Source: Scyliorhinus canicula | Lineage: Eukaryota | Length of the DNA: 64,000 nt | Assembly: GCF_902713615.1 (NCBI RefSeq) | Contig: NC_052149.1 | Location: 188,266,593-188,330,592 of the forward strand | Direction of reading: 5' to 3' | In this document: in pieces, positions 1 through 64,000 of the stretch | How the letters are laid out: every line of letters begins with the position of its first letter | How positions within the stretch are numbered: the first letter of the stretch is position 1 | Position numbers and translations under genes: made by a program | The notes under the pieces: model-generated | Database searches by the model: none | What the model was told of the DNA's origin: nothing | Seen by the model: only the letters and a program-made list of their open reading frames with translations

Positions 1-245
1 TGAGGGAGGTGGGCGGGATGGACCGCTTTTTGGATAAGCTGGAGTTCCCGAGACTAGGGGAGGAGTGGGTGGAGGGTCTGGGGGCCCCAATTGAGTTGGA
101 GGAGCTGATCGAGGCGTTGGGGAGCATGCAGTCAGGTAATGCAGCCTGACGGGAGCATGCAACCTGACGGGTTCCCGATGGAGTTTTACAAGAAGTTCTC
201 AGACCTGCTCGGCCCGTTGTTAGTGAGGACCCTGAATGAGGCGAG

Positions 246-277
<32 letters not shown>

Positions 278-1095
278 GCTTTGCCCCGACGATGTCCAGA
301 GCACTCATTTCTCTGATCGTGAAGCTGGATAAGGATCCACTCCAGTGTTGGTCTTACAGGCCGATCTCGCTCCTCAACGTGGACGCGAAGCTGTTGGCCA
401 AGATACTGTCCAGGAGGGTGGAGGATGTGGTTCCGCAGGTGATCCACGAGGACCAAACGGGGTTTGTGAAAGGGAGGCAGCTGAATGTCAACGTGCGGCG
501 GCTTCTTAATGTTATAATGATGTCGGCGACGGACGGGGAGACGGAAATAGTGGCATCGATGAATGCGGAGAAAGCTTTTGATAGGGTGGAGTGGAGTTAC
601 CTGTGGGAGGTGTTGAGGAGATTTGGGTTTGGTGAGGGGTTCATTAGTTGGGTGAGGCTACTGTACAGTGCTCCGGTGGGGAGCGTGGTGATGAATGGGA
701 GGAGGTCGGAGGACTTTCAGCTGTCCTGGGGGACGAGGCAGGGATGCGCCTTGTCTCCCCTACTCTTCGCGTTAGCGATTGAACCCCTGGCCATGGCACT
801 GAGGGAATCGATGAACTGGAGGGGGATTGTGCGGGGGGAGGGGGGGGGGGGGGCACCGGCTGTCGTTGTACACGGACGATTTACTGCTGTACATTGCGGA
901 TCCGGCAGGGGGGATGCCAGAGGAATTTGGCTCGGATATGGGGGTTTGTTCTTACGGTTCTATGTTTATTACTCTTTCTGGTTGTTAATTTATTGCTTTG
1001 CATTGGGGGGAAGGGGTTTCTGTTTTTTCTTTTTGTTTTCTTTGTTGGGATAAAATTTGTTGTTGAAAAATCTGAATAAAAATTATTTTTTTAAA
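1..1095 (+). mobile_element. L1/Tx1-clade LINE fragment: ORF2 reverse transcriptase joined by an internal deletion (~923) to a T-rich 3' UTR
   Basis: ORF 139-1053 has non-LTR RT motifs YRPISLLNVDAKLLAKIL, DQTGFVKGR, AEKAFDRVEW, GTRQGCALSPLLF; AATAAA and an A-rich tail at ~1075-1120. Confidence 0.88.
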
Positions 1096-1313
1096 AATAA
1101 AATAAATGTATATAAATAAATGAAAATACTATACGTGCCCAAGCTGCACAAAAGGAATGCTTCTTGTAAGTTAGGGAGGCAATATTTCACAAGAAAGAAT
1201 CTATTTTTCTTAAAATTTCAGATTGTGAAGAATAGTGCACTAATTTTAGTCATAACAAGACATTTCAATATAATTAACCTCATCATGAAAATATTTGTTA
1301 CCAAATAAGAGGG

Positions 1314-1540
1314 TGTGGTAGGCTATATTAGGGGTATCGCGGTACCTAGGTGGGATGTACCTTCTACTGTAGTATGAGTGGTAGAGCCTGCCTGCTGGTG
1401 CCGCCCAGCAGGCGGAGCATAAGAGTCTGTGTTTCACCCACAGCAGTCATTCTGTGCCGGAGCTGCTGGGGTAACTACTTGTTCATTAAAGCCTTCAATT
1501 GGACTACAATCTCGCTTCAGTAGTGATTGATCGCGCATCG
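1314..1540 (+). mobile_element. Solo LTR, same family as the LTRs at 12246-12470 and 13654-13876
   Basis: Near-identical to those LTRs; starts TGTGG, ends CATCG (CA mutated); 5-bp TSD GAGGG at 1309-1313 and 1541-1545. Confidence 0.93.
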
Positions 1541-2106
1541 GAGGGCACGCTTCTTCTGCTGGAGCCCATTCCGGAAATGTCAGCATCTTTATCAGTAAAG
1601 GAAGTAAAGGTGTAGATTGGTAATGGTAATTTTTTTAAAGGTAGATTGCTCATCTTTAGGTGTAATTGTATTCATTCCTTAAATAACAGTCTACTTCAAC
1701 TATCACGGATAGAATACATGAGGAAAAATCTAAACTATGTCAACTTCTTTAAGAAACTTTTGGGTGGAATAAAGGACTCCAATGACAGGATTCTATTTTC
1801 GAGGATCATCTCTCAAATAATTTGATAACAGTTGTGGTAATATGCCTATGAGCTATATCATAGTTGGATGGTATGAGACCTCCAACCAGCAGTGGTACAG
1901 ACAAACGATGTGGTCTCCAGACCAAGGTCATGTGATCTGGGACCCAGATATACACACCCGGCCATTTTCTGAAGAACAAGGAGAGGGTAATAAGACGCCC
2001 ATATAATTAGTCAGTTCCAGGTGTACGTTCCAGAGGAGTAGAAAGACTCCATGATAACATGCTCTGTATCAGATTGCTGTCCTACCACGAGACATAATAA
2101 AAGGAT

Positions 2107-2480
2107 CCTAATGTGTACATATGGGAAGTAGATCGATGGTACTCCACAGCCCTGACCGTAGAGCTGCTGGCAGAGAGGAAAAACTACAATCGGAATTTGA
2201 CCTGTTCTCCACTGGTAAGCAGGAAACCAGCTCCGTCAGACATGGGGAGCCTTCTATGAGCACGAAGACAAGGCCAGCCACCTGCAGGCACATCAGCTGA
2301 GGAAGCAGGCTACCACAGGAGAGATAGCACAGATAAGGGACGGGAACAGTAGGGTAGTCACAGCTCTAAACGAGATCAACGGAAACATCGCAACCTTTTA
2401 CTGAGGACTGTACATGTCCAAGCCCCCAGAGGGGAACTCAAAAATAAAACAGTTCCTCAATGGGCTGGACATACCAGTTA
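2107..2480 (+). mobile_element. Degenerate L1 ORF2 fragment (linker upstream of RT)
   Basis: Reads as ...AFYEHEDKAS..LRKQATTGEIAQIRD...EINGNIATFY..LYMSKPP..IKQFLNGLDIP across frameshifts, typical of the vertebrate L1 ORF2 linker. Confidence 0.6.
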
Positions 2481-2657
2481 AAATTGGCCATCTTAAATTA
2501 AAGAATTGGGCACTTTAATACAAGCCACAGTCACTCCAGCTCAGCCTTATGGGAATTCGAACTGGCCAAGTTCAAATAGACTAAAGGTCAGACAAGCTGC
2601 CAAGACATGTCCGGACCTGTCCTGTCATTCGGCTATCAAGAGATATTTGATTTGATT

Positions 2658-2841
2658 GAAATGAAATGAAAATGAAAATCGCTTATTGTCACAAGTAGGC
2701 TTCAGTGAAGTTACTGTGAAAAGCCCTTAGTCGCCACATTCCGGCGCCTGTTCGGGGAGGCTGGTACGGGAATTGAACCGTGCTGCTGGCCTGCTTGGTC
2801 TGCCAAGCCATCGATTTAGCCCAGTGTGCTAAACCAACCCC
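2658..2841 (-). mobile_element. tRNA-derived SINE (second family, with (TTTCA)n tail)
   Basis: Minus-strand A-box region GGTTTAGCACACTGG and B-box GGTTCAATTCC; same family recurs twice at 32235-32586 and partly at ~39985-40080. Confidence 0.8.
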
Positions 2842-3651
2842 TCATTGATATGCACCAATCTATCGTTGCAAGCCCAGGCCGGGGCCAGATGCTCGGGCAC
2901 CGAGAGTTTCCACCGTCACTTTATTTTGTAAAGGTGTACATGCAAATAACGCCATTGGAGATGGAAATCTGGTGACCTGCCAATTGGGCATCAATCGGAT
3001 CACTGGACACTAAAACCCCCTCTCGATGCCACATGGCCAACAGGAAATGGGAAAAGGGGAATAAAAGTAGGCACTCCGGACCCCTCGGAAGGGAAGACTT
3101 AGCATGGGATGTGACCTTGACCAGACCAGAGAAAAGACGACCAGACCAGACCAAAGAAGGAAGGTAGGAAGAGACTGGCAGTGAGAACTACCTTCGTGAA
3201 GATGGACCAGAGGAATGCAGTGATCAAATCCATAGCCCTACAAAGCTATGCTTGCATGTAGAATACACTGATCTTGGGTACCTCTAGTATATTTTGTGGG
3301 TAATGTAAGGGTTAATTGTGTTAAATAAATATTGTTGAATTTGAACTTGTGTTTGTGGTTTGTTCTTCTCGTTAATAAAGATACCGAGGAAAATGTTTGA
3401 GTAAGCAAACTGGTCGAAAGTATCTGAGGTTTTACAGATACAACACACCTGCTCAGATAGAGGTCGGCAGTCCCACCCAGGGCCTCAAACTGGCTATCCG
3501 AACTAGCGGAGTTCCAAAAACTAGCCAAAATAAAATTCACCATCAGTGGGGCAGAGGAAGGGTTCGCCATACATGGAAACAATTCATCAGGCTCTCTGAA
3601 GACCTGTTCGTGGCCGGCAATTAGGCTGGGGGTTGGCAGCTCTGACTTAGT

Positions 3652-3972
3652 GGGCAGCACGGCAGTACAGGGGGATAGCACTGTGGCTTCACAGCGCCAG
3701 GGTCCCAGCTTCGATTCCCCGCTGGGTCACTGTGCCGAGTCTGCACGATGTCCCCGTGACTGCGTGGGTTTCCTCCGGGTGCTCCGGTTTCCTCCCACAG
3801 TCCAAAGACGTGCAGGTTAGGTGGATTGGCCATGATAAATTGCCCTTAGTGACCAAAAAGGTTAGGAGGGGTTATTGGGTTACAGGATAGGGTGGAAGTG
3901 AGGGCTTAAGTGGGTCGGTGCAGACTCGATGGGCCAAATGGCCTCCTTCTGCACTGTATATTCTATGTTCTA
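3652..3972 (+). mobile_element. HE1-type tRNA-derived SINE
   Basis: GGGCAGCACGG head, degenerate B-box (GCTTCGATTCC), core GGGTTTCCTCCGGGTGCTCCGGTTTCCTCCCACAGTCCAAAGA, CR1-like tail; many copies in the window. Confidence 0.88.
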
Positions 3973-4299
3973 TGGGCACAATGCACCGGCCGCAATCCGC
4001 TCTCGCTTGAACGCAGTGCAGCCGGTGAATGTCGGGAGAGCCTTCCCACGAACTTCCCGGAAGTCTTCATGCCTCGCAGCATTCACCCAAGTCCCCCGAG
4101 GTGTTGGAGGCAAGATCCTGCCCACAAGGGGCAGGACCAAACAGCGCTCACCAATGCTGATTTTAAACCCACTTTGGCGAACTTACCTGATTTCTGCCGC
4201 CATCACAGGGTCCACCAGTTTCCCCAGCGAGACCGCAGCTGGGCGCCATTCAGCACTGATCCGCACAAACATGGACCAAGCAAAACGTAATTGAGCAAT

Positions 4300-4630
4300 G
4301 CCCACCTACAGACTGGAACAAGCTCCGCAGTGTCTCAACCATTCCCTCGTGGGAGCGGGACATGTCCCTCAGAACCTCATCAAGGTCAGCCTGGTCCTGG
4401 GAACATCCCCCAGCGAGGTAGACATTCTGTCGAGACCCTCAGCCATGCCAACATCATGCACCAGACTTTCCATTACGGTCGCTACTCTAGCAGTGTTGGC
4501 CTCGGTGCCACGCATTGCCGGCAACATCTCCTGCGCCCATAGCCTCTGAGACTCCTCCAAGTGGCTATGAACCTGCTCGAGTGTCACTGACATCTCCCTG
4601 TAAATGTCCCGGCCGCGCCCTAACATCTCC
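4300..4630 (-). mobile_element. Probable fragment of a Harbinger accessory (Myb/SANT) gene C-terminal region
   Basis: Helical peptide EMLGRGRDIYREMSVTLEQVHSHLEESQRLWAQEM...ARVATVMESL, similar in character to 27173-27900. Confidence 0.4.
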
Positions 4631-4764
4631 ATCAGCCCAATAAACGTTGAATAGCCTTGTTGGCCTCGCTGGGCTGAGCGCCGGGAAACTCGCAGCAGTT
4701 CCTGCTCGCTACCACACTGAGAAATCTTTCCTGGGAATCGCACCCTACAAATCTCACCCTATTT

Positions 4765-4909
4765 CCAGATCTCTCCAGCTTTGACAAAGGAGACATCCTG
4801 ACTCGAAACGTTAGCTCCCTTCTCTCTCCACAGATGCTGTCAGACCTGTTGAGATTATCCAGCATTTTCTTTTTTTGTTTCGGATTCCAGCATCCGCAGT
4901 AATTTGCTT
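4765..4909 (+). mobile_element. Penelope-type pseudo-LTR remnant with degenerate hammerhead core
   Basis: TTGACAAAGG...GACTCGAAACGTT followed by CTCTCCACAGATGCTG...CCAGCATTTTC...CCAGCATCCGCAGT; related copies at ~31305-31456 and 49951-50122. Confidence 0.55.
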
Positions 4910-5254
4910 TAAATTTTGAACTTTCCATTTGTTTTAGCATGTCATTTTATGGCAACCTTTGTATGAAAAGAAAAACCAATCATCGCGATTTACTGGCCAC
5001 ATCCCGTCAAGAGGCTTCTCCCAGAATTCCTGACGTTTGTTATGCCTTGCATGATCTCGTTAGGTCCCGCGAGGCGTCATGACCAGGATTCCATCCACAA
5101 TGGGCGGGCCCCGACTCGCAGAGATAAAGGAGTTTAAAGCTCACTTAACTACTCCCTTGCCAGATTTCTGGCTGCATCACAGCCTGTTATGGAAACTGCT
5201 CGGCCCAAGACCATACAAAACTACAGAGAGTTGTGAACACAGCCCGGTCTATCA

Positions 5255-5682
5255 CGTGAACCCACCTCACATCCACTGACTCTGCCTACCCCTCCCGCTG
5301 CCTTGGGAAAGCGGGCAGCATAATCAAAATCCCTCCCACCCGGGTTACTCCCTCTTCCAACTTCTTCCATTGGGCAGAAACTACAAACGTTCGAGAACAC
5401 GCACTAACAGATTCAGAATCAGCTTATTCCCCGCTCCTAAATGTGACTGAATGGACTGAACTGATCTCTTCACACATCTTCTCTGCTGAATAGGACTGTA
5501 CTTTGTATGATTCACCCAATGCCTCGGTTTATGTATTTACTTTGTGTATTTGTGTATGTCTTATGTTTTTTTTCTCATGTATGGAATTATCTGATTGGAC
5601 TGTACACAGAAAAATACTTTTCCCTGTACCTTGGTACACATGACAATAAAACAAATCCAATCCAATCCAATCCAATCCAATC
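5255..5682 (+). mobile_element. Rex1/Babar-like LINE 3' end with (CAATC)n tail
   Basis: Peptide PSHPGYSLFQLLPLGRNYK...RTRTNRF resembling the Rex1 C-terminus; AATAAA then a CAATC microsatellite at 5653-5681. Confidence 0.65.
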
Positions 5683-7767
5683 TAACTGGCTCCCGGGGTC
5701 TACTGGCCTCGTCGAGAAGACGCCAGTAGGTGCCGATTAGCACTGATCCCCACAAGCAGGGGCCAGGCAGCATGGCACTTGGGGATCTCCCAGGTGATTG
5801 GAGGCCTCCGGATGGTTGGTATCTGGGCTGGGTGGTACCCTGGCACTGCTGATGCCACTGAGGCACCTTGGCACTGCCAGCCTGGCAGGGCGCTGCCAGT
5901 GCCAAGGTGTCCAGGTGCCATTTTGCCCATGCTGGGGATCGGGCCCAAGGGTGCCCTGCCCATGGGAGGTGGGGTGTGGTAGGGGGAGCTCGAAGACACC
6001 CCAACAGATAGTTCAGGAGTTGCGTCGGGGGCGGGGGGTGGGGTCAAGAGATCAGGGCACCACAACAAATGCAGCTAAGTGCAGCCTCGACGGACATTCC
6101 CAGTGGAGGCCTGAAAAAAAAAGTGCCGTGAGGTAGCAGTCATTACAATTGCGACAAGCACCAGGAACAACCTCTCCAATCCTGCTAAGAACGGTTAGAC
6201 CGCGCCCAACATGATTTAGATATCTAGGCCTCGGGAGTCTCCTCAGAAGGTATCGCATATTTTCATGTAAAAGTCAAGTTTCTGAGACCAAATCTTTGGC
6301 TGGAAAAAGGGGGAGGCTTGACGAATAATACTTTCTCGGGGTTGAACTCCACCTCTCCTTTCATCTTGCTACCTAACTGTTTACTGGGGTACACTAGCCA
6401 ATCACAGAGTGGCCAGGGCAGAGTTCTCCCCAAATCTAGAGCAAATGAAGCCAAAAAGTATTTTTGTTACTTTGCACAGACACGAGATACTAAACAACCA
6501 TCTTCAAATGAGTAGGTTTGCACCATGGCAAGTTTGCCGTCAGCTGTGAACAAGAGGCAAGTACAAGGAGGTCAGATTTTTTGGCGAAAAGTCAAGAGTC
6601 AACTCACAAGTGAGGTCAACTGTTATTCGAGTATATACAGTTTCTGCTTCTTAGTATTATATCCTGCTTATAATCCGAGGCTGACGATAAGTTGACCTTG
6701 CTTTCTCATTAAGTCATTGACTGACTGCTAGTTACAAACAGATAAAATACAATTATATCAATGCTATGGAACAATGCAGATAATTAAAGCAATCCTGAAG
6801 AGGAATAAGGGGTGCTTTATTAAAGGAATGCATTTGAGAGAAGTAAACACTACATACTCAACATTCCAAGTACATTATACATTTGCCATACTTTTCTTAT
6901 TCATTGTTGCTTATCTCATCATTAAAGTCAGTTTTCATTTTCTCCCTTCGTTTTGTCTGCTTATTTTCCCACCACTACTGGCTGATAAACTGTTTTTTGT
7001 TTCAGATCACATTCCCACCATTCTACTGCCACTAACACTATCAACACCCTATTGAATTTCAATTATTTTCCATGTGCCTGTGTTCACTGCCATGCAGAGT
7101 TTTTTTGGTTCCAAAATCTGTTCCCGACTTCCAACTGCTCTGAGAAATCTCTTGTGCAACATTTCACTGCTGCAATTATCGATCCCTTTAATACCCCAAC
7201 GACTCTCATTATCAGACTGCTGTCAGGACAGCATCTTCTTTTCTATTTCCATGATTTTCCTTTGAAAATGAACTTGCTTAGCAAGTTAGCCGATACTCTG
7301 CAGAATCACAGCATGTGGCTCATTGCTGAATGTTTGAGACAATTATTCTCCCCCGACTCTGGACAAAGTATTTGCTCAAAGATGGCCGTTGTTTTATAAA
7401 ACCACTTGGTGCAGACTGTGGTGAATTATAAACCTCAGTAATTCACACTGTATTGTACCACATGTATTGAGCCTGTACTCTGTACCGGATTGTGTGTAAT
7501 CGCGCGGCCCTGCCCATAGGGGGAGACGAGGAGTTTGTACTGGGCTCCACCCTTGGCTCCGCCCATGGCTCCGCCCATGGCACCTCCCCCAACCGGAAGT
7601 ATAAAAGATCAGTGCTGTGAGCTTGCTGCCAGTTCATCTCGAGTTCACCTCATCACAGGCAGGCTCTGTTGTAAGACGATTAAAACCACTGTTCACTTCA
7701 AACCACGTGTCGCATGTATTGATGGTCTCATCAATTTAATCGTCTTAAGAAACAGTAAGAAACGACT

Positions 7768-8870
7768 ATGGAATCAGCCCTCAAACCTGATCGACTGGAA
7801 CTCGACCCACAGGATGCAGAGGAGAAAGAAATCTTTTCACACTGGCTCAGATGTTTCAAGAAACTACGGAGGAGCAGAAACTCAGCCTACTGCACGCAAG
7901 GGTGAGCCATCGTATCTCTACTCAACTTAATTGTACCAACTCATATACGGAGGCCCTGGCCCTGCTCGACAGAATGTACATGAGGCCCGTCAATGAGGTC
8001 TACGCGCTCCACGTTTTTACGACTCGCCGCCTGCGCCCCACAGAATCGCTAGAGGAATTCCTGCGTGATTTAAAGGCCTTATCCCGGGACTGTAATCATC
8101 AAGCTGTAACTGCTGCCGAACACAGGGAACTCGCTGTCCGAGATGTATTCGTTGCAGGCCTCAGGTCCAACTATGTGCGCCAACGGTTGCTTGAGAAGGG
8201 AGCCCAAAACTTAGAAGACACTGTAGAACTCGCCACTACTATGGAGGTCTCGTTCCGCAGCCTCACCTCGTTCCCGCGGACTCAGCGACCCTGTCATGGG
8301 CCCCCGACTGCCCCAGGCCTGCGCAGCGCGCCACCTAGCCACTATACTGCACCAACGTGCCACTTTTGTGGACAGCCCCAGCACCCGCGGGAGCACTGCC
8401 CGGCCCGCAACGCGACCTGCAGCAGCTGCGGTCGCAAAGGACACTATGCCCGGGTATGCTTGGCAAAGAAAACTCCAGCCCCAAACTCTCTCGCAGCCCA
8501 GAGCACTCGCTCTCCAAACTCGCAGGCCCGCAGGCCCCGTAACGCTGCGGCCTGTACTCCGACTCCACCCCCAACCGTCACGTGCGACCCATGGGGCCGT
8601 CATCTTGGCAACCCCCCACCACGCGGCCGGCCACGTGCGACTCATAGGGGCCGCCATCTTGGACACCATCTTCCTCGCCGCCCGTCACGTGCGATCCACT
8701 TGGGCGGCCATCTTGGGCTCCATCCTCTCCAAACTCAGAAACTCAAATCGAAGACTGCGACCTCAGCGGGCATTCATCACGGGGCCACTCCAGCACAGCT
8801 GATCGAGCCGCCAACTACCCACAACTCAGGGCGGTCACATTGGACCAGTCGCGTCCAAAACACCTCTGAA
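7768..8870 (+). pseudogene. gag: E1 gag (frameshifted)
   Basis: ATG at 7768 reads MESALKPDRLELDPQ; RDVFVAGL motif; tandem zinc knuckles CHFCGQPQHPREHC and CSSCGRKGHYARVC. Confidence 0.88.
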
Positions 8871-8875
8871 ACTCG

Positions 8876-11700
8876 ATGATGACCGTTAAAATCAATGGGT
8901 ACAGTACACCGTGCCTCTTCGACTCCGGGAGCACCGAGAGCTTCGTACACCCAGATCTGGTAAGACGCTGTTCGCTCCCTGTTTTTCCTGCACGGCAAAC
9001 TATCTCCCTCGCTTCGGGCTCCCACTCTGTTCACCTCCAAGGGCACACCGTCGCGACTCTTAACGATCCAATTTTCAAATTTACAATCCAATCCAAAACT
9101 CGAATTTTCAGCTATACGTCCTGCCCGAACTCTGCGCCCCACTCTTACTGGGACTTGATTTCCGGTGTAATCTCAAAAGTCTCACACTGAGCTTCGGCGG
9201 ACCCCTACCTCCACTCACTATCTGCAGTCTAGCGATGCTAAGAATCTCCCCCCCGCCACTCTTTGTCAATCTCACTCCGGACTGTAAACCCGTAGCCACT
9301 CGCAGCAGGCGGTACAGCCTGCAGGACAGGGTGTTTATCAGAACCGAGGTCCGGAGGCTCCTACGTGAGGGGATCATAGAGGCCAGTAACAGCCCCTGGA
9401 GAGTTCAGGTGGTGGTCGTCAAGACCGGGGAAAAATTCCGAATGGTAGTGGACTACAGTCAGACCATTAATCGGTTCACGCTCCTCGATGTGTACCCCCT
9501 CCCCAGGATTGCAGACATGGTGAATCAGATCGCCCAGTATCGTATTTTCTCCACGGTGGATCTGAAGTCTGCATACCACCAGCTCCCAATCCGCCCGGAG
9601 GACCGCCACTAGACGGCGTTCGAGGCCGATGGCCGCCTCTTCCATTTCCTCCAGGTTCCCTTTGGCGTCACGAACGGGGTCTCGGTGTTCCAACGAGCAA
9701 TGGACCAAATGGTGGACCAGTACGGGCTGCGGGCCACGTTTCCGTACTTGGATAACGTCACCATCTGCGGCTATGACCAGCAGGACCACGATGCCAACCT
9801 CCATCGATTTCTCCAGACGGCCCAGAAACTCAACCTCACTTACAACACGGAGAAATGCGTTTTCCGCACGACCAGACTAGCCATCCTCGGCTGTGTCGTG
9901 GAAAACGGAGTCCAGGGCCCCGACCCGGACCGTATGCGCCCCCTCTTAGAACTCCCTCTCCCTCATTGTCCCAGGGCCCTCAAAAGGTGCCTGGGATTCT
10001 TCTCGTATTATGCCCAGTGGGTCCCTCAATATGCGGACAAAGCCCGCCCACTATTTAAGGCCACACTCTTCCCTCTGTCGGATGAGGCTCGTCAGGCCTT
10101 CACTCGGATCAAGGAGGACATCGCCAAAGCGGCCATGCGGGCGGTGGATGAATCCATCCCTTTTCAGGTAGAGAGCGATGCCTCAGAGGTAGCTCTCGCA
10201 GCCACTTTAAATCAGGCAGGGAGACCAGTCGCCTTTTTCTCCCGAACCCTCTCCGCTTTGGAACTTCGACACTCCTCGGTCGAAAAAGAAGCACAAGCCA
10301 TTGTGGAGGCTATTCGTCACTGGAGGCACTACCTCGCAGGTAGAAGGTTCACCTTCATCACCGACCAAAGATCGGTTGCCTTCATGTTTGACAACTCTCA
10401 AAGGGGCAAAATAAAAAATGATAAAATCCTGAGGTGGAGGATCGAACTCTCCACCTACAAATACGATATTATGTATCGACCGGGGAAGCTCAACGAGCCC
10501 CCAGATGCCCTGTCCCGCGGTACGTGCGCCAGCGCAAAAAACGACCGCCTGAAAGCCATCCACAATGACCTCTGCCACCCGGGGGTCACCCGGCTCGCCC
10601 AGTACGTCAAAGCCCAAAATCTGCCTTTCTCCACTGAGGAGGTAAAAGCCATCACCAGTGACTGCCCGATCTGTGCGGAGTGCAAACCGCAATTCTATAG
10701 ACCAGACAGGGCCAACCTGGTCAAGGCTTCTCGGCCCTTTGAACGCCTCGCTATCGATTTCAAAGGGCCACTCCCCTCGACTAATCGGAATGTGTACTTC
10801 CTGAATGTCATCGACGAGTTCTCCCGCTTCCCCTTTGCTATCCCGTGCCCCGATATGACCTCCCACACAGTCATTAGGGCCCTGCATAGCATCTTCACCC
10901 TGTTTGGTTTCCCCAGCTACGTACACAGCGACAGGGGTTCGTCCTTCATAAACGACAAGCTGCGTCAGTACCTGCTTGGCAAGGGCATCGCCTCGAGCAG
11001 GACTACCAGCTATAACCCCAGGGGAACGGGCAGGTGGAGAGGGAGAATGCGACGGTCTGGAAGACCGTCCTACTGACCTTCTGGTCCAGGAAGCTCCCAA
11101 CCTCCCATTGGCAGGAGGTCCTCCCCGACGCGCTCCGTGCTATTAGGTTGCTCCTATGTATGGCCACCAACCAGACCCCTCACGAGCGGCTTTGTTTTTC
11201 CCAGGGGCACTACGACGGGTGCTTCGCTCCCAGCATGGTTGAAGACACCGGACCCAGTACTCCTCCTGAAGCACGTCAGGGCACACAAAACTGACCCACT
11301 CGTAGAAAGAGTGCTCCTACTCCACTCAAACGCCTTCATAGAGTACCCTGACGGCCGTCAGGACACTGTATCCCTCTGGGACCTAGCGCCTGCAGGATCT
11401 AATCCCACCACTACCACCGCCGAGGTACCCCTCACACTACTCCCCACCCAACTCGCCGCACCCCATGCCCCCGCACCTACCGGTTCGCTACCCACGTTCC
11501 GCACACCCGCGCCCACAAGCTTCCAGCACTCCCGGTCACCAGTCGAACCAGTCGGGTACGAAGCTCGGACAGAATCACCCCCGGAGTCCTCCATCGTACC
11601 CCAACCAACCGTTATCGTCCAGCCACCAGAAGAGGTTGCAACTCCAGTGCTCCGCCGATCACAAAGGACAACTCGGCCACCGGACAGACTCAATTTGTAG
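8876..11700 (+). pseudogene. pol: E1 pol (protease, RT, RNase H, integrase) with stops and frameshifts
   Basis: PR LFDSGS; RT FRMVVDY, VDLKSAYHQ, YLDN; RH ESDASEVA, EKEAQAIV; IN H..H..CPIC, IDFKGP, HSDRGSSF, ERENATV. Confidence 0.93.
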
Positions 11701-22920: not shown

Positions 22921-24339
22921 GGGGTGCACAGGAAGGGGGGGGGGGGAGCGGGTTGGCCTGGCCAGGTACCAGCTGGCAACAGTGGCGCCCATGCAGCCCA
23001 TGGCACTTGGCTTCAGAGGAGGGTATGGGCAATGATACCCCCACCCCCTGCAGACAGTTATGTTTGGTCATCACCCAGCGATGTTGGCCGCCTTGGCAGG
23101 AGCCGACCTTCTACATGTTGCCCTGTAGGAGCTGGAGCAGGAACATGCCAGGGAGGCAGCAGAGGCTGCCACAGAGGGGCAGGTGGCAGCCGCCCAAGCA
23201 GGAAAACCGCCCGCCCGACAGGATGAGGAGGAGGAGGAGGAGGAGGAGGAGGAGGAGGAGGTGGTGCCATGGCGATGGAGGCGCCCGATGAGACCCCGTG
23301 TGTACCGGCACCGCTCATCGTACCAGGACCTCACAGACCGGGCATGCAGGAGGAGACTCATGTCTGCCATCTCATGGCACACCTGGCACCGCGTAGCACT
23401 GGGGGAAGACACTCTCTCCCGGTGGCCGTCAAGGTTACTGTGGCCCTGAACTTCTACACGGCGGGGTCATTCCAGTCGTCGAGTGGGGACCTGTCCGGCA
23501 TCTCCCAGGCATCGGTGCACAGGTGCATCCGTGCAGTGACTGACGCCCTGTATGACATCGCAGACCGGTATATCCAGTTCCCTGTGGACCTCACCCACCA
23601 GGATGCCCGGGCAACGGGATTCGCTGCCATAGCCAGGATACCCATGGTCCAGGGGGTGATCAATGGGATGCACGTCGCCTTGCAGCTACCATCAGGTAAC
23701 AGGGCTGTGTTCACGAACAGGAAGGGGACCGACTCCATGAATGTTCATGTGGTCTGTGACCACCGGATGAGGATCATGCACCCGGTACCCACGCCGTGTG
23801 CATTGTTTTGTTACCTGTATGGCAGGTAACATGTGCTACTCAATTCAGTTACAGCATACGCTTTCGGAAAAATGCTCAAAGTCGTCCAGAAGTTTTGCAT
23901 AAAGTTTATTGAGTAACACAACTTAAATAACTGCTTGAGCTCTTACATTAAGAACTGTACTAGTAGAAAGATGTGGAGATGCCGGCGTTGGACTGGGGTG
24001 AGCACAGTAAGAAGTCTTACAACACCAGGTTAAAGTCCAACAGGTTTGTTTCAAACACGAGCTTTCGGAGCACGGCTCCTTCTTCAGGTGAATGGAAAGG
24101 CTTGTTCCAGAAATGTTTATATAGACACAGTCAGAGATGCCCGGAATGCGAGCACCTGCAGGCAATCAAATCATCAAAGATGCAGAGAGAGAGGTAACTC
24201 CAGGTTAAAGAGGTGTGAATTGTCCCAAGCCAGTTCAGTCGGTAGGCCTCTGCAAGTCCAGGCTTGTTGGTGGGGGCCGAATGTAATGCGACATGAATCC
24301 CAGATCCCGGTTGAGTCCGCATTCATGCGTGCGGAACTT

Positions 24340-25822
24340 CTGTCGCGACACGACGGACTTCCTACAGAAACTCAGCACCCATGGACCAGTTGAACCAGGA
24401 ACATTCCTCGTCACAATGGATGTCTCGGCACTCTACACCAGCATCCCCCATGACGACGGCATTGCTGCAACAGCCTCAGTCCTCAACACCGACAACTGCC
24501 AATCTCCAGACGCAATTCTGCAACTCATCCGTTTCATTCTAGACCACAACGTCTTCACCTTCGACAACAAATTCTTCATCCAGACGCACGGAACAGCCAT
24601 GGGGACCAAATTTGCACCTCAATATGCCAACATCTTCATGCACAAGTTTGAACAGGACTTCCTCACCACACAGGACTTTCAACCGATGCTATACACCAGA
24701 TACATCGATGACATTTTTTTCCTTTGGACCCACGGCGAGACATCACTGAAACGACTACACGATGACATCAATAAGTTCCATCCCACCATCAAACTCACCA
24801 TGGACTATTCTCCAAATTCAGTTCCATTCTTGGACACACTCGTCTCCATCAAGGACGGTCACCTCAGCACCTCGCTTTACCGCAAGCCCACAGATAATCT
24901 CACAATGCTCCACTTCTCCAGCTTTCACCCGAAACACATTAAAGAAGCCATCCCCTATGGACAAGCCCTCCGTATACACAGGATCTGCTCAGACAAGGAG
25001 GAGCGCAACAGACACCTACAGATGCTGAAAGATGCCCTCGTACGAACGGGATATGGCGCTCGACTCATTGATCGACAGTTCCACCGCGCCACAGCAAAAA
25101 ACCGCACCGACCTCCTCAGAAGACAAACACGGGACACCACTGACAGAGTACCCTTCGTCGTCCAGTACTTTCCTGGGGCGGAGAAACTACGACATCTTCT
25201 TCGCAGCCTCCAACACATCATCAGCGAGGATGGACATCTTGCCAAGGTCATCCCCACACCCCCACTACTGGCCTTCAAACAACCGCGCAACCTCAAACAA
25301 ACCATTGTTTGCAGCAAATTACCCAGCCTTCAGAACAGCAACCACAACACCACAAAACCCTGCCAGGGTAATCTCTGCAAGACATGCCAGATCATCGACA
25401 TGGACACCACCATTACACGTGGAAACACCACCCACCAGGTACGCGGCGCATACTCGTGCGACTCGACCAATGTAGTCTACCTCATACGCTGCAGGAAAGG
25501 ATGTCCCGAAGCGTGGTACATTGGCGAGACCATGCAGACACTGCGACAACGAATAAACGGGCATCGTGCGACTATCAACAGGCAGGACTGTTCCCTTCCA
25601 GTTGGGGAACACTTCAGCAGTCAAGGACATTCAGCCTCTGATCTCCGGGTCAGCATTCTACAAGGAGGCCTTCAGGAGACGCGACAACGCAAAATTGCTG
25701 AGCAAAAACTTATAGCTAAGTTCCGCACGCATGAATGCGGACTCAACCGGGATCTGGGATTCATGTCGCATTACATTCGGCCCCCACCAACAAGCCTGGA
25801 CTTGCAGAGGCCTACCGACTGA
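24340..25822 (+). CDS. Penelope RT plus GIY-YIG endonuclease (N-terminally truncated, otherwise open)
   Basis: MDVSALYTSIP, QTHGTAMG, RYIDD, FLD; GIY-YIG domain VVYLIRC..WYIGET..LRQRINGH..EQKLI..GLN. Confidence 0.94.
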
Positions 25823-25966
25823 ACTGGCTTGGGACAATTCACACCTCTTTAACCTGGAGTTACCTCTCTCTCTGCATCTTTGATGATTTGATTGCCTGCA
25901 GGTGCTCGCATTCCGGGCATCTCTGACTGTGTCTATATAAACATTTCTGGAACAAGCCTTTCCATT

Positions 25967-26001
25967 CACCTGAAGAAGGAGCCGTGCTCCGAAAGCTCGT
26001 G
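25967..26001 (+). ncRNA. Minimal type I hammerhead ribozyme in the Penelope pseudo-LTR (second copy on - at 24056-24090)
   Basis: CAC-CTGAAGA-A-GGAGC(CGT)GCTCC-GAAA-GCTC-GTG: CUGANGA core, stem II, GAAA, short self-complementary stem III, stem I CAC/GTG. Confidence 0.82.
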
Positions 26002-27172
26002 TTTGAAACAAACCTGTTGGACTTTAACCTGGTGTTGTAAGACTTCTTACTAGTAGAAAGGTTACAACTTTTCTATACACTAGAACTAGGCCTGAACACA
26101 CAAGCAGCCCTGAACTATATCGCTGCCTTTGTTCTCCTCACAGTCTAATCAACCAAAGAGCCTTGAGGGCTGCTTGCTTCCCCCTTTATACCCGCCAGTG
26201 CTGCCCCCTAGTGGTCTTTCCATTTCCCATCAGCCCCTTCTGTACATAACTATGTGAAGATCACTACATGCATGACTCTTTCATTGGTACAATGTCGGGG
26301 TGTGGTCGAGAGGGGCTTTGGGCTTCTGAAGATGCGCTTCAGGTGGCTGGACTGCTCTGGAGGGGCCCTCCAGTACACTTCGGAGAGGGTTGGCTGCATC
26401 GTTGTGGTCTGCTGCATCCTGCACAACATAGCCCAGCAGAGGGGCGATGTGCTGGAGGCAGAGGAGGGGGAGGGGAAGCAACACAACAAAGGGCAGGCCT
26501 CCCCAGATGAGGAGGACGGGGGCAATGTACAGGACAGACAGGCTGGACATGGACGGGAGGCTGCCCACCGTTACCAGCTGACCCAGCGGGCACAGGACGG
26601 GCTGATAGCCGCACGGTTCACAGACTTGGGGATTGTGGGAATCGCCGAGTATGGGCACGGACAGCACAGTACGGCACCAGCCCACCATCCTCACCCCACC
26701 CACCCTCACCCCACCCGCATGTACACCACCCCTCCATTGCACATCCACCTGCGGGACAAGGGGCAGACTCACACTGTCACCAGTGGAAGCGGATCTATTG
26801 CATGCCATGGAGGATGATGACGACCCGCTCTGTGATGAGCTCTGGGCTCTACATCGTTGGACAATGTCTGACTCGTGGCCACAGTAAGACCGTCCACCTA
26901 GACCGTCCCTGCATGCGGCCGTGACACTGCAGCGCACGGTCTGCCCGGGGGACTGGCGAGGGCGACCCGGGGAGGAGGGGGCACACTCACCTGAACCTGA
27001 CGTCCTATCACCCCTCACAAACACACTGGCGCTCACCTCACACCCCACCCCTGAATGCATCGGACAGAGCACAGAGGCAGCTTCAGTAGGTGTGAAAGTG
27101 ATTTTAATGGCAAACAGTTCATACACATGCCCTAACCCCTGTAACTAACCTGTGCCCTGCACCCTTGCCAAC

Positions 27173-29110
27173 TTACTCAGTGTCCAATTTTTTTGCCTTA
27201 CTAGGTCTAGATGGTTCCTCAGACGGTACAGTAGAACTGGAGTCGGACTCCTGTGATTCCTGACCTGTGACTAGGGATCCCTTTGGCAGCCTTTTCCTGG
27301 GGTGGCCCGACCTGGATGGGCCAGACTGCAGCTCGGGTGCCCAATGACCCCCGGGCCCTCCATGGGTCGGAGGTGCAAACGGATCCAGCACCCGAGGCAC
27401 CCCGAGCACCTGGCACTGCCAGTCCTGGAGGCCTGTCCTGGTATCAACAAGGGTCTGTATTTTTGCAGCAATAGAGCTCAGGGAGTTGGCCATCCTGATC
27501 TGTGTCTGGGCGACGCCGGCCAGCACCTGGGCAATGGCACCGATGCCCTCAGCAATGGCCTGCTGAAACTGGGCCACGGCCTGCCAGGACTGCGCCATGG
27601 CCTGCTGAGACAGTGCCATGGCGTTGAGCGCCTCTGCGATCTGCAGCTGGCTCTGGCTCATGGCTGCCTGTGAGAGGGCAGCCATGTCCTGGGCCATGGA
27701 TGCTGCCTGCATGAAAGCCCCAGACCTTGCATACTGCTCCCCATGTCTGACACCCTCACACCCATTGCCTCCACTGCGGACGCCACCCGTGCGATGTCGG
27801 CCTAGGTGGCACGCATGATCGGCACCACTCCCTGCTCCTGCACACGGGTGGACTCCTCCACCTGCGTCTGCAGCTGCTGCAAGCCGGCCGTCACCCCCTT
27901 CGATCGTTATTGGGTCCGTGACTGCATCGGGTCTATGGGTGGGTCTGGTAACTCCAGGAACCTGGGACCCATCTGGGCAGCAGATGGTTGCTGGGGCTGG
28001 GCTGCCCTCTAACTGTCCGGCCCCTCGGCTGCTTCGACCTCCACCTGCTGTACCAGGACAGCTGTGTTGTGCGCACCAATGAATGTATCAGAAGCCTCAT
28101 CGCTAAAGTGCCCAACCGAGGTGAGAGTCTCTGAGATGGTGAAGGGTGTCGGAGACAGCAGTGGGTAATGTCGAGGTCCTCATCGGACCCGAAGTCCGGG
28201 GTCCCCTGGGGTGGTGTTTCCTACCCGTCCGTCCCCTGTGTGTGGGTGCCCTGGGTGGTTGTGTCCTGTATGGTTGTGTCCTGTATGTGGATGCCCTGGG
28301 TGGATGTGTCGTGTGTCAGTGTCCTGGGTCGACTGGGATGGGAGCCTGTTGGTGTGGCTGCCCTCCCCGTCGCTGGGTGTGGCCCTCCAGCATCGCCGCA
28401 CTGGCACTAGATGGGGGTGGTGTATGCCTGATGGCCTGGGTCGTTCCCTGTCTTGTGGGTGCCCTGGCACTGGGTGGGGGCGTCATATGCCTGATGGCCT
28501 GGGTCATTCCATGTCCTGTGGGTGCCCTGGCACGTCCTGGGGGCGTTCGGCACCCGCAGGGACAGGTGGGTCGATGTTTGGTCCTGCAGTACACAATATA
28601 GCATGCATGGTTAGACACACAGACGGGGATGAGGGGAAGGAGGGTAGGGAGGAAGGGGAGATGGGGGGGTGAAGGGGTATGGGGAAAGGAGGAATGGAGT
28701 CAAGCAGTGGGGGGTCTCATTTGGTGCTGCGCCCCCGACCTCTGCATTCGCAACCTCCCGGTCCTCGCATGGGTGAGTGCAGCCATGTCGGTTTTAGCTT
28801 GGGCTGTGCCGCCCATTCTTGGGGGGGGGGGGGGGGCACAGGGGGACTGGGGGGAATGGGGGGGTTCTCACCCTGGCTGCCCTGCCCTGACAAGGTCATT
28901 GACCTTCTTGTGGCACTGGATGCCTGTCCTGGCTGTTACGGCCACGGCGCTGACAGCCTCTGCCACCTCCCTCTTCAGGCACCAGCTGAGGTTAGGTGCG
29001 ACCCTGCAGCCGTGTCCGGGGTACAGCGCCACCCCCCTCCGCTCCACTGCGCCCAGGAGCGCCTTGATGTCCCGCTCCTGGAACCTCGGCGATGTGCGGC
29101 GGGCAGCCAT
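27173..29110 (-). pseudogene. Harbinger Myb/SANT-like DNA-binding protein gene, probably two exons (29110-28872 and 28583-~27173), degenerate
   Basis: MAARRTSPRFQERDIKALLGAVERR..LYP..EVAEAVSA..RTGIQCHKKVNDL; GTGAG donor at 28871; CAG acceptor at 28584; Ala/Gln-rich C-terminus. Confidence 0.8.
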
Positions 29111-30534
29111 TTTGCTGAGTCTCCGGCGGTGGCATCTTTTGTGCTGTGACACCGTGTGGCGTCACCGTCAATGACGGCGCGCGTGTCTGTGACAGGTGAC
29201 ACCGTCACGATTGGCGTCACGCCGCTGCTGGCCCCTTCCGGGTCGGAAGTTTCCAGAAGTTTGAGTTGGCCTGACGCCGGAGTGGTTTGCGCCATTCTTG
29301 GCGCCGGCGTCGGGCCATCCCGGGGAATCCCGGCCCTGGTCTCTCAAAAGATTTTCTTAATCTTCTTACTATTCACCCTTCTGCAACAACAGAAGCTAAT
29401 TAATGTAACTTTAAAATAAAATTAGCGCATGACCATCCAAGCTATGGGCATTTTATGAATTTGCCAAAACAAACATTTATACATTGGGTAAGAAAACAAA
29501 CAAAATCAAATTGGCGGTTCAATCGTGGGAGTTTTGAAATTGGGAACTGCACCCGACACCAATTGGCTTCCAATCTAACCGGCCCGCTCCTGTTGGTGAG
29601 ATCCGGATCCCGTGGGGCGTGGCAAGAAACCAATAATCATCAATTAAGACCAATCTCTTGGAAGAACTCGCTATCGAACGGCCTCTTGTGATCTAACTGA
29701 CTCCCCAGTGAGAGGTCACGTGGGCGCAGCTTAGCACCTGTTTAAAAACATGAAGCTGGCAAAATGGCCGTTGTGGGAATTGGAGGAGGTGAGTAGCCAT
29801 CTTCGAAATTGCCACCCCCACCTCCCCAGATCATGTATACCCTTATCAGGGGCAACTTCAGCTTCTGCCTGCCCATCCCACCAAACATCTCCAGGACAGA
29901 GCCCAGTCCTTGGAAATATGGTAAAGGTCACTTTAGCCCCCACTGACCGTGGCAGCACAGCTGAAGTCTAACACTAATAGGAAAGTGGCAATGTTAGTGA
30001 TGTGAGCACTTCACAGCTCCCAAGTGGATTCCCATGGGTACACGTGCCACGTCGCAGGCGGATGTTACTGCCTGGCATCTCAATCACACTGTGAGGCCTA
30101 GACACTGGAGGCATCAACACGGCAGGGGCAGCAGCCAACAATCAAACACCCTTCAGCACTGGGGTCATTCCCATGACCAGAGGGTGGATGGGTGGGTGGA
30201 TCAGGGAGAGAACCTGAACACGGACCAAGTACTGGCGACTGCTGTGTCAGAGGTGTGCGTGCAGGGCTGGGTCCCCCAGCACAACCGCCTCATTGGTTGA
30301 CACCCTCGGAGATGGCTGGGAACGTAAGGGTGGGTGGAAGCCAGAACGGGTTTCTAGTCTCTCACCCTCTCCCAATTCCTGACAAATATAACACGCAATG
30401 GACGATATCTTGGACCTCATGTAATCTGCCCTCGTGATGCTGCTGGCAGGCCCCCATCCGGGGCGAGATTATCTCCCTAGACGCAGCAAAGGCCTTCAGC
30501 AGAGTCGAATGGAAGTGACTCAGAGGTACTGAAG

Positions 30535-31262
30535 CTGTTTGGGCTTTGAACAGGATTCACCGCCTGGGTGAAACCCCTGTACAGCGCTCCCAAGGTGATG
30601 GGGTTGAGGGTGGAGCCATGCCTGAAAGTGGCAGTCTTCAGGGTATTGGACCAGCCAGATCTATTTATGGGGAGGAGGGCAGACGCCCTAGCCTTTGCCT
30701 CCCTAATCGCCTGCCGGAGAATTCTGCTCGGCTGACAATCGGGAGCACCACCCAAAGCTGTGGACTGGCTGGCTGACCTCTCCAAACGGAGAAACTCAAA
30801 TTTACCATCCGGGGATCGGAAGAGGTCTTCCACAAGACGTGGAGATCATTCACAACCAGGTCCAAGACCTGTTTGTAACCAGAGCCAATAAGCCGGGGGA
30901 GGGAGGATACACAGGCACAAACAGAGAGGGGGGGGGGGGGAGAAGGAAGGAGGGAGGGAACAAAGAGGCACATAATCCAACCATACCCCACACAAGCAAC
31001 CTAACACGAAGCAGCATACATAGCACTACGCTACCCCAATAGGTCTCAGTTTGATGAACCAACAAACAAAGAAGATACACCAGCTAGCAAGAAAGAGGAG
31101 GGGGATCTGGTAGAAAGGGGGAGTTAGGATTAGGAGGCCAGGTCAAAGCTGGGTACTTGTAAAATATGTGAATTGTAACCAATGCACATAGTTTCTGTGT
31201 GTGTTCACTTTCATCTTTGTTTTGTATAAAAAGAAAACCCCAATAAAAACATTTTTTAAAAA
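30535..31262 (+). mobile_element. Degenerate L1 3' fragment (ORF2 end and 3' UTR)
   Basis: Homologous to ~36130-36500 (PDLFMGRRADALAFASLIACRRILLG); ends CCAATAAAAACATTTTTTAAA. Confidence 0.8.
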
Positions 31263-31670
31263 TATTGAGAACAACTATGATTGGGATGTTCAAAGATTGG
31301 TTTATCTCTCCATAGATGCTGTTTGACCATAAGACATAGGAGCAGAATTAGGCCACTTGGCCCATCGAGTCTGCTCCGCCATTCAATTGACCTACTGAGT
31401 ATTTCCAGTATTTTCTGTTTTTATTTGGCTTTCCAGTTTCTGCAGTATTTTGCTTTCATATGGAATAGAAGTCTTTCGTTCAAAATGCCAACTACTGGAG
31501 TTTACTTTTTATCCAAGGAATATCTCCCCTTTAATTTGCCAATCTGCCATTATCCTTCGGTTTAAATATTTGTTATTCTTTACTTTTAATTTTTATGTGC
31601 CAGCCTAGTATAATCAGTACAGCAGTAGCCCAGGCTGTCCTCTTCCTTGCCAAAATAATTTCACTTTTTT

Positions 31671-31888
31671 ATAAATTTAGAGTACCCAATTCTTTTTTTT
31701 TCCAATTATGGTGCAATTTAGTGTGGCGAATTCGCCGACCCTGCACATCTTCTTGGCTAATGTGGGGGTGAGATCCACGCAGACATGGGGAGAATGTATA
31801 AACTCCACATGGAATTGGAGCCGGGATTGAAACTGGGTCCTCGGTGCCGTGAGGAAACAGTGCTAACCACTGTGCCACGGTGCCACCC
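31671..31888 (-). mobile_element. HE1-type SINE (short form)
   Basis: Reverse complement of the 18983-19195 family. Confidence 0.82.
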
Positions 31889-32073
31889 CACCAAAATAAA
31901 AATTAAAGATGGAGTTGAGCACAGGCATTGTATTGAATGGTGCTATTTTACAAGTTCCAACATCATTAACTGTGTCAGTTTAGAAATCTAAGGAGTTATT
32001 TTGGCGATGCTGCTCAGCAAGACACTTCCGACAGCACCTTCCAAACCCACAATCTCTACCATCAAGAAAGTTA

Positions 32074-32748
32074 AGGACAGCACGGTAGCACAAGTGATTA
32101 GCACACTGGCTTCACAGCGCCAGGGTCCTAGGTTCAATTCCTTGCTGGGTCACTATCTGTGCGGAGTCTGCACGTTCTCCCTGTGTCTGTGTGGGTTGCC
32201 TCCGAGTGCTCCAGTTTCCTCCCACAGTCCAAAGAAATGAAATAAAATGAAAATCGCTTATTGTCACGAGTAGGCTTCAAATGAAGTTACTGTGAAAAGC
32301 CCCTAGTCGCCACATTCCAGCGCCTGTCCGGGGAGGCTGGTACGGGAATCGAACCGTGCTGCTGGCCTGCTTGGTCTGCTTTCAAAGCCAGCGATTTAGC
32401 CCAGTGTGCTAAACAGCCCCTAAATGAAAATCGCTTATTGTCACGAGTAGGCTTCAATGAAGCTACTGTGAAAAGCCCCTAGTCGCCACATTCCAGCGCC
32501 TGTCCGGGGAGGCTGGTACGGGAATCGAACCGTGCTTGGTCTGCTTTAAAAGCCAGTGATTTAGCCTTGTGAGCTGAACCAGCCCCAGACATGCAGGTTA
32601 GGTGGATTGGCCATGATAAATTGCCCTTCATGACCAAAAAAGGTTAGGAGGGGTTATTGGGTTACGGGGATAGGGTGAAAGTGAGGGCTCAAGTGGGTAG
32701 GTGCAGACTCGATGGGCTGAATGGCCTCCTTCTGCACTGTATGTTCTA
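32074..32748 (+). mobile_element. HE1-type SINE containing a tandem dimer of the second SINE family (32235-32586, minus strand)
   Basis: HE1 core is broken after CCCACAGTCCAAAGA and resumes AGACATGCAGGTTAGG; the insert is two head-to-tail copies of the 2658-2841 family. Confidence 0.85.
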
Positions 32749-33829
32749 TGACAGCAGTTACATGGGAGCATCACCAACTGTAAATTCACCTCCAAGACAC
32801 GCACCACCCTGCATGGGGCGACATCAACATTACTTCATTGAAACTGGGTCAAAATCCTGGAACTCTCTCGCTGTCAGCGCTGTGAATGTACCAACACCGC
32901 ATGATCTACAATGGTTCAATGAACCAGCTCACCACCACGTTCTCCAGGGCATTAAGGAACGGTCAATAAATGTTGGCCCAGCCAGCGACGCCCACATCCC
33001 ATGAAGTAATTTTTTTTCAAATTAAAATGTTTAAACTTATTGGAATACTTAGCATTGAATGAGTTAATTAAATAATTGAACCTTCACTTTTGGGAATTCT
33101 ACAGGGATCAATGAAGAACAATAGATTAAATAGTGAGATCCATAGCTGTAAGGTGGTCAAGAACTTCCCATGAGATTTCCATTTTAAGTATTGTTTCATT
33201 TATATTTTTCCATCATGTCACAATGTAGCTGTGAAAAGGACTAGGTGAATAATTTTGATCTTAATATTATGAGCATTATTCCACATTACAATGATTAGCC
33301 TATGGTCATGAGTAGTATTTCCTGCAGAATTTGGAAGTGATACCAAATACCCAAAATAACCAACCATGAAATGTTACATGCACGCCACCTATTGGATGTC
33401 TTAGAATTAGCATTGGTTAATTCAGTCCAAAACATCAATTGGGAAATGTTAACTGGCAGTAGGTATCTGGAGGAAAGGGAGGACCAGAACAATGTTCCCG
33501 CCCAGTGCATTTGCCTGTTGCGGGTTAGCCGATCATCCTTAGTAACATATGATTGGCAGGCTGTCTGCTCGATGAAATCTGTCATCGGCACATCACCCAC
33601 TTACAGGATAAGATTTCCAGGAAGAATGCAGAAGTTATTTAAAGCATTAACGCACCTTTTAAAGGCACCTTTTTCATTGCTGGCATTGGTCTCTGCCTTG
33701 GCTGAAAATATCACAGTGTGGAAGATGAATCTTAGCAAGTACAACGGTTTTCTGATACATCTGTGAAGCTCCTTGTTGATGTGATAAGGGCAGAGAGATG
33801 TCAAGCATGAAATTGACATCGGTAGCTGT

Positions 33830-34150
33830 CATAGAATCATAGAATCCCTGCAGTGCAGGAGGCCATTCAGCCCATTGAGCCTGCACTGACCCTTTGAACA
33901 ACCATACTACCGAGGCCCAATCCCCCATCCTATTCCTGCAGCTCCACCTAAGGCATAATTTAGCATGGCCAATCCACCTAACCTGCACATCTTTGGACTG
34001 TGGGAGGAAACTGGAGCGCCCGGAGGAAACCCACACAGATATGGGGAGAATGTGCAAACTCCACACAGACAGTTACCCGAGGTCGGAATTGAACCTGGGT
34101 CCCTGGCGCCGTGAGGCAGCGGTGCTAACTACTGTGCCACCATTGCGCCC
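33830..34150 (-). mobile_element. HE1-type SINE
   Basis: Reverse complement of the 3652-3972 family. Confidence 0.83.
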
Positions 34151-35898
34151 AGTAAATAACTTTTTAAAATATGAACTTTATTTAAATGGATATGATATAA
34201 TCAGGATTACGGAGACATGACTGCAGAGTGACCAGGGATGGGAACTGAATGACCAGGGGTACTTAGAATTTAGGAAGGAGAGACAAAAAGGAAAAGGAAA
34301 AGGCTGTGAAGTTGCAGTTCTGATTAAAGAGGAAATTAATAGAATTGTGAGGAAGGATATTAGCTCAGACAATGTGGAATCTGCAGGGGTAGAGCTGAGA
34401 AACACCAAAATAATTTAATGGGTATTGTATATAGACCCCCAAACTGTAGTGGTAATGATGGGAATGGCATTTAGCAGGAAATTAGAGACGCATGCGATAA
34501 AGGAACACCTGTAATTATTAGTATTTTAATATAAATTTAGAGTACCCAATTTTCCTTTTGCAATGAAGGGGCAACTTAGGGTGGCCAATTCACCTACCCT
34601 TGTACATCTTTGGGTTGTGGGGGTGAGACCCACGCAGATACAGAGAGAATGTGCAAACTCCACACAGACATGCTGTCCTTGGAACATCTGTAATTTTGGG
34701 TGATTTTAATCTGCATATAGATTGGATAAATCAAATTAGTTACAATACCGTAGGTGGAGAAATTCCTGGAGTGTATACAGGATGGTTTTCTGCACCAATA
34801 CACTGAGGAACCAACTAGAGGACAGGCCCTCCTACACTGGGCCCTGTGTAATGGGAACAGAATCATTGGCAATCTAGTTGTGCGAGACCCCTTGGGAATG
34901 AGCGACCATAATATGTTAGAATTTTATTTTTAAATTAGAGTACCCAATTCTTTATTTTCCAATTAAGGGGAAATTTAGCACGGCCAATTCACTCACCCTG
35001 CACATCTTTTTCGATTGTGGGGGTGAGACCCACACAAACAAACACGGGGACAATGTACAAACTCCACACGGTCAGTGACCCGGAGCCTAACGCCACATGA
35101 TAGACTTTTAAAATCAAAATGGAGACTGAAGTAGTTAATTCTGAGACCAGAGTCCTGAATTTTAATAAAGGAAAATACGATGATATGAGGCATGAGTTGG
35201 CTATGATCAATTGGGAAACTTTACTTACATTCAAGGAGTACATGGGGGATATGCAACAATTGTGCATTTCTGTCTGGTACAAATGTAAAACGGGAAAGGT
35301 GGCCAATCAATGGCTTACAGAAGGGAAATTAGAGATAATATTCGATCCAAGGAAGAAGCAAACAAATTGGCCAAGAAACATAACAGGTCTAAGGATTGGG
35401 AGCAGTTTAAAATTCAGAAAAGAAGCACCAAGGGATTGACTAAGAAGCGGAAAATAGAATACAGGTGTAAGCTTACAGGGAACATAAAAACTGTAAAAGT
35501 TTCTAAAGGTGGATGAAGAGAAAAAGATTGGTGAAGATAAATGTAGGTCCCTTACAGTTAGAAACAAGGAAATTTATAATGGGGGACAAAGAAATGGCTG
35601 AGTGAATAAATATATACTTTGGTTCTGTCTTCACAAATGAGGACACAATAAGACACCAGAAATGTTGGGGAACTGAAGGAGATCAATATTAGTAGAGAAA
35701 TGGTATAGGGGAAATTGATGGGATTGCAGGCTGATAAATCCCCAGGGTCTGATAATTTACATCCAGAGTACTAAGGAACTGACTCTAGAAATAGTGCATA
35801 TATTGTGGGCCGTCTTCCAGGATTCTACAGACTCTGGAACTGTTCCTACAGATTGGAGGGTAACTAATGTAACTCCACAATTTAAAAAGGGAGGTAGA

Positions 35899-37013
35899 AA
35901 ATGGGAGGAGGACCTGGGGATTGAAATAGGATGGGGACTCTGGAGCGAAGCACTGCATAGGGTCAACTCCACCTCCACGTGCGCAAGGCTCAGCCTGACG
36001 CAGCTAAAAGTGGTACGTAGAGCCCACCTAACAAGAACCCGTATGAGTAGGTTCTTCCCGGAGGTGGAGGATAGATGTGAACGGTGCCAAGTAGGCCCGG
36101 CCAACCACGCCCACATGTTCTGGTCTTGCCCCAGACTTGTGGAGTACTGGACAGCCTTCTTCGAGGCCATGTCCAAAGTGGTGGGGATGAGGGTGGAACC
36201 ATGCCCGAAAGGGGCGGTCTTCAGGGTCTCGGACCTGCCAGATCTATTCCTGGGGAGGAGGGCGGATGCCCTTGCCTTTGCCTCCCCGATCACCCGCCGT
36301 AGAATCCTGTTTGGCTGGCGGTCAGCAGCACCACCCAGAGCTGCAGACTGGCTGTCCGACCTCTTGGAATCTCTCCAAATGGAGAAAATCAAATTCTCCA
36401 TCCGAGGGTCGGACGACGGCTTCCACAGAACGTGGGAGCCATTCGCGCGAATGTTCCGGGACCTGTTTGTGGCCAACGAACAAGAGGAAGAATAGCCAGG
36501 TAGCCAAGAATCAGGGGAACTTAGTCAAGAATCAGGGGAGGGTAGCCAAGGCATGAAAGGGAGAGAGGGACTGAGAGGGAGGGAGGGGGTTGGGGGGGGG
36601 GGGGGGGGGGGGGGGGGCTAAACCTGAAGAAAGAAAGGCGAACCACAGGGGGGGGGGGGGCAGACAGCTGAACTTGAGGAGGGAGGGGCGAACCATGGAG
36701 GGAGGGGGACAGCAGAGGAGAACGAGCGGGATGGGGCAGGGAGCAGGGAAACGGGAGCCGGAATGAAGGCACGGGGTGCCAAAACGTGCATGACATCTCC
36801 AGGAGCGGGGAACGAAGAGGTTGGGGATGGAGGACGGGAGGAGCAGCGGAGGCGAGCGGGGGACGGCGGCGAGAACCGTCCGAGAGAGGCGGGCAACAGC
36901 GGCACGCAAACCGGCCAGGTGTTGCACACTGTGGTTATCTCCCCGGCACCCAAATGTATATTTGCCCCCCCCAGTCCCCGCCACCCCTGCCCCCCCTTCC
37001 CCCCATCCCACCC

Positions 37014-37058
<45 letters not shown>

Positions 37059-37292
37059 CAAACAGTCGAGTACTTACGTGGTGTAAATAATTTGGTCAGA
37101 TGCACAGAGCTGCCGCTGTCGAGCTGGTGCACAGTACCCCACCAGTTAGTCTATTTCAGATTTTATTGTATTCTATGTTGGGGTGTGCCCTTCTCTTCTA
37201 AATATGTGTATATATAGATATATGTTTCTTATTCTGTGTACATAACGGTAATTATACCTTGTTCAAAAACCCAATAAAAACATTTATAAAAA
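35899..37292 (+). mobile_element. 5'-truncated L1 (ORF2 C-terminal CCHC domain and 3' UTR) inserted in the CR1 RT
   Basis: CERCQVGPANHAHMFWSC; AATAAA and A-rich tail; 16-bp TSD TAAAAAGGGAGGTAGA at 35883-35898 and 37293-37308. Confidence 0.92.
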
Positions 37293-37343
37293 TAAAAAGG
37301 GAGGTAGAGAGAAAACAGGGAATTATAAACCAGTAAGGCTCAC

Positions 37344-37606
37344 TGATGCACTATCAATGACCACAGAAACGAGGATGTAGCCCGAATTGAAGGCTTTAAT
37401 TGACAAGATGTTTCCCCAGCAGCTCGAGTACAGAAAAGGAAGCTGCAGGGGAAACATGGGTTCTTATACCCCGCCTCAATGGGCGGAACTACCTTACATT
37501 CTGACCAATGGGTTACAAACCATTGGGCCAATGAGCAACGAGCCTTCTCCACCAATGGTGGCTCAGCACTCCCAGGTATCGTAGTACCTCTAGTCATACT
37601 ACCACA
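37344..37606 (-). mobile_element. Solo LTR related to the E2 family, inserted in the CR1 RT
   Basis: Minus strand TGTGGTAG...TATAAG...ATTAAAGCCTTCAATT...TTGATAGTGCATCA; TSD CTCAC at 37339-37343 and 37607-37611. Confidence 0.9.
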
Positions 37607-39666
37607 CTCACGTCAATAGTGGGGAAAATGTAAGAATTCATTATCAAAAGGTTTTATAGTTTTAAAGCAGAGCACTTAGAAAACAGTGGCAGGATCAGAT
37701 CGAGTCAGCACGGATTTATGAAGGGGAAATCATGTTTGACCAATCTATTCGAATTCTTTGAGGAGGTAACTGGTAAAGTTGATGAGGGGGAGCCAGTGGA
37801 TGTGGTATATTTGAATTTTCAGAAGGCGTTTGAAGAAGCCCCGCATAAGAGATTAGCGTGTAAAATTAAAGCGCATGGGATTGGGGGCTGTGCATTGAGA
37901 TGGATAGAAAACGGTTTGGCAGACAGGAAACAAAGAGTCGGAATTAACAGATCTTTTTCAAATTGGCAGGGAGTGACTAGTGGGGTACGGCAGGGATCGG
38001 TGCTAGGACCCCAGCTAGTCACAATATTTATTGGTTTAGATGAGGGAACAAAATGTAATATCTCCAAATTTGCAAATGACACCAAGTTAGGTGGGAGGGC
38101 GAACTGTCAGGAGGAGATTCTTCAGTATGATTTAGACAAGTTGAGGGAGTGGGTAAATGAATGGCAGTTGCAGTATAATTTGGATAAATACAAGGTTTGA
38201 TAGCAAAAACATGAAGGCAGGCTACTGTCTGAATGGCAGGAGAGGGGAATATGCAATGAGACTTGGGTATTCTCGTACACCAGTAGCTGAAGGTAAGCAT
38301 GCAGGTGCAGCAGGCAGTAAAGGCAGCAAAATGATATGCTGGCCTTCATTGCAGAAGTTAGAGTACAGGAGCAGGGATATCTTGCAGGGCCTTGGTGAGA
38401 CCACACCTGGAATAGTGTGTGCAGTTTTGGTCTCCTTATCTGAGGAAGGATGTTCTTGCTTTAGAGGGAGTGCAGGGAAGGTTTACCAGACTGATTCCTG
38501 GGATGGTGGGACTGACGTATGAGGAGAGATTGAGTCAGTTAGTATTGTATTCGCTGAATTCGTAAGAATGAGGGGGGGGGGGGGGGGGGGGGGGGGGGAT
38601 ATCTCATAGAAACCTATAAAATTCTAACAGGGCTGAACAGGGTAGATGCAAGAAGGATGTTCCCGATGGTGGGGTCCAAGGGTCACAGTCTAAGGTGGAC
38701 CATTTAGGACAGAGATGAGGAGAAATGTCTTCACCCAGAGTGGTGAACCTGTAGAATTTATTGTCACAGGAGGTAGTTGAGACCAAAACATTGTATGTTT
38801 TCAAGAAGCAGTAGATATAGCACTGAGGACATAGGGGATCAAAGGTTATGGGGGGAGGCAGGATCAGGGTATTGAGTTGAAAGATCAGCCATGATCATAA
38901 AGGTTTGAAGGGCCGAATGGCCTCCTCCTGCTCCTATTTTCTGTTCCTAGTATAGAATCTTTTGAACTAATGTTTTCATTTTTAAAAGTGGACAATGTGA
39001 TGGTCACTGAAGGTCAGATTACGTGTTCTGTATTCAATAACCGGTGCAGCGTCTAATAGAGATAAAATATACAAGCCAGATTTAAAAGTTACTGATTACA
39101 CACAGCCTGAAAGACCAAAGTGATATTCCTGAATTGAATGGTAAGAAAATAATTGTTTCAACCCATCCAGACAAACGTCCACACAATAAATAGGATGTGG
39201 CTCAATCTAAGAACGTCCACATGTTTAGCAAAGAAACCACAATTGTAAGGCGTCACGTGGTACAGCCCCTGCTAACCTTCAAAATGTTGTCTGCAGAAAG
39301 AGAGACACAAGGAAAATGCAGTAACATCTGCACCCCATAAAGATCTGAGAGCCACAACATCATGAGCTCTCCAAACCTATCCTATTTCAGATCCACCCAA
39401 ACCTCAAACTGACGACCTTGTGAAAGGACTGCAAGAAACTGACTTTGTAACCTGCAGAAAGTCCAGCACGTCAAGAAAGTTCTGTAAATAACATTGACAT
39501 ATGACTTTGGCTACTGAATTCACCTAAACTGCACTTCAAGTGTGACAAAGTACTTCCATCAGGGCTGCAAAACGTAGCTTCTCCAAAACAAGACAACCAC
39601 ATGAATTACAAACTATTATATTTTTGTTAAATAACTTGTAATCTTTCCAGCTGTACTTTTATTGAG

Positions 39667-39691
39667 TGTGTGTGTGTGTGTGTGTGTGTGT
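39667..39691. repeat. (GT)n microsatellite
   Basis: About 12 GT units. Confidence 0.9.
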
Positions 39692-40221
39692 CATTATGCA
39701 AGTGGGTGCGGCGGTGTTAAAATTCAGGGCATGTGCTTATATTAGTCATCTTTCTTGGTTTAAACTCATGAATCAAAAGCTTGCTGCTGATTATACAAAT
39801 CATCCACACACTCAAAGGGTTAAAAAAAACTCACACATCTCCCTCTGAAAAAGTTCACTGACAGACACCCTGAACGTAACAGTGATGCTGTTGTTTGGGC
39901 AGTAGGCGGCTTTATTTGGAGGCCAACATGACATGCATCACACACACACCAGGATAATCATGATGTCAATCAGTTTGCAGCACCCAGCCTCCCCGAACAG
40001 GTGCTGGAATGTGGCAACTAGGGGCTTTTCACAGTAACTTCATTTGAAGCCTACTTGTGACAATACGTGATTTTCATTTAGTTAGATGCCATTGAGCTCA
40101 AATCTCCAACTAACACCACTGGTCCTTGGATTCAGATTCCTTGCATTGGCCTCCAGGGCTATCTTCTCTTATTCCCTTTGCATGGTGTACCTGGAGGGTC
40201 TCCTGGTGTGTCAGGTCAAAT

Positions 40222-40419
40222 AATTTTTTCCAATTAAGGGCCAATTTAGCGTGGCCAATCCACCTACCCTGCACGTCTTTGGGTTGTGGGGGCGAAACCT
40301 ACGCAAAGACGGGGAGAATGTGCAAACTCCACACGGACAATGACCCAGAGCCAGGATCGAACCTGGGACCTCGGCACCGTGATGCAGCTGTGCAAACCAC
40401 TGCGCCGCTGTGCTGCCCC
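40222..40419 (-). mobile_element. HE1-type SINE (short form)
   Basis: Reverse complement of the HE1 head and core. Confidence 0.82.
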
Positions 40420-40512
40420 TTAAATCGTAGTAATTATGAGCATTCTCGAACAGGGAGAGCGGAGGGTAATTTAGCCTATGATGTAATAGAATCACTAAAG
40501 AGTTAAATCAAT

Positions 40513-41157
40513 GGACTGGATTCTCCGTTCCTGAGGCTAAGTGCCGATGCCAACGGAGGATCCATGGTGTTCCGTGACGGGAAGATCGGCACGAAACCCT
40601 CATGGATTCCGACCAGTGAGGGGCTAGCACCAGCGCCATGTGAAACACCCGTGGAATGCGCGGAAAACGATTGGAGAATCGGTGGGTCCTGGGCCGCGCA
40701 TGCGCAGGGCTGACAAGCAGCAGCCTCGCGTAATCTTACACCCCCCACACACGCACCGGTCGTTCCAGAAAACCCACCCATCCTGACCCCACAGCCCACC
40801 TCCTGGCCACCCACCACCACTCCCGCCAGCCCTAGCAGAAGCTCTCCGTCCAGCGGCACAGATCCCAGCTGAGTGTGGCAGTGTTGGACACTGTCCGCAG
40901 CCTGCACGCCAGGCTCCCGACCGTTGCGGCCACACATGGTCTGTGCCATCGAGAACTCTGCCATTCGGAGGCGGAGCATCGCAGGTGGGCCCAATAATTA
41001 TATGCAGATGCCGGGCCTCCCGATGGCGTTGATTTGGAGGGGCAGAGCATCGCGACCGAGCGTCAAACCGACGCCTTAACTGATTTCGGAGTCTGGAGCC
41101 ATTATTCGCCTGATCGGCGTTCTCGATTTCGGCATCAGGCTACGGAGAATCCCGCCC
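40513..41157. mobile_element. Harbinger-type MITE
   Basis: Termini GGACTGGATTCTCCG and CGGAGAATCCCGCCC; flanks AAT/TAT (imperfect 3-bp TSD); GC-rich and non-coding. Confidence 0.78.
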
Positions 41158-41955
41158 TATATGTCTGCGCAAGTGGATAATTTACATATCAGCGGACACC
41201 TGTTCCCATTGCCTATGGGTCATGTGTCTGGAGGGTGTCCTGGTCCCTGTGAATCCAAGGTTTACCTCCTCCTCCACCAGGGCCTCAAGTGCCTGCGCAC
41301 GCTCATTTTGTACCATTATTCGAAGTTTCACAGGTCAGATTCACTTTGCATGACTGCAAGCAGTTGGAATGCATCTGCCCTTTAAGTAGCTCACCAGTGC
41401 TAACCATTAACTATACAGCCTTTCTCAGTCTTCTTCCAGCCAATCAACATTACAGTTAGCACTTGCAAGGGACTAAAGTAATTTAAATCAGCAGACAGCA
41501 CGAAGTTGGCTGCTGCTTGCATTGCAACCAAAGGCACAGGTTAATCACACAACATGATGCTCTTGCCCACTTTCTGGGCCAAGACATCTAACCCCTGTGG
41601 TAGCAAGGCCCCTTTAGGAGGTGACCTTTCATTGGGGATGTGACCCCCTCAGGGCCTATATTGTGAGAGCACGTGAACCCCGACCAATGGGGAAAACGCG
41701 CAGGGCCCTGGGAGGAGGGCCCCAGGCAGTGTGGGCCCAGGAGTCAAGGAATAGAGATTTGTGTGATATATCTCTGTGCTTGTATATTGTTAAACCTCTT
41801 TGTTGTTTCCAATAAACCTCTTATCAGTGATACCTCGCACTATTACATTGGCGATAGGAGTAAATCAGACAACGATTTGGGGAGGAGTTGCATCGGAAAT
41901 CTCCAAAAAACAGAAAAGACGAGGTCGGCAGAAAAAACAGTAAGTGCAAAACAAT

Positions 41956-43246
41956 GTGGTGGATTCTCTGCCCCACAACGGCGAAATCACATCCGGAGCC
42001 AGGGCAGAGAATCCAATTTCACGCATGAAATCGGGCCCGGCGCCTGTTCCGCGATTCTCCACCCCCCGAAAAGCAGCGTACCTGGGGAGTACGCCGTGCC
42101 GCATATCCACCACCTGCGGCCATTGCTGGAGGCCCGCCCCGCTATTCACTGCACCCGACCGGCCGAAGTCCCAATGGAGTATTTCTAATGTGGTCCTGCC
42201 ATTCAGGATAGTCGGGGGCCAGCCGATCGGAGGGCAGGGGGGGGGCCTCATACGGAACATGGCCTTTATTGTGCGGGCGGTCCGGGTCGGGCGAGCGGCC
42301 GATCGGGGGCACTAGTTCTGTGGTCCAGGTCCGCAGTCTGAGTCCGCCATGGAGCATGGCGCGGCCGCTGGAGGGTGGCGCCATACACATGCGCGGCCAT
42401 GACCTGGAAGTGCGGGGGGCCGTATCGGCAGCTGGTACTGTGAGCTCCACGACAGCTGCCTGCTAACCCATTGCTGGGCTGTGAATCTGTAAATCTGTGT
42501 AGCTGGCATAAAACACCACGGACACGATTCTCCGAAATGGAGACAGAGTGCTCGCGTCGTCGTGAACGCTGTCGCGTTTCACAATGGCGCGAAATGGGTG
42601 CGGGAAGTAGCGATTCACACGGGGCCCGACAGCGCTGGAGCGGTCCAGCCTCTCTTCCCGGCACAAAATGGGTGCCACGCCAACCCGCGCATGCGCATTT
42701 GGGCTGCGCCAACCCGCGAATGCGTGGGGAACTTCCTCAGCGCGCCAGCCCCGACGCAACATGGCATGGGGGTTCAGGGGCTGGCCGCCTAATAAAATAG
42801 GGCCGGGGCTGGAAAGGCCGGCCCGCCAATTGGTGGGGCCCGATCGTGGGCCAGACCCCATTGGAGGGCCCCCCCCCCCCCCCCGGGTGAAGGAGCGCTT
42901 TTCCCCGCCCCACAGGCCGCCCCCTCTCCCAACGCGCAGAGTTCCTGCCGGCTGCGAGCAGGGGTGAACGGCGTAGGCGGGACTCTGCTGTTTCCGCACG
43001 GCCACTCAGCCTATCAAGGCCAGAGAATCGGCGCCCCGGCCCCGGACAGCGGCCTGCGACCGGCGCCGCGCCAAACGTCGCCGATTTTCCGCTCCTCGGC
43101 GAATCACCTGCCAGCGTTGGACCATCGCCTCGGGAAAAAATGGCACGAACGGCGATTCTCCCCATACGACATGGCATGGGAGAATCGCACCCCACAGTTT
43201 TCATGAGGACGTGGGGACATAGTCCCTAAAACGGAGAATCTAGCCC
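41956..43246. mobile_element. Harbinger-type MITE (TSD AAT) containing a second MITE at 42520-43192 (TSD CAC)
   Basis: Outer termini GTGGTGGATTCTC / GGAGAATCTAGCCC; inner termini GGACACGATTCTCC / GGAGAATCGCACCC; both with 3-bp TSDs. Confidence 0.82.
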
Positions 43247-43994
43247 AATGTCTATGATAGGGACCCTCGATCTGTTTGGCCAGATGGCTGAAGACAGGAG
43301 CTAATATAGCGAGAGGCTTCGGTACTTGTTTTATCGGCAATGAGACCATAGGAGAAAATAAGCAAAAAAAAGTCATTTAGTTAACGGTTTGTGGGCCCCT
43401 TTAACGTCTCCAGAAGCCCCAGACACAAAATAATTCAACCACAACAAAACAAACAAACCACAACTCCAGTGCAGAAAGTCAGAATCTGCAGTGATTACAA
43501 CCTCTCCATAAACCAAGCGGCCCAACTCGACAAGTATCCGGTCCGTCGAATAGAAGACCTCTGTGGAAAATTGGCAGGGGGTCCTCATGTGTACAGAGCT
43601 TGACTGAAGTCACGTTTATTTACAACCTGAACTGGATGAGAACTGCAGGAAATATACATGACCATCAACATGCACAAGGGACTTTTCCAACATACATTAT
43701 TGTCTTTGATTTGCTGTCTGCTTGTGCAATATTTCAACGACAATGGAGAATTTGCTGCAAGGAATCGCAAATGTCATTGTGTACTTAGGTGAGTTTTTGG
43801 TGATGGGGACTTCACACGAGGAGCATTTGGCCACCTTGGAAGGAGTCCTTAAAACAGGTTCAGAGATGTTGGCATCAGACTAAAAAGAGAAAAGTGCACA
43901 TTGCAGGCCAGTCAGGCCACTTACTTGAGATTTAATGTTGTCTCAAAAGACTGACACCCTATAAAAGTTAGGTGAAAATCATCAAAGAGGTCTC

Positions 43995-44392
43995 TGTCAT
44001 AATATACATCTATGTATATAATGGAGTGCAGACAGGCAGTGATTGACACACAGGATGACCAGTAAGCACACAGAACACAGCAGCCAATCACCAGACAGGA
44101 CACGACCACTATAAAGCCAGAGGGCACCAGTTTTCCCGCTCTCTCGGGATCCAGCCTCTGAGACAGTCAGAGCTCGTGAGCAGCAGCTAGAACACACACC
44201 ATGTGGTAGTAAGATAGTCTGGTCAGGTTAGCCTCAGGTCTCCAGTCAAGTCAGCATAGTGCCAACCCACAGTTAAAGCATGTATTATAGTTAAATTTTC
44301 AATAAAATCGAGTTGCATTTCTTCAAGTAGCCTGTCTCTCTCACTGCTGCAGTAAACGCAGTCCTCCCAGACCCAGCTTACCCAACACATCA
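43995..44392 (+). mobile_element. Solo LTR inserted in the old Gypsy pol
   Basis: TG...CA ends, TATAAA and AATAAA; TSD GTCTC at 43990-43994 and 44393-44397. Confidence 0.88.
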
Positions 44393-45601
44393 GTCTCTGC
44401 ACCAAAGAATGTTGCAGGATTTAAATAGTTTCTGAGTATCGTAAATTACTACTGGCGATTCAACCCTTATTATGTTAGCACCGCTGTACCTCCCTTTAAA
44501 GAAGCACCAACATTGACATTGGAAAGACCCGCGAAAACAAGTTTTCCATCAAGTCAGACAGGCCCTACAGTCGTCCAGCTCGTTGGCCCATTTCGACCCA
44601 GGCAAACAGATCATTTTGACCCGCGACATTTTGCCCTGTCCCACAAGATGCAGAACGGCAGTGACAGGTCCATCGCCTTCGCCTCGCGAACACTCACCGG
44701 CACAGACCACAAGTGCGCACAAATTGAAAAAGAGGGCCTAGTTGTCATATACAGCGTTGAAAAAATTCCATCAGTACGTGTATGGTCGCCGTTTCACCGT
44801 TGTAACCGAACACAAGCCAGTACTTGGGCTGCTCTGTGAGGGTAAACCAATTCCACCTATTGCTTCGACCAGGGTACAACGGTGAGCATTGCTACTGGCA
44901 ACCTAAAGCTACGGGTTCGAGCATCGACCAGGGATGCCACTCTCCATTGCCAAACCCAAATCGGTTCCCACTCTCCCAAAGTCCGGCGTCACCGCTTGTG
45001 CCACTAGAGATTGTCTTGCCGTTAGATTTTCGTGATACCTTGCCAGTCTCATCGACCCACATCAGGAAGTGGACTAAACGTGACACGGTCCTCCCGAAGG
45101 TCAAATGAATAGTTCTCAGTGGATGGCACCACGATAACTTAGATCAGACCAACCCTACCAGCTGAGGAAAGATTAACTCTGTTGGGAAGACAAAGCATTG
45201 CTCTGGAGTTCCCAGGTGGCGGTACTACCCAGCAAGATTGCCACTGTTGCAGGTTTTGCAAAGTGCACACCCTGGCCAGACTAAGAATAAAATGTTGGCC
45301 TGTAGCTATATGTAAATTCTGTAGCTAGATATGTTGGCCTGGTTTTGACAAAAATATTGAGAATCTGGTCCATCAGTGTGACCTGCAACCATGGAGGTGG
45401 CCTGGCCTTCCTTGGACAAAGATACATATTGATTTTGCTGGTCCTTTCCTGGGAAAAATGTGCTTGATACTGGTGGATGGCCACTCCAAGTAGATGGACA
45501 TCCAGGAAATGTGGATGACAACCTCAGCGACCATCAGCAGCCATCAGTGAAACCCTGAGGCACATTTTAACCATTCGCCATTCATGGCCTTCCAGACGTA
45601 T

Positions 45602-46140
45602 GGGGCGGGATTCTCTAATGCTGAGGCTAAGTGTTTCTCGACGGCGTCAACATGGCCTCAGGATGGCAGCACGGTGGCGCAGTGGTTAGCATTGCTGCCT
45701 CACAGCGCCGAGGTCCCATGTTCGATCCCAGCTCTGGGTCACTCTCCGTGTGGAGTTTGCACATTCTCCCCGTGTTTGCGTGGGTTTTGCCCACACAAGC
45801 CAAAGGTGAGCAGAGTAGGTGGATTGGCCACACTAAATTGCCCCTTAATTGGAAAAAATCAATTGGGTACTCTAAATTTAAAAACAAATGGCCTCTGGCC
45901 CCTACAGGACATAGGTCTAAAGGGGCCGGCGCGGAAGAAAGGAGGCCCCCAGCCCAAGAGGCCGGCCCGCCAATTGGTGGGCCCCGATCGCAGGCCAGGC
46001 AACAACGGAGGCCCCCCCCCGGGGTCGATCCCCCCCCTCCCCCCGGAACCGTCCATGCCGAGGTCCCACTGGCTGAGAGCAGGTTAGAACGGCGCCGGCG
46101 GGACTCGGGTTTTCTGTGACGACCCCCGCGGCCCATTCCG
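45602..46140. mobile_element. Partial Harbinger-type MITE with a nested HE1 SINE (45665-45882, +)
   Basis: Left terminus GGGGCGGGATTCTC; internal similarity to ~42790-43010; SINE A and B boxes. Confidence 0.7.
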
Positions 46141-46793
46141 ACCTAGTTTTTGTAAGGAACGTTGCATCTGGTCCAACACGGATAACTGGGAAAATTGTGG
46201 CAAAATTTGGTCCTGTCTCATACCCAGTGGACTGATAAGACAGAAAAGTGTAAAAGCACATAGGGATCGGAGAGGCTCAGCCCCAATGACTGAACAGGCG
46301 GTTCTGTGGAGACTACTAATCTCCCTTCAGTGTAGCCTGAAGCAAGGAAACTGGGGGCTGAGGAGGGGGAAGGGTCTGGGTAGTGTCAAAAGTAAAGACT
46401 TGTATGATATACCTCTGTGCTTGTACATAGTTGAACCTCATTGTTGCTGTTTCCCCACGAACGTCTTTGTTGTAGAAGAAACCTTCTCAGTGATACCTTG
46501 TGCTATTACAGTCCCAATCCGCTTTTTATCAGATGGGGGAAAATGCCAAAGTAGAACATTCAAAGTAGAGAGGTGGTAGAGGTAATCAATGCTAGTCCCA
46601 TCAGCCCCAACACCCTGGTTTCTATGTAGGAATGGTCTGAATAGAGTAATAAGAGTTGGTACGGCTTCGATAGTTATCTGCATTACACCTAACAACAGTA
46701 CTTCTCTTACCCATTCAGACTCCACCCCACCCTTCTTCCAGCAATCTGAACTCTTCCCTCCTTGTGCTGCATCCTTCCCCACTTCTTCCTAAA

Positions 46794-46907
46794 AAGGACA
46801 GTCTGCCCCCTCTCTAAAGGACAGTCTGCCCCCTCTCTCAAGGACAGTCTGCCCCCTCTCTCAAGGACAGTCTGCCCCCTCTCTCAAGGACAGTCTGCCC
46901 CCTCTCT
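46794..46907. repeat. Minisatellite, ~21-23-bp unit AAGGACAGTCTGCCCCCTCTC(TC), 5 copies
   Basis: Read directly. Confidence 0.92.
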
Positions 46908-49189
46908 TTCTCATTCCAAGTACACACTCTGTTACTTACTGCATTCACAATGGGCTCTAACAGCATTTTCCTCTCACATGGTAACAATTGCAAAACAATA
47001 TCTACAGGACACAGGCGTAAAATTATGAAAAGGGTTTGATTGTGTGTAGGTGTAGAAACTATTCCCACTTGTGTGTTAGTCTAGAACAAGGGTGCATAAA
47101 TAGGAGCTAGCCACAGACAGGTCAAAAGTAGAATTTGAGGAATATCTTTACAGACAGTGATGAGAAAGCGCAACTTCCAGCCACATGGGAGTGGTGGAAG
47201 CAGAGTGCAATGATACGTTTTATGGGAAGCCTGGTGTGTGCAAGAAGGGGAAGGGAATTGATGGATCTGGGGACAGGCTGGGAACAAGTAAGCAGTGAGG
47301 GGAGGTTCATGTGGAATATAAATACTGACATAGACAAAATTAACTGAATGACCTCTTTCGATGCTGTAGGTTCGACAGCTCAATTTTAGCTTGAGAATGC
47401 AGAGGCTGCGAAAGCTGGCAAAGATCTGCACTCCTCTAATTCTGGCCTCTTGCGTATCCCCAATTTTAATTGTTCCACCATAGTGGTCATGTCTTCAGCT
47501 GCCAAGGCCCTAAGCTCTGGAATTCGCTGCCTAATCCTCACCGATTCGCTGTCTCTTTTACTTCCTTTAGGACACTCCTTAAAACTACCTTTGTGACCAA
47601 GCATTTGGTCACCTGTCCTAATATTTCCTGATGTGGTTCAGATCAAAGTGAGGTGCTCTTTCAAAAAGGGCTGGTGCAGACTCGATGGGCCGAATGGCCT
47701 ACTTCTTCACTGTAAATTCTATGATCCTATGAAACTTTGCTTGATAACACTCCTGAGAAAGACTTTGGGATGTTTTATTATGTTGAAGATGCAATTAAAA
47801 ACCTTGTTGTTGAACTTGGTATCATGAAGGCCTGAGAATTTCCAACTCCTGTGTCAACAGTCATGATGTTCAGTGATCTTTGATGAAGGCTTTTGACATC
47901 AATGCTTTGTGGTCTCCTTCACAAAGTCAATAACAAAAAGTCATTTCCCGAATGCCTTTACTATATTTTTCTATATCTTGATTTTTGTCTGACTGTCTCT
48001 TATGTTTATATATAGTAACTGTAACCATCAAGTGCTATCTTGACTCATTATCTTCTTAATATTAAATGACTGTCAGCTACCCACATACATCTTCTGAATA
48101 ACTTGCACTGAATTATTCAGTGTATATTCTCCAATGTTATTTGGAGCCCAATATGATTCTGACCAGGTGCATCTAGTCACTTTATCCCAAAGACTATAAA
48201 GTGTCTTCGAGTACAATCACTTTGGAGGTGGGCACAGTCACAATAATTGTTCTATTCAGGATCTAAGGCATTTGTCTGACTGCACAGGAACTGCCATGAC
48301 CTTACCATGCTCCCATGCTCTCTATTTTCTATTGCCTAATTGAACTCAATTGATTGTCAATCCTGTTTAGGAAAACAGTTGCCAAAGGCTGGGCTGTGAT
48401 TGGCTGGTTTGCAGAAGCTCAAATGAAAATTCTGAAATGCACAAACAGGATCTCTCTGGAGAAATTGCATAACTATAAGAAGATGATGCAGTGTGTTTGC
48501 TGAGTTTGAGCTCTACTGGGAGAATGAGGCCTTTAATTCACTCCTCCTAAAATGCACACTTATAGTTAATTGACAGAAAATGACAAAGGCTTCATCTGCA
48601 AAAATAGAGAAATCCCCCAAATGGTATTAATTAAATTGCAACAAATGACTACAGGTAATAATTAGAATTGTCTGAAATTTGATGCATTTTCAGGAATCTC
48701 ACGGTATCTCCAGCTATTGAAGATGAATAATTACTGTCGAACAGGTAACAATTAAACTCCACCACAGTGGAACTGAAACCAAAAAATGTGACACTGTAAA
48801 ACGTTGTGGAAACATCAACATTTTCCAGTCTGAGTTTCTGAAGGTTTTCCTCAGGGTACTAAATGTAAAAACAAGATCAGGTGCCTCGAGTTCCCCAAGT
48901 CTGCTGGGGATTGAGCCTTCTGACAGTATACTTAAGAGACCAATTGTAGGCATTGAGTCAGAGCCTGCCTCATGCTGCCAAAATGATCTCCTGCTGTTGA
49001 CAGCTTGGGGTTTCTCTGCTTTCGATGTCAGCTAGCTATCGTCAAAAGAATAAGAAAAATGAATCAAATCAATAAAGGCAACTGCATATAAATAACCCCC
49101 AAGTCTTGGCACAAACGGAGGTGGAATAAAATTCAATGGAGTCAGTCTTTTAGTGTCAACAGGAATAATGTCAGTGTCTAAACAAGTTG

Positions 49190-49762
49190 GTCTGGATTGT
49201 CTTGCTACAGTTGTATAGAACCTTGGTACGGCCACACTCGGAATATTGCGCACAATTCTGGTCGCCACACTACCGAAAGAGTGTGGAGGCTTTGGAGAGG
49301 GTGCAGAGGAGGTTTACCAGTATGGTCCCTAGTCTGGAGGATGTTAGCTATGTGGAGAGGCGGAGTAGACTCGGACTGTTTTCTTTAGAATGACAGAAAT
49401 AGAGGGGTGACCTGATAGAAGTCTACAAGATTATGAGAGGCAGGGATAGAGTGGATGGGTAGGCACTCTTCACCAGGGGGCATAGGTTTGAGTTCTGTGG
49501 GGCAAAGTTTAGAGGAGATGTGCGAGGTATGTTTTTTTACGCAGAGGGTGGTCAGTACCTGGAACACACCACCCGGGGAGGTTGTGGAAGCAGATATATT
49601 AACAGCGTTCAAAAAGCTCGACAAACACATGGATAGGATGGGTATAGAGGGATACGGCACTAGGAAGCGCTGAGGGTTTCGGCCAAGGGTGGTATCATGA
49701 CCGGAACAGGCTTGGAGGGCCGAAGGGCCTGTTCCTGTGCTGTATTGTTCTTTGTTCTTTGT
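49190..49762 (+). mobile_element. CR1 LINE 3' fragment
   Basis: LQLYRTLVRPHSEYCAQFWSPHY..ALERVQRRFT..LGLFSLE; tail GAGGGCCGAAGGGCCTGTTCCTGTGCTGTA(TTGTTCT)n. Confidence 0.9.
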
Positions 49763-50173
49763 TGGATTAGGGGCTATTCAACAGCTGACCTTAGGTTTCA
49801 TTTAAATGAAACAGTCGAGGGCGTATCCCCAAGCAGTCTGCCAAGTAAACAAGTTTTTAAAAGAACTCTAGGCCCTGAAAATAAAAATAAAAGAGCCTTT
49901 GCTTGCTGCTAGTTTATACTAGGTTATCAAATATGTATAAAAAGGAGTAAAAAGCAAAGTACTGCAGATGCTGGAATCTGAAATTGAAAATGCCGGAAAA
50001 TCTCAGCTGGCCTGACAGCATCTGTGGAGAGAGAGAAGGGATTCTGACTCAAAACATTAGCTCTATTCTCGCTCTACGATTCTGTCAGAGCTGCTGAAAT
50101 TGTCCAGCATTTTCTGTTTTTGTGCAAAATTAGGGTTGTCCGATTCGGGGTAAACGCAGATGGAATGCCTCCC

Positions 50174-51398
50174 TGTGGCGCTAACAATTGCACACAAAGA
50201 CTCAAGACATGTACAATCAAGGCTTTATTGCTGTGTGATGCTATTCCTCCAGCGGAAGCTTTAGAATAGGATCTCTGTGACTCACACGCATATTTATACA
50301 CAAGCACCCTGTGGGCGGAGGTAGCCGGCAGGGGCTTACCGGAGGAACCTGTATTACAGGTACAGCCATACATCCCCCTACTGCAAGTACACATATCTAC
50401 AGTGGTTATATCACCACATTCACCCCCTGTAAAAAATGAGTCCGGCGGGGGTGACGTGTAACTATAATACAAAGGATGACCTATATGCAAAAGGGTTCAA
50501 ACAAAGAAAAGCAAGAGTCCATCCGGTTAGCAGGTTACAGGTTGAGCCGAATCGGCGGTCGAACATTCTGCTGTGATCGGCGTAGCTGTGGTGGCGACGT
50601 CGGCACAGGCGGTGATGGCAACGATGGTGCAGGTGCTAGCGGGATGACTCAGAGAGTGAGCCAAAATCTTCCGTGTCCTCCAGTGTGGGCAGGGGGACGA
50701 GGGATGGACCTGGTGGGGACGAATACGGGGGCGCCGGGGAAAGAGAGGGTGGCGCGGGGGGGGAAAGGTGCGTGGGCATGGGATCAGCACCTGAGGAAGC
50801 CAGGTCCTGGAGCGAGACTGTGTCCTGGCGGCCGTCGGGGAACTCCACGTAGGCATACTGAGGGTTGGCGTGGAGTAGGCGTACTTTGTCCACCAGTGGT
50901 TACTTCCGTCTTGTGGTGCCGGACATGCCTATGGAGAAGGACTGGGCCCGGAGTCGTGAGCCAAGTCTTGAGTGCAGGAGTTGTCTTTTTTGAGCCTCCG
51001 TCGGGGGAGGGTCCGCTGAAGAGATGTAGGCCTCGAAGACTGCAAGCCAGTGAACAAAGTCTTTCCTGGCGTGAGGCGACTGCGGATCCAGCTGCAGACA
51101 GTCAGGCTTGATCCTAATGTCCATGGTGTAAGGAAAATCACACAGCAATAAATTGTGCTGCTAACAATTGCACACAAAGATTCGAGACATGTACAATCGA
51201 GGCTTTATTGCTGTGTGATGCTATTCCTCCGGCGGCAGCTGTAGAATAGGATCTCAGTGACTCACACGCATAGTTATACACAAGCTCCCTGTGGGCGGAG
51301 CTAGCCGGCAGGGGCTTACCGGAGGAACCTGTATTACAGGTACAGCCATACATTCCCCTACTGCAAGAACACATATCTACAGTGGTTATATCACCACA
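50174..51398 (-). mobile_element. Internally deleted Gypsy element (E3), same lineage as E1 and E2
   Basis: LTRs 51154-51398 (5') and 50174-50418 (3'); TSD CTCCC at 50169-50173 and 51399-51403; gag start MDIRIKPDCLQLDPQ joined to an integrase tail LLHANPQYAYVEFPDGRQDTVSL; PPT ACAGGGGGTGAA. Confidence 0.94.
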
Positions 51399-52289
51399 CT
51401 CCCTCAAATCAGCAATGAGGATTTCACACTACAATATGGCAACTGAAGCTCTTAGCTAAAGACTTTCTTCTCTTCCTATTTTTCCAGTTTCTGTCAACTC
51501 TCAGACTCACTTAAGGTTTTACCCCATTTCCAGGAGATGGATTCATCCCAATCAATATTTTATTTTAAACTGGAAGAGAAAAACAGTGATGATTGAAACA
51601 TGTGATTAGCACCATAAACACCCGAAGAAAAGTTGTGTCTGGTTTCAAATCGGGCTATAGCATCATTGCAAAGTTGATAAAGTGAGGAAAAATCAACTCA
51701 AGCTCTAAATTGGCAACTTGGTGTTTAGTTTGCAATGCTGCGATCTGTCGTGCGAATATAACAGGATGTAGGTACAGCAGTCCTGTTTTCTGGCAATTGC
51801 AGAATGTCGTTTGTGCTCAAACTCTTGCAAAAGCATTTAAATTTTGCACAGAAATTAATTGGAGCCTTTTTTGTGCAGATCACACCAACCAGTAAAATGT
51901 ACCATTATTTGTAAACTCCGAAGAACTGACTTTCTGTGGTTGATTTTATGTTCAACTGCAGCGACAACAACCCTGAAATCATTTTGCAGCTTACAATTTC
52001 TAGCTGAAAATTACCAATTAGATTTGTTGCTGATGTTGTTTCTAAGGGCTGGAATTTTCATAACGCCCAGAAGTTAGAACCAAACCAAACATGACCCCAC
52101 TGTGCAGATGTTAATTCCTCCCCCAAATTTCTTGTGAATGTTATTATATTATGCCCAAATGAAAAAAAGGGCATAAATCAGTCGAAGTGGCGTAAACAAA
52201 TGTAGCCCAAGGAAAGTGTCAAACTCACACCATATATTCCTTCATTAAGTTTGAAAATTCAGGTTTCAAGTCATTTAACCACTGTTTGT

Positions 52290-52916
52290 GCGCAGTAAAC
52301 TGACTGGGAATGGGTGCCGGCATGTGGTGCAGCGTGGGAGTTCGGCTGCTCTCCTGGTGGGGGTGGTGGGGGCGGGGCTTCACGGGTGTGTGGGAGGTGG
52401 ATTGGTACCAGGGGCAGATTGCTGCCTACTCACCCTGGCCACCCCGAGGAGGTCATACAGTTTCTTGTTCGGTCCAGACGGTGTTGTTGGTGGCGCTAAC
52501 CGCCTCCGCCACCTGAGACCAGGCATGGCAAATGGCGGCAGCTGGCAGCCACCTTCCCAGGCAAGGATACAGGGTGGCCTTCCTCTCCTCCACCGTGTCC
52601 AGGACGGTATCAAGCTCGGCGTCAGTTAACTGTGTTGCCGCCCATCTTGCTGCCAACGTCTTGGCTGGGATGGTGTGTGTGTGGGGAATGAAGTGTGTAT
52701 CTGTAGCTGCCGCTTGCCAGTCTCCTGGGTGTCAATCGTGAACCCGACGAATCCGGCACCATTTCTCATTGGAATCGATTCCGTTCCACCTGGCGCCAGT
52801 TCTAGCCCTTAACAGTTGCTGAATCGATCCAGGTGCTTCACCAGTTTTGCTGTCATGGAAATGCACAAATCCTGCCCCGGCATCAACGCTTAGTCTCAGG
52901 AACGGAGAATCCAGCC
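52290..52916 (-). mobile_element. Harbinger end fragment carrying the Myb/SANT N-terminus
   Basis: MAARWAATQLTDAELDTVLDTVEERKATLYP..AWSQVAEAVSA..KKLYDL; GTGAG donor; terminus GGAGAATCCAGCC. Confidence 0.78.
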
Positions 52917-53406
52917 GAGTATGTCTCAATAAAATTGCTTCCCCTTCTTCCAAACAAATAGGTCATTATGTTTTAAAGGTCCCAGGCTCCAACTGACTTT
53001 AAAAGGATCTCTACTTCCTGCCCCACCAGTGTGAATCTTCCAATGTCCTTTTGAACAAAGTCTGCTTGACTCAACCCTTTAGGCATAATTAAATACAATT
53101 CCTGTAGCAAGTGGTGATTCTGTGGCCTTTAGCTCTTCACAGGCCTGGTTTCTTTGGCCCTGGAATCAGTCCTCACCAGTACTTTGCTTGATGGTCAACT
53201 CAAACAGTCCTTTCCTTCTCACACCCAGTTCCAGTCCCAATCTTCAAGTTTCCCTGTCTGATTGCTTTCCTGTGCTTCCAAAAAGACACGATCCTTTATG
53301 AGTTACTCTGCTAACATATTAAAACCTGCACCTTACTTTCGATAGGTTTTGACCATGGCAACAGGTCACAAGTGCTCGTCTCTGGGCACATTTCATGGGA
53401 GGTTGC

Positions 53407-53654
53407 TGTAACAGCCTGAACGGGGTTAATGAGATGTGAATAATTCTCTTCTCCATGGCCCTTATAGAGTATGAGTTCCCCCCCTAGGGGCAGGAGATCT
53501 CTATTGGCCTCTGTATAAAAAGTTTGACCAGTAAAGCAGCGATCAGAAATGAACCTGATAGGGATCTACCATGCTGTGTATATATATCGTGTTGTAAATA
53601 AAAAAATTGTTTCTTTATTTTTATTCCGTGTTGACTTCCTGGATCCTTATTAAA
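53407..53654 (+). mobile_element. Solo LTR
   Basis: Starts TGTAA; TATAAAA and AATAAA; TSD GTTGC at 53402-53406 and 53655-53659 (terminal CA mutated). Confidence 0.75.
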
Positions 53655-54589
53655 GTTGCATTCCCCAGGCCAAACTACTCGATTATACCTTGAATTAGAA
53701 GAGACAGTTTGAAACATAACCATCTTATATCATCCGGTGGACATTAAAGTATGTTCAGCAAGAGTCAATGGATAATCAGAAAGGATTAGGGAAATCACAG
53801 ATCAAGCCATACCATACCTGTGTACATATCTCAGTTACTCTCAAAATTCCATAATCTTTTAGGCTGCAATATGTAATTTGAAGTCTAATTGCACATGTCT
53901 CTGGACACAAATACGGGGAAATTCCAGAGCTGATTGAAGGCTGAAATGTATACAATTGTTAACTTTCCATGTAAAATGGTGCGGCCTCAGGCACAGTAAA
54001 ATATCTTAAGGGTTTTCCATTTAAAAAACGGTAAAACTTTAGAGTTTGATTTAATGTATTCTGAATAAGCTAATGCAGCTCTAAAACTTATCATTGTGCA
54101 AACAATAATCCACAAATAGTTTGTGCTGAATCACAGTGACTGATACATCATTGCTAGATGAAGTCTAGAATTTAAGCAACATAACAACAGCATTGGAATC
54201 TTGATTAGGAAACTCAGGTTCAAGTACAAGGGCTCAGGTTTTGTGATAAGTGGAACAATAATCCTATCAGCCCTCACTGTTCTTATGGAGCAGTTTGGGC
54301 AGCAATTTCCGGAGTCTGCACAAGTGCAGCTAAATATGGAATTCCAAAAGTTGCTGTTCAGTTTACCCTGTTCCTCCACAAGTTACACTCCACCATCACC
54401 TTGTCAATAGACTCTGCATTGAAATAAATGCCTTTGAACCTGCTATACTTGCCCATTCATTACCCACTAAACACGGCAGAGTAATTTAGAGCTGGTGTTT
54501 TAAAGTGTAAGTGAATTTTTAACGGTGTAAGTGCTTCCAAACAATCTCTCTGGCCTTGAAAATGTAACCATTCAAATGTGGAGTCTCAA

Positions 54590-55354
54590 TTGAGACTCTG
54601 GCTGCAGAGACGGGGCCCGGCACTTCCGGTCAGCAGTCCGCGTATACGCACAGCAAAGGCCGCCCCGTGCGACATGGCGGACCGTCATAGAAAATGTAGG
54701 CACCCCGAGATCTCGCTCGCCTGTGGATCAGTGCTGCCCAATCACTCCCCTAGCCATCCATGAGGCCCCCCCCCCAGGTGATCGATCCCCCCGCACCCCC
54801 ATCAGGGCGACCGCGGGTGGAGTCTGCAGCCACCACGCGAGGTTCCCGACGGCCAATATACGGTTAGAACCACGCCGTCAGAAACTCGGCCAGTTGCGCG
54901 CAGGGAGGGGGCTCTGTCAATGGCCCCTGACCAGTGCCGTGTAGATCGCCCGCTGTGGTGAATGTATTTCACCCAATGGTTCTCTGTCAGGATAATGATG
55001 TGACCCATGACCTGAAAGTGATGATACGGGCTACTTCCAGGTATTGTACTGGAACCCCGGTTGGCTCCGCCTCGGGCTCCGCCCTCACCGGGGCCATATA
55101 TAGACCAGCCACATGTGGGTGGCACTCATTTGTACAGCCGACTCTGGCAGGCGGGTTCATGGATAATAAAGCCCAATGTTCACTCACTCTCATGGTCTCA
55201 CAGTGAATTGATGGTATAACACCCGCGTTCCCGAGCGATTCTCCAGGGACCGGAGAATCGCTTCAGCGGCGGCGGTCACAATTTCCGCGTGAACGCCCAT
55301 TCTCCGCCCCCGTGCCAAATGCAATTTCAGCACGGAGGCTCGGAGAATCCAGCC
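54590..55354. mobile_element. Partial Harbinger-type MITE hosting a solo LTR
   Basis: GC-rich; right terminus GGAGAATCCAGCC. Confidence 0.6.
54954..55221 (+). mobile_element. Solo LTR related to the E1 family
   Basis: TGTGGTGAAT start, GGCTCCGCC repeats, TATATA, AATAAA, GTGAATTGATGG..ACA end; TSD CCCGC at 54949-54953 and 55222-55226. Confidence 0.9.
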
Positions 55355-57750
55355 TCAAATTTCTGAGACTTGAGCCCCTGCCCCCCTCATTAATTTCTTT
55401 TAAGGTTAAAATTCTACCCAGCCCTAGATAACCCCATCCCCACCCCACCCCCACCGATCCCATGAGTCTTAGTGAGGACTCCTCAATCTGATTGGATGAG
55501 GGGACACCTTATGGCTTGTCCTGTTCACATAGATCCTCTGCAGAGGGTGTCACACTAAAAAAGCTGTAAATTGTGGCTCTAAAGCACATGAAAAGGCTGT
55601 AACAGCTGGAAATGTGATGCATGGTAATCGCAATGCCACCACTGCTGCCTGTGAAATCTGAGCCGAAGTCAATAAGCAGGAGGAGGGAGCGGCAGTGCTA
55701 ACTGCATTGGTGGATTGATCTTAAAGATAAAAATACTTTCCAGAGTGCTGTCTCTAGTAATTCCTGCTTCTGCTTACTGTTCTGTTCCTCGCATCCAATG
55801 CTTCATTCATAGTAACTTCATTGCAGTGTAGAAACAAAGTAATGTAAATGTAAATATTGAAGAAAGAACTGTAGCTTATAGTAGGATACGTGTGCAACGT
55901 TATCCCAATTGAATTGAAGACAAATGAATGTAACTCAGACGGAAATGTACAGTCAAGGTATTTTGAAATGTTCTGTAAAGATTATGATAAATTTTATGAA
56001 TAAAGTATATTTTTTGAAAAAAAAAACTTCATTGCAGTGTTAATGTAAGCTTACTTGTGACAATAAAGATTATTATTTATTATTATCAACCCCAGCACCT
56101 ACCCCAATTCTTTTGACAAAAGGGTGAATTAAGATTTTAGTGGTAATCCCCAAACACTGTTATCCCAATTCTTTCCTTGCTGGACTCTAATAATCCATAA
56201 CTCAATTGCTCTAAATTACCCTGTATATTGTGTTCCAGATTAGATCCCACTGGTTAAACGTGGCCGAGTCGAGCCAGTCGATGCTGTTCGATCACAGCCC
56301 ACTTTTCAAATCATTCTCATCAGTAATTCCCTTCATGGTCTTACCCTATAAATTCATACAATTTCTCTAGCTGTACATCGCCTTCTAAATACTCCATTCT
56401 GCTGACTCCAGTTTTCTGTGCACCAGTACCCTTCCTTCAACTCACTACTGGTGGTAAAGAGTTCTTTGAAACTCTACAGATCTTGCAATCTTTTTTCTCC
56501 TGCAGCCATAGGAACCCCCCCCCCCCCCCCTCTCTTTCAGACGTGCAGACTGCCTTTAAATTGCATCACAGAGACCCAATTTTGCACTATGTCTCCCAAG
56601 CGGACAGTTAAAAGCAGCGCCGATGTCACTGGCAGCACCATTGTCTCAGTATGATGAACTGCCAGCACCGATTTCACATGGCCCCACGTGAACCCATGCA
56701 TGCCCACCCCGTGCGTGCCTGTTTTCTGTTAGAACTGAAATTTTAGACCTGCATTTTCTGCAAATACATATAGAAAATTGAGAGGGAGCCTGAATTATGA
56801 CAATACATTTTCATCTCTGTGAATCGTTCGGTACAGGAAATTAGAGGATTTTCTTATTGATGTAGAAATTTAGTACCACAGCCTATTAGGTGTCAGAATG
56901 CATGCTCCTTATTATTTATAATGTTAGATGGCACATTGAATATTTTGAAAATAAATTATTGATAGCTTGTTGATACAGAGCAGGGTCTGATTGAAGATGT
57001 ACTCAGTCAATGACCGGGAAATAAATACAGTTATAAAACAGGAGTATAAAAGGACTTAAAATAAAAAGGGATGACTATTAAATATGAATTCAACTGCCTG
57101 GACAGCAAGAGGTCAATAAACATGAATCACACATTCTGAAAGCACACCCTACAACTCAGCAGCTACAGGGATACATACAAGGTGTCAGACAGTATAAATA
57201 AAATCCTTAATTATGAAATTAAACTAAGTCATAATCCCATGTATAAATATATATGTAAAACAGTGGCCACTGTCCAGTGTACTCGACATCCAAAATAAAA
57301 TGGGGAGCTGGGGACAATAATCCATTGTGAGGAACAAAATATAACTAGAGTACCTGAACCATGGCTAAATAAGGGTGAGCTCTGGCAACTAAATATTACT
57401 GGTTTGAACAATCATAAAGGAATAATAAGGAAGATTGGGAGGTGGGTAGAATAACTGTACTGATTAGAGATAGCACAATGGCAATAGAAAAAATGGACAT
57501 AACGAACAGAGGGCTACTTAAAGAAACCATATGGATTGAAATAAAAGATAAGGGATTGATCATGCTAATAGTGTATACTCCAGATAACCCAAGGATGGGC
57601 CGGTGGTAGAGGAAGGAATGTGGGAAATGATTAAAGTTCAGAGAATAACAATCACGGGAACTTTTAACAACCTCATATAAACTTGCATTCAGAAACAGAA
57701 AAATAGGTACAGGGAATATGCTTTTACAATATGTGCAAGGCTCCTTTCTC

Positions 57751-58489
57751 GGGCGCGATTCTCCGCTCCCCAGGCCGGGTGGGAGAATCGCGGGAGGGCC
57801 GCTCTGGCACCCCCTGCGATTCTCCCACCCCCCCCCCAAAATGGCGTGTCGCGTTTTGCAACACGTCGCTCTGAGAATCGTGGGCCGCCGTTTTTCACGG
57901 CGGCCCGCGATTCTCCGACCCGGATGGGCCGAGCGGCCTGCCGTTCCCGACTGGTTCACGCCAGCGGCAACCACACCTGGTCACTGCCGGCGTGAATATG
58001 GCGCCGACAGCTGTTTTGTGGCTTGTGGGGGGCAGAGAGGGGAATGATCACCACGACTGTGCTCGGGAGGGGACTGGCCCACGATCGGTGCCCACCGATC
58101 GTTGGGCCGGCGTCTCAAAGGGACGCACTCTTTCCCCTCCACCGCTTCGCAAGATCAAACCACCACGTCTTGCGGAGCAGCGGAGGGGAAAACGGCAACC
58201 GCGAATGCGTGGGTTCGAGCCGTCATCCGGCGTGACGTCAGCCGCGCATGCGCGGGTTGGAGCCGGCCAACCCGCGCATGCGCAGCTGACGTCATTAGGC
58301 GTGTCGGCCGCGTCATTCTCGGCGCACCGGGCCTTGACGCCAGCGACAATGCCCGGCGGCCGAGATTCACGGCACGGCCCTCCTACCCCCCCGGCGGGGG
58401 GAGAATTGGGGGCCAGGAGCGGCCTCCGACATCGTCGTGAACCTCTCCAGGTTTCACGACGGCGTCGGGCCTGGCGGAGAATTCCGCCC
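57751..58489. mobile_element. Harbinger-type MITE inserted in a CR1 endonuclease remnant (~57280-58560)
   Basis: Termini GGGCGCGATTCTCC / GGAGAATTCCGCCC; colinear with 63149-63839. Confidence 0.85.
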
Positions 58490-59738
58490 TTCGTCTAGTA
58501 TGTAAAACACCAAACTAGGAAGGAAGCACTGATGGATTAAATTAATAAGAACAAATGTATTCTTTCTACTTTTCAAGTAAAAGTAGAAACTACGGTGAGC
58601 ATGAAAAAACAGGAACAGACTGTTCAGCTCCTCAAATCTGTTACATCATTCTGTTAGATCAGGTCTGATCTGCACTCAATTCCAGAAACAGCAAATGAAG
58701 AGGACACTCAGTGTGCATCCCTCCACCACACTGTGTTAACTCAATGTTATTACAATTGCACAGCTCTTCTTTCAAAAATAAAATCAGATTTTTTTTGTGA
58801 AGAGCCTCATCTCACTCAGAAGGCTTTGACTAATCCACATCCAACACCCTGCTCTGAAAGCGCTGCTCACACTTTGACAACTGTAACAAATTTCATAATA
58901 TCCTAAAACAACCAACAACATTATAAGTAAAGCAATCAACAACAATCCAAACAAAATTTATTTTGCCCCATCTCCCAATGTTAATGTAAGGATCCTTAAA
59001 AAAATTTCCAGGACCTTCAGCAAAAACTAGTCAGTTCTTCCTTCACCCATACCTTACCTATGTGACATTAGATTTTTTTTTACAAGTCAAAACATTGAGT
59101 GGAATTTTACGGCTCCTTCCATCATCAAAATCCTGTGGTCCCACCTCAGTCAATGGGCTTTGGAATGGCTCGCAGCGTTTTACTGCCCTGCCTCTGCACA
59201 ACAGGGCTGTAAAATTCCAACTATTATGTGGTTGGAGATAGCAGGTCTGTCAGCATCGATGACAAGAGAAACCAGTATTGGTCTAGAATGCATACATTAA
59301 TTTGCCTTTTCCCTTTCCTGATGCTAACTAACCTGCCGTTCATTTAAGGTTTTCAATTTAGCTTAACGTAATTGGCTGGCTGTATTTAAAAAAATCTTTT
59401 GTTATATACATATTGTGTAATCTGTAGTTTTAACAAAACTCTCTTTCAGCCACACATGTTAAGGTGAGAAAGAGTGAACTGACTCACCTCTAATCAGCCT
59501 CCTCGGTTGGTCACAACAAAGGTTTCAAATTTCAAAACTCTTTTTGAGAAGGATATACCTTTTCTGAATCCATAAGTATTTAACTATTTATTCAGTGAAC
59601 AATAAGGAGCCAAATCAGACTGGACTTCCTGGAGTTAAATAAAAAATACATTTAGTAACATCAAGCCAGAGAGAAAAAATAATAAGAAAAATGCCACACT
59701 GCACACACAGGTTAGGGTTAGGGCAGAAATGAGGGAAG

Positions 59739-59960
59739 CTGGGTAGCACGCTGGCACAGTGGCTATCATTGCTGCCTATGGCGCTGAGGATCCGGGTTCG
59801 AATCCCCACCCTGGGTCACTGTCCCTGTGGAGTTTGCATGTTCTCCCCATGTCTGCGTGGCTTTCACCCCCACAACCCAAAGATGTGCAGGATAGGTGGA
59901 CTGGCCACGCTAAATTGCCCACAATTGGAAAATATAATTGGATACTCTAAAAAAAAATTT
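59739..59960 (+). mobile_element. HE1-type SINE (short form)
   Basis: A-box, GGTTCGAATCC B-box, family core. Confidence 0.83.
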
Positions 59961-61015
59961 TAAGAAATAAGGGAAGCTAGATTCCAATTTAAAAATGTAC
60001 AGTTAGGTGTCTTGTCCTTGAGATGTAGATTGTTTTTTTACACATTGTGGCCATTTTGGCAAGTTGGTTTTGTGGATGCAGGCAGGTGTGGAAGATGTTA
60101 CCATTGTCATGAGATATCAGTTTGCGAATAGTTTTCTCATAAAGTTGTCTTCTGAACTGGTTAATACATTTATTCCAAGAGAGAGAGAGGGTACAACTTT
60201 TCAGCCAGTTTCCTCTGCTGAAAACATTCTTGACATTCCCTGTGTCACTTGCAATCTCTCTGCAGTGACTGCAGGCTGGCCTCTTATACTTCATTTACTG
60301 TGTATTTCCAAGGGGCTTTGAGTGGGTCTGTCTGTGGCTGCCATTGTTTCAATATCCAGCACTTTACACTTTAATGTCACCTCCTTAGTGATAGATTTTG
60401 ATGGATCTTTGAATTGTAAGGATTGTCCCTCTCTTCACACTCCCCTGAAGGTTCTTTGTTTGATTTTTAACCTTCACCTTTGGAGGTGGGTCTTGCCATT
60501 TTAATTAGCTTGTTCAGTTTCGTTTCAAATTGCAAAATTTCCAGTCATTTGAAAGTTGAAGTCATGTTTTCAAAATTAAAAGGGAACTGCCTCATGCCAC
60601 ACATACAGATAAGAGAACATGGCACTTAGTTGAATGCACACCTCCCCCGTTTAATGTTAACTCAATATTATTGCAATTATGCTGTTCTTCTTGAGGTTTT
60701 TCCCTACCTGTTTGAGGTTCTGTAACTGTAAAACTGAAAAAAGTATTTTTCTTTAAAAAAAGAGCTTCCCTCTCACTGTGGAAGGGTCACTCGGTTAAAA
60801 AAAATCCAACAAATTGCCCTGAAAACTCTGCTCACATTTTGACAGCTGTGACAAATTCCAGCTAGCAGCAGATAAAATCCACAACATTGTAAAGCAATTA
60901 ATGTTCTAAACAAAACCACATTTCCCAATGTTAACGGATCCTTTTAGAAATTCCAGGAACCAGAACCTGCCGTTTATCTGATCCAAAAACTAATCAGTTC
61001 TTCCCTGAATGGTGC

Positions 61016-61262
61016 AGGACAGCAGGGCAGTGGTTAGCACTTATGCCTCATGGCGCCGAGGTCCCAGATTCGATTCCGGCTCTGAGTCACTGTACGTGTG
61101 GAATTTGCACATTGTCCCCATGTTTGCATGGGTTTCACCCCCACAACCCAAAGATGTGCAGTGTAGGTGGCAGTGAAGTTGTGGCAGTGTAGGTGGATTG
61201 GCCACACTAAAATTGCCCCTTAATTGGAAAAAAATGAATTGGGTACTCTAAATTTATTTTTT
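61016..61262 (+). mobile_element. HE1-type SINE (short form)
   Basis: A and B boxes, family core and tail. Confidence 0.8.
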
Positions 61263-62390
61263 AAAAATCAAAAAAAAAATGGGGGAATAAACGTTCTTTC
61301 TTTAACCATACTATGGATGGGGTTTTCCAGTCATGACTGCCAAAAGTTACCAAACTTTGGTTGCTGTCCAAATTTACCAGTCCCACCCGCACCAATTTCT
61401 GCCACAGAAGGCGCAGGAAACTCCCAGCCTAAATGTTTACCAAGTTCATTGAAATCTGTCCATTAGATTTTGTGATATAATTGTTTACAACGAACAGATT
61501 AACAGTGGGACAAACATAAATATCATAATGTTATAAGATTAAGCTAAAGAGGCCAACGTTTAAGTTAAATACAGTCATCATACTAATTCCCAGATCCTTA
61601 CTATGAAAATTGTAATTGTAAGAATACATTCATCAGAGTTAAAATACATCTTTTCACCTTTTTATTCAGTTTTTCAGATAAGAATGGAAGTTTGTTTGCA
61701 AATAGTTCAATGTTTAAATAAAACGCTATATTGATATGGTTTGACATAATTCCCATAGTGTTAAACTGCATCATACTTCTGATTACACATTTCCAATCAC
61801 CATCTCCATGGTAGCAACAAAATTCTGTTCATAGTACAATTGTACAAGGAATTGGGTGTTCAATGTCAATATGTACCATTATTCTTCTCATTCCAGGCCC
61901 AATTTTCCTATTTATTTTATTTTAATATTTTTTGCACAAATGATGCAGTTGTGAATGCTTCTATTGAATGCTTATTTCTTAGGTAAATATGCTACTTGCA
62001 GACATTTTGCCTTATCTCTCTCTCTGGTGACAAAAAATATTTACAGTGCTTTATTCAACACTGAATGATGTCAGCAAGATAAAGGCGGCCATATTCTGAG
62101 ACACTTCTTCCATTGGCTTTCCTGGCCGTGGACTTTTCATACTTTCCTTTGAAAAGGAAAACGTCACCATTGCAGAAACTGCAGACTCAGACTGAGGAAC
62201 GTACGATTGACCTACAGCTATTATTCTGTACTGTTCCGACAATTATTAGAACATAAGAACAATTAGACCACAAGAACTATAAGTAACAGCAAATCATATG
62301 CCCACTCAGCTCTACACATTATTCAAAAAGATCATGGTTGATATGACCTAGGACTCATCTCCACTTTCTTGTCTGTTGCCACTTACCCTT

Positions 62391-63913
62391 TGTTGCTCTG
62401 TTTTGGCCCCAACAGCATCGCCAATAATGTTGCTCTGTTTCGGTCCCAACAGCGTCGCCAATACTGTGGGTATTTCTATTTATCTTAGTGAATCACAAGC
62501 CTTTCCTTATATCGATCAAATGACCACACAACCAGTTAGTTAATTCAAAATATGGTTTATTTACATACACAAGAGTTATCTCAATATGCAAACACAATAT
62601 CTACTATGGGTTAAAGTACACCTACAGCTACAATAACCTATACTTAACTTCAGGGTAACCGGCATTGTGCAAATGGATAAGGCCTTTATTTGGATTTCAC
62701 TTGGCTGGTGCGAAGAAAGTGGCTCTGTCTCTGCTGGGCTCATCCGTCAGGTAGCAATCGTTGGTCTTGAACTTAGCTCGCTGTTTCTGCCACGATTGGG
62801 TTGGGGCAGGCCAGAGACAGAACACATGGCTGTGCTCTCTTTTATCCCTCTGGGATTTCGCGCTCTTAACCTTGGTCCTTCACCTTGGACCCAATAGTTC
62901 GACAGGGCTCTGATCACTCTCTTCGATTTCGGCCAATAAAGGGGCGGGTACCTTGGTGGATGGGCCTTAGCGGTCAATGACCTTGGCAGTTGTGCTTTCT
63001 GAGTAAGGGAGTGGCGCCGATCAGTCTGTGGCTGTACCAGTTGCTTGATTGGAGTTCTATTGTCCTGGGAAAATGGGCCATTAAAATGCAAACAAGCGTG
63101 GGTTTCAATCAGGTCTGGTTACCTGTGTTTTAGATACACATAGGCTGTGGCCGCGATTCTCTGCAACCACGATGGGTGGGAGAATAGCGGGAGGACCACT
63201 CCAGCACCTCCCGCTATTCTCCCACCCCCCCAAAATGGCATGTCCGGTTTTCCGACTCGCCGCTCGGAGAAACGCGGGCCACCGTTTTTCACGGCGGCCT
63301 GCGATTCTCCGACCCGGATGGGCCGAGCGGCCTGCCGTTCCCGAACTGTTCACGACGGCGGCAACCAAACCTGGTCGCTGCCTTCGTGAACATGGCGCCC
63401 CAGGTAAGTGCGGGGCCTAGGGGGGGCGGATCAGGGATCGAGCACCATGACCATGCTCGGGAGGGGACTGGCCTGTGATCGGTGCCCACCGATCACGGGC
63501 CGGCGTCTCAAGGGGACGCACTCTTTCCCCTCCACCGTCCTGTAAGATCAAGCCGCCACGTCTTGCGGGGCGGCTGAGGGGAAAGACGGCAACCACGCAT
63601 GCGTGGGTTTGAGCTGTCCAATCTGCGCATGCGCAGCTGACGTCATTAGGCACAGCCACGGCGTCATTCTTGGCGCGCCGAGCCTTGAAGCCAGGGACAA
63701 GGCCCGGCCGCCAAGTTTCCCGGTACGGCATCCTATCCCCCCGGGTAGGGGAGAAAAGGGGGCCGGGAGAGGCTTCAAACGCTGTTGTGAACCTCTCCAG
63801 GTTTCACGACGGCGCCTGGCCTTGCGGAGAATTCCGCCCTGTGTATCTGTCCGAGTCCTGGGTTGGCCATAATTCCCATGGTCCTTTGCAGGTGGCCATC
63901 TTAGATGGCTACA
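62391..63913 (-). mobile_element. Long solo LTR (possibly ERV-type) inserted in a minus-strand CR1 tail and interrupted by a MITE
   Basis: TG...CA ends; imperfect 4-bp TSD CCTT/CCGT; minus-strand AATAAA at ~62556; 37-bp tandem duplication at 62391-62463. Confidence 0.55.
63149..63839. mobile_element. Harbinger-type MITE
   Basis: Termini GGCCGCGATTCTC / GGAGAATTCCGCCC; TSD TGT at 63146-63148 and 63840-63842. Confidence 0.87.
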
Positions 63914-64000
63914 CCGTGATTCCCTTCAGTTCAGAAATCAATTAGTCTATCTCATCGCTGAAAATATTCAATGGATTAACCTCTGCCATCTCTTTGGAGT

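What the first reader, a model, noticed from the sequence alone, without database searches (positions are those of the whole stretch)
7666..7755. Gypsy lineage with no tRNA PBS: the leader pairs with its own LTR poly(A)-signal region (candidate self-priming system)
Seen: the E1 5' LTR ends CATCA at 7733 and is followed by A-TTTAATCGTCTTA (7735-7747), not by TGG. This is the exact reverse complement of TAAGACGATTAAA (7672-7684) in the LTR, ending on the last A of the ATTAAA hexamer, and it extends imperfectly (CTGTT/AACAG). E2 and E3 show the same geometry with different sequences, which is covariation. Established: most LTR elements prime with tRNA (PBS starts TGG); fission yeast Tf1 self-primes with the first 11 nt of its RNA after RNase H-dependent cleavage. 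Inference: here the partner lies ~55-75 nt downstream of the TATA-like box, so it is probably not the extreme 5' end, and it coincides with the poly(A) signal. One duplex could (a) supply the minus-strand primer, by cleavage after AWUAAA in the 5' copy or from the trimmed 3' R copy, and (b) mask the poly(A) signal only in the 5' LTR. I cannot check whether this lineage has already been described as self-priming.
Basis: partly seen in the sequence, partly recalled or inferred. Interest (0 to 1): 0.88.

Follow-up and report, generated by a model that had tools for sequence, protein, structure and literature searches.

The report
Self-primed Gypsy elements lacking tRNA site
Three Gypsy-type retrotransposons in this cartilaginous-fish window, and relatives from corals, sea anemones and a cephalopod, have no tRNA primer site; the bases just after the left repeat are an exact complement of the repeat's own segment ending on its poly(A)-type hexamer, so the element most likely primes its own reverse transcription.

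Summary
In E1 the 13 nt at 7735-7747 are the exact reverse complement of 7672-7684. That LTR segment ends on the last A of ATTAAA.

E2 (+ strand, 12246-13876) and E3 (- strand, 51398-50174) show the same layout with different sequences. I found it again in at least 16 more families from a coral, a sea anemone, a cephalopod and metagenome contigs. In all 19 families:
- the duplex is 11-19 nt, with Watson-Crick pairs only;
- it starts exactly 1 nt after the LTR's terminal CA;
- its LTR arm ends on an NNTAAA-type hexamer followed by GCC or ACC.

None of the 19 leaders starts with TGG, and the 17-50 nt before the gag start hold no separate tRNA-type site.

The best reading is Tf1-like self-priming in a non-chromoviral, probably Mag/SURL-like, animal Gypsy clade. 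Masking of the 5' poly(A) signal is a plausible second role.

Self-priming itself is already known for Tf1/Tf2/Tj1, the Tf1/sushi group and the plant Tcn1/TAR lineages. The clade and the link to the poly(A) hexamer appear to be new; I found no paper describing them.

The transcription start, the poly(A) site and the primer 3' end are unmapped, because the RNA-seq data were uninformative. This scan reached the same reading earlier on other DNA of this genome (s1-195922).

The parts
7412..7416 (+). E1 target-site duplication, left copy (CAGAC)
   Evidence: Same 5 nt at 12060-12064 directly after the 3' LTR
7417..7733 (+). E1 5' LTR (317 bp, TGTGG...ATCA)
   Evidence: 94% identical to 11745-12059; TG..CA ends
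7600..7607 (+). TATA-like box TATAAAAG in the E1 LTR; an Inr-like CCAGTTC follows with its A at 7631
   Evidence: Read directly. Relatives' RNA reads carry the same TATAAA(T/G) and CAGTTCATC motifs (loose ends). Promoter function is inferred
7672..7684 (+). E1 LTR partner (candidate self-primer) TAAGACGATTAAA. It ends on the last A of the ATTAAA hexamer and is followed by ACC
   Evidence: Exact reverse complement of 7735-7747. The same segment is present in the 3' LTR
7734..7734 (+). Single spacer A between the LTR end (CA) and the primer-binding sequence
   Evidence: The spacer is exactly 1 nt in all 19 families (A in 18, G in one)
7735..7747 (+). E1 primer-binding sequence TTTAATCGTCTTA (self-complementary PBS)
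   Evidence: The MFE fold of 7664-7755 contains this duplex, z = -3.6
7768..11700 (+). E1 gag-PR-RT-RH-IN coding region, degenerate. It is split into at least 5 ORF pieces: frameshifts near 7850-7930, 8876 and 9190-9235, and in-frame stops at 9612-9685 and 11076-11137
   Evidence: ORF list; Pfam PR, RVT_1, RT_RNaseH and rve; no chromodomain
11730..11744 (+). E1 polypurine tract (..ACAGGGGGTGAA) abutting the 3' LTR
   Evidence: The same motif precedes the 3' LTRs of E2 and E3
11745..12059 (+). E1 3' LTR
12246..12470 (+). E2 5' LTR (lacks the first 2 nt); partner TTTGTTCATTAAA at 12408-12420
   Evidence: 96% identical to 13654-13876
12472..12484 (+). E2 primer-binding sequence TTTAATGAACAAA, 1 nt after the LTR; gag ATG at 12493
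13654..13876 (+). E2 3' LTR. The E2 interior holds only a gag fragment
51154..51398 (-). E3 5' LTR; partner ATCACACAGCAATAAA at 51219-51204; TSD GGGAG at 51403-51399 and 50173-50169
   Evidence: 94% identical to 50174-50418
51137..51152 (-). E3 primer-binding sequence TTTATTGCTGTGTGAT (16 nt), 1 nt after the LTR; gag ATG at 51124
50174..50418 (-). E3 3' LTR. The E3 interior is only about 735 bp, so most of it is deleted
1316..1548 (+). Solo LTR of the E2 family, TSD GAGGG

Best explanation
E1, E2 and E3 belong to an old, animal-wide clade of Ty3/Gypsy retrotransposons. Its members have a single gag-pol ORF, two CCHC knuckles, no chromodomain and LTRs of 150-320 bp; it is probably Mag/SURL-like. 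In this clade a self-primer has replaced the tRNA primer.

Proposed mechanism (inferred by analogy with Tf1):
1. The genomic RNA folds back. An LTR (R) segment of 11-19 nt, ending on the last A of the poly(A)-type hexamer, pairs with the sequence that starts 1 nt after U5.
2. The element's RNase H cuts the RNA at the 3' edge of this duplex, right after AWUAAA and before the conserved RCC.
3. The new 3'-OH is extended through the spacer and U5, giving a very short minus strong-stop DNA of about 21-70 nt.
4. This DNA transfers to the 3' R through the 10-25 nt between the hexamer and the poly(A) site.
5. Plus-strand synthesis copies the RNA primer, so the primer-binding sequence is rewritten from the LTR in each cycle. 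This would explain why the two arms are always perfectly Watson-Crick and change together.

A likely second effect is that the duplex hides the poly(A) hexamer in the 5' copy only.

Shown here: the anatomy, its conservation and its covariation. Inferred: the cleavage, the priming and the masking.
For: 1. Exact complements at the PBS position in E1, E2 and E3. They reach shuffled-leader lengths in 0 of 5000 trials for five of six elements.

2. The same geometry occurs in a coral element (L001, identical LTRs, TSD GACTG), in Nematostella and Argonauta, in L007 and in metagenome loci. It was found both from LTR pairs and by an LTR-independent search upstream of the gag ATG. In 19 distinct families:
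- all duplexes are 11-19 nt with no G-U pairs;
- the spacer is always 1 nt;
- the partner ends in AAA in 19 of 19;
- the hexamers are ATTAAA (9), AATAAA (5), GTTAAA (2), and AGTAAA, TTTAAA and TTAAAA (1 each), and the leader changes to match each one.

3. A co-change within one family: the L015 partner has ..GTTTATTAAA with leader TTTAATAAAC.., where its sisters L023, L025, L049 and L078 have ..GTTGATTAAA with TTTAATCAAC...

4. None of the 19 leaders starts with TGG. The 17-50 nt between LTR and gag ATG hold no separate tRNA-type site, and in several families the PBS fills nearly all of that leader.

5. The 1-nt adjacency to the terminal CA is what a minus-strand primer needs in order to define the cDNA end. 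A structure that only masks a signal would not need it.

6. MFE folds of all six tested leaders contain the duplex, with z from -2.9 to -5.7.

7. The trait is spread over the whole sampled pol tree.

8. Precedent: Tf1, Tf2 and Tj1 self-priming, and predictions for Tf1/sushi and Tcn1/TAR (PMC4600332, PMC6317226).
Against: - There is no direct evidence. RNA-seq laid on E1 was dominated by diverged relatives and gave neither a TSS nor a poly(A) site.
- In Tf1 the primer is the RNA's first 11 nt, so plus strong-stop DNA ends exactly at the PBS. If the partner here lies about 35-40 nt inside the RNA, as TATA/Inr spacing suggests, a second cut or another stop is needed. Nothing shows that one exists.
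- The partner is not freely variable (G at -10 in 17 of 19 families). Part of the similarity is therefore shared ancestry or an extra constraint.
- A nested subclade (L053, L054) keeps a self-complement but its partner lacks the hexamer. The poly(A) link is therefore not obligatory.
- The host tRNA repertoire could not be searched: no usable tRNA gene turned up in the window or in 30 loci.
Confidence: 0.75

Rival explanations
1. Classical Tf1 geometry. Self-priming is real, but transcription starts at the 5' edge of the partner. The primer is then simply the first 11-19 nt of the RNA, R is only about 30 nt, and the AAUAAA next to the cap is inactive because of its position. The overlap with the poly(A) hexamer would then be a by-product of a very short R.
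For: - Tf1 and Tj1 work this way (PMC4600332). It solves plus-strand transfer without a second cut.
- The sharp 5' ends of the perfect complement (11-19 nt) would equal the primer length.
- In L053 an AT-rich TATA-like stretch lies about 38 nt upstream of the partner.
Against: - In E1 and E3 a canonical TATA box lies 68-72 nt upstream of the partner (E2 has only a weak CATAAGAG at about 63 nt). In E1 and E2 an Inr-like CAGT(T)CAT lies about 30 nt after the box. In animals the TATA-to-TSS distance is about 30 nt.
- No TATA or Inr sits at the right distance from the partner start in most families.
- Contig L038 has an R-U5...U3-R-U5 layout and starts 36 nt upstream of the partner. This is weak, because its origin as RNA is unverified.
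- Imperfect pairing continues beyond the perfect duplex in E1, E3 and the coral element.
Confidence: 0.25
2. The duplex is only a regulatory or packaging structure, for example occlusion of the 5' poly(A) signal as with the HIV-1 poly(A) hairpin. Minus-strand synthesis would be primed by something else, such as a tRNA fragment or another host RNA.
For: - The hexamer is predicted to be paired in the 5' context (P unpaired 0.01-0.12) and open in the 3' context for 4 of 6 elements.
- Imperfect helix extensions suggest selection on structure.
Against: - No other candidate primer site exists in the 17-50 nt leaders.
- The 19 leaders all differ, so each would need its own host RNA.
- The exact 1-nt spacing from the LTR end, and arms that are perfect with no G-U pairs, fit a templated primer site rather than an ordinary RNA helix.
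- L053 and L054 keep the self-complement without a hexamer.
- In silico unmasking fails for E1 and Nematostella.
Confidence: 0.07
3. Chance complementarity, or an artefact of wrongly placed LTR borders.
For: AT-rich leaders can match AT-rich LTR segments. One shuffle set reached 13 nt.
Against: - The LTR borders are fixed by TSDs and by 5'/3' LTR comparison.
- The same register recurs in 19 families from several phyla.
- Shuffles reached the observed length in 0 of 5000 trials for five of six elements.
Confidence: 0.01

Closest known systems
Tf1 / Tf2 (S. pombe) and Tj1 (S. japonicus) self-primed reverse transcription
   Same: There is no tRNA PBS. The sequence immediately after the 5' LTR is complementary to a segment of the element's own LTR transcript. 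The fold-back duplex has a similar length (11 nt in Tf1, 11-19 nt here).
   Different: - In Tf1 the primer is shown by experiment to be the first 11 nt of the mRNA, released by RNase H. Here the start site is unmapped and probably lies about 35-40 nt upstream.
- Here the partner always ends on the poly(A)-type hexamer.
- The host elements are not chromoviruses: no chromodomain, and Foldseek identity to Tf2 of 18-21% is no higher than to 17.6 or 297.
Tf1/sushi-group elements of vertebrates (Butler et al. 2001, cited in PMC4600332 and PMC6317226) and plant Tcn1 / TAR lineages (PMC6317226)
   Same: Self-priming is predicted from LTR/post-LTR complementarity alone, as it is here. It includes vertebrate hosts.
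   Different: The clade differs: those are chromodomain-bearing Gypsy elements, or Copia for TAR. None of the texts I could read mentions a link to the poly(A) hexamer. I could not read Butler 2001 itself.
HIV-1 poly(A) hairpin and promoter-proximal poly(A) site occlusion
   Same: An AAUAAA in R is present at both RNA ends and must be silenced at the 5' end. Base pairing of the hexamer lowers its use.
   Different: In HIV the hairpin lies within R, so it forms at both ends. Here the pairing partner lies downstream of U5 and exists only at the 5' end, and the same duplex sits at the primer site.
tRNA-primed Ty3/Gypsy elements (Ty3, gypsy, CsRn1/Boudicca with a tRNA-Trp PBS, PMC3587641)
   Same: Same element architecture: LTR, PBS position 0-2 nt after CA, PPT, gag-PR-RT-RH-IN. 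The best PDB match is Ty3.
   Different: The PBS does not start with TGG and matches the element's own LTR instead of a tRNA 3' end.

Membership tests
Ty3/Gypsy LTR retrotransposons (Metaviridae) | pol domain order PR-RT-RNase H-IN, and RT related to Ty3 | tested here: met
   Pfam hits along E1 and along the intact coral polyprotein. The best PDB hits are Ty3 Gag-Pol 7q5b (E = 5e-76) and Ty3 RT 4ol8
Ty3/Gypsy LTR retrotransposons (Metaviridae) | LTRs with TG..CA ends, 4-6 bp target duplication, and a PPT before the 3' LTR | tested here: met
   E1 TSD CAGAC, E3 TSD GGGAG, coral TSD GACTG; PPT ..GGGGGTGAA
Self-primed LTR retrotransposons (Tf1-type mechanism) | No tRNA-complementary PBS (no TGG start) next to the 5' LTR | tested here: met
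   None of the 19 leaders starts with TGG. The host tRNA sets themselves could not be searched
Self-primed LTR retrotransposons (Tf1-type mechanism) | [quoted passage not shown] | tested here: met
   Exact complements of 11-19 nt in 19 families, always 1 nt after CA
Self-primed LTR retrotransposons (Tf1-type mechanism) | The complementary segment is the extreme 5' end of the mRNA | tested here: inconclusive
   RNA-seq gave no TSS. TATA/Inr spacing and the start of contig L038 suggest the partner begins at about +36 to +42
Self-primed LTR retrotransposons (Tf1-type mechanism) | RNase H-dependent cleavage of the RNA duplex creates the primer 3'-OH; minus strong-stop DNA is joined to element RNA | not testable with these tools
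   Needs cDNA/RNA junction mapping
Tf1/sushi clade (chromoviruses) | Chromodomain at the integrase C-terminus | tested here: not met
   No PF00385 at E <= 0.1 in the intact 1192-aa coral polyprotein or in the E1 C-terminal ORF. None appears in the precomputed Pfam lists of the 120 best relatives
Tf1/sushi clade (chromoviruses) | pol groups with Tf1/Tf2/sushi in phylogeny | tested here: inconclusive
   No reference sequences could be loaded for a tree. Foldseek against Swiss-Prot gives 17.6 at 22%, 297 at 22%, Tf2 at 18-21% and Ty3 at 19-20% identity, so there is no special closeness to Tf2
Mag / SURL ('Mag C') clade of animal Gypsy elements | Animal-wide distribution including vertebrates; short LTRs (about 170 bp); LTR ends TGTNATRT...AYANAACA (PMC3601003) | tested here: inconclusive
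   Distribution and LTR length fit. Ends such as TGTGATGT (Argonauta) and ..TACAACA (coral, L011, L032) fit, but E1 and E3 start TGTGGTG. No tree with named Mag references was possible

The most novel reading that the evidence does not exclude
A major animal Gypsy clade, found from cnidarians to cartilaginous fish, primes reverse transcription with an internal piece of its own R region. The primer's 3' end is made by a cut exactly after the AAUAAA-type hexamer. One duplex would then (i) create the primer, (ii) hide the poly(A) signal in the 5' copy only, and (iii) be rewritten from the LTR at every cycle, which drives the rapid co-change of LTR and primer site. Because the primer would not be the RNA's 5' end, this would need a primer-trimming or stop step that Tf1 does not have.
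Probability: 0.4. Interest if true: 0.72.

Novelty: new variant of a known kind. Interest (0 to 1): 0.6.

Why it matters
Minus-strand priming is a defining step of every LTR retroelement, and it is nearly always ascribed to host tRNAs. Self-priming has been treated as a speciality of the Tf1/sushi chromoviruses and a few plant lineages.

If a second, unrelated and very widespread animal clade also self-primes, then independence from tRNA has either arisen more than once or is ancient.

The practical consequences are:
- Annotation pipelines that demand a tRNA PBS will systematically miss or downgrade these elements.
- The fixed register with the poly(A) hexamer gives a simple, testable model for an old question: how an LTR element silences the poly(A) signal in its 5' R but uses it in its 3' R.
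- The rule 'CA + 1 nt + complement of the LTR hexamer segment' gives a sequence signature for finding members and exact LTR ends in new genomes.

Tried and rejected
1. **RNA-seq for TSS and poly(A) site** (both read-laying runs used). Over 90% of the reads came from diverged relatives and aligned only partly. No poly(A) tails or start clusters were listed, so the result is uninformative.

2. **Host tRNA test.** ARAGORN found no tRNA gene in the window. In 30 loci it found a single call, a tRNA-Pyl in L087, which I did not use. Only the universal CCA/TGG argument could be applied.

3. **Relatives that gave nothing usable:**
- Hypanus P0002, P0085 and P0049: no DNA returned.
- Hydra L002: a truncated copy inside tandem repeats with only a 9-nt match.
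- Trichinella L005: the repeat pair is 8.4 kb apart and lacks TG..CA ends.
- Apostichopus L004: no LTR pair.
- L042, L047, L065 and L066: borders unresolved.

4. **Clade naming.** No named Mag, SURL, sushi or Tf1 sequences could be brought in for a tree. Foldseek against Swiss-Prot did not discriminate.

5. **Literature.** Lin & Levin 1997, Levin 1995, Springer 1991 and Butler 2001 are not held. Eight full-text searches found no description of this geometry, which is not proof of absence.

6. **Rfam** on 7300-7900: no match.

7. **Rejected readings.** A primer taken from the 3' R copy is rejected, because cleavage and polyadenylation leave no 3'-OH at the hexamer. CsRn1 membership is rejected, because Gag has two ordinary CCHC knuckles.
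Full report
**1. Observation**

The E1 5' LTR ends ...CATCA at 7733. A single A follows at 7734, and then TTTAATCGTCTTA at 7735-7747. This is the exact reverse complement of TAAGACGATTAAA at 7672-7684, whose last six bases are ATTAAA. The imperfect extension CTGTT (7666-7670) / AACAG (7751-7755) is present too.

The LTR borders are secure:
- 7417-7733 matches 11745-12059 at 94% identity.
- The ends are TG...CA.
- A purine tract ..ACAGGGGGTGAA abuts the 3' LTR.
- The element is flanked by a 5-bp duplication, CAGAC.

E1 encodes gag, PR, RT, RNase H and IN in the Gypsy order. It is degenerate: the coding region is split into at least five ORF pieces by frameshifts and in-frame stops.

**2. The other two elements in the window**

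E2 lies on the + strand.
- Its 5' LTR is 12246-12470 and its 3' LTR is 13654-13876. Only a gag fragment remains inside.
- After the LTR comes an A, then TTTAATGAACAAA (12472-12484). This is the reverse complement of 12408-12420, which again ends on ATTAAA.

E3 lies on the minus strand.
- Its LTRs are 51398-51154 and 50418-50174, its TSD is GGGAG, and its interior is about 735 bp.
- After the LTR comes an A, then TTTATTGCTGTGTGAT, the reverse complement of an LTR segment ending on AATAAA.

The variable part differs completely between the three elements. Even the hexamer change (ATTAAA to AATAAA) is mirrored in the leader (TTTAAT to TTTATT).

With shuffled leaders, the observed match length was reached in 0 of 5000 trials for five of six tested elements, and in 4 of 5000 for the sixth. 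In all six the match begins exactly 1 nt after the LTR.

**3. Relatives elsewhere**

The E1 RT-RH-IN ORF finds its nearest relatives in a stingray, Hypanus sabinus, at 69-77% identity. It then finds hits at 49-61% identity in corals, Hydra, Nematostella, an octocoral, a rotifer, Trichinella, a cephalopod, echinoderms, a tunicate and Lepidoptera. None of them has a chromodomain.

I fetched DNA around several of these hits.
- **Oculina (coral):** identical LTRs, TSD GACTG and one 1192-aa gag-pol ORF. After the LTR it has an A, then TTTAATCACCA, the reverse complement of TGGTGATTAAA in its LTR.
- **Nematostella:** A, then TTTACTCAACAT, pairing with ATGTTGAGTAAA. Here the hexamer is AGTAAA and the leader follows it.
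- **Argonauta:** a 15-nt complement ending on ATTAAA.
- **L007:** a 12-nt complement.

A scan of metagenome contigs gave 80 more loci. I analysed them in two ways: from LTR pairs, and without using LTR borders at all, by looking for any reverse complement of 9 nt or more between the roughly 50 nt before the gag ATG and the 200 nt upstream. Both methods returned the same register.

Across 19 distinct families:
- the duplex is 11-19 nt (mean 14.4) and contains only Watson-Crick pairs;
- the partner ends in AAA in all 19;
- the hexamers are ATTAAA (9), AATAAA (5), GTTAAA (2), and AGTAAA, TTTAAA and TTAAAA (1 each);
- the next three bases are GCC (13 families) or ACC (6);
- the spacer is one base, A in all but one family.

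Within one family there is a co-change. L015 has G to T in the partner and C to A in the leader, relative to its sisters L023, L025, L049 and L078.

A pol tree puts E1 beside the stingray copy and shows the trait all over the sampled clade. A nested pair, L053 and L054, keeps a self-complement at the same place, but its partner lacks a poly(A)-type hexamer.

**4. What it is**

These are Ty3/Gypsy elements; the best PDB matches are Ty3 Gag-Pol and Ty3 RT. The intact coral copy has two CCHC knuckles, PR-RT-RH-IN in one ORF and no chromodomain. That architecture sets the clade apart from the Tf1/sushi chromoviruses. Foldseek against Swiss-Prot shows no special closeness to Tf2: 17.6 and 297 score 22% identity, Tf2 18-21% and Ty3 19-20%.

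Several features fit the 'Mag C' (SURL-like) group as described in PMC3601003: short LTRs, a single ORF, distribution across animals, and LTR ends such as TGTGATGT and ..TACAACA. I could not build a tree with named references, so this placement is an inference.

**5. How it most likely works**

Every LTR element needs a minus-strand primer bound next to U5. In these elements the 17-50 nt between LTR and gag ATG hold no separate tRNA-type site; in several families the self-complement fills nearly all of that leader. None of the 19 leaders starts with TGG, and the 19 leaders all differ while each matches its own LTR.

Three features point to a primer site rather than an ordinary RNA helix:
- the duplex always ends 1 nt from the terminal CA, which is what defines a correct cDNA end;
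- the arms are perfect and free of G-U pairs;
- the arms change together, which is expected if the primer-binding sequence is recopied from the primer during plus-strand synthesis, as happens with tRNA and with Tf1.

I therefore read this as Tf1-like self-priming, with about 0.75 confidence. The RNA folds back, RNase H cuts at the 3' edge of the duplex (after the last A of the hexamer, before the conserved RCC), and RT extends through the spacer and U5. The resulting strong-stop DNA would be only about 21-70 nt long. The homology available for the first jump would be the 10-25 nt between the hexamer and the poly(A) site.

The cut and the priming are inferred. Only the anatomy and its covariation are shown.

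**6. Open points**

*Transcription start.* In E1 a TATAAAAG box (7600-7607) is followed at +31 by an Inr-like CCAGTTC. E3 also has a canonical TATA box (68-72 nt upstream of the partner in E1 and E3), while E2 has only a weak CATAAGAG at about 63 nt; E2 shares the Inr-like motif with E1. Contig L038 has the layout R-U5...U3-R-U5 and starts 36 nt upstream of the partner, but I could not verify that it derives from RNA. These points suggest that the partner starts at about +36 to +42 of the RNA, not at +1.

That creates a problem Tf1 does not have. Plus strong-stop synthesis would run on into the upstream part of the primer unless a second cut or a stop exists. The alternative is a start site at the partner's 5' edge, which I give 0.25.

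Two RNA-seq attempts could not settle this, because nearly all reads came from diverged relatives. They did show that relatives are transcribed, and that other family members carry different leaders after the same LTR end (table 5c).

*Poly(A) masking.* Partition-function folding puts the hexamer in a paired state in the 5' context (P unpaired 0.01-0.12). In a 3' context without the leader it is open for four of six elements (0.51-0.82), but not for E1 or Nematostella. Masking is therefore plausible as a second role and is unproven. The L053/L054 subclade shows it is not essential to the design.

**7. Comparison with what is known, and novelty**

Self-priming is established for Tf1, Tf2 and Tj1. 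It is predicted for several fungal elements, for the vertebrate Tf1/sushi group and for plant Tcn1 and TAR (PMC4600332, PMC6934838, PMC6317226). The principle is therefore not new.

Two things appear to be new: the host clade, which is non-chromoviral and animal-wide, and the invariant register with the poly(A)-type hexamer. I found neither described in eight full-text searches. The key older papers are not in the library, so prior description cannot be excluded.

This scan had already reached the same reading on another piece of this genome (s1-195922). My tests were run independently of it and agree with it.

I rate the finding a new variant of a known kind, with interest 0.6.

Noticed in passing
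window 12060-12245 and 13877-14064: The 186-bp sequence that follows E1's 3' LTR, starting with the TSD CAGAC, is repeated at 93% identity directly after E2's 3' LTR. The layout is E1-A-E2-A. E2's 5' LTR lacks its first 2 nt and has no TSD. One possibility is capture of an E2 cDNA at a break, with repair copied from the similar E1 LTR end.
   Followed up: partly
window 24006-24339 and 25718-26051: A perfect (100%) 334-bp inverted repeat encloses an ORF of 509 aa with an RVT_1 domain (24293-25822). It could be a DIRS-like element with inverted terminal repeats, or an assembly fold-back.
   Followed up: no
LTRs of L001, L003, L007 and L011 (upstream of the partner): Invertebrate members share a CCGCCATNTTTG-like motif (YY1/initiator-like) about 20-45 nt upstream of the primer segment. 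The window elements instead have GC boxes plus a TATA box. This may mark the transcription start.
   Followed up: no
L053:92-198 and L054:1-140: A nested subclade keeps a 12-14 nt self-complement next to the LTR end, but the LTR partner does not end on a poly(A)-type hexamer. In L054 the partner may lie upstream of a TATA-like stretch.
   Followed up: partly
L001:5572-9663 (Oculina patagonica): This copy has 100% identical 241-bp LTRs, an intact TSD and one uninterrupted 1192-aa gag-pol ORF, so it inserted very recently. Even so, its duplex shows an indel just beyond the 11 perfect pairs.
   Followed up: partly
window 15759-16182 and 22358-22944: There is a tandem array of a 20-bp unit (about 21 copies), and a GC-rich array of 15-16-bp units that overlaps long ORFs on both strands.
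   Followed up: no
window 57751-58490 and 63149-63840: A pair of GC-rich 700-bp direct repeats at 82% identity, 5.4 kb apart, with no Gypsy-like leader. It is a different repeat family and not part of this finding.
   Followed up: no

Follow-up and report, generated by a model that had tools for sequence, protein, structure and literature searches.

A Ty3/Gypsy clade in the genome of the shark Scyliorhinus canicula (4.2 Gb) carries, at the primer-binding-site (PBS) position, a leader that pairs with an arm inside its own LTR, and this tRNA-free design of the primer site is clade-wide. On the comparative sequence evidence, the leader probably serves self-priming, with the LTR arm as the predicted primer, and we put the probability of this reading at roughly 0.7. 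The helix is a trait of the whole clade rather than of one copy alone, namely, E3, a minus-strand LTR element at positions 50174 to 51398 of the stretch of 64,000 nucleotides that was analyzed (the window), in which a 16-bp version of the helix was originally predicted.

E3 and its relatives in the window

E3 has the TG...CA LTRs, the polypurine tract (PPT), and the target-site duplication (TSD) of a Ty3/Gypsy LTR retrotransposon, and 231 of 245 positions are identical between its two LTRs (Table 1). Plus-strand positions 51137 to 51152 (ATCACACAGCAATAAA), in the leader, are complementary at 16 of 16 positions to positions 51204 to 51219 (TTTATTGCTGTGTGAT), and the single spacer base 51153 separates the leader arm from the end of the 5' LTR at 51154, exactly as the original prediction had placed them. 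In 20,000 LTR shuffles, no complement to the first 20 bases of the leader exceeded 11 nt, compared with the 16 nt observed.

Table 1. Features of E3 and of the related elements E1 and E2, by position in the window
Feature	Position	Strand	Remarks
E1, near-complete broken relative	7418..12059	+	gag-PR-RT-RNaseH-IN order; 13-bp helix version ending ATTAAA
E2, internally deleted relative	12246..13877	+	12- to 13-bp helix version ending ATTAAA
E3 5' LTR	51154..51398	-	245 bp, TG...CA
E3 TATA-like box	51272..51278	-	motif prediction; initiator-like motif 31 nt downstream
E3 predicted transcript start	near 51247	-	predicted from TATA and initiator motifs
E3 LTR arm	51204..51219	-	predicted self-primer; ends in AATAAA at 51209-51204
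E3 50-nt loop (3' part of R plus U5)	51154..51203	-	predicted template of strong-stop DNA
E3 primer-binding-site position	51137..51152	-	complements LTR arm; one base past terminal CA; no TGG
E3 gag 5' remnant	50958..51124	-	ATG 29 nt past LTR end
E3 10-nt microhomology at internal deletion junction	50958..50967	-	private among scored copies
E3 integrase C-terminal remnant	50535..50957	-	matches 3' end of longer family copies
E3 T-run, polypurine tract, and 2-nt spacer ahead of 3' LTR	50419..50436	-	
E3 3' LTR	50174..50418	-	carries same arm; downstream complement absent
E3 5-bp target-site duplication CTCCC	50169..50173 and 51399..51403	.	flanks both sides

Between its LTRs, E3 holds a 5' remnant of gag and a 3' remnant of the integrase, fused at a microhomology of 10 nt that longer family copies carry on both sides of the deleted segment. 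The deletion junction was spanned by none of the 39 other scored matches (40 of 2770 candidates scored), and E3 is therefore a copy of a longer family with a deletion that is private among the scored copies. The proposal that deleted copies had been mobilized in trans found no support in these matches or in the microhomology at the junction, and a TRIM-like nonautonomous family moved in trans was rejected, the internal deletion being shared by 0 of the 39 other matches and the E3 junction being the only one considered. Likewise, the retention of the motif in the deleted elements E2 and E3 had been taken as a sign of function. Any internal deletion leaves the ends in place, so retention is uninformative on any selection that followed it; what stands of the claim is a cis element that is conserved with compensatory change.

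From the 40 scored loci of 3172 candidates, 30 E3-family loci, E3 included, were retrieved, a sample biased toward similar copies because the query held both arms. The helix had 16 of 16 pairs in 20 of these loci, 15 in 9, and 14 in 1, such that the complementarity was missing from no member of the family sample. In addition, L218, an E3-type element found independently through its PPT, differs from E3 by a two-sided change within the helix. Arm conservation among the 30 copies is uninformative as proof of selection, because the arms vary about as little (1.0 to 1.3%) as U3 does (1.6%). The E3 transcript is predicted to begin with a small hairpin that lies directly before the arm (51222 to 51248) and has no Rfam match.

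The LTR-leader junctions of E1 and E2 were moved one base by inspection before counting. The RT active-site motif of E1 is YLDN rather than YxDD (window positions 9748 to 9759), and a literature search on this motif yielded nothing relevant. E2 has no 5-bp target duplication, and its 5' LTR lacks the first 2 bases. Approximately 186 bp that follow the 3' LTR of E1 recur, 92% identical, after the 3' LTR of E2 (12060 to 12245 and 13878 to 14044), and this E1-X-E2-X arrangement is possibly the product of an aberrant or recombinational insertion. Elsewhere in the window, a 511-amino-acid RT open reading frame (ORF) with a GIY-YIG-like end is flanked by perfect inverted repeats of 334 bp (24006 to 26051); this element, which resembles a young Penelope-type element, is inserted in Harbinger-like ORFs (approximately 23227 to 23829 and 26212 to 26817). 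At 14658 to 14826 lies a perfect inverted repeat of 81 bp, its arms 7 nt apart.

Prevalence and covariation of the helix

The PPT-LTR junction shared by the clade occurs 7543 times in the shark genome (control, 0). A 5' LTR within 5.2 kb was present at 54 of the first 100 of these junctions, and the junction filters left 38. Among the first 60 loci, 30 were dropped for want of a 5' LTR within 5.2 kb and 8 for rearranged or unresolved LTR ends, and among the next 40, 16 were dropped for want of a 5' LTR and 8 because they failed a filter of CA plus TSD. Together with E1 to E3, the 38 loci made up a shark set of 41 elements in 12 LTR families, and in 39 of the 41, the arm of either LTR paired with 11 or more of the 13 leader bases. 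In a first set of 25 shark and 10 other elements, 32 of 35 reached 11 bp using the 5' LTR; the same threshold was reached by 0 of 35 flanks of the 3' LTR, by 0 of 35 leaders at +40, and by 30 of 1108 family swaps. From 15 non-shark repeat pairs, five were dropped (two contig-end repeats and three unresolved junctions).

A blind scan of 50 non-shark metagenome and metagenome-assembled-genome (MAG) loci gave 18 matches, one of them probably a simple repeat, and left 32 loci without a match under its strict settings; a control window in pol gave 1 match in 50. The helix was seen in shark and in metagenome and MAG contigs, with rays, sea anemone, nematode, and insect represented by protein relatives alone. 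The loci L117 to L130 are animal-type retrotransposons in bacterial MAG contigs of GTDB genomes and are probably host contamination. Three clade PPT-LTR junctions lie within 9 kb on one strand at G000:C1:26936500-26945542, a possible tandem or nested array.

The geometry of the helix is narrow. Its start lies one base past the terminal CA, both in the representatives of the families and at 15 of the 18 matched non-shark loci; among the 16 family representatives, the helix is 12 to 16 bp long and its arm ends 37 to 55 nt ahead of the LTR end, with loops of up to 65 nt in the non-shark scan. At pairs 5 to 12, 121 of 128 cells were paired across the 16 families, compared with a mean of 64 and a maximum of 89 in permutations whose swaps ignore relatedness. 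RNAalifold returned one helix only, in which both sides change at 7 of 12 pairs; sliding the partner abolished pairing, in a control that likewise ignores relatedness. Counted over elements in which 10 or more of the 13 pairs formed, the helix contained 478 Watson-Crick pairs, 2 G-U pairs, and 14 other combinations, as raw, uncalibrated counts. Young families, too, show two-sided helix changes, which in the L187 family affect 6 of 29 copies, all in one sublineage.

The switch between AATAAA/TTTATT and ATTAAA/TTTAAT, which had been predicted to be compensatory, proved to be real: the two versions were found in 7 and 13, respectively, of 20 aligned elements, none of them unpaired. The reading of the motif as a cis element, conserved and with a compensatory exchange within its hexamer, is supported. 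That the complementarity arose by chance or as an inverted duplication without function is hardly credible, being refuted by the shuffles, by the flank, offset, and swap controls, by the control clades described below, and by the covariation.

In the L196 family, the arm base opposite an inherited mismatch is fixed in 28 of 28 copies, and the leader pairs with it in 8 copies and fails to do so in 20, which counts against the self-priming reading. This distribution requires four changes on the gag tree, at a borderline AU P value of 0.049 and with homoplasy common. Repeated repair from the primer is suggestive only, because homoplasy is common and RNA (A-to-I) editing is an alternative.

At the very end of U5, all 12 shark families carry a further hairpin of 5 to 6 bp (shuffle mean, 3.2 bp), both sides of which change from family to family; it has only 2 to 4 bp in six non-shark families, and the E3 version (51153 to 51175) is atypical. 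A search of Rfam gave one chance-level match only (E = 0.66) and no known RNA family or ribozyme.

The primer site and the poly(A) signal

None of 51 clade elements had TGG among the first 6 bases of its leader. Control Gypsy elements of the same genome (Mag-like and integrase-before-RT) had TGG in 10 of 10 cases and self-complement scores of 4 to 6; these 10 were the CA-bounded LTR pairs kept from 20 retrieved loci, of which 8 had no LTR pair and 2 had no CA end. We assume the control clades to be Mag-like and Gmr1-like from motifs and domain order. No tRNA gene lies within the 64-kb window. Priming by a tRNA half, a tRNA fragment, or another host RNA, with the LTR match as a secondary feature, has a precedent in the half-tRNA priming reported for some Copia lineages (PMC6317226); it is very improbable here, as the leader changes between families in step with the arm and one host primer cannot follow such changes.

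In the proposed self-priming, transcription would start near position 51247, and the arm (51219 to 51204) would pair with the leader (51152 to 51137), closing the 50-nt loop. The RNA would be cut directly 3' of AAUAAA, most likely by the RNase H of the element itself, as in Tf1, in which the first 11 bases are described as pairing with the PBS before RNase H cuts (PMC7175516). RT would then copy approximately 50 nt of U5 and R as the strong stop, which would jump to the 3' end by way of the stretch of approximately 20 nt that separates the poly(A) site from the hexamer, and plus-strand synthesis would copy the primer and regenerate the binding site. Such copying would couple the two arms in evolution, and the near absence of G-U pairs would be expected if the site is re-copied from the primer. 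Retroviral progeny are reported to inherit either the primer or the PBS sequence (PMC4549124). The fixed +1 register also favors a primer, since a primer defines a DNA end and a masking helix need not be fixed.

Of the 12 shark families, 8 had a predicted TATA box with an initiator at +30 to +32 (background, 4%), placing the start, from motifs only, 29 to 54 nt upstream of the arm end and 13 to 41 nt upstream of the arm in these families; the transcript start was not visible in four RNA runs of low read depth. Because the start would lie so close to the arm end, the primer might also act in trans or without RNase H, as a short capped RNA of approximately 30 to 55 nt from any LTR of the family that ends at the hexamer through premature termination or a host nuclease. 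The 7543 PPT-LTR junctions imply thousands of clade LTRs as sources of such an RNA, which would explain the same covariation, and the conserved third duplex of the Tf1 "pretzel" is absent (6.3 bp in real and 6.6 bp in swapped sequences). That absence also counts against the self-priming reading, as it leaves cut-site recognition without a candidate structure. Short RNAs of this kind were not seen in the RNA runs, whose libraries were of a type that would have missed them. The constrained loop, of 37 to 55 nt and up to 65 nt, suits folding in cis, and a primer supplied in trans or freed without RNase H is considered unlikely.

Besides its predicted role in self-priming, the arm bears on polyadenylation. 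The arms of the shark elements end in ATTAAA (29 elements) or AATAAA (11 elements), i.e., in a canonical hexamer in 40 of 41, and the hexamer may be a true poly(A) signal in shark: in one of the four RNA runs, five molecules end 20 nt past the hexamer of the E1 3' LTR, a weak signal whose strandedness was deduced. In the shark families, the helix would conceal the 5' poly(A) signal, the leader being present only past the 5' LTR, and the helix folds at the 5' LTR only (z score of -3.6, versus +0.45 for the 3' LTR). Sense reads that span the LTR-leader junction are present at low depth, and the HIV-1 polyA hairpin, likewise a helix that includes AAUAAA, is reported to repress the 5' poly(A) site (PMC2645353). 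In shark, masking of this kind at the 5' LTR is plausible as a second role. It may even be the main one, with priming using something else; the hexamers of the 40 shark arms are explained equally well in this way, and they count to that extent against the self-priming reading.

Masking as the main role is nevertheless improbable. It would leave the element without a primer site, given the missing TGG, and the fixed +1 register and the near absence of G-U pairs would be unaccounted for. Outside shark, the arm ends are canonical in 9 of 17 elements and noncanonical in 8 of 17 (GTTAAA, TTTAAA, TTAAAA, and ATAAAA), and a separate, unmasked AWTAAA lies downstream of the arm in the non-shark loci L038, L039, L124, and L125 and in L101, although the hosts may use variant signals. 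Masking alone is insufficient because the register, the missing PBS, and the noncanonical ends are left unexplained. Since non-shark hexamers are often noncanonical, it is the A-rich end of the arm, TAAA in most cases, in the +1 register that is conserved. The emphasis of the original prediction on the poly(A) signal was right in that the hexamer lies in the helix and too narrow in that the helix occupies the PBS position and, outside shark, often ends in a noncanonical hexamer.

The clade and known self-priming elements

The relatives of E3 have a single ORF of approximately 1100 to 1300 amino acids, with E1 and its relatives in the order PR-RT-RNase H-integrase. The best solved-structure match of E1 is Ty3, and the best named protein relatives come from catsharks and rays; protein relatives also occur in a sea anemone, a nematode, and an insect. 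A chromodomain was found in 0 of 11 proteins at an E value of ≤0.1, and PF00385 was listed for 0 of 120 relatives. In an RT-RNase H tree, the clade stands on its own (support, 100/100), apart from Mag-like and integrase-before-RT references and separate from three chromodomain-bearing proteins and one DUF4939 protein, with long branches and weak deep nodes. No published clade name was matched through protein names, the Atlas, the PDB, or papers, and no relative of the clade was found among viral contigs. Cigr-1, MolGy/PolGy, and Saci2 likewise have a single gag-pol ORF of approximately 1200 amino acids and short LTRs and occur in several phyla. The clade presumably resembles Cigr-1. Saci2 is reported to have target duplications of 4 bp (PMC12471100), versus 5 bp in the shark element. 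The term "PBS" is absent from the parts covered of two surveys of metazoan Gypsy clades (PMC8556966 and PMC6238403).

Self-priming has been tied to Tf1/sushi and Tcn1 chromoviruses and to one plant Copia lineage in the sections covered of the relevant papers (PMC3601003, PMC6317226, PMC7175516, PMC6934838, PMC5006619, PMC11042837, and PMC8220671). In the Tf1/sushi group (Tf1, Tf2, Tj1, Tosmo, and sushi; Tcn1 clade), which likewise belongs to Ty3/Gypsy, the PBS position is described as complementing RNA derived from the element's own LTR (bioRxiv 10.1101/2022.12.06.519325; PMC7175516), and the pretzel is described as the three-duplex structure of this group (bioRxiv 10.1101/2022.12.06.519325). 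Unlike Tf1/sushi, the shark clade has no chromodomain and no third pretzel duplex and forms a separate RT-RNase H clade, in a tree that took in no named Tf1/sushi sequence. Its primer is predicted to lie 13 to 41 nt inside the transcript, whereas that of Tf1 lies at the transcript 5' end, and its helix has 12 to 16 bp, ending on the poly(A) hexamer in shark, compared with 11 in Tf1. Self-priming is likewise predicted outside Tf1/sushi for the plant Ty1/Copia elements TAR, Houba, and Osr-1, of the Copia superfamily (PMC6317226). The HIV hairpin forms at both ends, whereas the partner strand in the shark clade is the PBS position, present at the 5' end only. In the literature covered on priming, poly(A) masking, and clade identity, with subscription papers and Repbase outside that coverage, no description of the trait was found.

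A tentative extension, possible rather than probable, is that self-priming had an independent origin in this widespread, nonchromoviral clade of animal Gypsy elements, with an internal primer that ends on the poly(A) signal and a helix that would also silence the 5' poly(A) site and repair itself in each cycle. Self-priming has been discussed as bearing on whether hairpin priming came before tRNA priming (PMC3601003). If the self-priming reading is true, this separate clade, present in thousands of copies in the genome of a single shark, would contribute both a new data point and a new geometry for self-priming. A simple account of how an LTR element escapes its own 5' poly(A) signal would follow as well, and annotations of the type "no PBS found" would be explained, with a sequence test for them supplied.
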